This document shows, piece by piece, positions 1-64,000 of a stretch of 64,000 nucleotides of DNA. Every line of letters starts with the position of its first letter. The stretch's first letter is position 1. Under the pieces are notes generated by a model. The model saw nothing but the letters and a program-made list of their open reading frames with translations, was not told the DNA's origin and did no database searches. A program made the position numbers and the translations under genes. This DNA comes from Zygnema circumcarinatum SAG 698-1b (lineage: Eukaryota > Plantae > Zygnematophyceae). The stretch covers positions 930,001 to 994,000 of the forward strand of contig CM074811.1 in the NCBI GenBank assembly GCA_037447605.1, given 5' to 3'.

Positions 1-273
1 ACTATATGTCCGTGCCTTGGTCTATAATCAAGCACGTCGCCCTATGTTATTACAACCTGCAAGCTCGTGCTTCCGGTTCAAGGTACCAAAGGCTTAACAG
101 CTCGCACTAGCATGGTCTTCCGGAAGCATCCAGCTCCTTGATTTCCGATACTTAACTTGCAAATAAGGTACCCAACATTTTATAAACTTTAACTACCACA
201 GAGCACCCCAACGTGCAGCGTGCCAAACAGTAGCCCTTGGAGAAGAGGAGACAAAAAGGAGGAGATGACTTAC

Positions 274-1025
274 TCCTGCCAGTACTTCTTTAACTTTGCC
301 GCTACTTCAAACTCTTTTGCTGCAAGAGTCAAGCTCGCATTCCTTGACGTCATTTCATCCTTCCTCGTTTGGCTTTTTGTTTTAAATTCATTCTTTCCCT
401 GCTTTGGCTTGCCTCTCGCGCGCTTTACAGGCGGAGTGTGCAGAAGCTTGTCCATGACCATCTCAACCTCATCTTTACGAGCCTTCTTTTTACATGTTTC
501 TTCGCGTTGCATCTTCAGTTGTTGAAGGTCAAAATATTGGTTGACAGGACATCTCCGTTTCTTCGCATCTGGACTGCTCACAATCTGGCAATTCAGGTTT
601 GCATCGGAGCTCAATCCTGTGGAGCCCCTATTTCCGGATGCATGCTCTACGCCCTCGGCAGTCCGTGACTCGCAGCTCTGCCTCACTTCCACTTCTAGAC
701 GGAGCAACCTTTCCTCAGTCGCTCCTCCTGCTGCTGCTGCTGCATCCTCCTCTGATCGCCTCCGCTTGTAGAAGGAGCGCACTGTTACTACATTCCGTAT
801 TTTATGGCTGGCTTGACCTCCTCCTATTTCCCCAGACTTCCCTTTCCTTTTACTCAGAGACCTCGCACTTCCGTCGTTTATTTCAGTCACAACTGTTCCG
901 CTTTGACTGACTGACTCGCCGACAGTTGGAACTGTCAAAGTCTCCATCGCAGGAGGCCTCTCCTCCTCCGACTCCAGATCGCATGTTAGACAAAGCTCCG
1001 TGCTGCAGATGTTGCCGGTACACAT
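274..1025 (-). CDS. First coding exon of an unidentified, probably nuclear protein; the gene continues off the left edge
   Basis: 251-aa ORF with basic NLS-like patches (KRRRS, KKRR, KKARK). It ends at a good donor CAG GA|GTAAGT (GT at 273-272), where the apparent stop is the intron start. Start is ATG 1025 or 947. No family recognised. Confidence 0.5.
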
Positions 1026-1896
1026 GATTCAATGTAACTCTTCAAAAATAAAATATCCTCACGCAATATTCTGTTGATGCGTTGGCCCCTCAAGGCATCT
1101 ACCACACAACATCTCCCCCTTCTCTCCTCTGCATCCTCCCCTGCAATGTAGCAGCATACCTTCCTTTTTCCAAACCCTAAATTATGCCCTGCCCAACTGC
1201 TCCTCCTGCTTTCCTGCCCCTATATACTCTCTCCCTAAATATATATACACGCCCTATATACTGTGTCAGCAGCAGCAGTCCTCAAATAATTAGAAAGTAA
1301 GAAAGGGCGCCAAATATTACAGGAGGTATACAATTGAAAAGTGGCAAACAACAAAGTCACATTTTGGCTCCCTAATTGAAAAAGCCTCTTATTTTTTTGA
1401 AGTCCTCCGGCGCGAAAACTTGCCCTTTTGGCGTTCTATGTGAAAATCAAGTAGCCGTCCCGAATCTTCCGCATTTTACGGGAACGGGAGCATAGATCTC
1501 CAGTGGACCGTTTGCTAAAATCCTTTTTGAATGCCCAAATTTTTCTCAACCGCCGTCGGCGACGGAATTTGTTTTTGATTTATATGGCCAATCACAACAT
1601 GTCACGTGAGAAATTTTTCCACGTGTTTGTCTCCTATTGGCTGTACACCTGAAATCGTACTTTTTCAGATGCCCGCCCCGAGCCGAGTCCGAGACCCGCT
1701 TCTGTACGGCGTCTGCGACCGTTTGAGTGACCGTAGAGAAAGTACATTTGAATCGTACGAATGGTGCCGTACGGCATGGGCCGTACGGTGGGCTCATGCA
1801 TATATTGAGGCCATGGAGGATGGCAGCCATGGGGGCTGAGGCTGGAAGAGGAAGGGAGGAGAGGGAGTTGGAGGGAGGGAGGGAGGGAGGCCGGCC

Positions 1897-4800
1897 ATGG
1901 CGGCCAGGGACAGCCTCAAGGAGGCCGGGAGGGTCTTTAAGGGGGAATGTACCCTCGAGAATTCTGCCGCTGACGTCATGAAGGGGGATGATGCCTTTGC
2001 AGACGCCATGGCTTGGCTGGAAAGGGGGGAGGGAGGAGATGGGGGGAGCAATAAGGGAGAAGAGGGAGGGGGGGTTGTCGAGGGAGAGGGAGAGGAGCTA
2101 GTTGGTGGAGAGGAAATTCTGCGAGGAGAGAGCTGTGATTCAGATGCTGCGTTTGAGAAGAAGGACGGGGCGCTAGGAGAAGTGTTGGACATATCGCCTT
2201 TGAGAGAGGACCTGTCTGAAGGTTTGACTCAGGATGGCTTGTCTGGGAATTATTCTGATACGAAAGAGATGTATTTGTATGACAACTCGTTTACAGTTGT
2301 ACCGGGAGATATTGGCAAATTCTACAATATGAGGGTGCTGAAACTGTTTTCAAACCAGGTATTCGCCGTTACCAAGTGCGCATGCACAGCATCTCTCAAT
2401 ATGGTTGAAGAAAGGCCGCTTCGCTCACAACTCCAATTGATTAGGGCGTGATTCTCCTGCGTATTTTTCACCTTTTCTACTCCTCTTCCCTTGTAGAAAA
2501 TCAAACTCCTAAGTGCCTTGTCATACTTATATTGCATAGTCTATTAGCGGGCTGAAATAAACTATAAATTATTAGCAAGACCTACACGAGCTGAGCAGGC
2601 CGAGGTTTGACTATGCACTGCAGGTAACTCTGCTCCCTAAGGAAGCTGGAAAACTTACCAACTTGGAACAGCTGTATGTGAAATCGGATGCCACCACTCT
2701 AGCGCAGCTGCCTTCTCTTGGTGGCATGACTTCTTTAAGGTCTCTAGAGCTCCATCAAGTTCCGGCGAGGCCCTCACATTCCGTTCTTCCGCCAGACATC
2801 AGCAAGCTCAAGCATTTGCGGAAGCTGGCTGTCTGCAATTACTCCATAACGTGAGCGAAACTCCTATCGGTCTGTTTAAGTCATTATCAGGGGTTTTTGC
2901 TTCTGTTCGTAACAGGAATGGGAAAGAAAGGCTATGACTTCTTCGCTCTGCACGCAGTATGCGGCTGCAAAAAGTGATTTCGAATCAGCTAGAGGACAGC
3001 TGTGGAAGGGTTATTACTTATAAGTTTACTTATAAGTTTGAGAGGTCCGGTTTCTGTTATGGCGTTGTTGAAAATTCTTTATCGCTACAGTTTCTTTCGT
3101 TCACGGCCCTTTCGTTCTCACCAATACCAATCCAAAGTTGCCTACTTTTTCATTGTATCCATGGACGGAGTAGGTCTTACGTAAGTGCCTAATGTCTTGT
3201 TTCTAGCGCCTTTGCAGTTCTATGCCACCAGAAATCGCGAGTCTCTCTTCCCTGGAAGAGCTGGATTTATCATTCAACTCTTTGGCAATCCTTCCCGCAG
3301 AAATCTCCAACCTGAAATCTTTAACAAGCTTGAACGTATCCAACAACAAGCTCGAATGCCTGCCTGCCGAGCTCTCCAGTCTCGCACAGCTCAGGACCCT
3401 CGATGTTGCCAGTAATTTGTTGACTTCCTTGCAGAGCCTGGTTCTGTCATCAATGACTTCCCTGACGACACTAAATGCACAGGTGCAAACCTTTCTTCTC
3501 GAGGCTATTTCAGAATAAGTTTTCTGCGGTCTTGCTTCCTTAGTGTGCTGTGCTAATGACCATCTTCTTTCGCATCTTTTCACAAGTTGCATATGCAACA
3601 ATGATGTAAGGGTTAAGGGTGATTTTTGAGACTTTTTTTCTTGACGGGGTCGTGCATGTATTGATGCTTATTTTTGTGTCTGACATTTTGCGGCATTTTG
3701 GTGTACAGAATAATAATATTGCGAAGGCTGAGGAGATCCCCCACTGGCTACAATGCAACCTGGAAGGCAACGGCTGGATAATGCTAGGCAGTGCCGGCAG
3801 TCCAGGATGCGAAAGTGACGAAGGTGGTGAAGTTTTCAATTCCTCAAAGGTCTCACCAGGTGAGACTTGATTAAGCAACTTGATTTGCTGGTGTTTCATC
3901 CTTCGCCTGATTTTTGGAACGGCAGAATCAATCAATACAATTGTGAGATTTGCCGTTTCAATCCTTTGATAGGCAGTTATTTTTCAATGCACAGTCATCC
4001 TTTCTTTCCCGATTTCCGTCGTTTGGGGCAGAGGTGCCTGTTTTAACGACTTCACGAGTTGGATGCTGTCTGTGGCCATTCATGTTGACCTTTCAGTAGG
4101 AAGGGTAAAGCCGTTTTCTCCGCCTTCAAATGCTGCGGGAGAGCAGTCGTCTAAACCACCTGGGTATTCTTTGCATAGTTTCCGTCATCAAACTAGCCAC
4201 GAACGGCTGAATATTAGCAGAGTGGCGGAAGTCGAACAAGAGCGGATTGCTGACATCAATGTAGAGAGGAGTGAAGTGCGAGAAATGGAGCTACAGGGAG
4301 TGTTGTCAAGAAAGCCCACTCGACTTAGAGCAAGCTTGAGACCATACTACCAGGCAGAAAATCAGATTGAGGAAACGTCTTGCTCGTCCTTGGATAGCAC
4401 TTCCCACAAGGACTTGCTCGGAAATGGTATGACATCCAACCACTGCAAAACAACAGACAGATTTGTCTCTGCTTAGTAGAGGCAGCTATGCTACAATGTG
4501 CTTCAATTCTATTTAAATGAAACATGTGTGTAATGTGCAGCGGACAGAGTCTTAGTGACAGCGTGGAAGCTGGTTGTTTTTAATCCTCCAAACGCAGGTT
4601 GTGTGCTGTATATGTAGTTTAAAAGACTGGGTTGTAACATAGGAGACACAGTTACAGGGGCAGTCATACTAATAAGCTATCTGCAAACGCATTGGATCTG
4701 ATGCAGGTTTAGTCACACGGCTTGGGAGGCGGCAGAGTCATGGAGTTGATATCAGTACGAAATCTAGTAAACGGCGCCGTTGGGTTGTAAGCAATTGCGA

Positions 4801-7800
4801 CATTTCATACAAGTACTACAGGGAGTCATTTTGTGGATTTGAAGATCGACTGCAGGACGGTTTCTATGATGCTGGTCGCCTTCTACCATTCAAAACGTTG
4901 GAGGAATTTGAAAAAGAGGAGATAGTTCTTGAGAAACGAGAAGTCATTGTTGTTGACAGGTGAGCCAGGAAACCTTGCTTGTACTCATTATTGTTGTTTT
5001 AAGGTTTTTCGCCTGACGTGAGAAGAGAAAAGCAATGAAGCAAATGAAACGGACTTGTCTTTGTCTTGTAATATGTTCGTTGAGATGCTTGTTTTGTCTT
5101 AATTGCATTGGAGTGTAAGCTCCATGCTCAGCATAAGGGTGGTGGCCTTAGATCCTGTGCAGGTGCTTTTTATTGTGGTATGGAATCTGGCGTTTCATGA
5201 GAATGTTTCCAGGTATTTGGCTATGCAAATAGGGGTCGGCATACTAGCCAACTAGAAATAGAAAGTGCCTTGAAATCCTTTCGGTTGTCTGTCGATGGTT
5301 GGTTAATCGCATTGAAAATTGACAAGCCTTGAAGTGAACGAGCTCCCATATTGTTAACATAGTACCGTCCCTCGCCATACTGTCACAGACGAAAGGTCGT
5401 ACTAAAACTGTATACAAGGGCGCTTAAACTTCTGTTGCAGATCTCGAGATGAGGACCTTGACATAATTACATCCTCAGCGATGCATCTTTTGCGTGGAGG
5501 TCAACGTAAGGGCACAGGTGACCAGACTATGGATGTCAAACAACGAGCTATGATGCTTTCACTGTTTGTTTCTGAATGTTTTGGAGGCAGCGACAAAAGC
5601 CTCAATACGACATGCGCCCGTTTGGCTGCACTTGGAAGAGCCCCGAGGGAAACGTATGCTACAAATGAAAAAAAGGTTGCCTCCTCGCTGAAGGTCCTTC
5701 CTGGGTGTACTTGCGGAGCTACTATGAAAGATTTTATTCCAAGAATGTTTACTGCAGGGCGTGGGCCCGGTGTACAACGCAATTTGAAGGACCTCTGTGA
5801 ACAAACTTTAAGAATGTTGAAGGCGCAGTTTGGTTCGAACGTGATCCCAATTGGTGCTTTACCCTATGGGATTTGCAGGCACCGAGCCATCTTATTCAAG
5901 GTAGCTCTCCTTTGAATATTTCTCTATTCACATGCATCCAGCTTTTTATGCCAGTGCCATAAGAAACATACCTTAGTCAAATCCTAGTATCAAGTTACGG
6001 GAGGACGAATGCCATAAGTTGTCAGTTGTCTCATTGTTTTCAACTCAGAAGTCCGCTTGCGCCGCTTGCGGACTGCTTCAGATGTAACTATCTAGTCTGC
6101 GGTATTTGTCCACAGAGTAGACGCCGAGGAGACAGTTCCGGCTTATTTGGTTCGGAGATCCTTGCTGGCCAAAATCATCTTGAACTTACTGTTTCTCTTC
6201 TGTTTCTTGCAGTATTTGTGTGATCGAGCCGAACCCGTGATTCCATGTGAGTTGGTACGAGGCTACTTGGAAAATGAGCCACACGCTTGGAATGTAGTTT
6301 TGGCAGATACTCCATCTGGCAGTGTTCGGTACATTGTGGATGCCTGCACTCCGCTTGACATGGAGCGAGAAGACGATCCGGCTTGCATGGCAAGGTAAGT
6401 GTGTTGGCAGCTATTCTGCTTGCTGAAGCTATGTGTAGGTCTGGTCATAGACTTACACAATGAAGCACTCTGTGTTTTTCGTCAAGTCTCTCTCTTTCAG
6501 TCGTAGTATTTCATCATCAAAACCATGTTCGTAAAGTTCGTATCCATCATAGGCAGTACTATTGACATGCCTGAGCTGAACATATGGAGAGCTTGTGTGG
6601 TAATGGTGCAGACATCTCCCTCTGAGGAGTATCAACTTGCCGCGGTATGTTGCTGAAGGGTTTTCAGACGGCCATTTCCCTGTCCCAGTCATGCATGAGG
6701 AGATTGGGAGAGGGGCATCTGGAGCAGTGGTGTATCGGTGCTCTATAGGCGATTTTACTCTAGCAGCGAAGGCAAGTGATCCAACAAGGGCCCTTAAACT
6801 AGGAGGTTTATCACTTTGAACGTGGCCTGTCTCGGCTCAAAGGGATGTTCAATTCGGCAGTGGTCTGATGAGAGTCTGTCTGTAGGGATTTGCAAACGCT
6901 TGAAGTCAAGACATTTGGAGGAGTTATTGCATTAAGCATGGCATTCAGACTAGCAAATGCATTTCCAGGACAGAGGTAGATTAAGATGAGGTCATTAGGA
7001 AGGCATCTGCAATGAAGGGCTTAACTCTTCCGCTAAGGGAAAAGTTAATGATACTTTCTCTGTCCGGAACACCCTGTCTTTTGTCGTCGTGGGGGCGTGC
7101 TGTACGTCTTGACTTCTGTCATTTGTTATGTGTATCCATGCCCAACTTTGATTGCCAACACTTTTGTGCATGCAAATAACAGTGTCTACCGGCTGCAGGT
7201 GACACATTTAAGTCCTACTGAGGCTCAGCGAGGGGGTTGGGCTGCCCCATTATATGAAGTCCGCATGCTTCGCAGTCTTCCGCGCCATTCATCTTTAATG
7301 AAATTCTATGGCCATTCTTTGGCAATTATTCCTGCGAAACCACCTGTGGCGGGGAATGTTGCCCAAGAATTGACAGTTTTTACCGAGTATGTTCCAGGGG
7401 GTTCATTGGAGGTGCGCGTTTCTGAAGCCACTTTTTGGGACTGATTTAATGCTTGTTGTTGCCATATTTACCTATTGTTCCTGGTCTGCATGCATGTTTT
7501 TGTATTGTAAAGAGTCTTCACTAGCTGTTGTTGGTCACTATTTAGGGTAGGCTCGCAGAACTGGATTTGCGCAGGAGCTCGTTAGTTAAGGAACAGGTAT
7601 CCAAAGCTTAACCTGTGTTATTTTGGAGCATTTTAGAATGTAGAGCTTATCCTACATTGTTTCTCTGACCCGGACTTGCTTATTTCACAGTACAAGTGTA
7701 CCTCTATTCATGTACTGAGTATCTGCTTTCCGAAATCGGATCTTACTGCCTTTCACGTTGTTTGCCTAATACAATCCCAATGCTGTAAACTGCAGGGCTT

Positions 7801-9525
7801 GCTATTCCGTGAAAAGGAGGCCGGTCTTCAGGCCCTTCCTCTGCCTCTGGCAGTGCATGTGGCTAGAGAAGTGGCCCAGGGACTAGTGGTTCTTCACCAG
7901 CAGGACATCATACATCGAGATATCAAGAGCAGCAATATTCTGGTGGACTGGTGGGAAGGTGATAATCAGCCACCAGTGAAGATATGCGACTTCAGCAGCG
8001 CGATATCGGCCTTTGCATCCCGCCAACATACCTGCGGAGTGATTGCTTTGGGAGCCCCTCCAGCAGATCAATGCGTTGGAACTCCTCGTTGGATGGCCCC
8101 GGAGGTGGTCCGATCTTCGTATAGTGTCTATCGATATGGAATGGTAAGCTATTTATGTGCACTGAAGAAGAGGAAGAAAAAGAAAAGAAAGTAAAGACAG
8201 GAGGAGAATGTTCCTACAGCTCGTGTCATGCTTGCCAAAAACACGTGTTATCTGTGAATCTGCATTCAAGACCATTTTAGAGCTGCCCGTTTTTTTAGTC
8301 TCGAAGTTGTTTAATCGTCCTATCCTTGTTCTAACGGAAGAATTCCTGATATAGTTCCTCAAGAATTGTGCTTTGTCGCAAGGTAATTGCCACAGCATTG
8401 ATGTTTTAGAGGAACCCTTTTAGTGCTGTGTCTAGGCCTACTTGGCGGCTGACATGGTATTGTGAGATTTTGGGGGGGCTTGAAATTCCAACAGGAAGCG
8501 GACATCTGGTCTTTTGGCTGCGTACTTTTGGAACTTCTTACTTTAGAGCCTCCTTATGCGTATTTTTCAGATCAGGAGTTGTTTGCGCGCATTCAGGTGG
8601 GCTCCCTCTGGTTTCCTCCCGCTTTTTTGGAATTTGAGGGGAAACCTCTGCTGTGTTCAATGATGTCTAGAATGCTTTTATCACTTGTAGCAGGATTTAC
8701 GTTTAGGCATGGTTCTCCAATGTCCTGAATTGCAGAAAGTTGTCTGGGAAGGAACGTGTGTAGGAGATAATTGATGAATAAATGTTGGTGCTATTTGGTT
8801 CGGGATGCGTTCGTCGGACGCTCCTCCTTCCTTCTCTCTCCGCTGCTCTCCACTCTTGCTCTCGCTCGTTCTCTCTCTCACTCCCCCTTCACCTTCGTCT
8901 CCCTTCTCCCTCTCCCTCTCCCGCTCCCTCCCCTATCCCATTATCTCATCCATGCCAGTTTCCTGTTGTGATGCAGATGGCTGCCCCCCCCCGTCTGCCT
9001 CCTCACCTGAAGCAGCTCCTTTCCTCCCCCCACTGCTCTGCCAATGAAACCCATGTCTCAAAAGAGACCCAAGTCCTTCAGGCCCTTCTGAAAATCTTTA
9101 TGCAGTGCACGGAGATCAACCCCAAGGATAGACCCACAGCAGAGGCAGTAGCGAAGGAACTTTCAGTATGTGCCGAAATTCTCTCTCCTCCCTCCTACAG
9201 CAGTGAGAGCGACGCAAGCGAAGTGATCGATTCTGAAGTCACCAGTGAAGAAGTGGAGTCCCAAACAGTGGCGAAGGCTGCTGCTGAGGTGGTGGGTGTG
9301 GGAGACGTTAGCTCGGAGAGCCTAAGGAACTCCTCCCGCTCCCTCCCGATCTCTAGCTCTCCCCTACCAAAGGGCGAGTCTGCTTCCGGCTTCAAGCTCT
9401 CTCTTGTAGTGTGTCCCGGCCGACCCCCTTTGAGTGAAGGAGGGGAGGAGGGAGTGGAAGCCGTGGATAGCTCTCAGACGGCCCTTCCTGAGGATCATCC
9501 CTCGGAAGATCAGGATTTGTCGTAG
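1897..9525 (+). CDS. LRR + EDR1-domain + Raf-like protein kinase (Arabidopsis At1g04210-like), multi-exon
   Basis: Spliced LRR exons 1897-2358, 2624-2850 and 3218-3482 (LYLYDNSFTVVPGDIG; LAVCNYSITSMPPEIASLSSLEELDLSFNSL). EDR1-type motifs GICRHRAILFK and CELVRGYLENEPHAWNVV. Kinase motifs EIGRGASGAVVY..AAK|V, HRDIKSSNIL, KICDFS, GTPRWMAPEV, ADIWSFGC. Last exon ends at TAG 9525. GT/GC-AG boundaries keep frame where checked. Confidence 0.9.
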
Positions 9526-11179
9526 CCAGTAGGTTGATGATCACATCACAAGGATGAGGAAGAGAGAGAGAAGCAGAGAAGAGACAGAGACAGAGACTGA
9601 GTCAGAGAGAGAGAGAGAGCGAGAGAAGTGATTGAAAGAAGGGAAGAGAGTGGGAGAACTTGTAGCGATTAATTTGGCATTCCAGAATCATACGCAGGAT
9701 GTAAAGACTATGTAGTGCTACCAAGGTTTTTTCGTTCAGTTTGTGTCTTTTTTTACTTTCCCTTCTCCTTTTTTTCCCGTCACCCCCCCCCCCCCCCCCC
9801 NNNNNNNNNNCCCCCCCCCCCCCCCCCCCCCCCCCGTTTCCGAAGTCGGCTCAGAAGTCTTTATGTTGAACATTCTTCATGGCCGTAGCAGCATATTGGG
9901 GCATTTTCATTCTTTAAAATGAGAAAGGAGCCATTCATTGTTCACACGTCGTTCGGTGAGTGTAAATTGTCTGATGGCTCTTGGCAGCGTAGGGAAGTTC
10001 AAACGAAGCCAAATTTAACCTTTAGTTACATTTTGCATGATAGTACGATGTGAAGTGTTCTTTTATAGTATATTTTATTCAAGTGCTTATGGTTTGGACC
10101 TCGGCCCTCGTTACGACACTACTACATTGCATGCTAACAAGGATTGGACGGTTTCACATTATTCTTGACTAGAACAAGCCTTGCAGAGAGACGAGCAATC
10201 ATCTAAAGGGTAAGAAAAATAACACATCAAACCAACGCAGACCAGACAACCTTTATCACTCATGCGGATGAAAATTCGAGAATTTTGAATTCATTCAGCT
10301 GACATGTTGCTTACAGCGAATTTGTGGCGCCAAAGTGCCACATAGGCCAAAATCATACTGACATTACAAATTGCACTGTTGACTGAGATACATCTACATT
10401 TCTAAGTACTTTAAAAAATCCATGCTTCATGCAGCGCAACAGCATCCCTCCATCTCTTCAAAAGGATCAGTTGCAGGGCCAAACTGAAAGGTCCATCCTC
10501 CGTTGTAGCTGAAGTACACGGATTTCTGAAAATGTGACTACATCATAAATGCACGTGAACTGAACTGCCCGATTCACCTGCAATTCCATCAACGATAGCC
10601 ATCTGCTTCAGTTATTAAGTGATAGATCATCAGAGTGAAGCCTGTGCTAAACGAAGAAATCTAGCTGATCAGCTAATATGCGTAAGGATTCCTTTCAAAT
10701 GCCAGTTCTCAAGCGCTTCGTCAACATCGAGCCAAAAGGGAAGCTCGTCACTCAAGATAGGACTGGATGCAGAGCCACGAGACGATTTTACATCCTCTTT
10801 AATCAATGAGGTTCAACATTAAGACATTTTTCAGTTTAATCTGTTAGAATGATCGCCTCATTAAGCCTGCAAGAGCTGTAGGAGCACCACTACTAAGCTC
10901 ATCAGCGTAGCTCCACAGCTTTCCACAATTTATGAAGACATGGCAGGCAGAGAGTAAAACTGAGAAGCCACTCCCTGCCCGCAGAGAGTGTCCTTTTTAT
11001 TTTATTTGTCTCAATACGGTAGCGAATACAACTTTTACAAGACATGTTCTTTAGGAATATAGGACAGCGGCGAGGAACGCTGCAAGTTCACCTCACAAAG
11101 ATTATGCCCAAGGCCGAAAAAGCAACACAGCATGTACATAGAAAGGGAAGAAGGCAAGAATGGCAGGTATTCGCCATAC

Positions 11180-11464
11180 CGATGTGCGTTAGGGTTCACG
11201 AAGGGAGACTTCTGCGCTTCCTTAGCTGCAAAAACCAAACGAAAAATGACACATGTGAGGAACCCTCACAGGAATCGCAAGAAAAAAGAGGGCGTAATCA
11301 CCGCGACCTCTTGCAACAACCTCCTGAAGGAATGTCGGCTTACGATCGAGTCCGAGAGAGAGCTTCGCCACGACTCCCAGCGTGACAGCGAAACCCACAA
11401 CAAAGGGCCAGTTCCTCCTCGCTTCAGAGAGCGCCACCTGGCTGAGAGGCCTTCCGATCGGCAT
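11180..11464 (-). CDS. Plant-type mitochondrial ATP synthase 6 kDa subunit (exons 1-2; last short exon not resolved)
   Basis: Exon 11344-11464 plus exon 11180-11225 give MPIGRPLSQVALSEARRNWPFVVGFAVTLGVVAKLSLGLDPKEAQKSPFVNPNAHR. This matches the plant 6-kDa subunit pattern (R.WPF..GFAVT....KL..GL..E.AK.S.FV). Canonical GT-AG intron 11226-11343. Confidence 0.75.
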
Positions 11465-11834
11465 GGCTGCACAGGGCAGGCGGCAACTCCCTCCTCTTCC
11501 CTCTCCAATTTTAGGGTTGGCGCTCGGCAGAATGCAGGAGACGGAGCAACAGCCGACAGCTGGGAGGGACCAAGGCACTAAAAAGGGCCATAGGGAGACA
11601 TCATCCAGTCACGACATGCCATGTGTACAATAAGTACACGTGGTGGACCGTCATTGGATAATGTTGAAGTATGGCTCGCTTGCAGCTCTGCGACGCTTCC
11701 ATGTGAGATAGTTGCATAACGCGTGTCTGAATTTGGGTGCTTTGAGAGGTTCTATTTGGTTCAACTTTGCTGATGCAATTGGACGGTTTACATTCAACTG
11801 TTGCAACGCAGTTGAATGAGTTCGTTTAGGAGTT

Positions 11835-12125
11835 TGCAAATTTGCACAGCTCGGACCATTGGGTCGGCAACCATTGCCATCCAATCAATGGTTGCGACCA
11901 TTGCCAATGGTTAGTCCGAATCCAATGGTTCGGAACCATTGGCGATGGTTGCTCGGGTGGCGGATCAATGGTTCGCAATTGGCAGTGGTTGGCTGGGCAG
12001 GGATCAATGATTCTGACCTTTGGCAATGGTTCTATGGGCCGGGAATCAATCGACCATTGGCAATGGTTGGCTGGCTCGCGATCTAGTGGTTTTTTCTTCA
12101 ATGGTTGATCTTATGGTCCGACCTT
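11835..12125. repeat. Array of degenerate palindromes (ACCATTGGCAATGGT core) with TTTGCACAGCTCGGACCA-type end; MITE-like
   Basis: Many CCATTG/CAATGG units are read directly. Related arrays occur at 53175-53780 and 60930-61052. Confidence 0.7.
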
Positions 12126-12962
12126 TGCAGCTTCCCCAACGGTCCTAGCCATGCGCGAGGTCAAGGCCGATCCATTAATTCTTTCGCCATCCCTAGGCCA
12201 TGTGGCGGTTGTTGTTGTCCATGCCCATGCGTGAGACCAATGCCAAATCCATTACTAATAGGACTCCGACAACACGCTTCGAAGTGTCCAGTATTTCGAA
12301 AGAGTATTTCCAATATCACTTTTGCCAACTATTCCTTACGAATCATGTACTGATTTCGAACTTCATATTTTGACAAGATCAAGATTGACAAGACAGTATC
12401 ATAAGATGACAACATGACATGACATTCCGAGTTTGCGGCCTCGTGGTTCCCCATGATGATGTTGTCAATGTACATTTGATGGCATCATCGCCATCGTGAG
12501 ATCAATGCCACTTCCATCCCCATTCCGCATACATACATACATAACATACATACATCCGTACACAGGCCGTACGGTGCATAAGGCACGCTCCTGGCTTTTG
12601 AGGAGAGCCAGGCCCCTCGAGCCAAGCTCGGCGGCTTCAAGCTTGAGTCTAAGCCTGAGCCTGGCAGCTGGCAGGGGAGGGAGGCCGCACAGGGAAACCG
12701 TGGGAGGGCCTGGCGCACTGTATCTTGCAGCTTGTATTTGTGTTTTAAAGGAAGAGGTGAATCTGTGACGGAGGCAAAGGCATACGCCGAAAAAGTTGGG
12801 CGCATTGGTTTTCAGGAAGCTGTAATTTTCATCGTTCTTGAATGCGGCGGAATAAGCTGTTGGTGTGTTGATCTTACTCCGGGGCATCAGCTGCAGCTTT
12901 TGTTGCAGTATTTCGTCCGGTAAATGATTGCACGTTTAAAGTCTTCATTTGAGCCCGGAAAA

Positions 12963-15900
12963 ATGTCGGAAGTGTATGGCGGCGTGCCATCGTCGGAGGT
13001 AGCGCCTGAAGAAAGTGGTCCTCCAGGAGGCTACCTTGGACAATCAGTCATACCGCTGGTCAACAAGCTTCAAGACATTTTTGCTCAGCTCGGAACCACT
13101 TCCACCATTGACCTTCCGCAGGTCGCTGTTGTTGGAAGCCAAAGCAGCGGCAAGTCTAGTGTCTTGGAAGCGCTTGTCGGGCGGGACTTTCTTCCAAGAG
13201 GTTCTGATATTGTCACTCGGCGGCCATTAGTTCTTCAGCTGCTGCAGACTGCCAAGAAGGGAGATGCAGGGAAGGGGGAAATGGAGTGGGGAGAGTTTCT
13301 CCATCTTCCGGGGAAGCGCTTCCCAGACTTTGCTGCCATTCGTGAAGAGATTCAGGTGCGTTCGGGATTTCAAGCCTTTTTTTTTTTTTGCCCCTGGACA
13401 CCCGCGAGGAAGGGCAGTCGTTGCTTCTTCTCTGCAGCATCCTGCGCGAACGTATTTATGCAGCTTATTTGTCAGGCACATCTAAGTAGACTTTTCGCTT
13501 GTTGGCTTTGCTATAGTTGTGCGTGACATATTCTGTACAACTCTCTGACTGATCTCAATCATGGCCTCTCCAGGCAGAGACGGACCGCGAGACAGGACAT
13601 AACAAAGGCATTTCTGAGAAACAAATTCGGCTCAAAATATATTCACCTTATGTGCTCAATATTACGTTGGTGGATCTTCCTGGCATTACTAAAGTACCTG
13701 TAGGAGACCAGCCTAGTGACATTGAAGCTCGTGTGAGGACTATGATTTTGTCCTACATTAAGCACGAGACATGCATAATTCTAGCGGTTTCTCCAGCAAA
13801 CGCGGACTTGGCGAATTCAGATGCCCTCCAAATGGCAAGAATGGCCGATCCGGATGGTTAGTGCCATTGAATCACCGAATATTTGGATGTGCTGCTTGTT
13901 TTTTTTTCTTTTTGAAAAATCCTTAAAGCCTTTAAGTATTTACTTTTCTGCAAGGAGTTGGAGCTTTGTAAGTCCTCAACGATCAAAAGGCAGCTGTGAC
14001 TAACTGTCCGAAACGCTTTTCTGTACAGGTTCACGCACTATTGGCGTCATTACAAAGGTATGTAGAAGTGCACCTGGAAAACATTAACTGAGACAATTTG
14101 TTCATGGTTTCTCTTTACTTGCCGCAGGTTGTGCTCAGGCGGAAAGTGAAGAATCCGTTCGTCACAGAAGTTTCGCTGTTAAAATAGATTGAATTGGGAG
14201 CGTTTTTTACTGAATCTCATTGTTGTTTCACCTAATTGACACTTTTGTGTGCTGCGACTGCAGTTGGACATTATGGACAGGGGAACTGATGCCCGCAACT
14301 TCCTCCTTGGGAATGTGATTCCTTTGCGTCTTGGATATGTTGGAGTCATCAATCGCAGTCAAGAAGTATGCTTTATCCCATCTCCAAGCCATGTTGTATT
14401 AAATGAGCTAGAGAGTAGTAGTTCCCTTGACATTTTTGAAATGGATGTTGAGAGGATCGTTCAGTCGGATTAACTACTTTGGATGGCATGAATGCCTCTC
14501 CATCAATTGCGGAGGGAGCAATGCGGCCCCTAAAGCTCAAGCACTCAATTTTAGCATACTTAAACCAGAATCAGGTCGTTGACTCTGTGAGTATGAGATG
14601 GTGGAAGTCCAGTCCTTAATTTTTTCTCTAACATCTCGTATTCTGGTTGAGTCCTTTCCATGGGCTTCATACTCCCACATAACTCATGAAAGAGTAGGTA
14701 TTTAATTGAGTAACTTTTCGTTTTTCTCCTCAGGGGTACTTTGCTGACATCAATGATGGATACCATCATCTTTACCGCAATTCTTTCTCCCCTCTCTCAG
14801 GGACATCTTTCTCTACTTTTTAGTGCTTTTTTTAGCAGTTTTATGTCGACAGTTGTCAGGACTAAGACTGAGTTCTGTAATTGGATTTGAGGGGCTGTAG
14901 GATATCAATGCAGGAAAAAGTGTGAAGGATGCCATGGCTTATGAAGAAGCCTTCTATCGGGCTCGACCTGTGAGTCCATGGCCCCAGAGCTATACTTCGT
15001 TTTTGTTTTTCCGGATTGTGATTTTTTTCATTTTTGTTTGATTTGAAATGAAAATGTCATCGCCTGAAGCCTTATGATTATCGCCTTTCTGCTGCGTAGG
15101 TGTACCACAGCCTTTCAGACAAATGCGGTGTTCCACAATTGGCGAAGAAGCTTAACTCTGTGAGCACTCGTGCTATCCTTCATTTATTTTTTGTTAAAGA
15201 ACTCAGAGTTTTAGAAAAGTCGCCAGTTTGTTAATGTAATGTTCCCGTGACGTAGGAACCTGGCGGAAGAAGCTGTGGCGCCGTTGCCGTTTTTTCTTCT
15301 TATTGGGAATATGAATAGAATTGTTATCATCCTATTAAATTGAGACTGTAATTCCTCTGTATGCTCCTGCGGAGGTATGCATTGTACTGTTGGTAGACCT
15401 GTTGACACCAAAAATGCAGTTTTCTCATTCTTGATGAGTATGTTTCACCTTTTTCCTTGTCGTCTGCAGATTCTTGTGCAACACATTCGAGTGCTCCTTC
15501 CAGAGCTGAAGGCGAGGATCAATACTCAAATTGTTACCCTGCAAAAGGAATTGGCAGGCTATGGCGAAATGACAGAGAAAGTAAGACTCGTAAAACAGGC
15601 TTCTGTCGTTGCCAAGTTAGGAACGCTGGGTTAATTGCAGGGACTTCAAAGTGTGCCTCTACCATAGCCCCTTTTTCTTCTAGGCAGAAATGTATCTTTG
15701 CGAATAAAAGCAGATTTCACTGTTACTAGTGATTTTCATCTCTGATTTTGATCTTTTTTCTTTGTTTGATGTTTGCTGCTCTAGTCTGGAATGGGAGTTC
15801 TTCTGCTCAACGTCCTTACAAAGTATTCTTCAGGTGAGCAGGATGGCTTGCACAGGAAACTTTTAAGAATGCAAGATTGGATTGATTCTTAGTATACGCT

Positions 15901-18900
15901 CGGACTTCCATCACTGACCAGATTTGGTGATGTTTGGGATATACTAGTAAACCAAACACAAAACAGAAACTATGTTCAGTAATTGTAAAAGCAATGAGCT
16001 ACTTTTAGTAACCATCATCAGCTATGTTGAACTGTCGGAGCATTCTGTCGCAACAAACATACCCCATGTTCGAGGCTCTTTTTTTGCAGCTTTTGCTACA
16101 ATCGTAGACGGAAAGAACGAAGAGATGTCAACATCAGAGCTTTCTGGGGGAGCACGTATTCATTACATTTTTCAAAACATTTTTGTGAAGAGGCTAGAGG
16201 TGAGTACAGGAGTTTGAGCTTTGGGGAGTGGCTGAAAGTGCTTGCTGCTTTCGACTGCCTTGCATGTTGAATTTTTTTCATAAATCACATGAAGGTTTAC
16301 CTTCATGCCGTCACCCCACGTGAACCTATGCCATTTGTACAAGAGAAATCTGGAGAGGCAAAGAGAGAGCGAGAGTTAGAAGTGCGATTGTATAAACCAT
16401 CAAGAAGCGAAGGCTGGCTATGTTTGTCTCTGTTTGTGTGTCCAGTGTGAGACATATAATATCCATTCCTGGTAACAGTTTACGTCTGCATAATTCTGAT
16501 ACCTCACTTGTGCAGTTTAATGTGATGAACTTGCCTATGGTATTCATCCACATGTTGTAATATCATCACCTTACTCTAGTAAAGGAAGGATGGCAACTTT
16601 TGGACTGCAGGAAGTGGATCCCTGTGATGACCTCTCAGATGATGACATACGAACGGCCATTCAGAATGCCACTGGCCCAAAGAACGTCCTTTTCGTTCCA
16701 GAGGTATGTTGCATTATTGGGAAAGTTATGAATTACTTAGTTACTTGAGTTACATCCTTCATAGGAATGTACGTAAGTGCGCTGTCTGATGGATGACAGC
16801 TGTGTCTCTCGTACCGATCAGCCTGCGCTTTGTCAAATATCTGCTGGTTTAATGCAGTTTGTGTATTGCCTATTTTACCTATATCCAGCGTATGTTCGGT
16901 TGTATTGAATCCTTGAATTGTCTGTTTTGGCTTCTTTTCATTTTCCTTTTTCATGTCATGCCTTTCAGGTGCCCTTTGAAGTACTCATCCGTCGACAAAT
17001 TGCTAGACTTCTGGACCCGTCATTGCAGTGTGCACGATTTGTTTACGATGAGCTCGTTAAGGTACAAGAGTGGAAGCATCTCTTTGTTACTATATGCCTA
17101 CTTTCTAAGCATGTTGTTGCTAGTTGCCAAAGACTAACAGTTTGAAAGGTCTTGTACAGGGCTGTACGTCAGTATACATAGTCATCCGTTACCCATAAAG
17201 TGTCCTACGTTGCCCTTAGCCTTGGCCTAAACTTTGAGCATACGGTTTTCTAACTCGTTAGCTTTCCTCCGAATCTATCGAATCTATCCAGCGACGATTT
17301 CCTACTAAAGGAGTTTTACAGATGTTTGTTAGCAACTTTGGCTTTTGACTTTGATAAGGATCATCACTCTGCAGATTTCCCATTGCTGTGAATCATATGA
17401 TCTACAGCGCTTCCCGCTGTTGCGGAAGCGGATTGAGGAGACAGTGGCGATCTTTTTGAGAGATGGGCTGACACCTGCAGAGACTATGATAGGGCATCTA
17501 ATCAACATGGAGGTAAGTTTGTGGCCAACAAACCCATGTTATAGACTCAATATGTCATTCTTCAACTGAACTCCTTCGCTACCACGCCAGCAATTGAAGA
17601 TAATGTATGTGCCATCAGCAAGTTCATCCAATGTCACATTGTTCCCGTGCAAAATGTAATGACCAAGGTATTGGCTGCTGCTAAACGTTGCAGATGGATT
17701 ACATTAATACGTCACATCCAAGTTTCATTGGCGGTAGCAAAGCGGTGGAAGTGGCTCTTAATCACAGCAGGGCTGCCAAGGTGAGCTTTACTTCATTTGC
17801 ACCTTCCAAGCTGCACAGTGCCTTGAACATTACTATAGACTTATGAGTGTCTGTAGTCAACTGTCAAAGTTAGCTGAATGACTATACTAGTTTAGTAATC
17901 TACGCACAACCTAGCTGCTCATTATCGCAGCAATGCTTCCGGTGCACAGCATTCCTATCAATGCGAGGAGCAAATTATCTTCAAGGACGTCCGTGATGAG
18001 CTAGAAGTGCCTCTGGTTTCTCCAACAGAGGCACCTGGAAAAAAGCGGATCAATCCCGAAGTTGCCGACCGTTTCCCTTTAATCCAATCCAAACAACGGA
18101 AGTTTAGGAACTATGGGCCGCGGGCCTTGCGGCTGTTGTTCTCCAGTGTGGGTCCCAGAAAACCACAGAGTTAGTTTCTAGTTACCTCCGGTGGTAACCT
18201 CTGAAGATAAATAGAGCATTATTCAGATGATTTTCCAACATCTTGTTGGGTTGCTTGCCACGGTATGTGTGTATGCTTTCCAGAATCGATTGGTGTTGTT
18301 GGCTGGAGGTGCGTATGTTAATGGTGGTTAAGGTGAGCCCTTTAATCTTCGGTAAACTCCGTGAACCTGACATGCGTAAGGCTTGTGCTTGTGCTTGTGA
18401 TATTCTTGCAGCAAGAGACAAATGAGTGGAAGGATCCGGCTGTGGAGAGGGCACCTTTGGAGAAGACACAGCAAAAGCCGCGGGCAATTTTAGCAAGAAA
18501 TAACCCACCATCCCAAGCAACGGAAACGGTATTGCAGTTTCTTTATGCATTTAGGAAAAGGTTGCTTCTGATGTATTTTTGTCTCATTACTGTAGGTTTG
18601 TATCAATGCCTTTATGCTGCATCTAATGCCGCACTTCCTTCGTTCCTTTGCGTCATTTCTCCCTTCGCTGCAAGATCCTTAAATGATTTTGCCCAACAAA
18701 TGGGCTATTTGCCTGATACCTTCATCCTTGACGTTTGGTTAGAGACTGGACTGCTGTTTCTGATTTTTCTCCAGGCAACAGCACGACCGGTGACTCATAA
18801 TGGACTGCACAGTGAGAAGTCTGGAGTTGCAGGTATGCTCTGTGACATCCACAATTGTGTTGTTTGTTAAAGTTTATATTAGTACAATATATGGATAGCT

Positions 18901-20961
18901 TGCTTGTCTTCTCTGTGTGATATGCTCAAGCGGCCTCTTTGTTTATTTATTTACTTTTTCCCTCCCTTCCTCTCTATTATTTTCTCTCGATGGCTGTAGG
19001 AACGACGACAAGTTGGGGGATTTCTTCCATATTCAGCGGAACAGAACGCAATGGAACTGGAAGAAATCCAAATTCAACTCAAATGTATTCTGAGTCATTG
19101 CCTGAACCACCTACTAGCATCCATCTGAAGGAGGTCAGTTCGATCACATTTTGTTAACCTCTGAATGAAATAATCTGGTGACCTTCCTTCACGGGTTTTT
19201 TCTGGAGTTCATGGAAATACTTAAGGCCAATTAATTTATCAACATTGAGCATTTTCATTTTCACGAACTCCTTTTGTTGAACAGGGGAGGCAAGAGGCTA
19301 TCGTATATCATGGTAAACGAGTATTTGAAGAATAATGTTCAATGTCTGCTTCCATTCTCATATCGTCGATTCGATTTTTGTTATGTTGAATGTACAGCCC
19401 CCTGCAGTTCTGAGGGCCAGCGATGAGAAGTCTCAAGAAGAGTCGACAGAGATTTCAGTCACTCGGATTCTTTTGAAGTCATATTATGACATTGTGCGCA
19501 AAAATATTCAAGACGCCGTGCCTAAAGCCATTATGCATTTTTTGGTAAGCATATTTTTCCTATCTGTTGTCGATGTCACTCTTCTCATGGCATGGCGGAA
19601 ACGAAATGGAGTCTAAGTACGACAGGAAGTTGGCTTCCCTGTCTGCAAGAAAGGAAACAGTTCTGAGTGATTCAGCTTATGTTGTGCACTGTGCTTCTGT
19701 TATGCCTTATAATGGTCAATTTTCTACAAATAGTGGTACTGTGACAATGGAAACACCATTTGAGTTTCATGATCTAAATCTAGATTAATGTCGTATGGGT
19801 GCAGGTGAATCAAGTGAAAAGGGAACTACATAGCATCTTTATTCGGGAGCTTTATAAGTGAGTCTTGATTCAGAATATAGATCATAACTTTAACTTCTTT
19901 GCAGGTTCGAGGCTCAGAAACGGAAACTTTAATGAAATTAGCAGTGTCAAATACATTCGCGTAGCTGCTGCAAGCACGATTGTCTTTATAAAATCTTCAC
20001 TCACAGGTTCCTTCCCTTGTATCTCTTCTGTGCTCTGAAACTTTCACCATAGTGTCAGATGTCCATTCCTATACATATTTCTTCCGTGCAATTGTATGTG
20101 CTTTTGAGCATGATGAAGGAGCTGATGCTGTTGTGGCTGTGGCTTTGGGTTGGGAGAATCAGAGAGTCGTTGTTTGAAGAAATGCTCCAGGAGAAGGAGG
20201 AAGTGGCGATGAAACGGAAACGGTGCAAGGAAATCCTCCGTGTTCTGCAACAGGCCGCATGGGTAACTCCACTTCCATCTCATCCGAAGTGACGCAGATG
20301 TTGTGGTTCTGCCCCCTCCTTCCCCTTCCTCTCCTCCTCCCTTCCCCCTCCCTCTCTCCTACTCCTCCCCTCCAACCAGTCCCTTCACCATAATGCCTTC
20401 AGCACTACAAGTGGTGCCAACATCCTTATAGTTGAAGCCCTTGTAACCAACTGCATCAGATAAGCCACAGTGCGCTTTTTCCTCAGTTTTCACCAGCCAA
20501 TACCCTTCACATATCATCTATCCGAGCAGTCTGACCTGCTTACTTCCTTTCTGCCTTCCTCATCCGTCTCAAGCAGGGATCCCGTTCCTGCATACCTTAA
20601 CCTAATTAAACGATTTATTTTTTTCCCGACATTCACTCCCTTACACTGGACTTAAAAATTGCTGTATCATTTTTGTGACGTTTTGTAGACCTTGGAGGAG
20701 CTTCCCCTTGAACCGGACAGCCCTGTGAGAACTTATGCTGGAGGCCTTGATTCAACGGGTCTCCCTGCAGCGTCCTCCTTTAACTTAGTCGCGACTAAGA
20801 TGGCCGCTCACCATGGACAGGAGGGCATCCCCCCCAACCCCTACACCTCTCCCGCCTTCAATCAGTCCAGTCCCTCAGCGAGAACCTTTGGGCGGAGGTC
20901 AGGTATGGACGGAGGCCTGGGCTCTCTCTCAGGAGGCGTAATGATGGCTAATGGGAGGTGA
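12963..20961 (+). CDS. DRP3: Dynamin-related protein 3 (mitochondrial/peroxisomal fission GTPase), multi-exon
   Basis: [12 protein letters not shown]; G1 [12 protein letters not shown]; [20 protein letters not shown]; micro-exon [10 protein letters not shown]|[11 protein letters not shown]; [21 protein letters not shown]; [27 protein letters not shown]; [21 protein letters not shown]; last exon [12 protein letters not shown] ending at TGA 20961. Confidence 0.95.
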
Positions 20962-23706
20962 TAGAGGGAGAGAGTTGAGATAGGCGTAGTGGAGGGGGAA
21001 GAGTGACATAATGAGGAGAGGGAGGGCACGTAGAGAGGCTGAGGGTGTGAGAGGATGAGAATGTGATGTAGATGCCAAATTGTTTTGGCTGTACTACGAG
21101 TAATCGGCCAACTGTAAATGTCGAACGTTGCTTGTGTCCAGGAGTGAGAGAGACGGAGTAGGGGAACTGTGGGGGGGGAAGGAGGGGACTTGTGGCAAAA
21201 TTTGCCTAGAGAGAGATTGGGGTGGTGTAGACTAATCGCTTTAAGAAGCAATTGATCTTCATGGGGGGTGGCAAGTGGGGTCAGGGTGAGATGCCGGCCC
21301 GGGGCAATCCTCACCTGTGGTGGGTTTTGGGTTCAGTGGTGGACGATTTGTATTGGTGGCCTTAAAAAAAAATTCAGCCCCTCTAGGGCAATGCTTTCAG
21401 CACGATGTGAGGACGGTGAAAGTTGCACAACAGATGAATCTTGCTGCTGGTTCTTCTTCGTGCAATTGTGTACATGGAACTCTGCTGTCAATATAGCCTA
21501 TCGGACACAGAACGGTCCCCGGTCTGTTTCAGTTTTGAAGCTGTCTGCATAGTTTTAGGCTACAGCACGGTACCCCTTATATTGGCCTATGTTCGTTTGG
21601 CAATCGTATTTGCTACTCCATGAGAACAAATTGTACAAATCCTTTGACAATTTGTAATTTGAACAAGAAAAATGGTGGATGGGTCTGCATGCGGCGCTGT
21701 ACGGAAACGTCCGTACTATCCATCTGTACGACTCGATTATTCCCCTCCCTTCATTAGTCGATCCCAAAACTTTTCCCAAACCTCGCGACATCATTTCCCC
21801 AAAGTGGTAGGAGCACCACATAACTTGTGCCTGTTCAGCACAACAAAAAACTGTAAATGAGTAGATGCCTTGATGGGAGAGCACATGGGTTCATGGGACC
21901 ACTCCAGCAAAGGGATGGACGAAAGTCCGTAGAAGGGACTTTTAGAGTTTGACATTTCAGTATTCGAACGTTATAGGCAAAGCTGCTCTGCCAGAGATTG
22001 TGCTGGCTAATGTGCCCATAGAGCGGGAAAACAAGACCTTTTGTGAAGATTTTACTAAAAAAATTTCAATAGGATGTTTAAGAACATAGTTAAAATTGTA
22101 GAACAAGATATCCTTGAACGTGCACCTACGCAATGCCAAGCTCCTATAGTTGTACGTGTACTCGGATAGCATCTCCCCTGCGGATTCCAGCACAGCGGGG
22201 CTCTAGAGCAGGTCCGGACTCGCGCCGACACCCGCAGGGCGCCTTTTGGGGAAGGTTTGTCCCTCGGAGGCCTCCCAGTCGTCGATGTGAAGGAACATCG
22301 ACGGCTGGGAGCGGCCGACGACATCAGCCCATACCGAGCGGAGGGGGTCACAGAGCGAAGCATTCCTGAATACGTACTCGAGTACGCTAACGTGAACTTA
22401 CATTCTAAAATCGCGGTACGTATTCTATTTTATCTTTGGAAGTCGCCCAAAATGACGGTCCGAAATCAAAAGGATATAGAAACGGCACGTTTATTTTCCC
22501 TTTCGCTTGAGAAATCGCTACATTTTGATCTATTGGTGTACTCGTTCTATAATGGAAAGGCCAGGAGACGAAACGTTTTGCTTGGCCCGGCCCGAATCGC
22601 CGTACGGCAATGGAAAAGCGAGTCGGCGCGTTGCAGCGATTTGGCGCTTTCTGACCCTCGCTCTCTCCCACTCGCTCTCCCTCGCCCGCTCCCTCTCTCT
22701 CTCCCTCGCTATCTCCTCTCTCTCTCACTCCCTCGCTCTCTCCCTCTCTCCCCCTCTCTCTTACTCTCTCTTTCCCTCGCCCTCTCCCTCTCTCTCCCCC
22801 TCGCTCTCTCCCTCTCTCTCTCTCTCCCGCGCTCTCTCCCTCTGTCTCTCTCCCTCACTCTATCCGTCTCTCTCACTCCCTCGCCCACTCGCAGCTCTAC
22901 TTCCTAGAGGGGAAATTCAGGTGCGCCTCTATGTCAGGAAGGGGACAAATGGTGGGTGTCCTCGGCGGCGGCAGGACTCGAGGCAGAGAGCGACCTTCTA
23001 TGCCAACTATCTCGCTGCGCTGTGCCGTTTCCCGTTGCGCTGAGGTCAGTTTATATGTTGGAAATGTCAATGTCCTCCTTCCGCTGTCACAGTTCTGGTT
23101 CTGTACTCCTTCAGACTGATGTCAGCGATCTTGGTTCATTGCTTTGCGACTTGCGAGGTGGGGACTGGCGGAGAGGGGGCTGGAGAGATCTCAGCCGTTC
23201 TTCGCACGTGCGTTGAACGGTAACTGTAACTGCTGCTGCCCATGGAAACAAGGCCTCGAGTGGCCATGGACATAGAGACAGACAGAGACAGAGAGTAGTG
23301 CTGTGCATGCTTCATTCACATTCAATCGAAAGCACCGAAAACGACAAAAAATGACATTGTCCCATCCCGCCTCGTGGCGTTTTCATTTATTTTCTTTATT
23401 CCCAAAACAACGATGTTCAAAGATGGCCCTTGAAGGAGCCACACGCTTCCTACTGCCCTCATGCCCTAAGTCAGAGGGCGCGTGTTCTCTCAGAAGGTGT
23501 CAACAAATTTACACAGAACAAGCCTAAGACTTAAGCCACCACAAGATTAATCAAACCCAAAACCACCCAAAACCCTCAAATCAATGATCTACAAAAAGAG
23601 AGAGAAGAAAGAAAAGCGGGAGGGTCCCACATTATCAAAAACGAATGTACTGTATGAAGAAAGGACGACCGTACGACCCCAAAAGCCCCTTCTTGCAAAA
23701 CCACCT

Positions 23707-24012
23707 CTACGACTTGAGAATAATGATTGCTCCGTCCCCTCCCGTGGGGATCTTGGTGCGCTCCTTGATGGGGTGCTGCCGCGTTGACTTGACGAGATGG
23801 GGGCCATGGCCATCCTCCTCCTCCTCCTCGACATGGGGATGGGGATGGGTCCTTGCATGCGCATGCATGGCCTCATGATGCCTTTTGGCGCTGGACTCGA
23901 TGTGGCTGTTGATGGTTTGGAGGGCCTCTTGGAGGGAGCACCGACTGTCGATGTCTTGCCGCACACTCAAAAACGGATATACAATATGGGACCGAGGGGA
24001 CCCTGCATCATC

Positions 24013-24044
<32 letters not shown>

Positions 24045-24048
24045 TATC

Positions 24049-24137
<89 letters not shown>

Positions 24138-27100
24138 TATCATCATCATCATCATCACCCATACGCATCAGTTACATCACGATCGCATCCCATGACATCT
24201 TGTTGATACGCAGCCCACAGCTACATCCATGCTAACATACTACCAAAACAAGACAAGGGCAGTGAGGAAAAGCATTAAAAAAAGATGAGCTTTACTTGTG
24301 AGTGGACCGTCCTGCCGATCTTAAGCCGATAAAAGATAAGGGCAAAACACATGGCGCTAAAAAGCCTTTTGTTTTTTAGGTTGTAGTGAGTTGAAAGAGT
24401 ACCTTGTTTGGAGGGAGGAGTAATGGCGTTGAGCTCCTTTGGGCGCTTCCGAATAATGGGGGGAGTGGTAGGAGCAAGCGGGTTTCCTGATCAAACAAAG
24501 ATATAGAACTGCACTTTCGTGAGGTTATGAACTCAACAGATGTGAAAGCATCTCAATGCATCTTTATCTCACCTCTCTTTCTCTCTCTCATCCTACGCCT
24601 CTCCCCCCCTCCTCTCTCCTCCACCTCCCACCTTCCCAATCCGCCCCACGCCTTCACGCCCTCTTTTCCCCTCCCCCTCCCACTATCCCGCTTCCTATCC
24701 TTCACACTCCCACTCCCACTCCCCCTCCCAACCCACCCTCCCATTCCAGCACTCCTCCCTCCCTCCTCCCTCCTCCCTCCTCCCTCCTCCCTCCTCCCTC
24801 CTCCCTCCTCCCTCCTCCCTCCTCCCTCCTCCCTCCCCCTCCCCCCTGCCTCTTCCTCTCCTCTCCAGCTCCGTGCCCTTCCCTCTCCTGGTGAAGGCCC
24901 ATTTGGAATCAAACCTTCTCGGGCTCCTTTTGTCCTGCTACCCACCAACCCACTCCTGCCACGTGTCAGCGCATCAGCCAATAAAGTGTCATTTGTTTTC
25001 ATTCATTCCCTTCTAACCCCAATCATAAAACTGACCTTCCTTTTGGAGATCCGAGTGTCTGCCTTTTTGGCCGAGGGGCTCTGTTCGCTGCTACCGCCCT
25101 CTTTGTTCCTCGGGGAAGAGTTTCTGCACCAACGATGAGATGAGGGGGGGGAGGAGGGAGGGAGGGAGGACAAGGGAAGGAAGGGAGAGTGAGGTAGAGA
25201 AAGGAGGTGACGCAGAGTCAAGGGAAAAGAGGAGCAGACAGGAGTGAGGGGAATGGAAAGAGAGCGGGTGAGGGAAGAGAGGGGAGGAGATAGAAGAGAG
25301 AGCAGGAGACAAGAGGGAATGAGGAGGGGGAGGGGGAGAAGGGCGAGAGAGAGAGAGGGAGAGAGAGAGCGAGAGCAAGAGAGAGAGGGAGATTATATGA
25401 AGCATGCAGCCAGCTTTCAGCATTACGTTGACACGTGTCATCCGCAGAAACGCTCTACAGAACCAGGCTACGCAAAATGCAGACGAGTCTCGTTTGTCGT
25501 TTTGCCAGAAAACGCAAAAGTTGCAAAACGTCCTCAAGGGGCGAACCTTGAGAGCTTGGTTCGATCTCCATGAGCTGAATCTCAGTTCCGTTGCTGTTTT
25601 CCTGCGGAAGAAGCACATGGAAACAGTCAAAGGTGGAGGAAGACTCATGCTCTGTGAATTTGACTTCGTTTGACTTTGACTGAGTTTAACTTTGGGACCT
25701 ATTGTTCCTTCGCAGTACAATGTCGAATAGTCCAAAGATCCCTAACAAACGTTGTACGGAAAAAGACATCCGAGAAAATCAGAAAGCTAACCCAAAAAAA
25801 CTCAAATTTCCCAAACTATGTCTATTTATGTTGAACGTCTATTAAAAAAAGAAAAAAAGAAACAACAAAGTAAAAGACTAAAAAATGAAAAATAGAGACC
25901 TCAGCCCACAATCGTCTTTGACGTTTTGCTGGCGGGAGGATTCCCTGTGACCGGCGACGGTAAACTGAACTGGCTGCATAGAACGGAGGTAAGGAATGGA
26001 AAATTTTAGAGGCAGATCAGAACTCAAGCGCAGACAGAAAACAGATACAGGAATAGGAAAAAAAAAAAAAAATCAAAATTCACATATCTTGTGTCTTTGT
26101 TGCCTGCTCTGAAGCAAAGAAAGTTGTCCTTTTACCGTCAGGGTCTTCCAAAAAGTGGTCCTCCAATCCTTCCAAGGCTGCGTCCCACGACTCAACATTC
26201 GTCTCTGCCGAGGAAAATGTGAGAAAGAAAAAAAAGGAAATAGATTAGACATTATATAATGTTTTTTTTTAGTTTGGAAACCTGAATCATATATGCACCA
26301 ACCAAAAAAAAAAAAAAACATCCAAAAGTGATTTTCCTTCAGCCATTGGACAAGAGTCCCACACTGACAGAATTCGACCTCCCACATTCTGTGAATTAGT
26401 TTAAATTCACTGACATTTTGCTCAAATTCTCATAGAAACCCACATGGAGCCTGTTCTCAGTTCAAACTGAACGTGCACATAGATCGGCAGTTCAGTCCTA
26501 CCTGCCCCTCCCACAGGAACTCCATGTAAGCCTTCACATGGAACAACCTCCCTCAGTTTCGCCTCCCCAAGAGAAGCCTCCCATGGATCCGCCGTTTCTC
26601 CGCAGTCAAAAATTTCTGTTTGCCCAAGAACAGCCAAAAGATTTGATTTTTGACAGGGTCCATTATCGATCACCTTTCTCTTTCTCTCCATCTCTCTCTC
26701 CCACTCTCGCTCCCTCTCACCGTCTGATCCCAACCCCTCATCAGTCCCCCAGCCTTCTCTCCACCCCTCTCCCTCTCCTCCCTCTCTCTTTATTCCGTTT
26801 CATTCTCCTCCATCCTCTCCCTCCTTCCCACTCACTGCCGTTGTCGCCTATCCTTCTCCTCCCTCACTCAACTCTCTCCCTCTCCTCTCAAAATCCCGCC
26901 TCTCCAACCCCCCTCTATCTTCCTCCCTCGCCCTGCTCTCTCAACTGCCCCCCCTCACCCCCTCGCCTCTCCCCATTCCCTCCCTCTCTCTCTCTCCCCC
27001 TCCAAGCCTCCCTCCCTCCCCTCCTCTCCCCTCCATTCCCCCCTCCTTCCCTCCCTCAACTTTCGCTTCCTCCCACTCTCCCCCTGCCCACCGCAATTCT

Positions 27101-27327
27101 CTCCTCCTCCCTCTCCCTCCGTCCTCTCGCCTACCTCACCCTCCCTCCCACCTGCCTCTCCCTCCCTCCCTCCCCATCCCTCCCCTCCCTCCCTCCCTCC
27201 CTCCCTCCCCCTCCCCCTCCCCCCCAACCTCCCTCCCTCCCTCACCTGGCGGCAGTTCCCAGTACGCGAGAGGTGGCGCTGCCTCGTGCTGCTGCCACGT
27301 GTCCCCCACCTCCGCCCTTCCCGCCAT
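23707..27327 (-). CDS. XRI1: XRI1-like protein (X-ray induced 1 family), multi-exon
   Basis: Last exon 23707-24002 reads GSPRSHIVYPFLSVRQD..SLQEALQTINSHI..KERTKIPTGGDGAIIILKS*, matching the XRI1 C-terminal motifs (I.YPF..; L..IN..I; K.KI.T.GG.G.I.I.++). Upstream exons are traceable with consistent phases from ATG 27327 (MAGRAEVGDTWQQ; SWDAALEGLEDHFL; LPPAKRQRRLW; TTPPIIRKRPK). Internal exons are less certain. Confidence 0.75.
24006..24157. repeat. (ATC)n/(GAT)n microsatellite, about 50 units, in the last XRI1 intron
   Basis: Direct reading. It produces the spurious poly-D, poly-I, poly-S and poly-M ORFs. Confidence 0.95.
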
Positions 27328-27413
27328 CTTCGTCCCCCTCCGCCGCTCTCCACCTCCGCCCCCTCCAAAGCGCGCAATTTTAAGTTGGCCCAAAAGGGGA
27401 CCAATCACGAATC

Positions 27414-27464
27414 GCCACGTGGCAGAAACATTTTGGCAAAAAAATGGTTCCCTGGCCACGTGGC
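27414..27464. promoter_or_regulatory. Two perfect palindromic G-boxes GCCACGTGGC plus an adjacent CCAAT, upstream of the XRI1-like gene
   Basis: GCCACGTGGC at 27414-27423 and 27455-27464, about 90-140 nt upstream of the ATG. G-boxes are established bZIP/bHLH sites. Function here is inferred. Confidence 0.55.
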
Positions 27465-28886
27465 AATATGTTTGTATACGTACGGACAAAACGACGCATA
27501 TGCTTCTGTACGAATAGTACGGACGATGGGCAGAGTACGGGCATATGGTCGAGGTTGTCGGTGTGGTTTGGCCTTTCGGAAGCATCGGACGGCCAGATCT
27601 GATTCCGAGGAACACGTACAGCCGTTGGATTCTATCCCAAGTGTGCATAAGCGCTTTGATTGGCCCCAGGCAAGGCGGCGGCTATCGTGCTGGAGGCTGA
27701 ACGGTCAGAGCAGGAAAAAGGTTTTAGGAAACAACATTCAAAAATTTATCCGTTCGGTAAATAAGAGGAAAGGTTTTTGGGCCGAAATAGGGCTCTGTGA
27801 TTGGTGGAGGCGTTTTTGGGCAGTCAGAAAAAGGTTTTCGTGGCCCGCTGAGGAAAGTTTTCGGATGGTTCGATCCAAACGAGGTTCCCGGCTTCGGCCA
27901 AAGGCTGGTATTGAAAATGCCGACGTGGCGCAGGACGACACGTGTCAAGCGGATTGACCGACGTTGACGGACGTACAGGTCCGCTTCCGCCGAAGCCGGC
28001 CGTTCACAAATACGACAAAAAAAACTCCAGTAAAAAAGTAAACAATCTACCGAATGAATGCGACGGTTTTGCCTCCGATTCAAGGTCAAGAAGGGAGTTC
28101 GAATGCGAGTAAAGTTGTTGATCCGCCGAGGCAAACTGAACTGCAGAGTTGACTTTTGTTGATCCCATTTGGGGCAAATCAACAATCTTAAGGACATCAA
28201 TGCCAGTCAACATTCTCCCTTCCCAAGATGTTTAAGAAAAGAAAGCAAATCCCCAAATGCCATTGTCCTTCGATAGTGTTTCAAAATTCAGTGGTGTTGT
28301 TCATATTTGTACACTGGATTTAAGATCAATTGTGAGATCAATTGTGAGATCGCCACTGCGAGATCAACGCCCGTCTCCGCGTCGACTCCAAGTTTACAAT
28401 TGCAGGGCCTTTCATCCATTATTGGGTGCAGTGCCTCAACTTAATAAGGAGGACTGCAGTAGAATTATTACATAAGGATCGTCTCTCCCTAATTTGACTG
28501 GAAACCGCAAATAGCCAGAAGTCTATAACCCTGGAAACCTCGCCTGTTGAATAACTTCACTTGAATGAATACTGCAGAGGAGTGACAGCAACTTTTAAAG
28601 ATAAACCCCCAACTGGTCGTACCAAAGCCCAAAGCCCTAAGCCCGTACGAAAGTGTTCCCCGATCTAGACCCCTAAAAGTCCCTCATAGCAGCTTTGCAT
28701 ACTACCTCCTACTCGACTTCAAGAACAATCTATTTCCCAGGCCATGTATATTTGAGTTGAATGTGACCCTATAAGATTACAGACCTCAAATGCAGCTGCT
28801 AACTCACTGTTACAAATTTCACCCTCCGATTCGCCAATTTTATCGCAACATTACATAGCTTTGCCAGTTTTACGGACACATGGAAC

Positions 28887-31800
28887 TTACAACAAGGTCT
28901 CCTCGAGTGCTCCCTTCTTATTCATGTCCACACGTGTGGCATACGACGTGGCAGTAATGGCACATTCAATTATTCCAGAACATTCTGCTGGAGGAAGGAT
29001 CACTTGGAAGCCGGGCTCCCCGCTCAAGCCACCATCTACAGTAAGTGTGGTAACACAAAAAGGAGAAAAACAAGAAAGAAGTGAGGGGAAGGCGATAAAG
29101 TGGAGGTGGGTTTGCTGAGTGGAGGTGCAGCACTATTGTGGCACAGAACTGATGTGGCACGGAACTGCAGTCCCATGCAACGGCTTACCCTACTCATGGA
29201 TCGCAGCCTAAGATTTCTTTCTACCTTAGGCGCATCGATGGGGAAAAGAGAGGTCGAAGAGAGGTGGATGCGAGGCAGACGGTGATGGGGGTTGAGGATG
29301 AGTGTTGATGGAAAGTGAGGGGGGCGGAAGGGGGAAGGGCAGAGCATCTGAGTTTTTGCAGTAACATTCAAAATGAAAATGGAGAAAGGACGAAAGAGGG
29401 GAGGGGAAAAAGCAAAAGGGGGAGATCTCCCACTCCCACTTACCAGCAGAGCAGGAGGGTGTTGAAAGCACCGAGTCCCTATGCGGTGAAAGGAGAACCG
29501 AGGGAGTCTGACATGCCCGCATTGTCTTGCAGTGCTCCGCCTCGTCCTCTCGAATTGCGCAGAAGACATCAAACAGGTTCCCTGCACCCCCAGTTACAGT
29601 TTCCGTCAAAGGCGAGGCATTGGAAAACCAGGGTGGAAATCCATGCAATTGACCTCGACAGGTACATCTGATACACTACTCCTTTAGGTTCTATGTTTTG
29701 TGACTCAATTTCGTAGTCTGTGACAATATCATGCCTGGTTCAGTGTTCGAAGGGGGAAACTACTCACTTATCTCAGGTCGTCGAATGCCGACACTGCCGG
29801 AGGTTTGGAACTCGTCTGCAAAAATCAGCGTAAACCATTTGACTATTAAATAATGCCGAAGGAAGCAATTTTCACTACATCTCCGCCCTCCCTCTTTCCA
29901 TATCTGCACACCTCCTCAGGTTTCAAAGATCGGTAGCCATTGCGGCCATGGCATGACTATTTCAAAACTTTGGATGCATTCACGCACTGTTCTATAGTCC
30001 TGGGTTCATGAAGGATGCCTTTCTGATATGGATAAACAAACTATCGAGTCAGCCATGGGGGCCAATGCCGCAAACGTAAAGAGAGAGCGGAAACCTACCG
30101 AACATGTACAAGTCTCCTTGCGTGTAGTACCGCACAGCTACCTCGGGTGGCGGAAGTTTTTTCAGCTCCTCTGCAGGGAAACGCCGTTTTCCAAACCTCT
30201 CAGCGATGCATAGCTCAAAGCTATTAACTTCTTTCCCACCACCCCCAACACTAACAAGCGCCCCAATAACACGCTTCGCCCGCTTAAAATATCGCCAAGT
30301 AACTCTCCAACTCGCCCACACTCGACAGCAGGACTTCTACTGCTCAGTAATAGGGGTTGCCAGTTCAACCATCTCATTAAAACCATAGTCATTACTAATT
30401 TCTAGCTATCACCGGTTAAAGAGTTTTTGAGTAGGAACAGAAGGACTCTTCTTTAAACAAAAAATGAACGAAAGGCTGCTCTAGTTCGAAGAGAGCTGCC
30501 AGTAGCCCTTTGATACGCCTCTGGAAAAAGGAGTAAGAATAGCTCAATCAGAACAAACTGAGGATCCCTACTTTTGGCCTCTGCAATCTAGATGCCCTCT
30601 CCCTGCAGTCAAGCCAGAAACCCACCTCCATGTTTCTGCACAAACTTGTTGTAAGTGTCGTACGCATGACCTTCGACACATTCAGAAAAGTGATCTGTGG
30701 AAAAATCCCTCTTAACGGCTGTCAGCAATAACACAGTCTCGCACTAGCGCGCATGAGACGGATGGAAACTGGCGAAAGGAGATGAGAGAGATAGACATAA
30801 AATAGGAGAGCGACGAAGAAAAATGGAAGAGCAGAGAGCACTGTGACTAGAGGAAATAGGAGAGGGAGGTTCAAGAGGTTAAGTGCCCTTGCGTCCCGGT
30901 ACTTACATGCCATTCGAGGACTCAAAGTATACATGACCGCTGTGACAAAGAAATAGGCCACTGCTATATGTTGTGCCAAAAAACGGTCACCCCAGTAGCG
31001 GTCTCCACCCAAGGCCTGCATATTGCCCACATGTAGATCCCCCGTTAAGCGTAAGGATAGCAGACACACGCACTTCAAAGCTTTGAAGGAGGCCCTCCTC
31101 CGTAGTCCATTTCAAGTATTCTGCTCCGCATACTTCAAATAGCGCAGTTTTCCTCACTCAAGCCATCAAAGGACCTGTAAGGGGAGACTTCCTTGCCTCC
31201 ATGATGAGAAGGTGATGCAGCTCATTCCAACTCTCTGCAAAGTGGACCTTCAAGTAGTCGGCTCGACGCCACCAGCCAAACGTTTCGTACATGTGTAGCA
31301 CAGAGGTGAAGGCTGACCTCAACCCAATGGACAAACACACAAGATTAAGGTTTAACACACAAGATTAAGATTAAGGTTAAGATTAAGGTTGCCTTCTTTG
31401 GGCCCAGCGATCAGCCAATCATTTGCCTTGTGTAGATAAAGCAGCAGACAAAGGGGTCAAAATTACCAAAGTAAGGCACTCTGGCTATTGTCTCCAGCAC
31501 GTAAAAGCGAGCGTAAGGCCGTTCCTTGTAGAATGTGTCCAGTACAAAGATGACAGAATTCTGTTGTCCTATCACTCCAGACAAGGAATTCAGTCAGTCC
31601 TGCTTGAAGCGAACATAAATTAAGACATTTTAAGAGCGCAAGCTTGAAAAGGGGGAAACGGTGGTTAAGTCATGTGTGTTTGAGGACAAAAACAAGGACA
31701 AAGTAACGGTTTGGGTTCCATCGCATTAGCGTGAGTGTTCGTACCGTACAGAACTCGTTGAAGCCCCTCTCCGCTTGGATCAGTGACCGTTGCAGCTTCC

Positions 31801-32425
31801 CCTCGGGGAGGGTGTTAGGTGGTAGTGAGAACCCGATGCCATCCGTCTCTCCCGCCATTGTTGCCGTCACAGCAACTCTCCTTCTGCCGCATACATGACA
31901 GCATGAGCCTTCATCAATGTAACATCACAAGGAGTTACAAAGGAGACTGCTCTGATTCCACCTTTCTAGCATGGTCCTGGGCATTTCATGCATGCCTCCA
32001 TCTTCTAACTGCAAAGCCAAAAAGAAGCTCAAAGAATTTTTTCTGGACACATCTCACTGTTTCGAGAAATCCTTCACAGGCCCGCACCTATGACATCGAT
32101 TAACCCATATATAAGACGCCTCCAAGTAAAGTAAGATCGAAGTAGTAAAATCTGATAAGTCTAGATCCAAGGTCCGGTCACCTCACCTTTGTTCCTTCAC
32201 AACCTTCTTCCTCAGCTTGCAGCCTGTTCTACGATAGTCGCCGGAGCCTCCCAAAGCGAGCACCAGATTATTCTCAGTCTTTACCAATTTCATATGTCCA
32301 ACTGATGACTCGGAGCCCCGGACAGCGCGGCCACTGCACTGAGGTCCATGGACGACATGAACTCCCAGACTTGAAAATGCTTTTTCCTTGACTTGGGGGA
32401 AATGTGGCACTACTGCTGAAGCCAT
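28887..32425 (-). CDS. PTOX: Plastid terminal oxidase (IMMUTANS/AOX4), multi-exon
   Basis: [16 protein letters not shown]|[39 protein letters not shown]|[23 protein letters not shown]|[15 protein letters not shown]; [19 protein letters not shown]; [24 protein letters not shown]; last exon 28887-28987 [13 protein letters not shown]. Transit-peptide-like first exon from ATG 32425. Confidence 0.95.
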
Positions 32426-34019
32426 ATGATGTTCGATTCTTCCAATAAATAGCTTTCAAGTTCTGCAGCAGGAGATGCAAGAAAGTGGGTGGAATTGGAA
32501 GAAATGATGTCAGCAAACAATGATAAGGCGTTGAAAGAAGATTGCATATGAATGGAAAGACAAAAGTTTGTCTCCCTTCAGCCTGCCGTCAATTACAAAT
32601 AAAGAAGGATTTTCTTTGGGTTTTGCCTTTAAAGCCTTGCAGAGATTTAGTGTAGTTTAGATGAAAGCAAAGAGCATTTCCTTTAACCAATGCGTTTTGC
32701 CTTATAAGATGGTGTCTGAGATCCTTGATCCTTATTGCTTTCGATTACTTCTGACACTGCTCTCACTACCCTAGAAGCTGTTAGGAAAATCTCTTCATTT
32801 AAGCATATGAGGAAAATTGAGATTCGTAAACCTAAAAACGTTAAGCAAAAAATAATAAAATTTCTCGAATCTCAACTTAAACAATCCAAAATTCTTCCGC
32901 TAAGTTACATCCCTGCTTCACTTCCAGATCACTGTGATAGATCATGCAAGACAATCTAGTGTCGACACATAACATACATACGTCTATACACATATTACAC
33001 GTAATACCTCCATCATGCATACGTGCACGAGCTCCTCTGAAGACAGGACGACAGGGAGACTCCTAAAACTCCTCTAAACAGACCAGAAGCTTTCATCAAT
33101 GCACCACCAATCAAACGCCTCCATTCAGCCACTTCCTTCCTCGCACCAAACATCTCTACCTCTCTTCCTACTCTTCATGCCCAAACTGCCATGCTCACCG
33201 AATCGTGTAAACAGCCAACACAATGCCAAGAACTCAGAACCCTCCTCCTTAGGTCAGGAAATTCCTTCTCCTTCTCCTCCTCCTTCGGATCAAGCAGCAG
33301 GTCGTGCAGGAGAGCACCGGCGAATGCACTGCTCCTGTTCAGCAAGTGCAGCAAAACCACCATGTCAGCAACGGACAGTCCAGGTAGGCCAATCGAAATT
33401 CGCCACGTATGTACTCGTCTATACGTGGCGCATTTCCATTGGTGGAACCTCCGAGGATCTGGTTAAGGGAGGAGAGGCCCAGCGGAAAGCCAGAGGCGCT
33501 TTTTGGCTCAAAATATCCCACAAGGATGCCCCGCGCGTGCGGGAGAGGCCGCCTATTGGCGGAGGGGTCCTCCAGGCCACGTCGCGCTTTTTGAACGCTA
33601 AACTGGCGACACATGTGGAGGTGACACTCAGGGAAAGTGGCACCGACGGTGACGGAACGTGACGTACGGAAAGGCTCCCTTCAGATTCACGCGATGGTCA
33701 AAGTTTAACCCAAGTTCAACAGAGTGGATCCTGGATCAACAGCCACTTTAAGGACTACGGTACAGTGATCAACGGATGGTTTTAAATCCGCGAAAGTTGA
33801 TCTGATTCCATGGCAAAGCTATGGCATCCTCTTCCCCCCCCTCGGCCATGGCTGCCGATCAATGCTTCTTTAGGGTTTTACTAAAACTCTGACCCTGAAC
33901 TCGCCTTATTTGTTCACTGCAAACGTTAATTACACTTTATATGAATTCCTGAACCCTAATATTTCAAAAAGCAGGGCATGGTTTTGTAGCGGAGGAGAAG
34001 GAAAGGGTACAGAGAAGCC

Positions 34020-36953
34020 ATGGCTGGCGCAGCAGAAGCAGAAGCAGTGGAGGACCTCTCTCTCAGCGATCCTGAAGATGACGACCTTGTCGCTGCAGCT
34101 GACGTTCGGGCCCCTCCCGCCATGGCCTCCTCTCTCCTCAAGACGCATGCTCCCCTCCCTCCTCCTCCTGCTCCAGCTGCTGCTGCTCCCCTCCAACATC
34201 CCCATGGCGCCTCCAATGGTCCTGCAGCCGTAGTGGGAGGGGGAGTGGAGGGAGATGAAGAGTTGGAGGACGGGACAGGAGTGGGGGAGCGGGAGGAAGA
34301 GATGGGACAGAGTGTGGAGGCCCTGCGGAGGGAGGTAGCGGCGGAGCGAGCGGCGAGACAGGAGGCAGAGAAAGCCCGCGTTGCGAGTGATGAAGTTAGG
34401 GTTGCAGCATTTGCACGCTTCAAGAGCCTCGCGCAGGAAGCGGTAAAGCAGAGAGATGAGGCGATTCGGCAGAGAGACGAGGCTCAGAGTATTGTGGAGG
34501 GGCTGCGACAAGAGAAAGAGGAAGCAATTAGAGTTAGAGATGCAGCCAGGGCGGAGATGGAGCAGGCAACTGCAGTGCTGAGTGCAGAGGCCGATCGTCT
34601 GATTGCGCGAGTGAGTGCTGCGGGAGGAGGAGAGAGGGTGAAGCAGGAAAGGAGAGGTGCGGTTACAGGGCTGGCCGCCATAGTTCAGGTGGTGAAGAAG
34701 AGGTTAGAGGGAGCAGTGGATGAAGTGATAAGGCAGCGCGATGTTGCGCGGGAGGAAGCGGAGCAGCGGAATTTGGAGAGCGCTATTGAGCTTTCGCAGC
34801 TGGAATCGGCGGTTACTGCTTTTAAGGAGGAGAGCAGGAAGAAGGGAGAGGAAATAGATAGGTGGAAGGGAATCGTGGCTGTAAAGGATGAGAGGTTGGG
34901 GGAGGTGATGAGACAGATGGGAGAAGTGGAGGCGAGAGCGAGGAGGGGGGAGGAGATGGCAGGGGAAGAGAGGAGACGCGCAGAGGAAGCGGAAGCGATG
35001 GCGAGAAGTTTGGATGGGGAGTTAAGGAAGGTCAAAGCGGGAGGAGAGGAGTATAGAAGGGCGGGAGAGGAGGCGAGGCAGAGGGTGAGAGAGATGAGTC
35101 ACGTGATGATGGAGCTGCAGAGCAAAATGGCGGCCTTGGAAAGCTCCCGGAAGAAGGTGGAAGACGACGTGAAGCGGGAGAGAGAGGGGAGGGAGGGAGT
35201 GGAGAGGGAGAAGGAGCTTGTGCAAGACGAGGAACGCCGAATGGTGGAGCGGTTAGATGACATTGTGCAGCAGTGGAGAGAGTCAAAGAAGGAATGGGAA
35301 AGAGAGAGAAAGGGTCTTACAGAGCAGGCTGAACAACTTACCTCTGTGAGAGAGCAGCTTTCGCAGGAGCTGTCGAGGGTGAAAGACGAGTATGAGGAGG
35401 CACAGGCAAACCTCAGTCGCTTACAAAAGCAAATGACGGCCAAAGAAGAAGATGTCCTTCACTTAGAAGGCAAACTTCGTGATCTGCAGTCTGGAGAGCA
35501 CACTAAGAAGGCAGAAAGTGATGTAGAGGAGGCAAAATCGGCTGTGAAGGAAGCCATGAATCTTGTGAACATAGCGGAAAATGCAAAGCAGGAGGCTGAG
35601 AGGTTTCGGCGGCATTCAGAGGAGGCAGCGATTCAGGAGCAGCAACTTCGGAAGGCAGCAGAACGGGCTCGGGAGATGGCAATGGCTCAGGTGAGGCACA
35701 TGTCGTACTGATGTATAGCTTGATTTTGTTGAAAAGTTAATTTAGTCGGCTCATAGTTGATTGGAATCGCATGCCATCCTCTCCTAGTATCCATGCACTA
35801 GTTTTTTTCTGTTAGCAACTAGTCGGGGTAACTTGAAACAGTTGAGTCGGCTGTTTCGCAACAATTCTCGCCTCAATGGTCACTATTCCTAACATCTACT
35901 TCTCCTAAAATCGTTCTAGAAACGAACCCAAGACTTCCCCTCCCCCCCCCCCCCACAATGCTCACAAAAACTCTACAATCCCATGAACCCATAAAGCACT
36001 CTGAAGGCCTGTATCTCCAAGAACCCTAAACTTATAAGCATTGCGTCTGGCCAGGCGGGTGCTAGTGAGGCTGAGGTCGAAGCTGCGAGAATGCGTCTCT
36101 TGGAGGTGGAGAGGGATCTGCGTTCCGCGCGGTGGGTGGTGCTCGCTGCCTAGGGACTGCTGCCAGGCTTGTTCAGGGAAGAAGAAGAAGAGGAAGATGA
36201 AGAAAAAGAAGAAGAAGAAGAAGAAAAAAAAAAAGAAGAAGAAGAAAAAGAAGAAGAGGAAGAAGAAGAAGAATAAGAAGAGAAGGAAGAAGTGGAAGAA
36301 GAGGAAGAAGAGGAAGAAGTAGAGGACGAAGAGGAAGAGGCAGTAGAAGGAGAAGAAGAAGAAAAAGGAGGGCCAATGAATGGGCGCCAGCTGTCCTTTT
36401 GGCGGGCGATCCCCCAGTGGTTCTCGCAAGGCAGCAAGCGACGGAAAGAGAAGGTCGCGGCCTCTTTCTTTCTTGCGGAGCCGCGCCCTCTGGAAGGGGG
36501 CTTTCAGGGGAGGGGCGGAGTACGTGGGTTTAGGGTTTAGCGTGCAGGCGAACAGAAGCGGAAGTGGCATGGGAAAAGAAATGAATGGTTGGGGTTGTTT
36601 TGAAGACGGAGAATGATTTTTTTTTATTTGGTTTTCTTCTTACCTCGGACAGAGTGTTTTGGAGTTGGATCAGCGGAAGATTGTTGATGCTTAATGTGCA
36701 TTGCTTTGGAAATATCTGAAGCACCTTGCAAATTGATAGTGTTTGAATGTCTCAAGGATATACGGGAGGGTTTGGTGAGACGTTGTGAGAGGGAGTATTG
36801 AGAGGGAGGCTTGGTGGAACGCAGGAGGGAGATGGATGACCTTCACAGTACAGTGCGCGCCCTGCAGAAGTCGGTTGCGGATGAGCAGGCAGCTGGCCAG
36901 GAGATGCGCGCTAGGGAGGCGGTGGCCCTGCAGGAGGTTTGAACTCTCCCCCG

Positions 36954-36999
<46 letters not shown>

Positions 37000-37309
37000 T
37001 CTCTTTCTCCCTCTCGCTCTCCCCCTCGTTCTCTCTCCCTCCACCTCTCTCTCACGCGGCGTTCTCTCTCTTCCCCTCTCTCCCCCCTCCCCCTCTCTCT
37101 CTCTCTCCCACTCTCAGTGGATAACATCCTGGGAATGGACGTGGCTTGGCAGGTTCACAGGCTGCAGGAGGTGCTTTCCGACATGGAGGAGGAGGCTGCC
37201 CGATGGAGAGCAGCTGCAAGTGAGGAGGCAGCAGCCGGTGCGGCGGTGGTGGAGGAGCTGGAGGCCGCGCAGCTGCAGGTAAGAGAACGGGAGGGAGCTC
37301 TCCCTCTCC

Positions 37310-37350
<41 letters not shown>

Positions 37351-37891
37351 CTCATGGAGGCCTGGAAAAAGGACGGAATAAAAGGACTTTTTCTATCCAC
37401 TCCTCGAAGTTTGAGAAGTATTCGACCTTGGGTGCTAGAAGGTGTTGATTGCAGACAGGAAACTTTTCTGACATTTTGGTCTGGACACGTTGTGGTGGGG
37501 TGCTCAGATGATGGGTCTGCAGAATGAAGCTTCGACATGGAAGAAGGCGGCGGAGGAAGCGTTAGGGCGGATCAAGATGAAGGAGGAAATGGCTATGGCT
37601 GCCATTGCTGCTCGAGATGCGGCAGAGAAGTCTCTGCAAGTGGCAGATAAGAGAGCAGCAGAGCTTCGGCGAAGGTTAGAGGAGATGGCGGTGCAGATGG
37701 AAGAAGGAGAGGGTGGTAGCAGAGGGGAAGGAGATGGGAGAGGCGGGGAGGTGCAGGCAGGATGCTTGGATGCTGCATGGCCATGGCTGTACAGGGCCCG
37801 GCCCTTGTTCAGGATTGCAGGGATGAGTCGGAGCCACGATGGAGTGCAGATATCTGCTGAGATGGAAGAATTGACTCAGCCTCTTATGTAG
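34020..37891 (+). CDS. Long coiled-coil protein, At1g24560/At3g49055-like
   Basis: Exons 34020-35690, 36055-36131, 36849-36936, 37153-37278 and 37523-37891 splice in frame. Conserved blocks DLSLSDPE, FARFKSLAQEAVKQRDE, QRNLESAIELSQLESA, EEEAARWRAAASEEAAAGAAV, AMAAIAARDAAEKSLQVADKRAAELR, WPWL and EMEELTQPLM*. Confidence 0.85.
36178..36365. repeat. (GAA)n-rich microsatellite in an intron of the coiled-coil gene
   Basis: Direct reading. It gives the poly-K, poly-E, poly-F and poly-S ORF artefacts. Confidence 0.9.
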
Positions 37892-38101
37892 GAGTGGAGG
37901 CAAATTTGTAGATAATGATAGCCTTTGTGGCTCTGGCTTTACCGTGATATGTGCCTGCCTGCCTGTCTGCCTGCCTGCCTCCCCCCCTTTCTCTCTTCCT
38001 CCTCCCTCTCTCGTTGTCGCAATGATGTGGCCCTTCCAGTGTGGGATTGAATGAGACGGCTTGGGGATGTAGAGTGTTGAAAAGTCAGAGCTTTTTTTTA
38101 G

Positions 38102-38743
38102 GAGGACTATATACCCCCCCCCCCCCCCCCCCCCCCTTTTTGGTTTTTCCGCCCATGTTTTTTTTTGAAATCCTACCCTCGCATGTTGGCTATTCCGCCC
38201 CTTGTTTTAGGATATCCCCCCCCTACTTTGGATATTCCCCTCCTGTTTTCTCCTTCGCAGACATCAGTGCAACGTCCGTGAAGGCATTCGCAGAGAGAGA
38301 GCATTCTCACACAACAGTGCAACGTCCGTGAAGGCATTCGCAGAGAGAGTTGAGAGAGAGAGAGATAGAGAGAGAAATAGAGAGAGAGAGGAGAGTGAGC
38401 AGAGGAGAGAGAAGAGAGAAAGAGAGAGAGCAGAGGAGTGAGTGGGAGCAAAGGAGAGAGAGACTAGAGGAGAGAGCAAAGGAGAGAGAGAAAGCAGAGG
38501 AGAGAGACAGAGAGAGCAGAGGAGTGAGAGCCGAGGAGAGAGAGTATAGAGGGGAGAGAGAGAGAGAGAGCAGAGGAGAGAGAGACTAGGGGCGAGAGCA
38601 AAGGAGAGAGAATAAGCAGAATCTCCTCCCGAAATAACCAAAATGGGGGGGGGGGGGGGGAAGGGGAATAGCAAAAATGGGAGGGTGGGATTTCAAAAAA
38701 CCAGGGGCGGGATAACCAGAAAAGGGGGCGGTATATAATTCTC
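38102..38743. mobile_element. Non-autonomous long-TIR element (MULE/hAT-like) with target-site duplication
   Basis: About 100-bp imperfect TIRs: left GAGGACTATATACCCCC..TTTGAAATCCTACCCTC..GCTATTCC versus reverse complement of right GAGAATTATATACCGCCCCC..TTTGAAATCCCACCCTC..GCTATTCC. Flanks are TTTTTTTAG and TTTTTTTAT (8-9 bp TSD). The interior is GA-rich with a duplicated AGTGCAACGTCCGTGAAGGCATTCGCAGAGAGA. Confidence 0.75.
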
Positions 38744-38967
38744 TTTTTTTATTATCATCTCTTTGGTTCGACCTTTATATGGGCACCAAATCGAACATAG
38801 TCTTGAATATCGCTTTGAGAATTCTTCAAGCAAGCCGTTGCCGATATTACCGTTCATATCGGTATGAGATATATCGCCAATATCTTCTTCGTATCGCGTA
38901 ACAAGTTTCCTTTTTTAGCCTCCCTCCCTCTCTCCTCCCCTCCATCGCCTGCTCGCTCGCCCTCGCC

Positions 38968-41900
38968 ATGGCTGCTCCCTCTCTTACTCCCTCCTCCCTC
39001 CTGCTGGTCCTTCGGGCCGCCCGGCCGGCCTTTTCCAGCCGCCATGATCGCGTGGCGTTTCTCTTGCACGCAGGAATGCTCACTGCGGGCTTCCGCCTCG
39101 TGGCTGCTGGGGAGGCTGCTCTCGCGCCCGCCGCTGCAGGTTGACTTTCAAACAGCAGTACTGCTGAAACTGCGATGTCGACTGTATTTTGAGAACATTT
39201 ATTTATTTAAACGTTATTTTTTTTATATGTATTGCCTGGTGTGGACATTTGAAAGCCTGTTTCACTTAATCGTGAAGGGAAGCCTGTCGCTGAACCAGCA
39301 GAAGTGTAACCCGACGGAGCAGCAGCAGTGTATCATTTCCAGTTTTGAAATTCCTAAAATTGATCTCTGGAATCTCAAAAGTTGGCAAGCGTAAGCAGCT
39401 GATGGTAGCTTAACTGCTGCGCCCATGCCGTGATATTATCCTCAATGTGGTAGAGAGATAGTGCTAGTGCATCTTTGACCATTCCTGCTCAATCAGAGTT
39501 GTTTCCAATAAATTTTCTTACATTTTATTATTGTTTTGCTCAATGTCTTCGTCACCTTGCGTCGTTTCACATCATCCTAACGTTTTTCTCCAGCTTTGTT
39601 TATTTCGATCGTTTCTCGGTCGTCTGTGTGTGGAGTGCAGGAGAGGCGGAGGAGCAGGAAGTGGGAGTAGAGGGGTGGAATCAGATAGAGGGAGTCTACG
39701 CCTTCCGCTATGCGGGAGGGAAAGGGGAAGGTCTCCCTGAAAAGGCTTCAATGAAGTGTTTGGCAATTGAAAATCTCCTGCTTGTGGATGCAATACGGGA
39801 GCCTCTGGAGCCTCTCAACGCACCAATTCACATGGAACTCAAGTACAGTTCTGTTCCCGGTGCTGCCTTTTATTGTGCCTTTTCCTTCTTCTCACTTAGT
39901 AGGAGTGTGGCAAGGACCGGGAGCATTTTTTCTCTTGATGATTTTCTTAAACCTATTGCTTTTCCTTCCCCTCACCCCCCTTTTTGTTACCTCGCGGTGT
40001 TATGACGTGCAAGGAGTACAGCGTTACAGAATTTGTAACGGAGTCCGATTCTACAAACTATGCTGAACATTTCAACAATCTTGACGCTCTTGTGGAGCGG
40101 ATTTACAAGGAGTTGGTTGTTCCGCTCACGAGGCCGATAGAAGCAAGAAGGAATGAGGGGGGTGGTTTGAGGTAAGAAGCTATGGGCGTGCTCAGCGCTT
40201 AACAAAGCAGCATTTGTTAGAATATAGTCAGAATGCTAGTACATTATTTACTTGTATAGAGGTGGGATGTCTGTTTCTTTTGTTCAACGGATTCTCAGAT
40301 ATTATTACTTGGAGATAGTTGTTTTTTCTTGATCATCCTTATGCATTGAGAACATTCTTGAAAGAGTCTTTTCTGTAAATATGTGTTCGGTAGTAGACGT
40401 ATCATATATGCATAAAATGCGTGTACACTTATGTACATCGACACACATGTACGCCTACATGGATGCACATATGCAGGAGCAAATGGATTTCACATGTGTA
40501 CGTATGCATACATGCCGTATGCATGTTGATATACTGCATAATATGCGTGTGATATACTGCATAATATGCGTGTGCATGCACATTCCCGTTCACAGTCTTA
40601 TACGAACATGTATGCATAGTTATGTAGATGAACTCCCCTATACGCACGTGTCCAAAGAGACATGCATATGCACATTCATTTCTACCTTCACCTGTATGCA
40701 GGTGTGGTCAAGCGGAGATGCATCTCTCTCTCTCTCCATCTCTCTCTCTCGCTCTCTCTCTCTCACCCCCCCCCTCCCACCCTCCCAGCTGTCTCTCGCT
40801 CATACACACAGTGAGTCTGTCTTTTCATATGGCACTTTGTTGATAACATGCAGAGACGAGAGGAGATCTTCTGTCCCATTAAGGGAGGATACAGGAAGAG
40901 ACTGGAGTCCTCCAATTTTCAGGTAAGTCCAGAAAAAGGTTGCAAATGATCATTGTGTTTATACATCGATCTATTTCAGCTTGGTTGCAAGCTGATGGTG
41001 ATGAATCATCAAATCTGATCAAGATCATCAGATCTGATGTTGATTTAATCAGAAATTGAAACCGAGATAAGAACTGTTGGATTTCCTTTCGATGATGGGA
41101 TCAGGGGAGGAGGAGAGAGAGGGACTGGGTATGGCCCTTTCCCGGTGCCAGGAGTTGGGAGCAACGACCTCCTGCCGGGTGGCGGGGGTGGCATTTTTCC
41201 TCCTCTGTAAGTTAGACTCTCCCTCAATGAGTGATCTGGAAACTTTATAAGTTTGGACTTCTCCACCTTTGAAAAAAGCCCCGAGTGCCGTGAAAGCTCA
41301 AAGCCTTGTATACTATTTAATTCCAATGGCAATGCTATCTCTTGAATATCCTATTGTTTTCAAAAAGTTAGACCGAAGTTCAAGCGCAGGATTAGGGTTA
41401 GGGTCAGGTGTGGGTTGAGGTTCGGGTTAGGTTTAGAGTTAGAGTTGACTCAGGATTAGGTCAGGGGAAGGATGAGGGTTAGTGTTAAGCATGTTTTTAG
41501 GGGTTTTAGGGATTTTAGGGTTTTTTAGTATGTTAGGGTTCTGTTTATAGGTATGGTTAGGGTTAGAGTTACGATATGGGTTATGATTAGTTGGTTATTA
41601 GGCTCAGGTTGAGGTTAGGGTTAAGCTTAGAGTTGTTGGAAGGAGGAATAAGGATAGAGGATCTATTCGTTTGAAAATCTTTCTTGTGCATTTGAACTGA
41701 CATGTGTGTAACGGATGCAGACGAGGCGGAGGACTCGGTGTGCCAGGTGGCGGCGGAATGATGTTAGGTAAGATCAGTGGTCGTTACGCTTATTCAACGA
41801 AAAGGGGCATGTTCTGCTTATTGGGGGCAACGTCAACTTGTAAAGATTCAGACTTAGATCAGGCTGTTTTTGGTTAAAGGCAATGATGAAAGTTGCTACC

Positions 41901-42444
41901 TCTCGCTTTTTCACATCTTCTCCTTCTTTCTCCTCTCTCTCTCGCTCTCGCTTGTAAATAATCCTTACAGGTCCAAATGACCCTTATTGGGGCCGTGTGG
42001 GAGGTCCCGACGGGAGCTTTCCTCCTGGAGAGATTCCGTAAGTGTCCTGCTTGACCATTCTCACAGAATGAGAAGTTACCCTGTTCATCACTCACTGTTT
42101 GTTTGAAGTGCTTTTGCATATGGGAGGCTAAAGGTTAGTGCGGATATCAGTACTTCACAATTACTGGTTCTACTGGAACATTTTGGTTTCAGGTTTCAGA
42201 GTTCAAGCTTCTGCTGTTAGAGGTTTAGTAGTCCTTTGGCTGTGTATGGCTTGATGAGGATCTTTTGGAAATTTAGGATTCTGACGTTCTAGAACTCTCT
42301 CTCGCTCTCTATCCCCCTCCCTCCCTCTCTCCCCCCCTCACTCCCTCTCTATATGGGGCTATCACAGCGGCGTACCCCCTGGTGCGCGATACGATCCAAT
42401 TGGCCCTCCAGGAGTTCCGGGGTTTGAACCGGGGCGCTTCATCA
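38968..42444 (+). CDS. PI31: Proteasome inhibitor PI31 (PSMF1-like), multi-exon; final exon uncertain (possibly to about 42711)
   Basis: LRAARPAFSSRHDRVAFLLHAGML|GEAEEQEVGVEGWNQIEGVYAFRY..KCLAIENLLLVDAI..HMEL|NVTEF..HFNNLDALV; VPGVGSNDLLPGGGGG; GMML|GPNDP; GVPPGARYDPIGPPGVPGFEPGRF. These match the PI31 N- and C-terminal motifs. Confidence 0.9.
41391..41635 (+). repeat. Degenerate telomere-like (T2-4AGGG/TTAGAG/TCAGG) tract inside a PI31 intron
   Basis: TTAGGGTTAGGG, TTTTAGGG and GGTTAGGGTTAGAGTT units read directly. The tract is degenerate. Confidence 0.6.
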
Positions 42445-42824
42445 GGTAAGAAGAAGTCGCCCTTGATAAAGTGAAAAGAAAGTATAGACAAAACAATTAT
42501 AGTCCTTCTGTATTTTGAGTCGTGAGAGATTAAGAGGTTCCTTTTTGTGAGGGAGGGTAGGGAGGGAGGGGAGGCCTTAGAGTTTCAGTGTACCTGAAGA
42601 AGAGAACAGAATTGAAGGAGAATCGAGTGTCAAATAACTAGGGGACGTAGAGAAATCAATGAAGTTATCAGCAGAATTGCTGGACCCTATTCTCCCACTT
42701 TTTTCATCTGATCTGAAACCTCAACCCTAATTATGGTTGCTGTAGAGAGACCATAACGCCTCGAAGTCTTACGATCCTGTAGATGACCCTGTATACTGTT
42801 CAGATCCTAAATTAGTTGTAAATC

Positions 42825-42945
<121 letters not shown>

Positions 42946-43792
42946 CGCTCTCCCCCTTCCCCCTTCTCTATTCTTGTGTGTTGACAGGGGGGGAAGAGGA
43001 TCGGGGCAGCCTCCAGTGCATCCTGACCTTCAATTTTTTCGCGACGATTAAATCAATTTTTCTTCGGACCTCCCCCGAGGAGAATAGAATCTGAGCAAAA
43101 TTTAGCTCTCCGGCGCCTTCGTTCTTCGTTCGGATTTTTTTACCCGTATGGAAGGAAACCCCTTCCAGAAGATGGCCCCCATCGTCGATCGGCCGCGATT
43201 TATCGGCACGAAGGCTTATACAGACTGGTAATTTTGGCGATGACAAGCGGACTTCGAAAAGGGTTTGAGAGAGTTTGTAGTAAAGGCCAATATGGAATCG
43301 AGCATGCGGATAAGCGCGATGTATCAAGGAGAAAATAATGAACCCAGGCCAAGGTTTGGCCATTGTAGCAGGTAGCTTTGTACATATCTGACAGTACTTG
43401 AGCTGTACTTTTAGTTGTACCGTACCATACTGTACTGTATTGCTAGTTGGTGTCTAGTCCTCCCTCACATTTCAAAAGAATTCCCTTCCGCAAATGTTTC
43501 ACCTAAGGGCTGTGAAGTCCTTTGGTTGCCAGCAAGCTATGTGCAAAGCAAAAGCACTCTTTTGGTGTCATGGTTTCCTATGAGTGTCGAATTTAGATGG
43601 ACTGTAATCTCTCAACTTACATTCCGTTAGTCATGAAGAAGCGAAAAGTGAAATTGAGACTCTCCGCACCCAAGACGGAGATGCAACTTGTCAAAAAAAG
43701 AAGTAATTTCCGAGTATCGTATGGCCCCACCAAGTTCGTGCATTCATGTCAGCTGCAGCGGAGCAAAACTGTCGGTTATTGCTCGGGAGCAT

Positions 43793-43864
43793 TCCGTTGC
43801 CGGGATTTGAACCCGGGTCGCTCGGGTGAGAGCCGAGTATCCTAACCGACTAGACTACAACGGA
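43793..43864 (-). tRNA. tRNA-Glu (anticodon CTC)
   Basis: Reverse complement TCCGTTGTAGTCTAGTCGGTTAGGATACTCGGCTCTCACCCGAGCGACCCGGGTTCAAATCCCGGCAACGGA, 72 nt. Acceptor stem TCCGTTG/CAACGGA, anticodon arm CTCGG-CTCTCAC-CCGAG, T-loop GTTCAAATC, AT-rich upstream region. Confidence 0.97.
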
Positions 43865-44084
43865 TGTGTTTAAAGATGACATTAAACTATATTTATACTT
43901 ATTTTTATTATTTAAACAAAAGTATTTTCACTCCATTTCAAAAGTGAAACCGCTTGGACCACTCGAAGTCCGACACGTGTCATATCATTGGCCAGGTTCG
44001 CTACATAGCACGACCTCGTGATGACGTGCATGGACCGCTCAGCATACGGACGGACAACTGGAGTCCTGCCAATTCACACGTCAA

Positions 44085-44270
44085 CCGAGTGCACTGATTG
44101 GCTGCGGTGAGACTTGCGGTGTGCATCCAGAGGGCCCATGATGATTGGCGGGGCAAGAAGACAATATTTTCCGGCACTGGATACCGAATTCTCCGCGATC
44201 TCGGCCGTGCGATTCAAGATCCGGCCGGCTGTTATGGCGTCATCAATTCCAGCCTCGTGTGTCATCCAGT
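44085..44270. repeat. Dispersed repeat of about 190 bp; second copy at 51858-52072
   Basis: Both loci share GCACTGATTGGCTGCGGT.AGACTTGCGGTGTGC..AATATTTTCCGGCACTGGATACCGAATTCTCC..TCATCCAGTAG. Confidence 0.75.
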
Positions 44271-44720
44271 AGTAGTACCACCCTATTTTCGATATTTCAC
44301 CCCCCATTTTGAAAATTTTGACCTCCCATTTTGGTTATTCCCCCTCCCCCTGTTTTGGATATTTCTTCACCGTATTTTGGATATTACACCCCCTGTTTTC
44401 TCCTTTTCTCTACTTACTTCCAACGTTGTGCCACAAAAGAAAACGAGATTTGCATTGGTCTCAAGATGGTGAGGGCATCAAATGAATATGGACGAAGTCA
44501 ACATGGGGAACCACGAGAAACTGGTCGCAAAGGACCTAAGCACAAAATAAAAAAGGGAGCAAAAAACTAAAAGAAAACTAAACTAACTGAGCCTAAGCTC
44601 AAAAACGACCTAAAAGCAGTCGCGAAGTTAGGATTGCAGACCCCCTAATTTAGGCAAGTCCTTAAAGTTGTGGCCTGGTTGCTCGCAATTGGGAAAAAAT
44701 CGTATTACCATTGAAATGTT
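44270..44720 (-). mobile_element. Truncated MULE-like element arm homologous to 61500-62104, with a decayed zinc knuckle
   Basis: Shares the TIR-like start (CCACCCTATTTT..TTTTGAAAATTT..TTTTGGTTAT) and the block TTCCAAC.TTGTGC.ACAAAAGAAAA..GATTTGCATTG.TCTCAAGATGGTGAG..CATCAAATGAA with the reverse complement of 61.5-61.9 kb. Minus-strand remnant reads PNCEQPGHNFKDL. Confidence 0.65.
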
Positions 44721-45573
44721 TGCTGATGGCAGTATAATCTTAAAACAAAAAAAAGAGTTATTAATATATGAAAAAATTATGTGAAAAAAAACTGCAAATA
44801 AAAGGTAGACCCCAGCTGCTATAGCCGGATGTATAACTATGGTAATATGGATAGGAAGCATTGACATAATTGACGGGAAAATGACTTCAGGTTACATTTC
44901 CTTTTGCATCAGGAAAATAATGTACTATTTTTCCTAAGTTAATAGAACCCACACCCCCAAGTTCTCTGGCAGTACCCGTTAAAATTTAACCTTCAACTTT
45001 TTTTGGATATAATATTGTAAATGATGCAAAGTTACCAGCAAATGAGAAAGTCAGACGTTCGAGTACATTAATTTGACCTCTTACTTGCAAGAATTAGGTT
45101 ATAAAACCTTTAGAAATAGAATCTCTAGCCGCTAAGTAATAATAACCTGATTTGCACAATTATCAACTTATCCCATATTTTAATTTTTGAAACGCGATCA
45201 TGGTCCGTTGCCCAACCAAAGGCCGCGATCGACTGTCTGCATGATGCCGCAATGCCAACGAAAATCATCCACCATCAACCATCCATCCATCCACCATCCA
45301 TCCATGAATTCATCCATCCGTGCATCCATTTATCTATCCCCCAAACGTGTCTTTATGCATCCCCTGTGCATGTCACTGCCATGGTGCGTCCACTCCCTCA
45401 TCATGCCATGCATGTGCAGGTACGCGCACTCCTGTAGAGCCATACTAAGTTTGACCGCCTCCTCCAAAGATGCGAAGGAGGGAGGAGAGGCGTCACCCTC
45501 CCAATGGGCCACTCTCGCATGCGACAAAAGTTGCATGCCTACGTGCACTCGTTACGGCCGCGGTCGGTCGGTG

Positions 45574-46295
45574 TGTTGATGCAGCGCCCTCCCTTGGTGG
45601 GGCTGCCACTTCTCCTCTACCTTGGGTAGAACTCGACATTTTCAATGAATTGCTCAATCACACAAAGCACACTAAATGCAAGAGAACAACTCAGCGGAAA
45701 TATGAAAATGTAAGGAGAAAGCCACCAGCCTAAAACTCCTTAAGATAAAGTTGAAATACAACTTGACAACACTAGAGCCAAGCTTCAAGCACCTCTCTCA
45801 AGCTACGTGAATAAACCACCCACTACAAGCTGAACTCTTCCCACTATCTTCTAGGCCCTAAGCAAGACAGCCTCACTCCCAATGTGAGTCACGAGAAGGT
45901 TAACTTCTACCAAACAATCTAAGCCTTAAATACAATATGGCGCCATTAGTGACATTGTCACATCNNNNNNNNNNTGATTCGCGCCTCGTCACGTCCCGAT
46001 TTGTCGCGTCGCGCCACGTCACATCTGACTCCGCCACGCCGCGCCGCGCCACCGACCAATGTCCGTACATTCGAGGTCTTGGCCTTACAAATCGTACCAA
46101 TGATTTGCCGCACCGACATTCTGATGCCTTGCCTTGCCAAATCAGACTTCGCGCGCTACCCGCACACCCCTTAAAGACTTGTACGGTCACTTAGACGGTT
46201 CGCCGTACATTGTAGACATCATGAGCACACCCCTCCTTAGAACTTAGTACCAACAACTTAGTGTACAACAAGTCGCTAACTACTTTACACTAACA
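45574..46295. mobile_element. Solo LTR with a perfect 5-bp target-site duplication
   Basis: Begins TGTTGA and ends CTAACA (TGTT..AACA inverted termini). Flanked by CGGTG at 45569-45573 and 46296-46300. Contains a 10-N gap. Confidence 0.8.
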
Positions 46296-46748
46296 CGGTG
46301 TTGTGTCGTCGCGCAGGCCCCGATCCGCCGCTTCAAGGCACGCCTGCATGCAGAGGAGACCGTCAGGAGCAGGCCGATGAAGAAAGGTGAATCTTGAAGG
46401 AAAGGGGGGAAACGAATGGCGGAGATTTTAAGTAAAGCATGAAAAGCATCCGTTATTTGAATGCAGCAAATGACCTCTCTAGGAATTTGATGCAATAAGG
46501 TAACTCTTAGTGTCTTGTGAAGAGAATTATAACGGATCTCTCGTAAAGCAAAAGCTGACTTCCCATGAGATAGCCTAATAATAACGAAACAAGTATTGAC
46601 TGCAACGCATCTTCAAGTCCAACGATTGTGCAGAGTCGAATCCAAACATTCCAAAATGATGAGAAGTAAGACAACACTACGCAGAAGCCATAAGGAGGTG
46701 TCAAGGGACAAGGCGAAGAGTACCAGCATCGGTACCGGGAGGAGGGGC

Positions 46749-49700
46749 TCAAGGAGAACGGCTCGGGGGGGGACGTCGAGGAGGGGGTCGACGGCTGGGA
46801 GGAGGTTTATGTGGAGGGGGCCTTTTCGAAGGGGGCGGAGGACGGGGAGGAGGGGATCGTGAAGCTGCAGAAATGCAGGGCACTGTGTAAGTTCCCGTTC
46901 ATGATTAAAGGCGAACTAACTTCTTCCATAACTTTCATATTCTATTTGAAACACGTCCTTATAGACGTTCTGGGCGGATGCAGAACGAAATAACTTACTT
47001 GAAGACTTGTGCAATCATATTTCATCATCTATGTGCATCTCAGGCTATATGCATCTCCACGGACAATTAGATTCCTGTGTCATTTCTCCGGCTATTAAAT
47101 TTTCTCTTTGGAAAGCAAAAAAGTCAAACTCGCAGCTTTTCTAGCTATTTCCAAATGGAGCCGAGATATGTTGTAGCGTGCATGGGATTGGATTGGGTCG
47201 AGAAAATTATTGAAAGCTTAAACCATGATATCAGAGCAGCACTCGATATATCCTAATAAACTCTGCACCATTTTCTAAATGGGCTTGCAGAGTTCACCAA
47301 GTAGTACTTGCCGTGTGCTTCTAGAAGGTCGAGAATTGAATCTCCTCTATTCGCGGCGTCAAGTGGATCACATTCAGTGTGCTCTAAAAGCAACGACAGT
47401 GCAAAAGTTGATAGCAATGCGATACTCTCCACAACCTATGCCACTCTTTTCTTCACCTTCCTTGCGAGTACCTACAAGGAGCTGTTTGCAACTCACCACA
47501 CTTGCCGGATGCCAGCGCATATCCCTTGTCGCATGTACACGTGGCCGTGTCGTACCCGCACGTGCCGCGGCCCCCGCACGCTCCCTCGGGAGAACCGCTC
47601 TGGCAGAAGGCCGCGCACTGTTTCTTAGGTCTCTGCTTTTGAGCTGCGCCACATCCTGTGACATCACGATAAATGCAGTTGTTTGTAGTACTGAAGGAGC
47701 AATAAGGATCCCCATATGTTGTAATGTCGATTGGCCCGGAGAAGTAGTTGTCTTGGATCCTCACTTCATAAATGCCATGGCTCGAAAGAGTTATGGAGCC
47801 AGTAAACTTGTTGTTGTCCAAGTACCTGATGACATTAAGGGTGGAGGAAAGAAAGAGAGAAGAACATTCCAACAGAACCCGTTCAAGTCTTCTTGCTGTC
47901 ATAGCCACTGAAAACATTCGCTTGTGCTGTTTGCAAAGACTCTTACTCCATCTTTACGACCCTACACAACCTTCAGCCTTCAAACACTGAAGCCCTGAAT
48001 CTCTAAGCAGCGATGCAGCTGTAGCGAAACGCTACAGTCACCCCAAGGGGGAAGGGTTACTTAGAGCCCGGCGTGGCTTTATGTTTCCATCCAATGCAGT
48101 ACCTAACGGTTAGGGCATCGGATACCCTATAGGACCACGGAGGTCCTAGGTTCGAACCGTAAGAACTGGTTCACACGTGGGGGCACCACATAGTCACGAT
48201 GCGCCCCANNNNNNNNNNGTTACCTTCTTGCGACCAACTGTCCCCCCCTCCAGTGGGTAAGCTTTGCTTACCCAGCACTCAGAGGAGCCGCATACCGTGT
48301 GTATGAGGGCCTCTCTGATGAGATTGGGGACGATTGGGATAAGTTCAGAGATGAACTTATCAAACACTTTGGGGCCTTGGATCCCGGCTTGGAGGCCCGG
48401 GATAAATTTCAGAACATGGTCCAAACCGGCAGTGTCAAGCAGTTCCTGCGAGACCTGCGTCAAGTGGTCCCTCAAATCACCACTCACAAGCCTGGTCAGG
48501 CTGAGTTCTTTTTCCACTTCAGGAATGGCTTGAAGCCACACCTGAGGAAGCAGCTGAGAACTAACCCACGGACTCTGAAACCGTGGGACCCCGCTGACTC
48601 TAAGCTGTACTTTGATGCAGCCATTCAGTTGGACACCGCCCCTGCAGGCGATGCAGGCCCTTCCCGACCCCAGCAGAGGTCGGGCGACGTGACAGGGTCG
48701 TGGAAGGCGGGACCCTCAGCTCCTGCCAAACTGGCAGGAAAGAACAAGCGGAAGCAGCCGGAAGTGGCTGCCCGCCCACCCACTGCACGGCCGCAGAAGT
48801 TGACTCCAGAGGAAATGGAGAAGATGCAGCGGGAGAACAAGTGTTTCCGCTGCCGCAAGGAGGGGCACAAGGCCCGGGATTGCCCTCTGAACACCAAGGA
48901 CAAGAAGGGCAAGGGGCCGGAAAACCCCAACCCACCAGCAGCTTAGGGGTCGTTGCTGGTGGACATGCTAGGCTAGGGGGAGGGAAAGGGGCTGCCATCA
49001 AAGATAACAGACTATTGTTTCTTAGAACCTTGGACATTCTTAACTTGGTGGGCAGACCTTTGGGAGTGCAAGATCTCTTTGTGTTTGATGTACTTCTTTT
49101 TTCCATTTCTCTTTCCCCTGCCACTATAGTGACTCCTTCTGAGTTTATGGTTGTGGTGATGCATGGTCAATGGAATGTGTTTATCCTCAATGTTATGGGT
49201 AATGATGTCTTGGTGAATTGTGCCATGGAGGCCATGCATGTCATGCGGGACACATCCCATATNNNNNNNNNNNNNNNNNNNNNNNNNNNNNNNNNNNNNN
49301 NNNNNNNNNNNNNNNNNNNNNNNNNNNNNNNNNNNNNNNNNNNNNNNNNNNNNNNNNNNNNNNNNNNNNNNNNNNNNNNNNNNNNNNNNNNNNNNNNNNN
49401 NNNNNNNNNNNNNNNNNNNNNNNNNNNNNNNNNNNNNNNNNNNNNNNNNNNNNNNNNNNNNNNNNNNNNNNNNNNNNNNNNNNNNNNNNNNNNNNNNNNN
49501 NNNNNNNNNNNNNNNNNNNNNNNNNNNNNNNNNNNNNNNNNNNNNNNNNNNNNNNNNNNNNNNNNNNNNNNNNNNNNNNNNNNNNNNNNNNNNNNNNNNN
49601 NNNNNNNNNNNNNNNNNNNNNNNNNNNNNNNNNNNNNNNNNNNNNNNNNNNNNNNNNNNNNNNNNNNNNNNNNNNNNNNNNNNNNNNNNNNGCCCCCATC

Positions 49701-51416
49701 GAGAGGGGTGGGGCACACATCCCTCTTGAGCCTGAGCAAAAGCCGCCTTGGCGGCCGATCTATCGGTTAAGTCCGAAAGAAACCGAGGAGATGCGAAAGC
49801 AGTTGGCAACTTTACGTGACAAGGGCTAGATAGAACCCAGTCAAAGCCCCTTTGGGGCGCCCATCTTGTTCGTTGGGAAAAAAGATGGCTCGTTGAGGAT
49901 GTGCATTGTCTATCACTGGCATTTCTCTGTTTGGCATTACTCTCATTTTTATGAAGGGTAAATATACTTACAAGTATTGCAGAGCCAAAAGGTTGCCGAG
50001 AGAATCCGGGATACGCCCCGTTAGGGAATTTTCTTCCAAGATTCTGCCCAAAAAAAAAAAAGGGCACTGAATAAATATGCTGCCACGACAAGCATTTCTA
50101 TCACTGGCATTTCTTTCTCTTTTAGTTCAGATTTATGGGGAAAAATACTTACAATTCTCGTAGATTTGTGAGGTTGCCAATAGAATCCGGGATAGACCCC
50201 GTTAGGGAATTAGAACCCAAGCTTCTGCCAAAGTTAAAAAAAAATGAAAAATAAAAAAGGGCACTGAATAAACATGTTGCCACGAATAGCACTTCTATTA
50301 TTGGCATTCCTCTGTTTGACATTTCTATCTCCTACATTTCAGATCCATGGGGAAAAATACTTACATTTCTTGCAGATTCGCAAGGTTGCCAAGAGAATCC
50401 GGGATAGACCCAGTTAGGGAATTAGAAGAAAAGGTACTGCCAAAAATAAAAAAAACTAAGCACTGAATAAGCGTGCTGCCACGACTAGCATTTCTCTCAC
50501 TGGCATTCCTCTGTTTGGCATTTCTATCACTTTCATTTCAGATTTATGGGGGAAAATACTTACAAGTAGATCAGATTCGCAAGGTTGCCGATAGAATCCG
50601 GGATAGCACCCCTTAGGGAATTTTCACGCAAGTCTCTGCCAAAAAAAAAAAAGGGCACTGAATAAACATGCTGCCACGACTACCATTTCTATCACTGGCA
50701 TTCCTTTGTTTCGCATTTCTATCGCTTTCATTTCAGATTTATGGGGAAAAATACTTACAAGCCTTGCAGATTCGCAAGGTTGCCAATGGCAGGTGAAATG
50801 CTTCCTTCAACTCCGGAGCCACCTAAAATACTGCATAAAGTAGGTTAGCAGTGAGAGCGTCAGAAGAAGAAAGGGCCGCGGGCAGTAGAAGGACTGCTCC
50901 TGGCGGCCCTTTTTAGCCACTTTCTGAGGAGGCTTCTTCCCGCTGAACCCTCCTCGCAGCCTCGGCCTGCAGTTCCGCAGCTATGGAATCCACGGAGCTC
51001 TCAAATATCACAAGCGGTGATTAGTAAAAGTGTAGCTCACAGCGAAGTAACGCGCCCACTTGCGTCGCATGTGATCCAACGCCATTTGCTGCAGCTAGTG
51101 CTACTCGCTTTCCAGGAGGAGAGGAGTCCTTGTCCGTTGGTGAATGCCGATTTGAAAGCGAGAAGAGCGGTCCCTGCGCCCAAGCGCGAGCAGATGCAGG
51201 ATTGGATTGAGGCCGCGGTCCGCTTCAAAAAGCACAAACAGAGGCCCCGCCGCGGGCAGGCCGCCTCTCCCCTTCTTCCATAGAGGGCGGGCGGGCGGGC
51301 CGCGGCGGCTCACTGTCTCGCGGGTCGATGGCCTGAGCGGCGGCTTCGCGCGGGGCGGCGGCGGCGGCAAAGAGGAGGAGCGCCGCCGCGAGAGAGAGAG
51401 ACCGCGCGCGCGCCAT
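46749..51416 (-). CDS. Secreted LRR protein: signal peptide + LRRNT_2 + LRRs + Cys-rich/EGF-like domain + Arg/Pro-rich tail (about 346 aa, 9 exons, no TM, no kinase)
   Basis: Exons 51314-51416 ([28 protein letters not shown]..), 51041-51173 ([35 protein letters not shown]), five 72-nt exons (50759-50830, 50564-50635, 50365-50436, 50153-50224, 49972-50043), 47497-47825 ([46 protein letters not shown]) and 46749-46864 ([20 protein letters not shown]). All junctions are GT-AG, phases are compatible, and the total of 1041 nt is a multiple of 3. Confidence 0.85.
48020..49908 (+). mobile_element. Degenerate, truncated Ty3/gypsy retrotransposon inside intron 7 of the LRR gene (antisense)
   Basis: Gag ORF 48299-48946 ([29 protein letters not shown]; zinc knuckle [14 protein letters not shown]). 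RT N-terminus at 49691-49908 ([49 protein letters not shown]) with an in-frame stop and an abrupt end. Assembly gap at 49263-49690. Putative LTR start TGTAGCG near 48020 is tentative. Confidence 0.85.
49263..49690. other. Assembly gap (N run); 10-N gaps also at 9801-9810, 45965-45974, 48209-48218 and 55014-55023
   Basis: Direct reading. Confidence 1.
49909..50788 (-). repeat. Tandem array of about 4.5 intron + LRR-exon modules (period 181-212 bp)
   Basis: Minus-strand donors GTAAGTAT at 49971, 50152, 50364, 50563 and 50758. The introns share GAAATGCCAGTGATAGAAATG..GTCGTGGCAGCA..TTTATTCAGTGCCC-polyT-GGCAG. Confidence 0.95.
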
Positions 51417-52130
51417 CGCGGCCAAGCGCCCGCCGGAGACACCAGGGGACGTGACGGCGGGGCGGCCAGAGGCGAGGAGAGGGCGGGGAGGGGAGGGAGG
51501 GAGGGGCCTGCGGGGAGGGAGGGCGCCTTCCTCCGCCGTGCCTTGGGACAGGGACGGACGGCGGCGCGTTGGCGCGGGATTACTATATAGTATGGGACGG
51601 CCATACTTCGTACGGATGGCGGTCTCGATAGCACCGACAGCACACGAGGAGGCCGCGGGCTTAAAACTGCGCCCTGTGGACCAATCAGCGTCGATCAATT
51701 TCTTTGGCGCCAGCTCGCACACAGGGCGGCGGCCTCCGCCATGGCTTGCGGGGACAACGTGCCCCATCAGGACAAGGCTGCCCGCCCGGGCTGCCAGCTG
51801 ACTGACGCTTGGAATACGGACAGGCAGCTGGAGTTCTGCCACGTCACAAGTCAAAAGAGCGCACTGATTGGCTGCGGTCAGACTTGCGGTGTGCGTCTAG
51901 ATAGCTATGATGACTGTGCGTGAAGAAGACAAAATATTTTCCGGCACTGGATACCGAATTCTCCTGCAGTCTCGGCCGCCCGATTCGCGATCCGGCGCGA
52001 GGGATTTGCATTGCCGCCGGTTTTTATGAAATCATGAATTCCAGGCTCATGTGTCATCATATCATCCAGTAGCTTTCTTTCGTCGTTTTGTGCCCTCCGT
52101 CGTGTTGTCGCGCCCAACTGGATGTATAGT

Positions 52131-53170
52131 GGGTGCAATAATTTTTGGAAAATTCTATGCTCACACCTTTTTTGTCTACAAACAGACCTTTTTTCTCTGG
52201 GCAGATATTAAAATAGACAAAAAAGGATTAATAATGGAAAATGCTTTTTTCACACCTTTTTGGAATCGATCGACACCTTTTTCCGCCGGGCAGATTTTTA
52301 CCCCTCTTTTTTTTTTAGAGAAAAAAATATCGGTCTGTCCGAATCCGCTCGGAGTGGAAGATCCGTCCGCCACGAAATCGTTCGCAGGTGTCCGTCCTTC
52401 ACACGTGCGTATCAATCGCAGCCGTCGACTCCCGTGCAGATCGCACCATGACAGATCACCGTTCGATCTGCAGGCTGGCTCGATTCCAGCGAACGTGCCC
52501 ACGTGTCCCGCCAGAGCCGGCTCGCACGTGTGAGTGCGAGCGTTCCTCGGCCCGAGATCTCCGCAAAATTATGAGCTGGACCGGCCGGCTCGCTCAAAAA
52601 ATTGTCAGCTGCCAGCCAATCAACATCTGCCACGCGCTATATTCATGACGTGGTAACGTTTGATTGGTCCGAGCTCTCAATGTACAAAATTTTGCGTTTC
52701 CACGAAGTTGCGACCGTACGACCATTGTACAGGCCCACTTTTGAGACGGCTTTGGCGGGATACGTGGGCCCGTGCCATTCGCTGAGGTCGAGCCCGGCTG
52801 CAGATCGAATGGTGATCTGCCATGGTGCGATCTGCGAGGGAATAACGGTTGAGATTGACAGACACGTGTGAAGGACGGACACCAGCGAACGATTTCGAGG
52901 CGGACGGATCTTCCTCTCCGAGCGGATTCGGGCAGAAGGATATGTTTTTTTCTCTTAAAAAAAAAAATCAGGGAGGCGGGATATTATAATGGGGTGATGG
53001 GGTATCATTTTCCTTGTTACGCAAAAATAAAATCTGTCGACGTTAGAAGGTGGGTATCGATTCCAGAAAGGTGTGAGACAAGCATTTTCCGTTTTTAATC
53101 CCTTTTGAAATCTGCCCGGCCGGGAAGGGGTGTTTGGATCCAAAAAAAGGGGTGGAAATAACACTACCCT
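52131..53170. mobile_element. Foldback/MULE-like non-autonomous element with long (300+ bp) inverted arms
   Basis: About 52220-52470 is the reverse complement of about 52790-53090 (e.g. CCGAATCCGCTCGGAG.GGAAGATCCGTCCGCC.CGAAATCGTTCGC.GGTGTCCGTCCTTCACACGTG). No TSD found. Confidence 0.75.
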
Positions 53171-53174
53171 TGAA

Positions 53175-53780
53175 TTTTTGCACAGATCGGACCGTTAGAC
53201 AAACCAGTCGACTGGTTGGCAACCAGTGGTTGCGGACCGAAACAACCATTCGACTGGTTGCCAACCAGTAGACGTCCAACCATTGCCATCCAATGGTTGT
53301 CCAATGGTTGCCGATCCACTGGTCCGAACTGTGAATTTTTGTACAATTGAGTTGTCGTTAGCCCCAAGCCCTCAGGGCAGTTCAAGCCGTGGGGAAAAAG
53401 GACCACGCTGTTGCCAAGTTCCATGTTCACATAGTCACGTGAAATTGAACGGTTCCCGGATCGGCTCACAGGGGTCATATGGCCGTTGTCGCGACCAAAG
53501 GCCGTGACATTGGAACCAACCAACCAACCAGCCAACCAATGAATGCCAACCATTCGATTGATGTGGTATGAACCATGAGACCATGAGATTGGAACGAACA
53601 AACCAACCAACCAACCAACCCTTGAATTGCCAACCATTCTATTCATGGTTTTCTGGGTCGCAACAAACCAATCTTCGCAACCATTGGCAACTGTCGGCCA
53701 TTGACTCCTATGCTTGGCACCCACTAGCAATGGGTTGTTGGTTCAGCTGTTGGCTCAGTTTGAGAATTTGGTGACTATTG
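53175..53780. repeat. CCATTGG/CCAGTGG palindromic repeat family, with a small foldback at 53175-53345
   Basis: Inverted ends TTTTTGCACAGATCGGACC..GGTCCGAACTGTGAATTTTT, similar to the end of the 11.8-kb array. Interior of AACCATTG/CAATGGTT units. Confidence 0.7.
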
Positions 53781-54069
53781 AAGAAAGTCGACGGAAACAT
53801 TGACCGGCAAGCCAGTACCGCACAGATGCTGCTTAGTTCCATGAGATGTTATTGTCCCATCCTTCAACGCAGCACCCGTTCAGTTACACGTAGCTCACAG
53901 TTTTCCGGTACCGACTACGACCAAGACCATTGCAAATGGGTATCCACCAACGATCATTCGCCAACTTGACACGCGGCACATTTTCATTGAGGGATGCTAG
54001 TTAGACTGTCGATAACTTTTATTTCCACATTTAGTCCTAATTTTAGTTGTTGTTCCGGAAACGATCTCG

Positions 54070-54310
54070 TAGCGGACGGAATCTTCCGCTGCGAGCGGAT
54101 TCGGGCCCAGGCCGATATTTTTTTCAATCAAAAAAAAATTCAGGGGGACGAGATATTCAAAATGGGGTGACCGGGTATCATTTTCCTTGTTTTGCAAAAA
54201 TAAAATCTGCCCTACAAAAAAAACACATTTTCCGTTTTTCATCCTTTTTAAAATCTGCCCGGCCGGCAAGGGCTGTTTTGATCCAAAAAGGGGTGGAAAT
54301 AACACTACCC
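54070..54310 (+). mobile_element. Isolated copy of the right arm of the 52131-53170 element
   Basis: Shares GAGCGGATTCGGGC, GGGTATCATTTTCCTTGTT and the terminus GATCCAAAAAGGGGTGGAAATAACACTACCCT with 52920-53170. Confidence 0.8.
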
Positions 54311-55259
54311 TAATTCAATGCCAATTTGCTCTCGAATCATGGAAATTGCGGATTGGCATCGATCTCACGACGGCGACGACACCAAAAGCGCATGGACTCA
54401 AAGACGGCACTAATGTACAGTACAGTGCGAAGAATCGACGTGAAAATTTGCAAGGGACAAAGAGGACATCGTGAGATCATTGCCACATCCTCCTGAACAA
54501 GAAGCGTTAAAACCGAAGAAGGAAATCAAGCGAAGGAAAAAACAGAGAGTAAAGACGAAACGTGAAAGATCGTAGTGCGATGTGTCGTCGTTTCAGGCCA
54601 CTTCCTGTTTGCTGCACGGCGAGCTGTTCCCGAAATGACCCGAGGAATTCCTCAACTTGGTACGATCATTTTTTCTTCTATCCACGCTACCTCTTGCTCC
54701 CTCCCCTCTCCCCACTCCGTCCAGCCCCTTTTCTCCCCGTATATTGATAGACTGGACAATTTGCGAAACTCCAGCAAGGCGGCTACAAAACAAGTGAAGA
54801 GAAAATAGGCATTTATGCTTCTGCTTCGTCTGGGAAACAATGCAAATATTAGGGTTACAACTTCTTAGGCTCTATAATGGCTAGCAGATAATTTCTATAT
54901 GGGCCATAGCTATTTGAGAAACTCCGATTCCGGACACCTCCTGAGCTAGGAAGTGATCTGATTGAGTGAACACTCTATAGAATAAACAATCGTCGCTAAC
55001 ATCATTCTCTCCCNNNNNNNNNNCCCCCCCCCCCCCCCCCCCCCCCCCCGCACACCCTCTCTCTCGCCCTTCACTTCAACCGAGGTCCATAGTGCATGTA
55101 CAAGGTGAAGTTCTTTAGTAACTTCGCATCATCTACTATCATGGGCATCTACATCTACTACTATTCCATTTCAATATGGAGCGAGAACTCCAGAAAACTC
55201 GTCCTTTTCACAGGCCCCTCCCTTCCGGGCCCGCCTCTCACTCTCGTGCCCCTCCTGAC

Positions 55260-58200
55260 TCACCCCCGTGATTCCTCCGCTTTCGACCTCTTGGAGCGAC
55301 CCAAAAATCCTGCCACGCCCTGTTTCCCACCAGGAGCAGCTCCTAAAAAGCTAAAACTCGAGAGTCCAAACTCCAACTGTTTCTGTGGGACGCCTCCCTT
55401 AGGTGAGTCGTGAGAAGGTCCGGAGAAGCCACTCCCATTGGCTGTCAGAAGGACAGTGGTAGGGGTGGCAGCAGGAGAGAGAGTCTCTTGCGAGGACGCA
55501 GGAGAGGAGATGGCCCCTCTCTGTGTGATGACTCCCAGGCGATCACCTCTAATGCTTGCCCAGGAACGAGATGATTTATTACTGCCAATGTTCTCGCAGT
55601 CATCCATCTCGATGTCAACAGCTGATAGAGGAGAGGTCACTCGTTTCCCTCCCACTTTCTCCTCCTCCGCCATGGACTCGGAGAGGAAGCCTCCCGTATC
55701 ATCTGCTGAGTTATCTCCCAAAGTGACTGGTGGATGCGCTCTGTTTCGTGACCTCCTGCTATTTGGGGTGTGGTAGTATGCATTCACCTTACTTTTGCTT
55801 GTAGAGGAGGGCCTCCTTGACCCTTGGGTTGGAGTGAAACTCTCGCTGTTGGGTCTCCTTGGTGGGAGTGGGGAAGGTCTGCTCAGCCTGCTCTCTCCTG
55901 CCATCCCTTTCTCTGAAGGGCTGTACATTGGCTCTGAGAGATTGCTTCGCGCGGGAGAGCGGTTGTAGGACAGGGATGGTAGGAGGAGCTGCTCTGTCGA
56001 GTGGCGGCTGCTGGAAGTGGAGAAAGCAAAGTCCTGCAGCGTGACGGAAATATTTGTGAGTCTTCTCCAGTTGGACGTTGGAATCATAACCGTAACCGGA
56101 GCTATACATAGAAAGAATTGAGTGGACGTAAGTTAAATACGTCTGCTGACACGGCGGCCTTAACGAGCATCGTGTGTACTTTTTCAGATTGTAATGAAGT
56201 GAAGGACTTTTTTGAGGAGCTTATTATACATCACCAGTGTGAACTGTCTAACTTTTCCAGCTTAATGTTTCAGCGCACTCTTAACAGAGGGGCTTAGTTC
56301 TTTCTCGATAGAACCACAACCAAATCCCTCTACCATAGTACTGTTTTGCAAAGGATTAAAGTGCTGGAGGTCGCGTTGAGTGTTCGAGGAAAGAATCATC
56401 AAAACTTAGATAGAGAAATGAATCCATGAAGGGTGCCGTTAGACCCGTGGTACACAGAATTGGAGGTAGCCACAGCTAAGGACACCAATTTTAGGGCTTT
56501 AAGAAATGCACCTTTGAATCTACTCGCCCTCCATTGAACATTCCCTCGCTCCCGACACTGCAGCATGAAAACCCTCAGTGTGAGTACTGCAGAAAGCTAA
56601 CTCTAGCAATTCCAACCAACAAGAACCAAATTCCCGACTCCCCACAACAAGTATATGTTACCCCATCATCTATGATTAGAGACCTTGTAGTCGAGCAAAA
56701 CTAGGCAATTGGACAATTGGAAAGGGCTGCAGCCACAAGTCTCATAAACAGTTCCGGAAAGGAGAGCCGCACCTGTCAAGCCCTTCTTGAAGCAGCCATG
56801 ACTTCACAGCCTCCCTCCTCTCCCTATCCAGATGGGAGTCATCCACAAGCGCATTCAACTTTGCCACAAGTGCACAGACTTCATTGTTGGCCATGTCGAG
56901 CCGGGAGCCAAGCTCTGCTCTTGCAGCGTTTGCAAGTGCAAGGTCCATATCCACTGTCAACTTTTCCTTATGCATCGCAAAAAGGCTCCTCCGAACTTCT
57001 CCAACTCTGCAATCCAAAATAGGATAAGTAATCAGTTATTCACCTTCGGAGATCTTCCACAAAGCCAAGTTTCTGTATCGGTGAAAGAAAAACGAAGGCT
57101 TTCTGCTCGTTTTGAGGCCGGACATTCTTCCTTACCTTGCTTCTGCTTCCACAAGTCTAGATTCCAGCATGCTTTCCCTCTCAGTCGCTGCCTCCAGCAT
57201 AGCACTGAGAGTGGCACTGTCAGCGTCTTGCCTCCCAAGCTCTGCTTGAAGCTGCTCTTTACTTTGACGCTCTTCCTCCAGCCTGCTCTCCAACTCAATA
57301 GTCCACTGTGCTGCGGCTTCAAGCTCAGCATTTATCTCTTCCTCAAGAGACTCTGTTTCACTTAGCGGCCAGCTCGGATTCACACCCGTTAGATTGAGAT
57401 TATTTCCAGTTGAGTGACAATGATCCTTTGCAAATTTCTGGCCCTCGGCGTCTCGGCTAATCTCAAGCTCATTTGCCCTGTCCATGTTGCCTTCACGGAG
57501 TGCTTTCACCTCAGCTTGATAAGAAGCTGCTTCACTTTTCAACCCTTGCACCTGCAATGAGATCCTCAAAACCGCAGCACGAGCAAGCTTCAATTCTTGA
57601 CTTAAATTCTTCTTGTCAGCTTCAGCTGACATCAACATGTCTTCAAGTTCAGTGAGCTTTGCATCGGCTTCATGCACTTGCTCGCGCAAGTCTTCAACTT
57701 CAGTCCCAGCACCCACCAATTCCGTGACCCTGTTCTGAGCCCAAGTAAGCTCTGCCCCTAATTTCGCTGTTTCACTTCTCCACTGCGCCAATTCGTTTGA
57801 AAGTTCCACCACCCGCTCCTTCGAAGCAGCCAGCTCGCTTTGAATGTCGTCCTTACCGTCTACCTCCTTTGATAGTGAAGAAATGGCCAATTGAGCTGAC
57901 GCGAGCTCATCCTGCAAATCGAATGTCTGTGTTCTCCATTCCGTTAGCTCGGTAGAAAGATCGAGTGCCTTCTTACGGGCAGCTGCAAGCTCGGCTCTGA
58001 GACTCTCCCTTTCAGCAAGACCTTCAGTCAACTGCCCAACCATCTCCTCCACAGCTGCGAGGTCTTTATCAACATCAAACGTCTCCTGTTTCGACTCTGC
58101 CAGTTCTCGAGAGAGCTTTGCTATCTTATGATTGGCTGTTGCAAGTGCACTGGTCAGCTCATCAGCATTGTCGGAACCGCTCCTTTCCTGTCTCAGGTTC

Positions 58201-60244
58201 TCCTGTTCTTTCTCAAGTTTCTCACAAGTCTGCTTGTATCCTCGCGTTGGCAGAACAGCATCAACTTCATCTGGAGATTTGGAGTGATGACCATTCGAAC
58301 GGTCGTTCTCTTCATCTGCTTTTCTCAGATTCCGAACTTCTTTACTCAACCGATTCATCTCCTCCTTCGCCAAAGTGAGCTCCTGCTTCATCAGACTTGC
58401 CTCTCTGGCAGCTGTTACCGATTTGTTTTCAGCCCCAGTCAAGCGACCGCTCATTTTTCCTAACTCTCCTTCTAACAAGGCTACAGCCTCTTCACCACGC
58501 TTTTTCTGCTTTGAAGTTTCCTGAAGCTCCTTTTCTAAGACTGACAAACTGAACGCCAGCTTCTTGCAGGCCAAGCAAGGAATATCCTCGCCCTCTTGAG
58601 TATGTTCCTTTTCCGCGTCACTTTTGAAGTATTCCACACTTTCTCCGATGACTTTGATTGGTTTGCACACCTTCTCCTCCACAATGGAAGTTTTATCAAT
58701 TTGTTTTTGACTATCATTCTCGCCAGCTTGAGTGCGACCCTTGCTTACATGATCTACCAAAGCCAGGCTACCAAAGTAACTGCTCACCTCAGCCACATCT
58801 TCTTCCACGGTTTGCTTTACATTAGTATTGTTTTCGATTGCCATCGCCATTTCAATTTCTGCATCTTGACTTTCCCAGGGGTTTGTATCTTCAGACATCA
58901 TCATGATCAGACTGATCTCTTCAAACATTCTCAGGTCTCCAGCAGAGGGACTTGCGGGAGTAGCGCCATCGTCTTCCCCTGTTCCCTTGAACATCGCTTG
59001 TTTCAGTGTCACTAGTTCAGTCTTCTCTTTTTCAGCCTCCTTTAACCTTGACCTTAGCTGGTCAACCTGTTTCTCCATATCTTGGATTATCAAGGCCCTG
59101 TCTTCCAATACGACCACCATAGCATCCATCTCAGTCTGCATCTCTGTGAGCTGATTCTCCTGTTCAGTAACAAGCGCAGATAACCGACTCACATCGGCTT
59201 TCAACTCAAGTTTCTCCTCTGCAACATCCTGAATGCGACGAGCCTGCTCATCACGAACACGGCGAAGTTCTCGGATAGATTCCTGCAAGCAGGATGCCAT
59301 TCACAGGTAATGTAAGGAGAAAGAAAAGAGAGAATGAACACGGCAAAGGTGATAAAGGTTGACATTCAGGTGTATCTCTCAGAGCACAATGCAATCCTAA
59401 TCTGATACTTTAAGTGCTGAATTACTGATCAGCATATCAGTGTACAGATGCGGTAACTGACAGCTATGGACCCATCGTAAAAGAGCATGTACATGACTTG
59501 GAAGAGACACAGACAGAAAAGCCACTTCAGAAGTGGCCTTTTAAGTCGCCCAAAGGACTGTCCACTTTTTTGGTGAACAGATTGTGAGCATCTGGAAATG
59601 CTAAGGAGTATGAAAGCTAATCAAGCAGGTAACGAACAGAACAAACTCTGTAGCAAACAAGCACTTGTCGAAAAGATACTACGAGAGAGTGCGTAGAGAT
59701 ATGACAACCAATCTCTCTCTCAATTCTCAATACATACTTTCAACGCCGAGTCGAGACGGGCTGCCTTCCTCTCAGAAACCTCCTTTTCTTGCAACGCCTG
59801 CTCCAGCTGTACTTTTAAGGCTGTTGATTGTGCTGTCGCCTTCTCCCATCCTGCATGACCGGACAAGGGATGCTTATCATTATAGTCAGACAGCTTCAGC
59901 TTTCCTTTCCAGCTCTCTTTCGTTCTTCAATCCTGTCTTCAGATAGGCATTCCATTGCAAGCAAATTCCCCGTTATATGCTCCAAATTCAATAATTCCCT
60001 GCCATTGCACATCTGTTATTTAAAAGTTACAAGCACCTCCAAACTTGCAGGGGAAGAAAGACTAGTGCTGATCTAACAATCCTCACAATCACTCTATGCC
60101 TTGCAAAGGATGGCACCGACCTGTAACCGCTGCTTCCGCCACCTTCATGTGTCGAGAAGCTGCGTCAGTAGCACTCGCTTCAACCTCAGCCGAACCATCA
60201 TCAACCGGCTTCGTAACGCTACTGCTCACTGCGGCAGCTTCCAT
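55260..60244 (-). CDS. FPP: Filament-like plant protein (FPP, DUF869 family), multi-exon coiled-coil
   Basis: RHMKVAEAAVT|GWEKATAQSTALKVQLE..RKAARLDSALK|ESIRELRRVRDEQARRIQDV matches the FPP signature (KVAEEAV.GWEKA; LD.ALKEC.RQLR..R.EQ). Exons ..60121, 59738-59850, 57136-59282, about 56.77-57.0 kb, and a last exon ending at 55260. Start codon uncertain. Confidence 0.85.
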
Positions 60245-60929
60245 TTCCTGGATATTACCCTTCAAATTATCTCGACTAGTGCACGAATGAGAGGAAGCTT
60301 CCGCTGAGAGGAAGCGAATATAAGCAAAGCAAATACAACGAGAGGAAACCACCACCAAGGGAAACTATTTTAAGTCAATCTAGCTTGACATCAGAAGCAA
60401 GGCGAGAGGCGTAACACTGCAGAATGTCGCAGGAAGCTTCCCTGAACGTGAATCAGAAGCAAAAGAAAGTAAACAGAGGCACGATAAAGAGCAGCAGGAG
60501 CGCCTGCCTCCCCTCCTCTCCTCCCGCCCCCTCTCCCTCTGCTCTCCTCCTCCCTCTCCTCCCTCTCCTCCCTCTCTCTCCACTCCCTCTCCTCGCAGCC
60601 CTTCCCTGGCCGTGGGGCCCTGCCCTTGACCTGCGCGCGTTTCAAATTTACCGCCACGCGAGTTCAAACTAAAAATCTAAACATTGGGACCAACATTGCT
60701 ATTATTTTGGGACCACGAATTGGTACGAAATTGTACCGTCACGACAGGCACGCAACGGATCCCTACAGCAGTAGCCAATCATAGACATCCTTTGTACGTG
60801 CGGAACCGACCAAGTTTGAAAACTGATATTTTCGTTTCGATTAGGCTTTGCCGTTGACGGCCGCGAGCACAATCTCATTTGCTGACGGCATCTGTACGTC
60901 CGACTGCACAAGTCGAGCCAATGTTGGCG

Positions 60930-61052
60930 TGGTCAATGGTTGACAAGCCAGCCAAAGGTTGGTAACCATTGCCAATTCCGACCAACGGTGGCAATCACTG
61001 CTCACCAATGGTTGAACCGGTGCCAGTGGCCAGTTCCTTCCTCCAACCATTG
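60930..61052. repeat. Third CAATGG/CCATTG palindromic repeat cluster
   Basis: TCAATGGTT, AACCATTGCC, CCAATGGTTG and AACCATTG units directly adjacent to the left arm of the 61053-62104 element. Confidence 0.55.
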
Positions 61053-62104
61053 ACTACACCCCCCTATTTTGGCTTTGCACCCCCCTTTTGAAAATTTAGC
61101 CTGGCCGTTTTGGTTATCCCCCCTTTTTTGAATATTTCGGGAGGGAATCGTTTTCCTGCCCCTCCCGTCCCCTCCCCTGGCCTGTCTTCCCCGGCCCTCC
61201 CCTCTTGCTCGCTCCCCTCCCCTCCCCTCCCTTCCCCTTCCTCCACGGCCTTCCCCTCCCGCTGAAGTTGGATCATCGTTATCACGACGGGTAATGACAA
61301 TCAAAGCATTAGCAAGGAAGCTGTTTGCAAACGATTCTTCAGCAACGTTGGTCTTTGCATCTCAAGTAGATGAACTTTTGGCTGTCGAACCATTGCAGTT
61401 GCAAAACCCCTACCCGGTTATGAAGAAATGAGGTTGACTTACTAACGCAAGCTGTTTGGCAATCAACCGAGACAAGAGCCATTTCAAGTGCTCTGAGGGA
61501 AAAAAATGTTCCAATTGCAAGCAACCAGGCCACAACTTACGATCTTGCCTTAATTAGGGGGTCTACAATCCTAACCTGAAAACAAAGTGTAACAGTTGCC
61601 CACATCAGTGACCTTTGCAACTACGTTTAGGGCTACGTTTTTGCGCTTAAGCTTAGTTTAGTTTAGTTTTTTGCTCTTAGTTTTTTTATTTTGTGCTTAG
61701 TTCATTTGTGACCAGTTTCTTGTGGTTCCCATGTTGAATTCGTATGTTCATTTGATGGTCTCACCATCTTGAGATCAATGCAAATCCCCTTTTCTTTTGT
61801 CGCACAATGTTGGAAGTCAATAGTGAAAAAGAGAAAACGGAGGGGTGGAATGTCCAAAAAAAGAGGAGGGGAGGGCAAGGCAAGGGAAGAGAGGGGAGGG
61901 GAGGGGAAGGGAGCGGGCGGGAGGGGAGGGCCGAGGAGGGCATCGCAAGGCAGGGCAGGGGAGGGGAGGGGAGGGGAGGGGAGTGGACGGGAAGGGCGGG
62001 AAAAAGATTCCCTCCCGAAATATTCAAAACAGGGGGGATAACCAAAACGGGCAGGTAATATTTTCAAAAGAGGGAGTACGAAAGCCAAAATAGGGGGGTG
62101 CAGT
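61053..62104. mobile_element. MULE-like deletion derivative with about 200-bp TIRs and an internal transposase-type zinc-knuckle remnant
   Basis: Left ACTACACCCCCCTATTTTGGCTTT..TTTTGAAAAT..GTTTTGGTTATCCCCC..GAATATTTCGGGAGGGAATC matches the reverse complement of 62000-62104. Internal + strand 61501-61554 reads KKCSNCKQPGHNLRSCLN* (CX2CX4HX4C). No TSD found. Confidence 0.7.
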
Positions 62105-63199
62105 AGAATTCTCCTTGTCGGATTTGATAAGATTTTTTTTGGGCAGAAGAGCGATCGCACGCACAAGCAGAAATCTTCAAACCGGTTTTCTCGCCTCGGG
62201 GGGACAGCAATAAGGATCTTTTCAGAAACTGACCGCGCTAATGACGACAGCCTACGTCACCAAGTTCGCAACTTCCCCCAACCGTGCAAACCGGCAAAGG
62301 CGGCCGTCGGTAAATTCCAATCATGGAGGGCGACAGCGCGCCAAGAATACAAGTATCGTATCGTTTCGGTCGCGGGCCCGCCGCCATGGCGGACATATCG
62401 CGCGTTGCCGTCCTATCTTCTCTAATTGACTACTGGCTTTTTCTCCATAACAAATAATGAAAACGCAATTCGTTCTAAACCCCTATCACACATTCCCTCA
62501 CCCTCCTCTCTTCCTCTCTACTCCCTCCCCCAGTAGCACTCCTACTTCCAGGTCGCATATTCTTCGGCATCCTTATTTACAACACATCGACTGTTCGATA
62601 GCCCCCCTCTCCGATTGCACTCTCTCTTCCTATCGCCCATCTCCATCTCCCTCTCCGCCTCCCTCTCCCTCTCCCTCCCCTTGCCGCTGCACACATTCGA
62701 CATGCACATGGATGCTACCGAAATGGGCTGCTCCATGAAGCGGCGGGCCATGAGCATGGAGAGCCCCCCCGCACAGAGGCGCGCACGGGCCACCCCGCGC
62801 CTCCTCCGCTTGCGGTCCCGCTCAAGCTCAAGCTCAGCTCTAATTTCCGCCCTCTCTGCTTCTGCACGCGAACACTCGTAGTCCAGCACCTACCAAAAAA
62901 GAGCCAAAAAAGAAATGTTTCGAAAAAATCAACTCCACATTTCTGGTTATTCCCAAAGATTCAAATAAACTCAATTTTCACACTTTCCACTCGATTTTAC
63001 CACGTTGCGTTCGATGTCTTTTCATCCAATCAGAGAAGAAGGTCAGATTCAACACAGAAAGAGGCCGTGGATCGCCTTTTCGGGCGGTTCACGGCCTCTT
63101 CAAAATTAGTTTGCGGAGTTGTCCCACGGAGTTGGTACAGCCTGCCTGGGCAAGGCTGGAAGCGGAGGGAGCAGGAGCAGGGGAGAGCACCAAGGAGAG

Positions 63200-64000
63200 A
63201 GGGTGAGAGGGAGAGATAGCACAAACAAGGCACAAAATCCCACCCTGCAAACACGGCAATAGCCTCACGATCAAGTCTACAAAAGACCTGATTTCGATCG
63301 CTACTGCCACCTAGCACTGCTGTACCTACACACTGTAAAGCTTTCCCTCCCTTCCGTGACGGGTAACGTAGAACAAACCTACGTAATACTGACCCCCCAC
63401 TACATGCTGACACAGATTGCCGCCCTCCATAACATGAAAAACAGTAACTCTGAACCTCGGGAGCCAATGAGCTACAGCCGAAGCGGCCCTGAATCTCTCT
63501 CCTATAGCCAGGAAAGCATGTCTATGGCAGAAGAAAAAACCGATTTACGGAATCCGTTTCTTAGGGAAGATATATGGTCTGCTAATGGGTCATAAGGGAC
63601 GTCTGCCCAGCAGCTTCCCATCCCCTCTGCTGGACAGCAGCAAAAGTGGCCAGACCTCCATTCCGGGCAGAAATTTCTGCTTCCTCAATGACCGACTACA
63701 CTATCGAGCTTCTGCCAAATATTCCATCCATTCCGGTTTAACGGAGCATAGAGCTTCAGAGTCATCTATGAGCCGAAGCGGATTGGTCTCTCCCTCAGCG
63801 GGCAGCGAAGGAGGTGGAGTGACGGAAGACTGCACAAATGAATTCAAGAAACTACCTCCATAAAATATCATTTTCCCTTTCCGGACAGAAAGCTCATAAG
63901 GGCTTCACCTTCGGCCCCCTGTACACGCCCCTCTGAACCACAAAGTCATCAGGGGGTCTGAACTCCTCCAGCCATGCAGTGGCAGTGGTTGAAGGCACCC
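63200..64000 (-). other. Possible 3' portion of a spliced gene entering from the right edge; unidentified
   Basis: Coding-like stretch VPSTTATAWLEEFRPPDDFVVQRGVYRGPK followed by a GT, plus further AG/GT-bounded segments. I could not assemble a reading frame with confidence. Confidence 0.25.

Follow-up and report, generated by a model that had tools for sequence, protein, structure and literature searches.

A tandem array of one-LRR exons with near-copy introns and divergent exposed residues in Zygnema circumcarinatum

Introduction

Diversifying selection on the solvent-exposed xxLxLxx residues of leucine-rich repeats (LRRs) is well known from plant LRR resistance proteins and from PGIPs, where a conserved scaffold carries hypervariable residues on the concave beta-strands and dN lies well above dS. 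In those families alleles or paralogues are compared, and the LRRs are mostly intronless. A different layout is found in the SERK/NIK genes (LRR-RLK subfamily II) and in ERECTA-type genes (PMC7496461, PMC5296948), with a signal-peptide exon 1, an exon 2 for an N-cap with a Cys pair, and then one 24-residue LRR per exon (PMC7496461); in land plants, the introns found there are ancient and mutually unlike. The third described system is the 'LRR exon shuffling' of the ROCO (LRR-ROC-COR) genes of Ectocarpus and kelp (Zambounis et al. 2012, PMC3341825; Teng et al. 2024, PMC11378527), in which each LRR occupies one 72-nt exon between phase-2 introns (PMC11378527), arrays grow by exon duplication, the concave face is under positive selection, alternative splicing is documented, and reverse-oriented or intronic relic LRR exons are typical. 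For these arrays the idea that they diversify candidate receptors has already been proposed.

Here we analysed a 64,000-nt stretch (the window) of contig CM074811.1 of Zygnema circumcarinatum SAG 698-1b, in which a first-pass annotation had read an apparent satellite as an array of one-LRR exons. The locus has the exon order of the SERK/ERECTA genes and the plant-specific LRR consensus, and its best solved relatives are plant LRR-RK ectodomains, but its introns are 84-94% alike; the SERK/ERECTA likeness drawn by the annotation stands for the exon layout and fails further downstream, where neither a transmembrane nor a kinase part follows in the gene model. With the ROCO arrays it shares the one-LRR, 72-nt exons and phase-2 introns, probable growth by exon duplication and, by count tests, selection on the concave face. 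The brown-algal ROCO proteins, however, are GTPase receptors of the cytosol and follow another LRR consensus, whereas the protein predicted here would be secreted, is of the plant LRR type and has an LRRNT_2 cap; the locus has no ROC-COR GTPase domain, and a Cys-rich/EGF-like module and a Pro-rich tail lie on its putative downstream exons; relic LRR exons were not found in the window, and the RNA joints listed for the locus are those of paralogue transcripts. The contrast between scaffold and concave face known from resistance proteins and PGIPs is seen here among tandem exons of one gene, whose own introns provide a neutral yardstick.

Results

The gene lies on the minus strand. Exon 1 (51314..51416, 103 nt) starts with an ATG at 51416, reads on into a hydrophobic, signal-peptide-like N-terminus and is followed by the putative intron 1 donor GTGAGC at 51313. 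Exon 2 (51041..51173), at 133 nt as long as SERK exon 2, encodes the LRRNT_2 N-terminal cap with its Cys pair (Pfam LRRNT_2, E = 1.8e-9, residues 32-71). Five exons of 72 nt, each in phase 2-2 and each encoding one LRR, come next: exon 3 (50759..50830, LRR 1), of which the repeat unit takes in the 3' third alone (from about 50787), exon 4 (50564..50635, LRR 2), exon 5 (50365..50436, LRR 3), exon 6 (50153..50224, LRR 4) and exon 7 (49972..50043, LRR 5). Their phase holds with translation from the ATG at 51416, their translations are exactly the five peptides quoted in the first-pass annotation, and the 'satellite' is, as it had claimed, a coding array of one-LRR exons. In all seven exons the frame is open and the GT-AG sites match the consensus.

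Between the LRR exons lie introns 3 (50636..50758, 123 nt; 91%, 88% and 94% identical to introns 4, 5 and 6), 4 (50437..50563, 127 nt, with three 15-nt sub-repeats inside), 5 (50225..50364, 140 nt, with a longer poly-T tract) and 6 (50044..50152, 109 nt, without one of the 15-nt sub-repeats), all on the minus strand, all of the GT-AG type and all reading GTAAGT...GGCAG. They are real introns, because retention of any one of them brings a stop at the second codon. The first 63 nt of intron 7 (49909..49971, minus strand) are a more diverged homologue of the same module intron, and this homology ends at a retrotransposon junction.

In Pfam, the spliced product matched LRR_8 (E = 9e-21) besides the LRRNT_2 cap, and unit by unit the LRRs fit the 24-residue form LxxLxLxxNxLxGxIPxxLGxLxx. 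The closest solved structures were the plant LRR ectodomains GSO1 (E = 1e-140), FLS2 (E = 1e-130), MIK2, PEPR1 and ERL1, and a protein search with a 198-aa LRR fragment returned generic LRR matches only, at no more than 57% identity. Searches of the window for further LRR modules or relic exons (tblastn and blastn) returned only the array, a downstream exon (exon 8, described below) and one unrelated region, which is of the cytosolic LRR type and lies at 2167-3518 on the plus strand.

The array is built of repeated modules. Tandem Repeats Finder gave a 199-nt period across 50247-50786, a repeat search placed the module copies at spacings of 181, 212, 199 and 195 nt, and the BLASTN match to one module extended from 50787 to 49903, limits that agree with the register proposed earlier, from mid-exon 3 into intron 7. 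Introns 3-6 (109-140 nt) are indeed near-copies, with pairwise identities of 84-94%, which supports the earlier view that whole exon-plus-intron modules were tandemly duplicated. Chance was controlled for with shuffled sequences, which gave an expectation of 0 matches; both the intron consensus and the exon backbone matched inside the array only. A spread of introner-like introns was also considered: the intron consensus was not found outside the array within the 64-kb window, and inside it always occupies the same codon position of the LRR unit, for which whole-module duplication is a simpler account than a mobile intron.

Exons and introns have diverged to different degrees. Exons 4-7 are 71-82% identical to one another, against about 50% between exon 3 and the rest, and the variable residues fall at positions 2, 4, 5, 23 and 24 of each 24-residue unit. 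In a count-based comparison of the four full modules, which offers few sites and pairwise values that are not independent, pN reached 0.66 in the exposed codons, against a pN of 0.15 and a pS of 0.20 in the exon remainder and a divergence of 0.065-0.165 in the introns. Thirteen of the 15 columns in exposed codons were variable, compared with 17 of 57 in the exon remainder and 24 of 108 in the introns; Fisher's test separated exposed codons from introns (p = 1.9e-6) but not the exon remainder from introns (p = 0.34), and a binomial test on the variable columns gave p = 2e-7. The first-pass annotation had named a lack of non-synonymous excess at the xxLxLxx positions as evidence that would count against diversification, and what we found there is a strong excess over both introns and synonymous sites. 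The duplicated introns act as an internal neutral clock, against which the ligand-facing LRR residues would have changed about 5-12 times faster, and the replacement of exposed residues indicates, as judged from sequence, probable diversifying selection for new binding surfaces.

Synonymous sites in the backbone codons are nearly invariant, which points to young copies rather than old exons, and because these sites are as conserved as the introns, youth explains the similarity of the introns. The explanation that we favour, and consider probable, is that the array is the LRR-coding portion of a nuclear gene of ordinary type, whose product would be a secreted LRR protein of the plant kind, and that exon plus intron were recently duplicated in tandem, after which diversifying selection acted on the binding face. 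The duplicated unit, about 200 bp long, begins with the 3' third of an LRR exon, takes in the intron that follows and ends with the 5' two-thirds of the exon after it; it would have been copied in tandem several times (four or five copyings), fairly recently, and the probable cause is unequal crossing-over or slippage during replication. The introns, the synonymous sites and the N-S-L-x-G-x-I-P-D-S-I/L-G-N-L backbone would since have drifted by about 10-20%, and the five solvent-exposed beta-strand residues, which straddle each splice junction, would have been almost completely replaced. Splicing would most likely be constitutive, LRR by LRR, the locus belongs to a large module family in the genome, and retrotransposon debris would later have landed in the last array intron.

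Depth of public reads separates the repeated from the unique parts of the array. At position 50515, in intron 4, we counted 28 and 43 distinct DNA contigs, at about 30 times the depth of the unique flanks (range 20-70 times), and the module introns are multi-copy genome-wide; DNA runs cover the introns deeply, RNA-type runs shallowly. Two stretches of the array, one holding exon 7 and its flanks and the other exon 5 plus intron 5, show a depth close to single copy in each of two DNA samples taken from separate studies, which speaks against an assembly duplication.

The tens of near-identical copies of module intron and backbone in the genome could also fit a history of concerted evolution, which we regard as unlikely, in which the LRR exons are old, gene conversion within the array and with paralogous arrays homogenises introns and backbone, and selection purges those conversions that run over exposed codons. 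There is a hint of mosaicism in its favour, since the 3' end of exon 3 is nearest to that of exon 5 and intron 3 is nearest to introns 4 and 6. Such a history would, however, require two precisely placed tract boundaries per module, and the mosaicism is read from five parsimony-informative sites, four of which agree on one topology and which are too few to part gene conversion from recent duplication. It would also still need the same diversifying selection, and would thus be another history with the same outcome.

The 3' side of the array is interrupted. At 49908/49909, a junction absent from the earlier note, intron 7 meets a truncated reverse-transcriptase fragment of the Ty3/gypsy type (49692..49908, plus strand, recognised by translation), which contains one in-frame stop and is cut after an 11-residue stretch, at a point where other genomic copies of the fragment run past 49908 and encode DYRALN. 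Beyond it follow an assembly gap inside the putative intron 7 (49263..49691, 429 N), a retrotransposon gag with a CCHC zinc knuckle (48221..48943, plus strand; Pfam Retrotrans_gag E = 2.3e-8, zf-CCHC E = 5.8e-6), which is very high copy in DNA reads and gave no match in a protein search for relatives, and a second gap (48209..48218, 10 N). As an example of an array, the locus is marred by this transposon fragment and these gaps.

Two further putative exons lie downstream on the minus strand. Exon 8 (47497..47825, 329 nt) is in frame with exon 7 and encodes the two final LRRs together with a Cys-rich cap and an EGF-like module whose Pfam EGF matches are weak, and exon 9 (46749..46864) encodes a basic proline-rich (RPPP) tail of about 37 residues, of the R/K-P-P-P type with one S-P-P-P, and the stop codon. 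The putative join of exons 7 and 8 continues a perfect LRR in frame (...LQYL-YLDNN...). If exon 7 splices to exon 8, the predicted protein of 346 aa would consist of a signal peptide, the LRRNT_2 cap, seven LRRs, the Cys-rich/EGF-like module and the short proline-rich tail; no transmembrane or kinase part was found in this model up to its stop at 46749. Within the window a kinase motif occurs once only, near 7913 on the opposite strand. Since the gypsy fragment and both gaps intervene, the link between the array and these exons is unproven, and the gene may be truncated or mis-joined, with modules missing.

Searching a representative library with exon 8 gave relatives at 31-52% identity on short intronless transcript contigs. 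The conserved Cys pattern of exon 8 is common to P0123-P0139: P0123, P0126, P0130, P0139, P0135 and P0124, unnamed transcript or metagenome predictions with 35-45% identity and with LRRs upstream, share N-x-F, C, N-C, C, Q-R, C-A-A-F-C, C-G-G-H-G-x-C and C-x-C-x-x-G-Y, and P0124 also has a proline-rich tail. A metagenome scan gave no matches. We rejected an LRR-extensin (LRX) identity: a profile that included the last LRRs matched LRX2 (6qxp) over positions 2-74, but the Cys-rich part alone gave no LRX match and only weak EGF matches, and the extensin domain with Ser-Pro(3-5) repeats is absent, the tail being short and basic.

Among the RNA joints listed, besides which there are 76 further ones and for which Logan contigs break at the repeated backbone, there was no exon 3-7 junction and no exon skip belonging to this locus, so that expression of this copy is unproven. 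Paralogue RNA contigs join successive, different LRRs in the exact 72-nt register, with only 12-20 junction letters differing. In a paralogue-like RNA contig, an LRR exon ending in ...LWYL is joined to the acceptor at 47826/47825 (...LWYL-YLDNN...), and the exon 8-exon 9 junction (joint 46865 to 47503) has the register seen in an RNA contig that shares about 96% identity with the locus and comes from an allele or a paralogue. At the 5' end, an RNA-run contig of high depth covering 51239-51342 is unspliced across the exon 1/intron 1 boundary, and exon 2 with its flanks is covered by unspliced low-depth contigs.

These observations bear on whether the gene is alive. It is improbable, in our judgement, that only the 5' part of an LRR gene survives here, the gene having been broken in association with a retrotransposon after diversification and being now a pseudogene. 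Consistent with such a break, intron 7 meets the middle of the reverse-transcriptase fragment rather than an LTR, the two gaps lie just beyond the junction, no listed joint belongs to the locus and the contigs over exon 2 are unspliced and shallow. Set against this, however, the seven upstream exons are open with their GT-AG consensus kept, exon 7 and exon 8 form a perfect in-frame LRR just as in the paralogue contig, and exons 8 and 9 both remain intact. Transposon fragments within introns are, moreover, common.

We think it highly doubtful that the array works as a regulated cassette system, in which conserved introns would guide inclusion, skipping or mutually exclusive choice of exons, or somatic recombination, to yield many receptor variants. 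Since each array exon has 72 nt and phase 2-2, every subset of them stays in frame; the introns resemble one another to an unusual degree and contain 15-nt sub-repeats, and similar arrays in brown-algal ROCO genes are alternatively spliced (PMC11378527); symmetric phase-2 exons allow skipping, but its occurrence does not follow. The in-frame skipping envisaged by the first-pass annotation finds no counterpart among the joints listed, where paralogue contigs carry consecutive, different LRRs, and ongoing copy-number change as a working system is not shown; the similarity of the introns is accounted for by their youth. The introns had no Rfam match at E <= 1, their folding z-scores were ordinary (+1.0, -0.4, +1.1 and -1.4) and RNAalifold found no covarying pair, on which grounds we rejected a structured or known RNA. 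No docking or selector pairing was apparent, the intron copies all being direct repeats. Mutually exclusive exons of the Dscam type were rejected on this lack of conserved intron pairing or covariation and on the consecutive LRRs of the paralogue transcripts, and the VLR-type germline layout, an incomplete gene flanked by donor cassettes without splice sites, because the germline array here is already a complete ORF with consensus GT-AG sites at every unit.

Finally, that mis-assembly of a repeated gene family created the tandem copies or the retrotransposon join is very unlikely: gaps flank the contig, and of the words sampled from the stretch at most 51% occur in any one public run, but the modules differ by 6-16% in their introns and at nearly all exposed codons, which is not expected of collapsed or duplicated reads, and two of their segments are single-copy-like in both DNA samples.

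Discussion

Recent module duplication with diversification of the exposed residues makes this locus a clear example of receptor evolution of a known kind, and neither a new mechanism nor a diversification machine. A broader reading, which we offer as a long shot, is that the 72-nt LRR exon with its intron is a genome-wide and still-active module family of a streptophyte alga, copied within and between many secreted LRR genes by genuine exon shuffling, as has been put forward for the ROCO genes of brown algae, with alternative exon inclusion in addition. If true, this would give the alga a fast-evolving repertoire of extracellular receptors or wall sensors, constructed otherwise than in land-plant immune receptors, whose LRR arrays mostly lack introns. 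The locus itself suggests that changing partners, for instance microbes, fragments of the wall or peptides, put this alga's secreted LRR proteins under pressure to recognise them.

Gene organisation and encoded protein

The gene model containing the array lies on the minus strand and starts at the ATG at 51416 with exon 1 (103 nt), whose beginning is hydrophobic and signal-peptide-like and whose GTGAGC donor is at 51313; exon 2 (133 nt, 51173-51041) encodes an N-cap with a Cys pair. Then come the five 72-nt exons of the array, exon 3 (50830-50759), exon 4 (50635-50564), exon 5 (50436-50365), exon 6 (50224-50153) and exon 7 (50043-49972), each in phase 2-2, each encoding one LRR and each flanked by a ...GGCAG acceptor and a GTAAGT donor. 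Translation of the spliced exons reproduced exactly the five one-LRR peptides quoted in the first-pass annotation. In Pfam, the 198-residue spliced product matched LRRNT_2 (E = 1.8e-9) and LRR_8 (E = 9e-21), and its top solved-structure relatives were the plant LRR ectodomains GSO1, FLS2, MIK2, PEPR1 and ERL1.

Elsewhere in the window, a distinct, cytosolic-type LRR region (e.g. ...LEELDLSFNSLAILPAEISNLKSLTSLNVSNNKLECLP...) occupies 1897-3518 of the plus strand, and a protein-kinase catalytic-loop motif, HRDIKSSN ... DFS, follows about 4.4 kb downstream on that strand, at ~7913. Both may belong to one gene for an LRR kinase of the Raf-related type (LRR_8 + Pkinase) mentioned in PMC11096116. 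The minus strand also carries a tRNA-Glu (CTC) gene at 43792-43864 (Rfam 67 bits; ARAGORN) and, at 57132-59300, a 722-aa open reading frame with weak, coiled-coil-type Pfam matches (GAS, NET2A_C).

The repeat unit and its introns

Tandem Repeats Finder gave a period of 199 nt across 50247-50786, and a repeat search gave copy spacings of 181, 212, 199 and 195 nt, each the sum of a 72-nt exon and an intron (109, 140, 127 and 123 nt, respectively). When one module (exon plus intron) was compared with the window by BLASTN, the array alone was matched, from 50787 (mid-exon 3) to 49903. These limits and the copy spacing indicate that the repeat unit consists of the final third of one exon, the intron and the initial two-thirds of the next, bearing out the earlier observation that the repeat register starts mid-exon 3. 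Pairwise identity is 84-94% among introns 3-6 and 71-82% among exons 4-7; exon 3 is ~50% identical to the other array exons, its 5' part falling outside the repeat unit. Variation among the introns includes the loss of a 15-nt sub-repeat (intron 6) and differences in poly-T length.

We also considered the array introns as possible functional elements. They had no Rfam match at E <= 1, their folding z-scores were +1.0, -0.4, +1.1 and -1.4, no covarying pairs were found across them, and retention of any one would introduce a stop at the second codon. This suggests that they are ordinary short introns, alike owing to their youth, and nothing points beyond that.

Differences among modules concentrate on the exposed codons

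In LRR proteins the x residues of the xxLxLxx beta-strand sit on the concave ligand face. We divided the spliced sequence into 24-codon units (L-x-L-x-x-N-x-L-x-G-x-I-P-x-x-I/L-G-x-L-x-x-L-x-x) and defined these x residues, at unit positions 2, 4, 5, 23 and 24, as the exposed codons; the intron interrupts the codon of position 1 (the first L of the LxL core), which is flanked by positions 24 and 2. Among the four full modules (exons 4-7), the excess of change at exposed positions that the first-pass annotation had proposed looking for is present: 13/15 columns vary in the five exposed codons (pairwise pN 0.66) against 24/108 in the introns (pairwise difference 0.065-0.165; Fisher p = 1.9e-6, binomial p = 2e-7, from only four modules with few sites, compared in pairs that are not independent). 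The remaining exon, with 17/57 variable columns (pN 0.15, pS 0.20), does not differ from the introns in this respect (p = 0.34). Raw change at the exposed codons is ~5 times that of the introns, or ~12 times with multiple-hit correction, in the same four modules and non-independent pairs. The backbone codons AAT TCC CTA ... ATC CCG GAT TCT ... GGC AAC are invariant even at synonymous sites, which indicates that the copies are young, as opposed to old exons whose introns were rejuvenated. On the simplest reading, the modules arose by recent tandem duplication and the binding face then came under diversifying selection.

Copy number, expression and splicing

In DNA runs, bins with exon backbone and introns 3 and 4 reached 20-70x the depth of unique flanks, and intron position 50515 was covered by 28 and 43 distinct DNA contigs, indicating that the exon-plus-intron module exists in tens of genomic copies. 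Depth was single-copy-like for the bins of exon 7 plus flanks and of exon 5 plus intron 5, in two samples taken from separate studies, which argues against assembly duplication of the array. In a further DNA contig (50030/50629), which encodes ...DLSSNSL..., the opening bases of exon 4 are linked across 6 other letters to exon 7 backbone. Its depth is ~286 in sample X5 and only ~15 in X1; it may be a module or paralogue differing between strains.

In RNA-type runs the exon-backbone bins were deep and intron 4 was ~20-fold lower; in one such run, X20, intron 2 was ~50-fold below exon 2. Each read-contig junction listed at the locus brings two backbone segments together, and the 12-20 other letters that separate them fill the 72-nt register exactly; these are paralogue transcripts that splice successive, non-identical LRRs at homologous sites. 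Neither the locus's own exon 3-7 junctions nor skips among exons 3-7 were found among the junctions listed. For the copy at this locus we infer expression and constitutive splicing. Also in X20, a 104-nt contig (depth 1465, two mismatches) runs unspliced across the exon 1/intron 1 boundary (51239-51342), so that intron 1 stays a predicted intron, and a second tracks intron 1 as far as 51174/51172, where the intron ends, before entering unrelated sequence; both could come from a paralogue or from an overlapping transcript, or be cross-matches in GC-rich low-complexity sequence. The evolutionary part of the diversification idea, duplicated modules with a diversified binding face, withstands the check proposed in the first-pass annotation; the mechanistic part, a cassette system working by skipping or ongoing rearrangement, lacks support.

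Intron 7 and the 3' end of the gene

Intron 7 is homologous to the other array introns over 63 nt, ending at 49908/49909, where it abuts the mid-part of a plus-strand Ty3/gypsy-type reverse-transcriptase fragment, a junction on which the first-pass annotation was silent. The fragment has one in-frame stop and is cut right before the DYRALN motif, whose coding sequence follows in other genomic copies of the element (read contigs). At 49903-49915, the antisense transposon sequence shares a short AATGC with the continuation expected for intron 7. The overlap favours a genuine microhomology-mediated rearrangement over a join made by the assembler, although a match of 5 nt may be fortuitous. Beyond the fragment lie, in order, a 429-N gap, a gag/zinc-knuckle segment (Pfam), a 10-N gap and a very high-copy repeat. 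This repeat (~48020-48159) has 50-100x unique depth in DNA runs, also occurs in RNA contigs and carries a tRNA-like B box, GGTTCGAA; by its sequence it is probably a tRNA-derived SINE within a putative long intron 7.

Putative exon 8 (329 nt, minus strand) has a good acceptor at 47826/47825 and extends the frame and the LRR pattern, encoding two further LRRs, a Cys-rich cap and an EGF-like module; putative exon 9, the last, adds a basic RPPP tail and stops at 46749. One RNA contig, ~96% identical to the locus, joins exons 8 and 9 in the predicted register, and another uses the exon 8 acceptor, but the LRR exon that it goes on into is a different one (...LWYL). Unnamed LRR proteins share the C-terminal Cys pattern at 35-45% identity, and in Pfam the EGF similarity is only weak. 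Kinship with the LRX hinge was unsupported once the LRR part was taken out of the profile.

Comparison with known systems

Land-plant LRR-RLK II genes have a signal-peptide exon, an N-cap exon and one-LRR exons (PMC7496461), a layout matched here. The gene product is no receptor kinase: the earlier comparison with the SERK/ERECTA type stands for exon layout and stops there, and the complete gene model, of 346 aa, has no transmembrane or kinase part. The nearest published precedent for the diversification idea comes from the ROCO genes of Ectocarpus and kelps, whose one-LRR exons are 72 nt long and in phase 2, have been duplicated and shuffled, show positive selection at concave positions and are alternatively spliced (PMC3341825, PMC11378527). 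The locus resembles ROCO in all but the last of these features, alternative splicing having been demonstrated in ROCO and not here, and unlike ROCO it has no ROC-COR domain. The original observation is real and well described; the transposon junction and the assembly gaps make the locus a less clean case than its sister loci, and its interest is as one part of a genome-wide module family.
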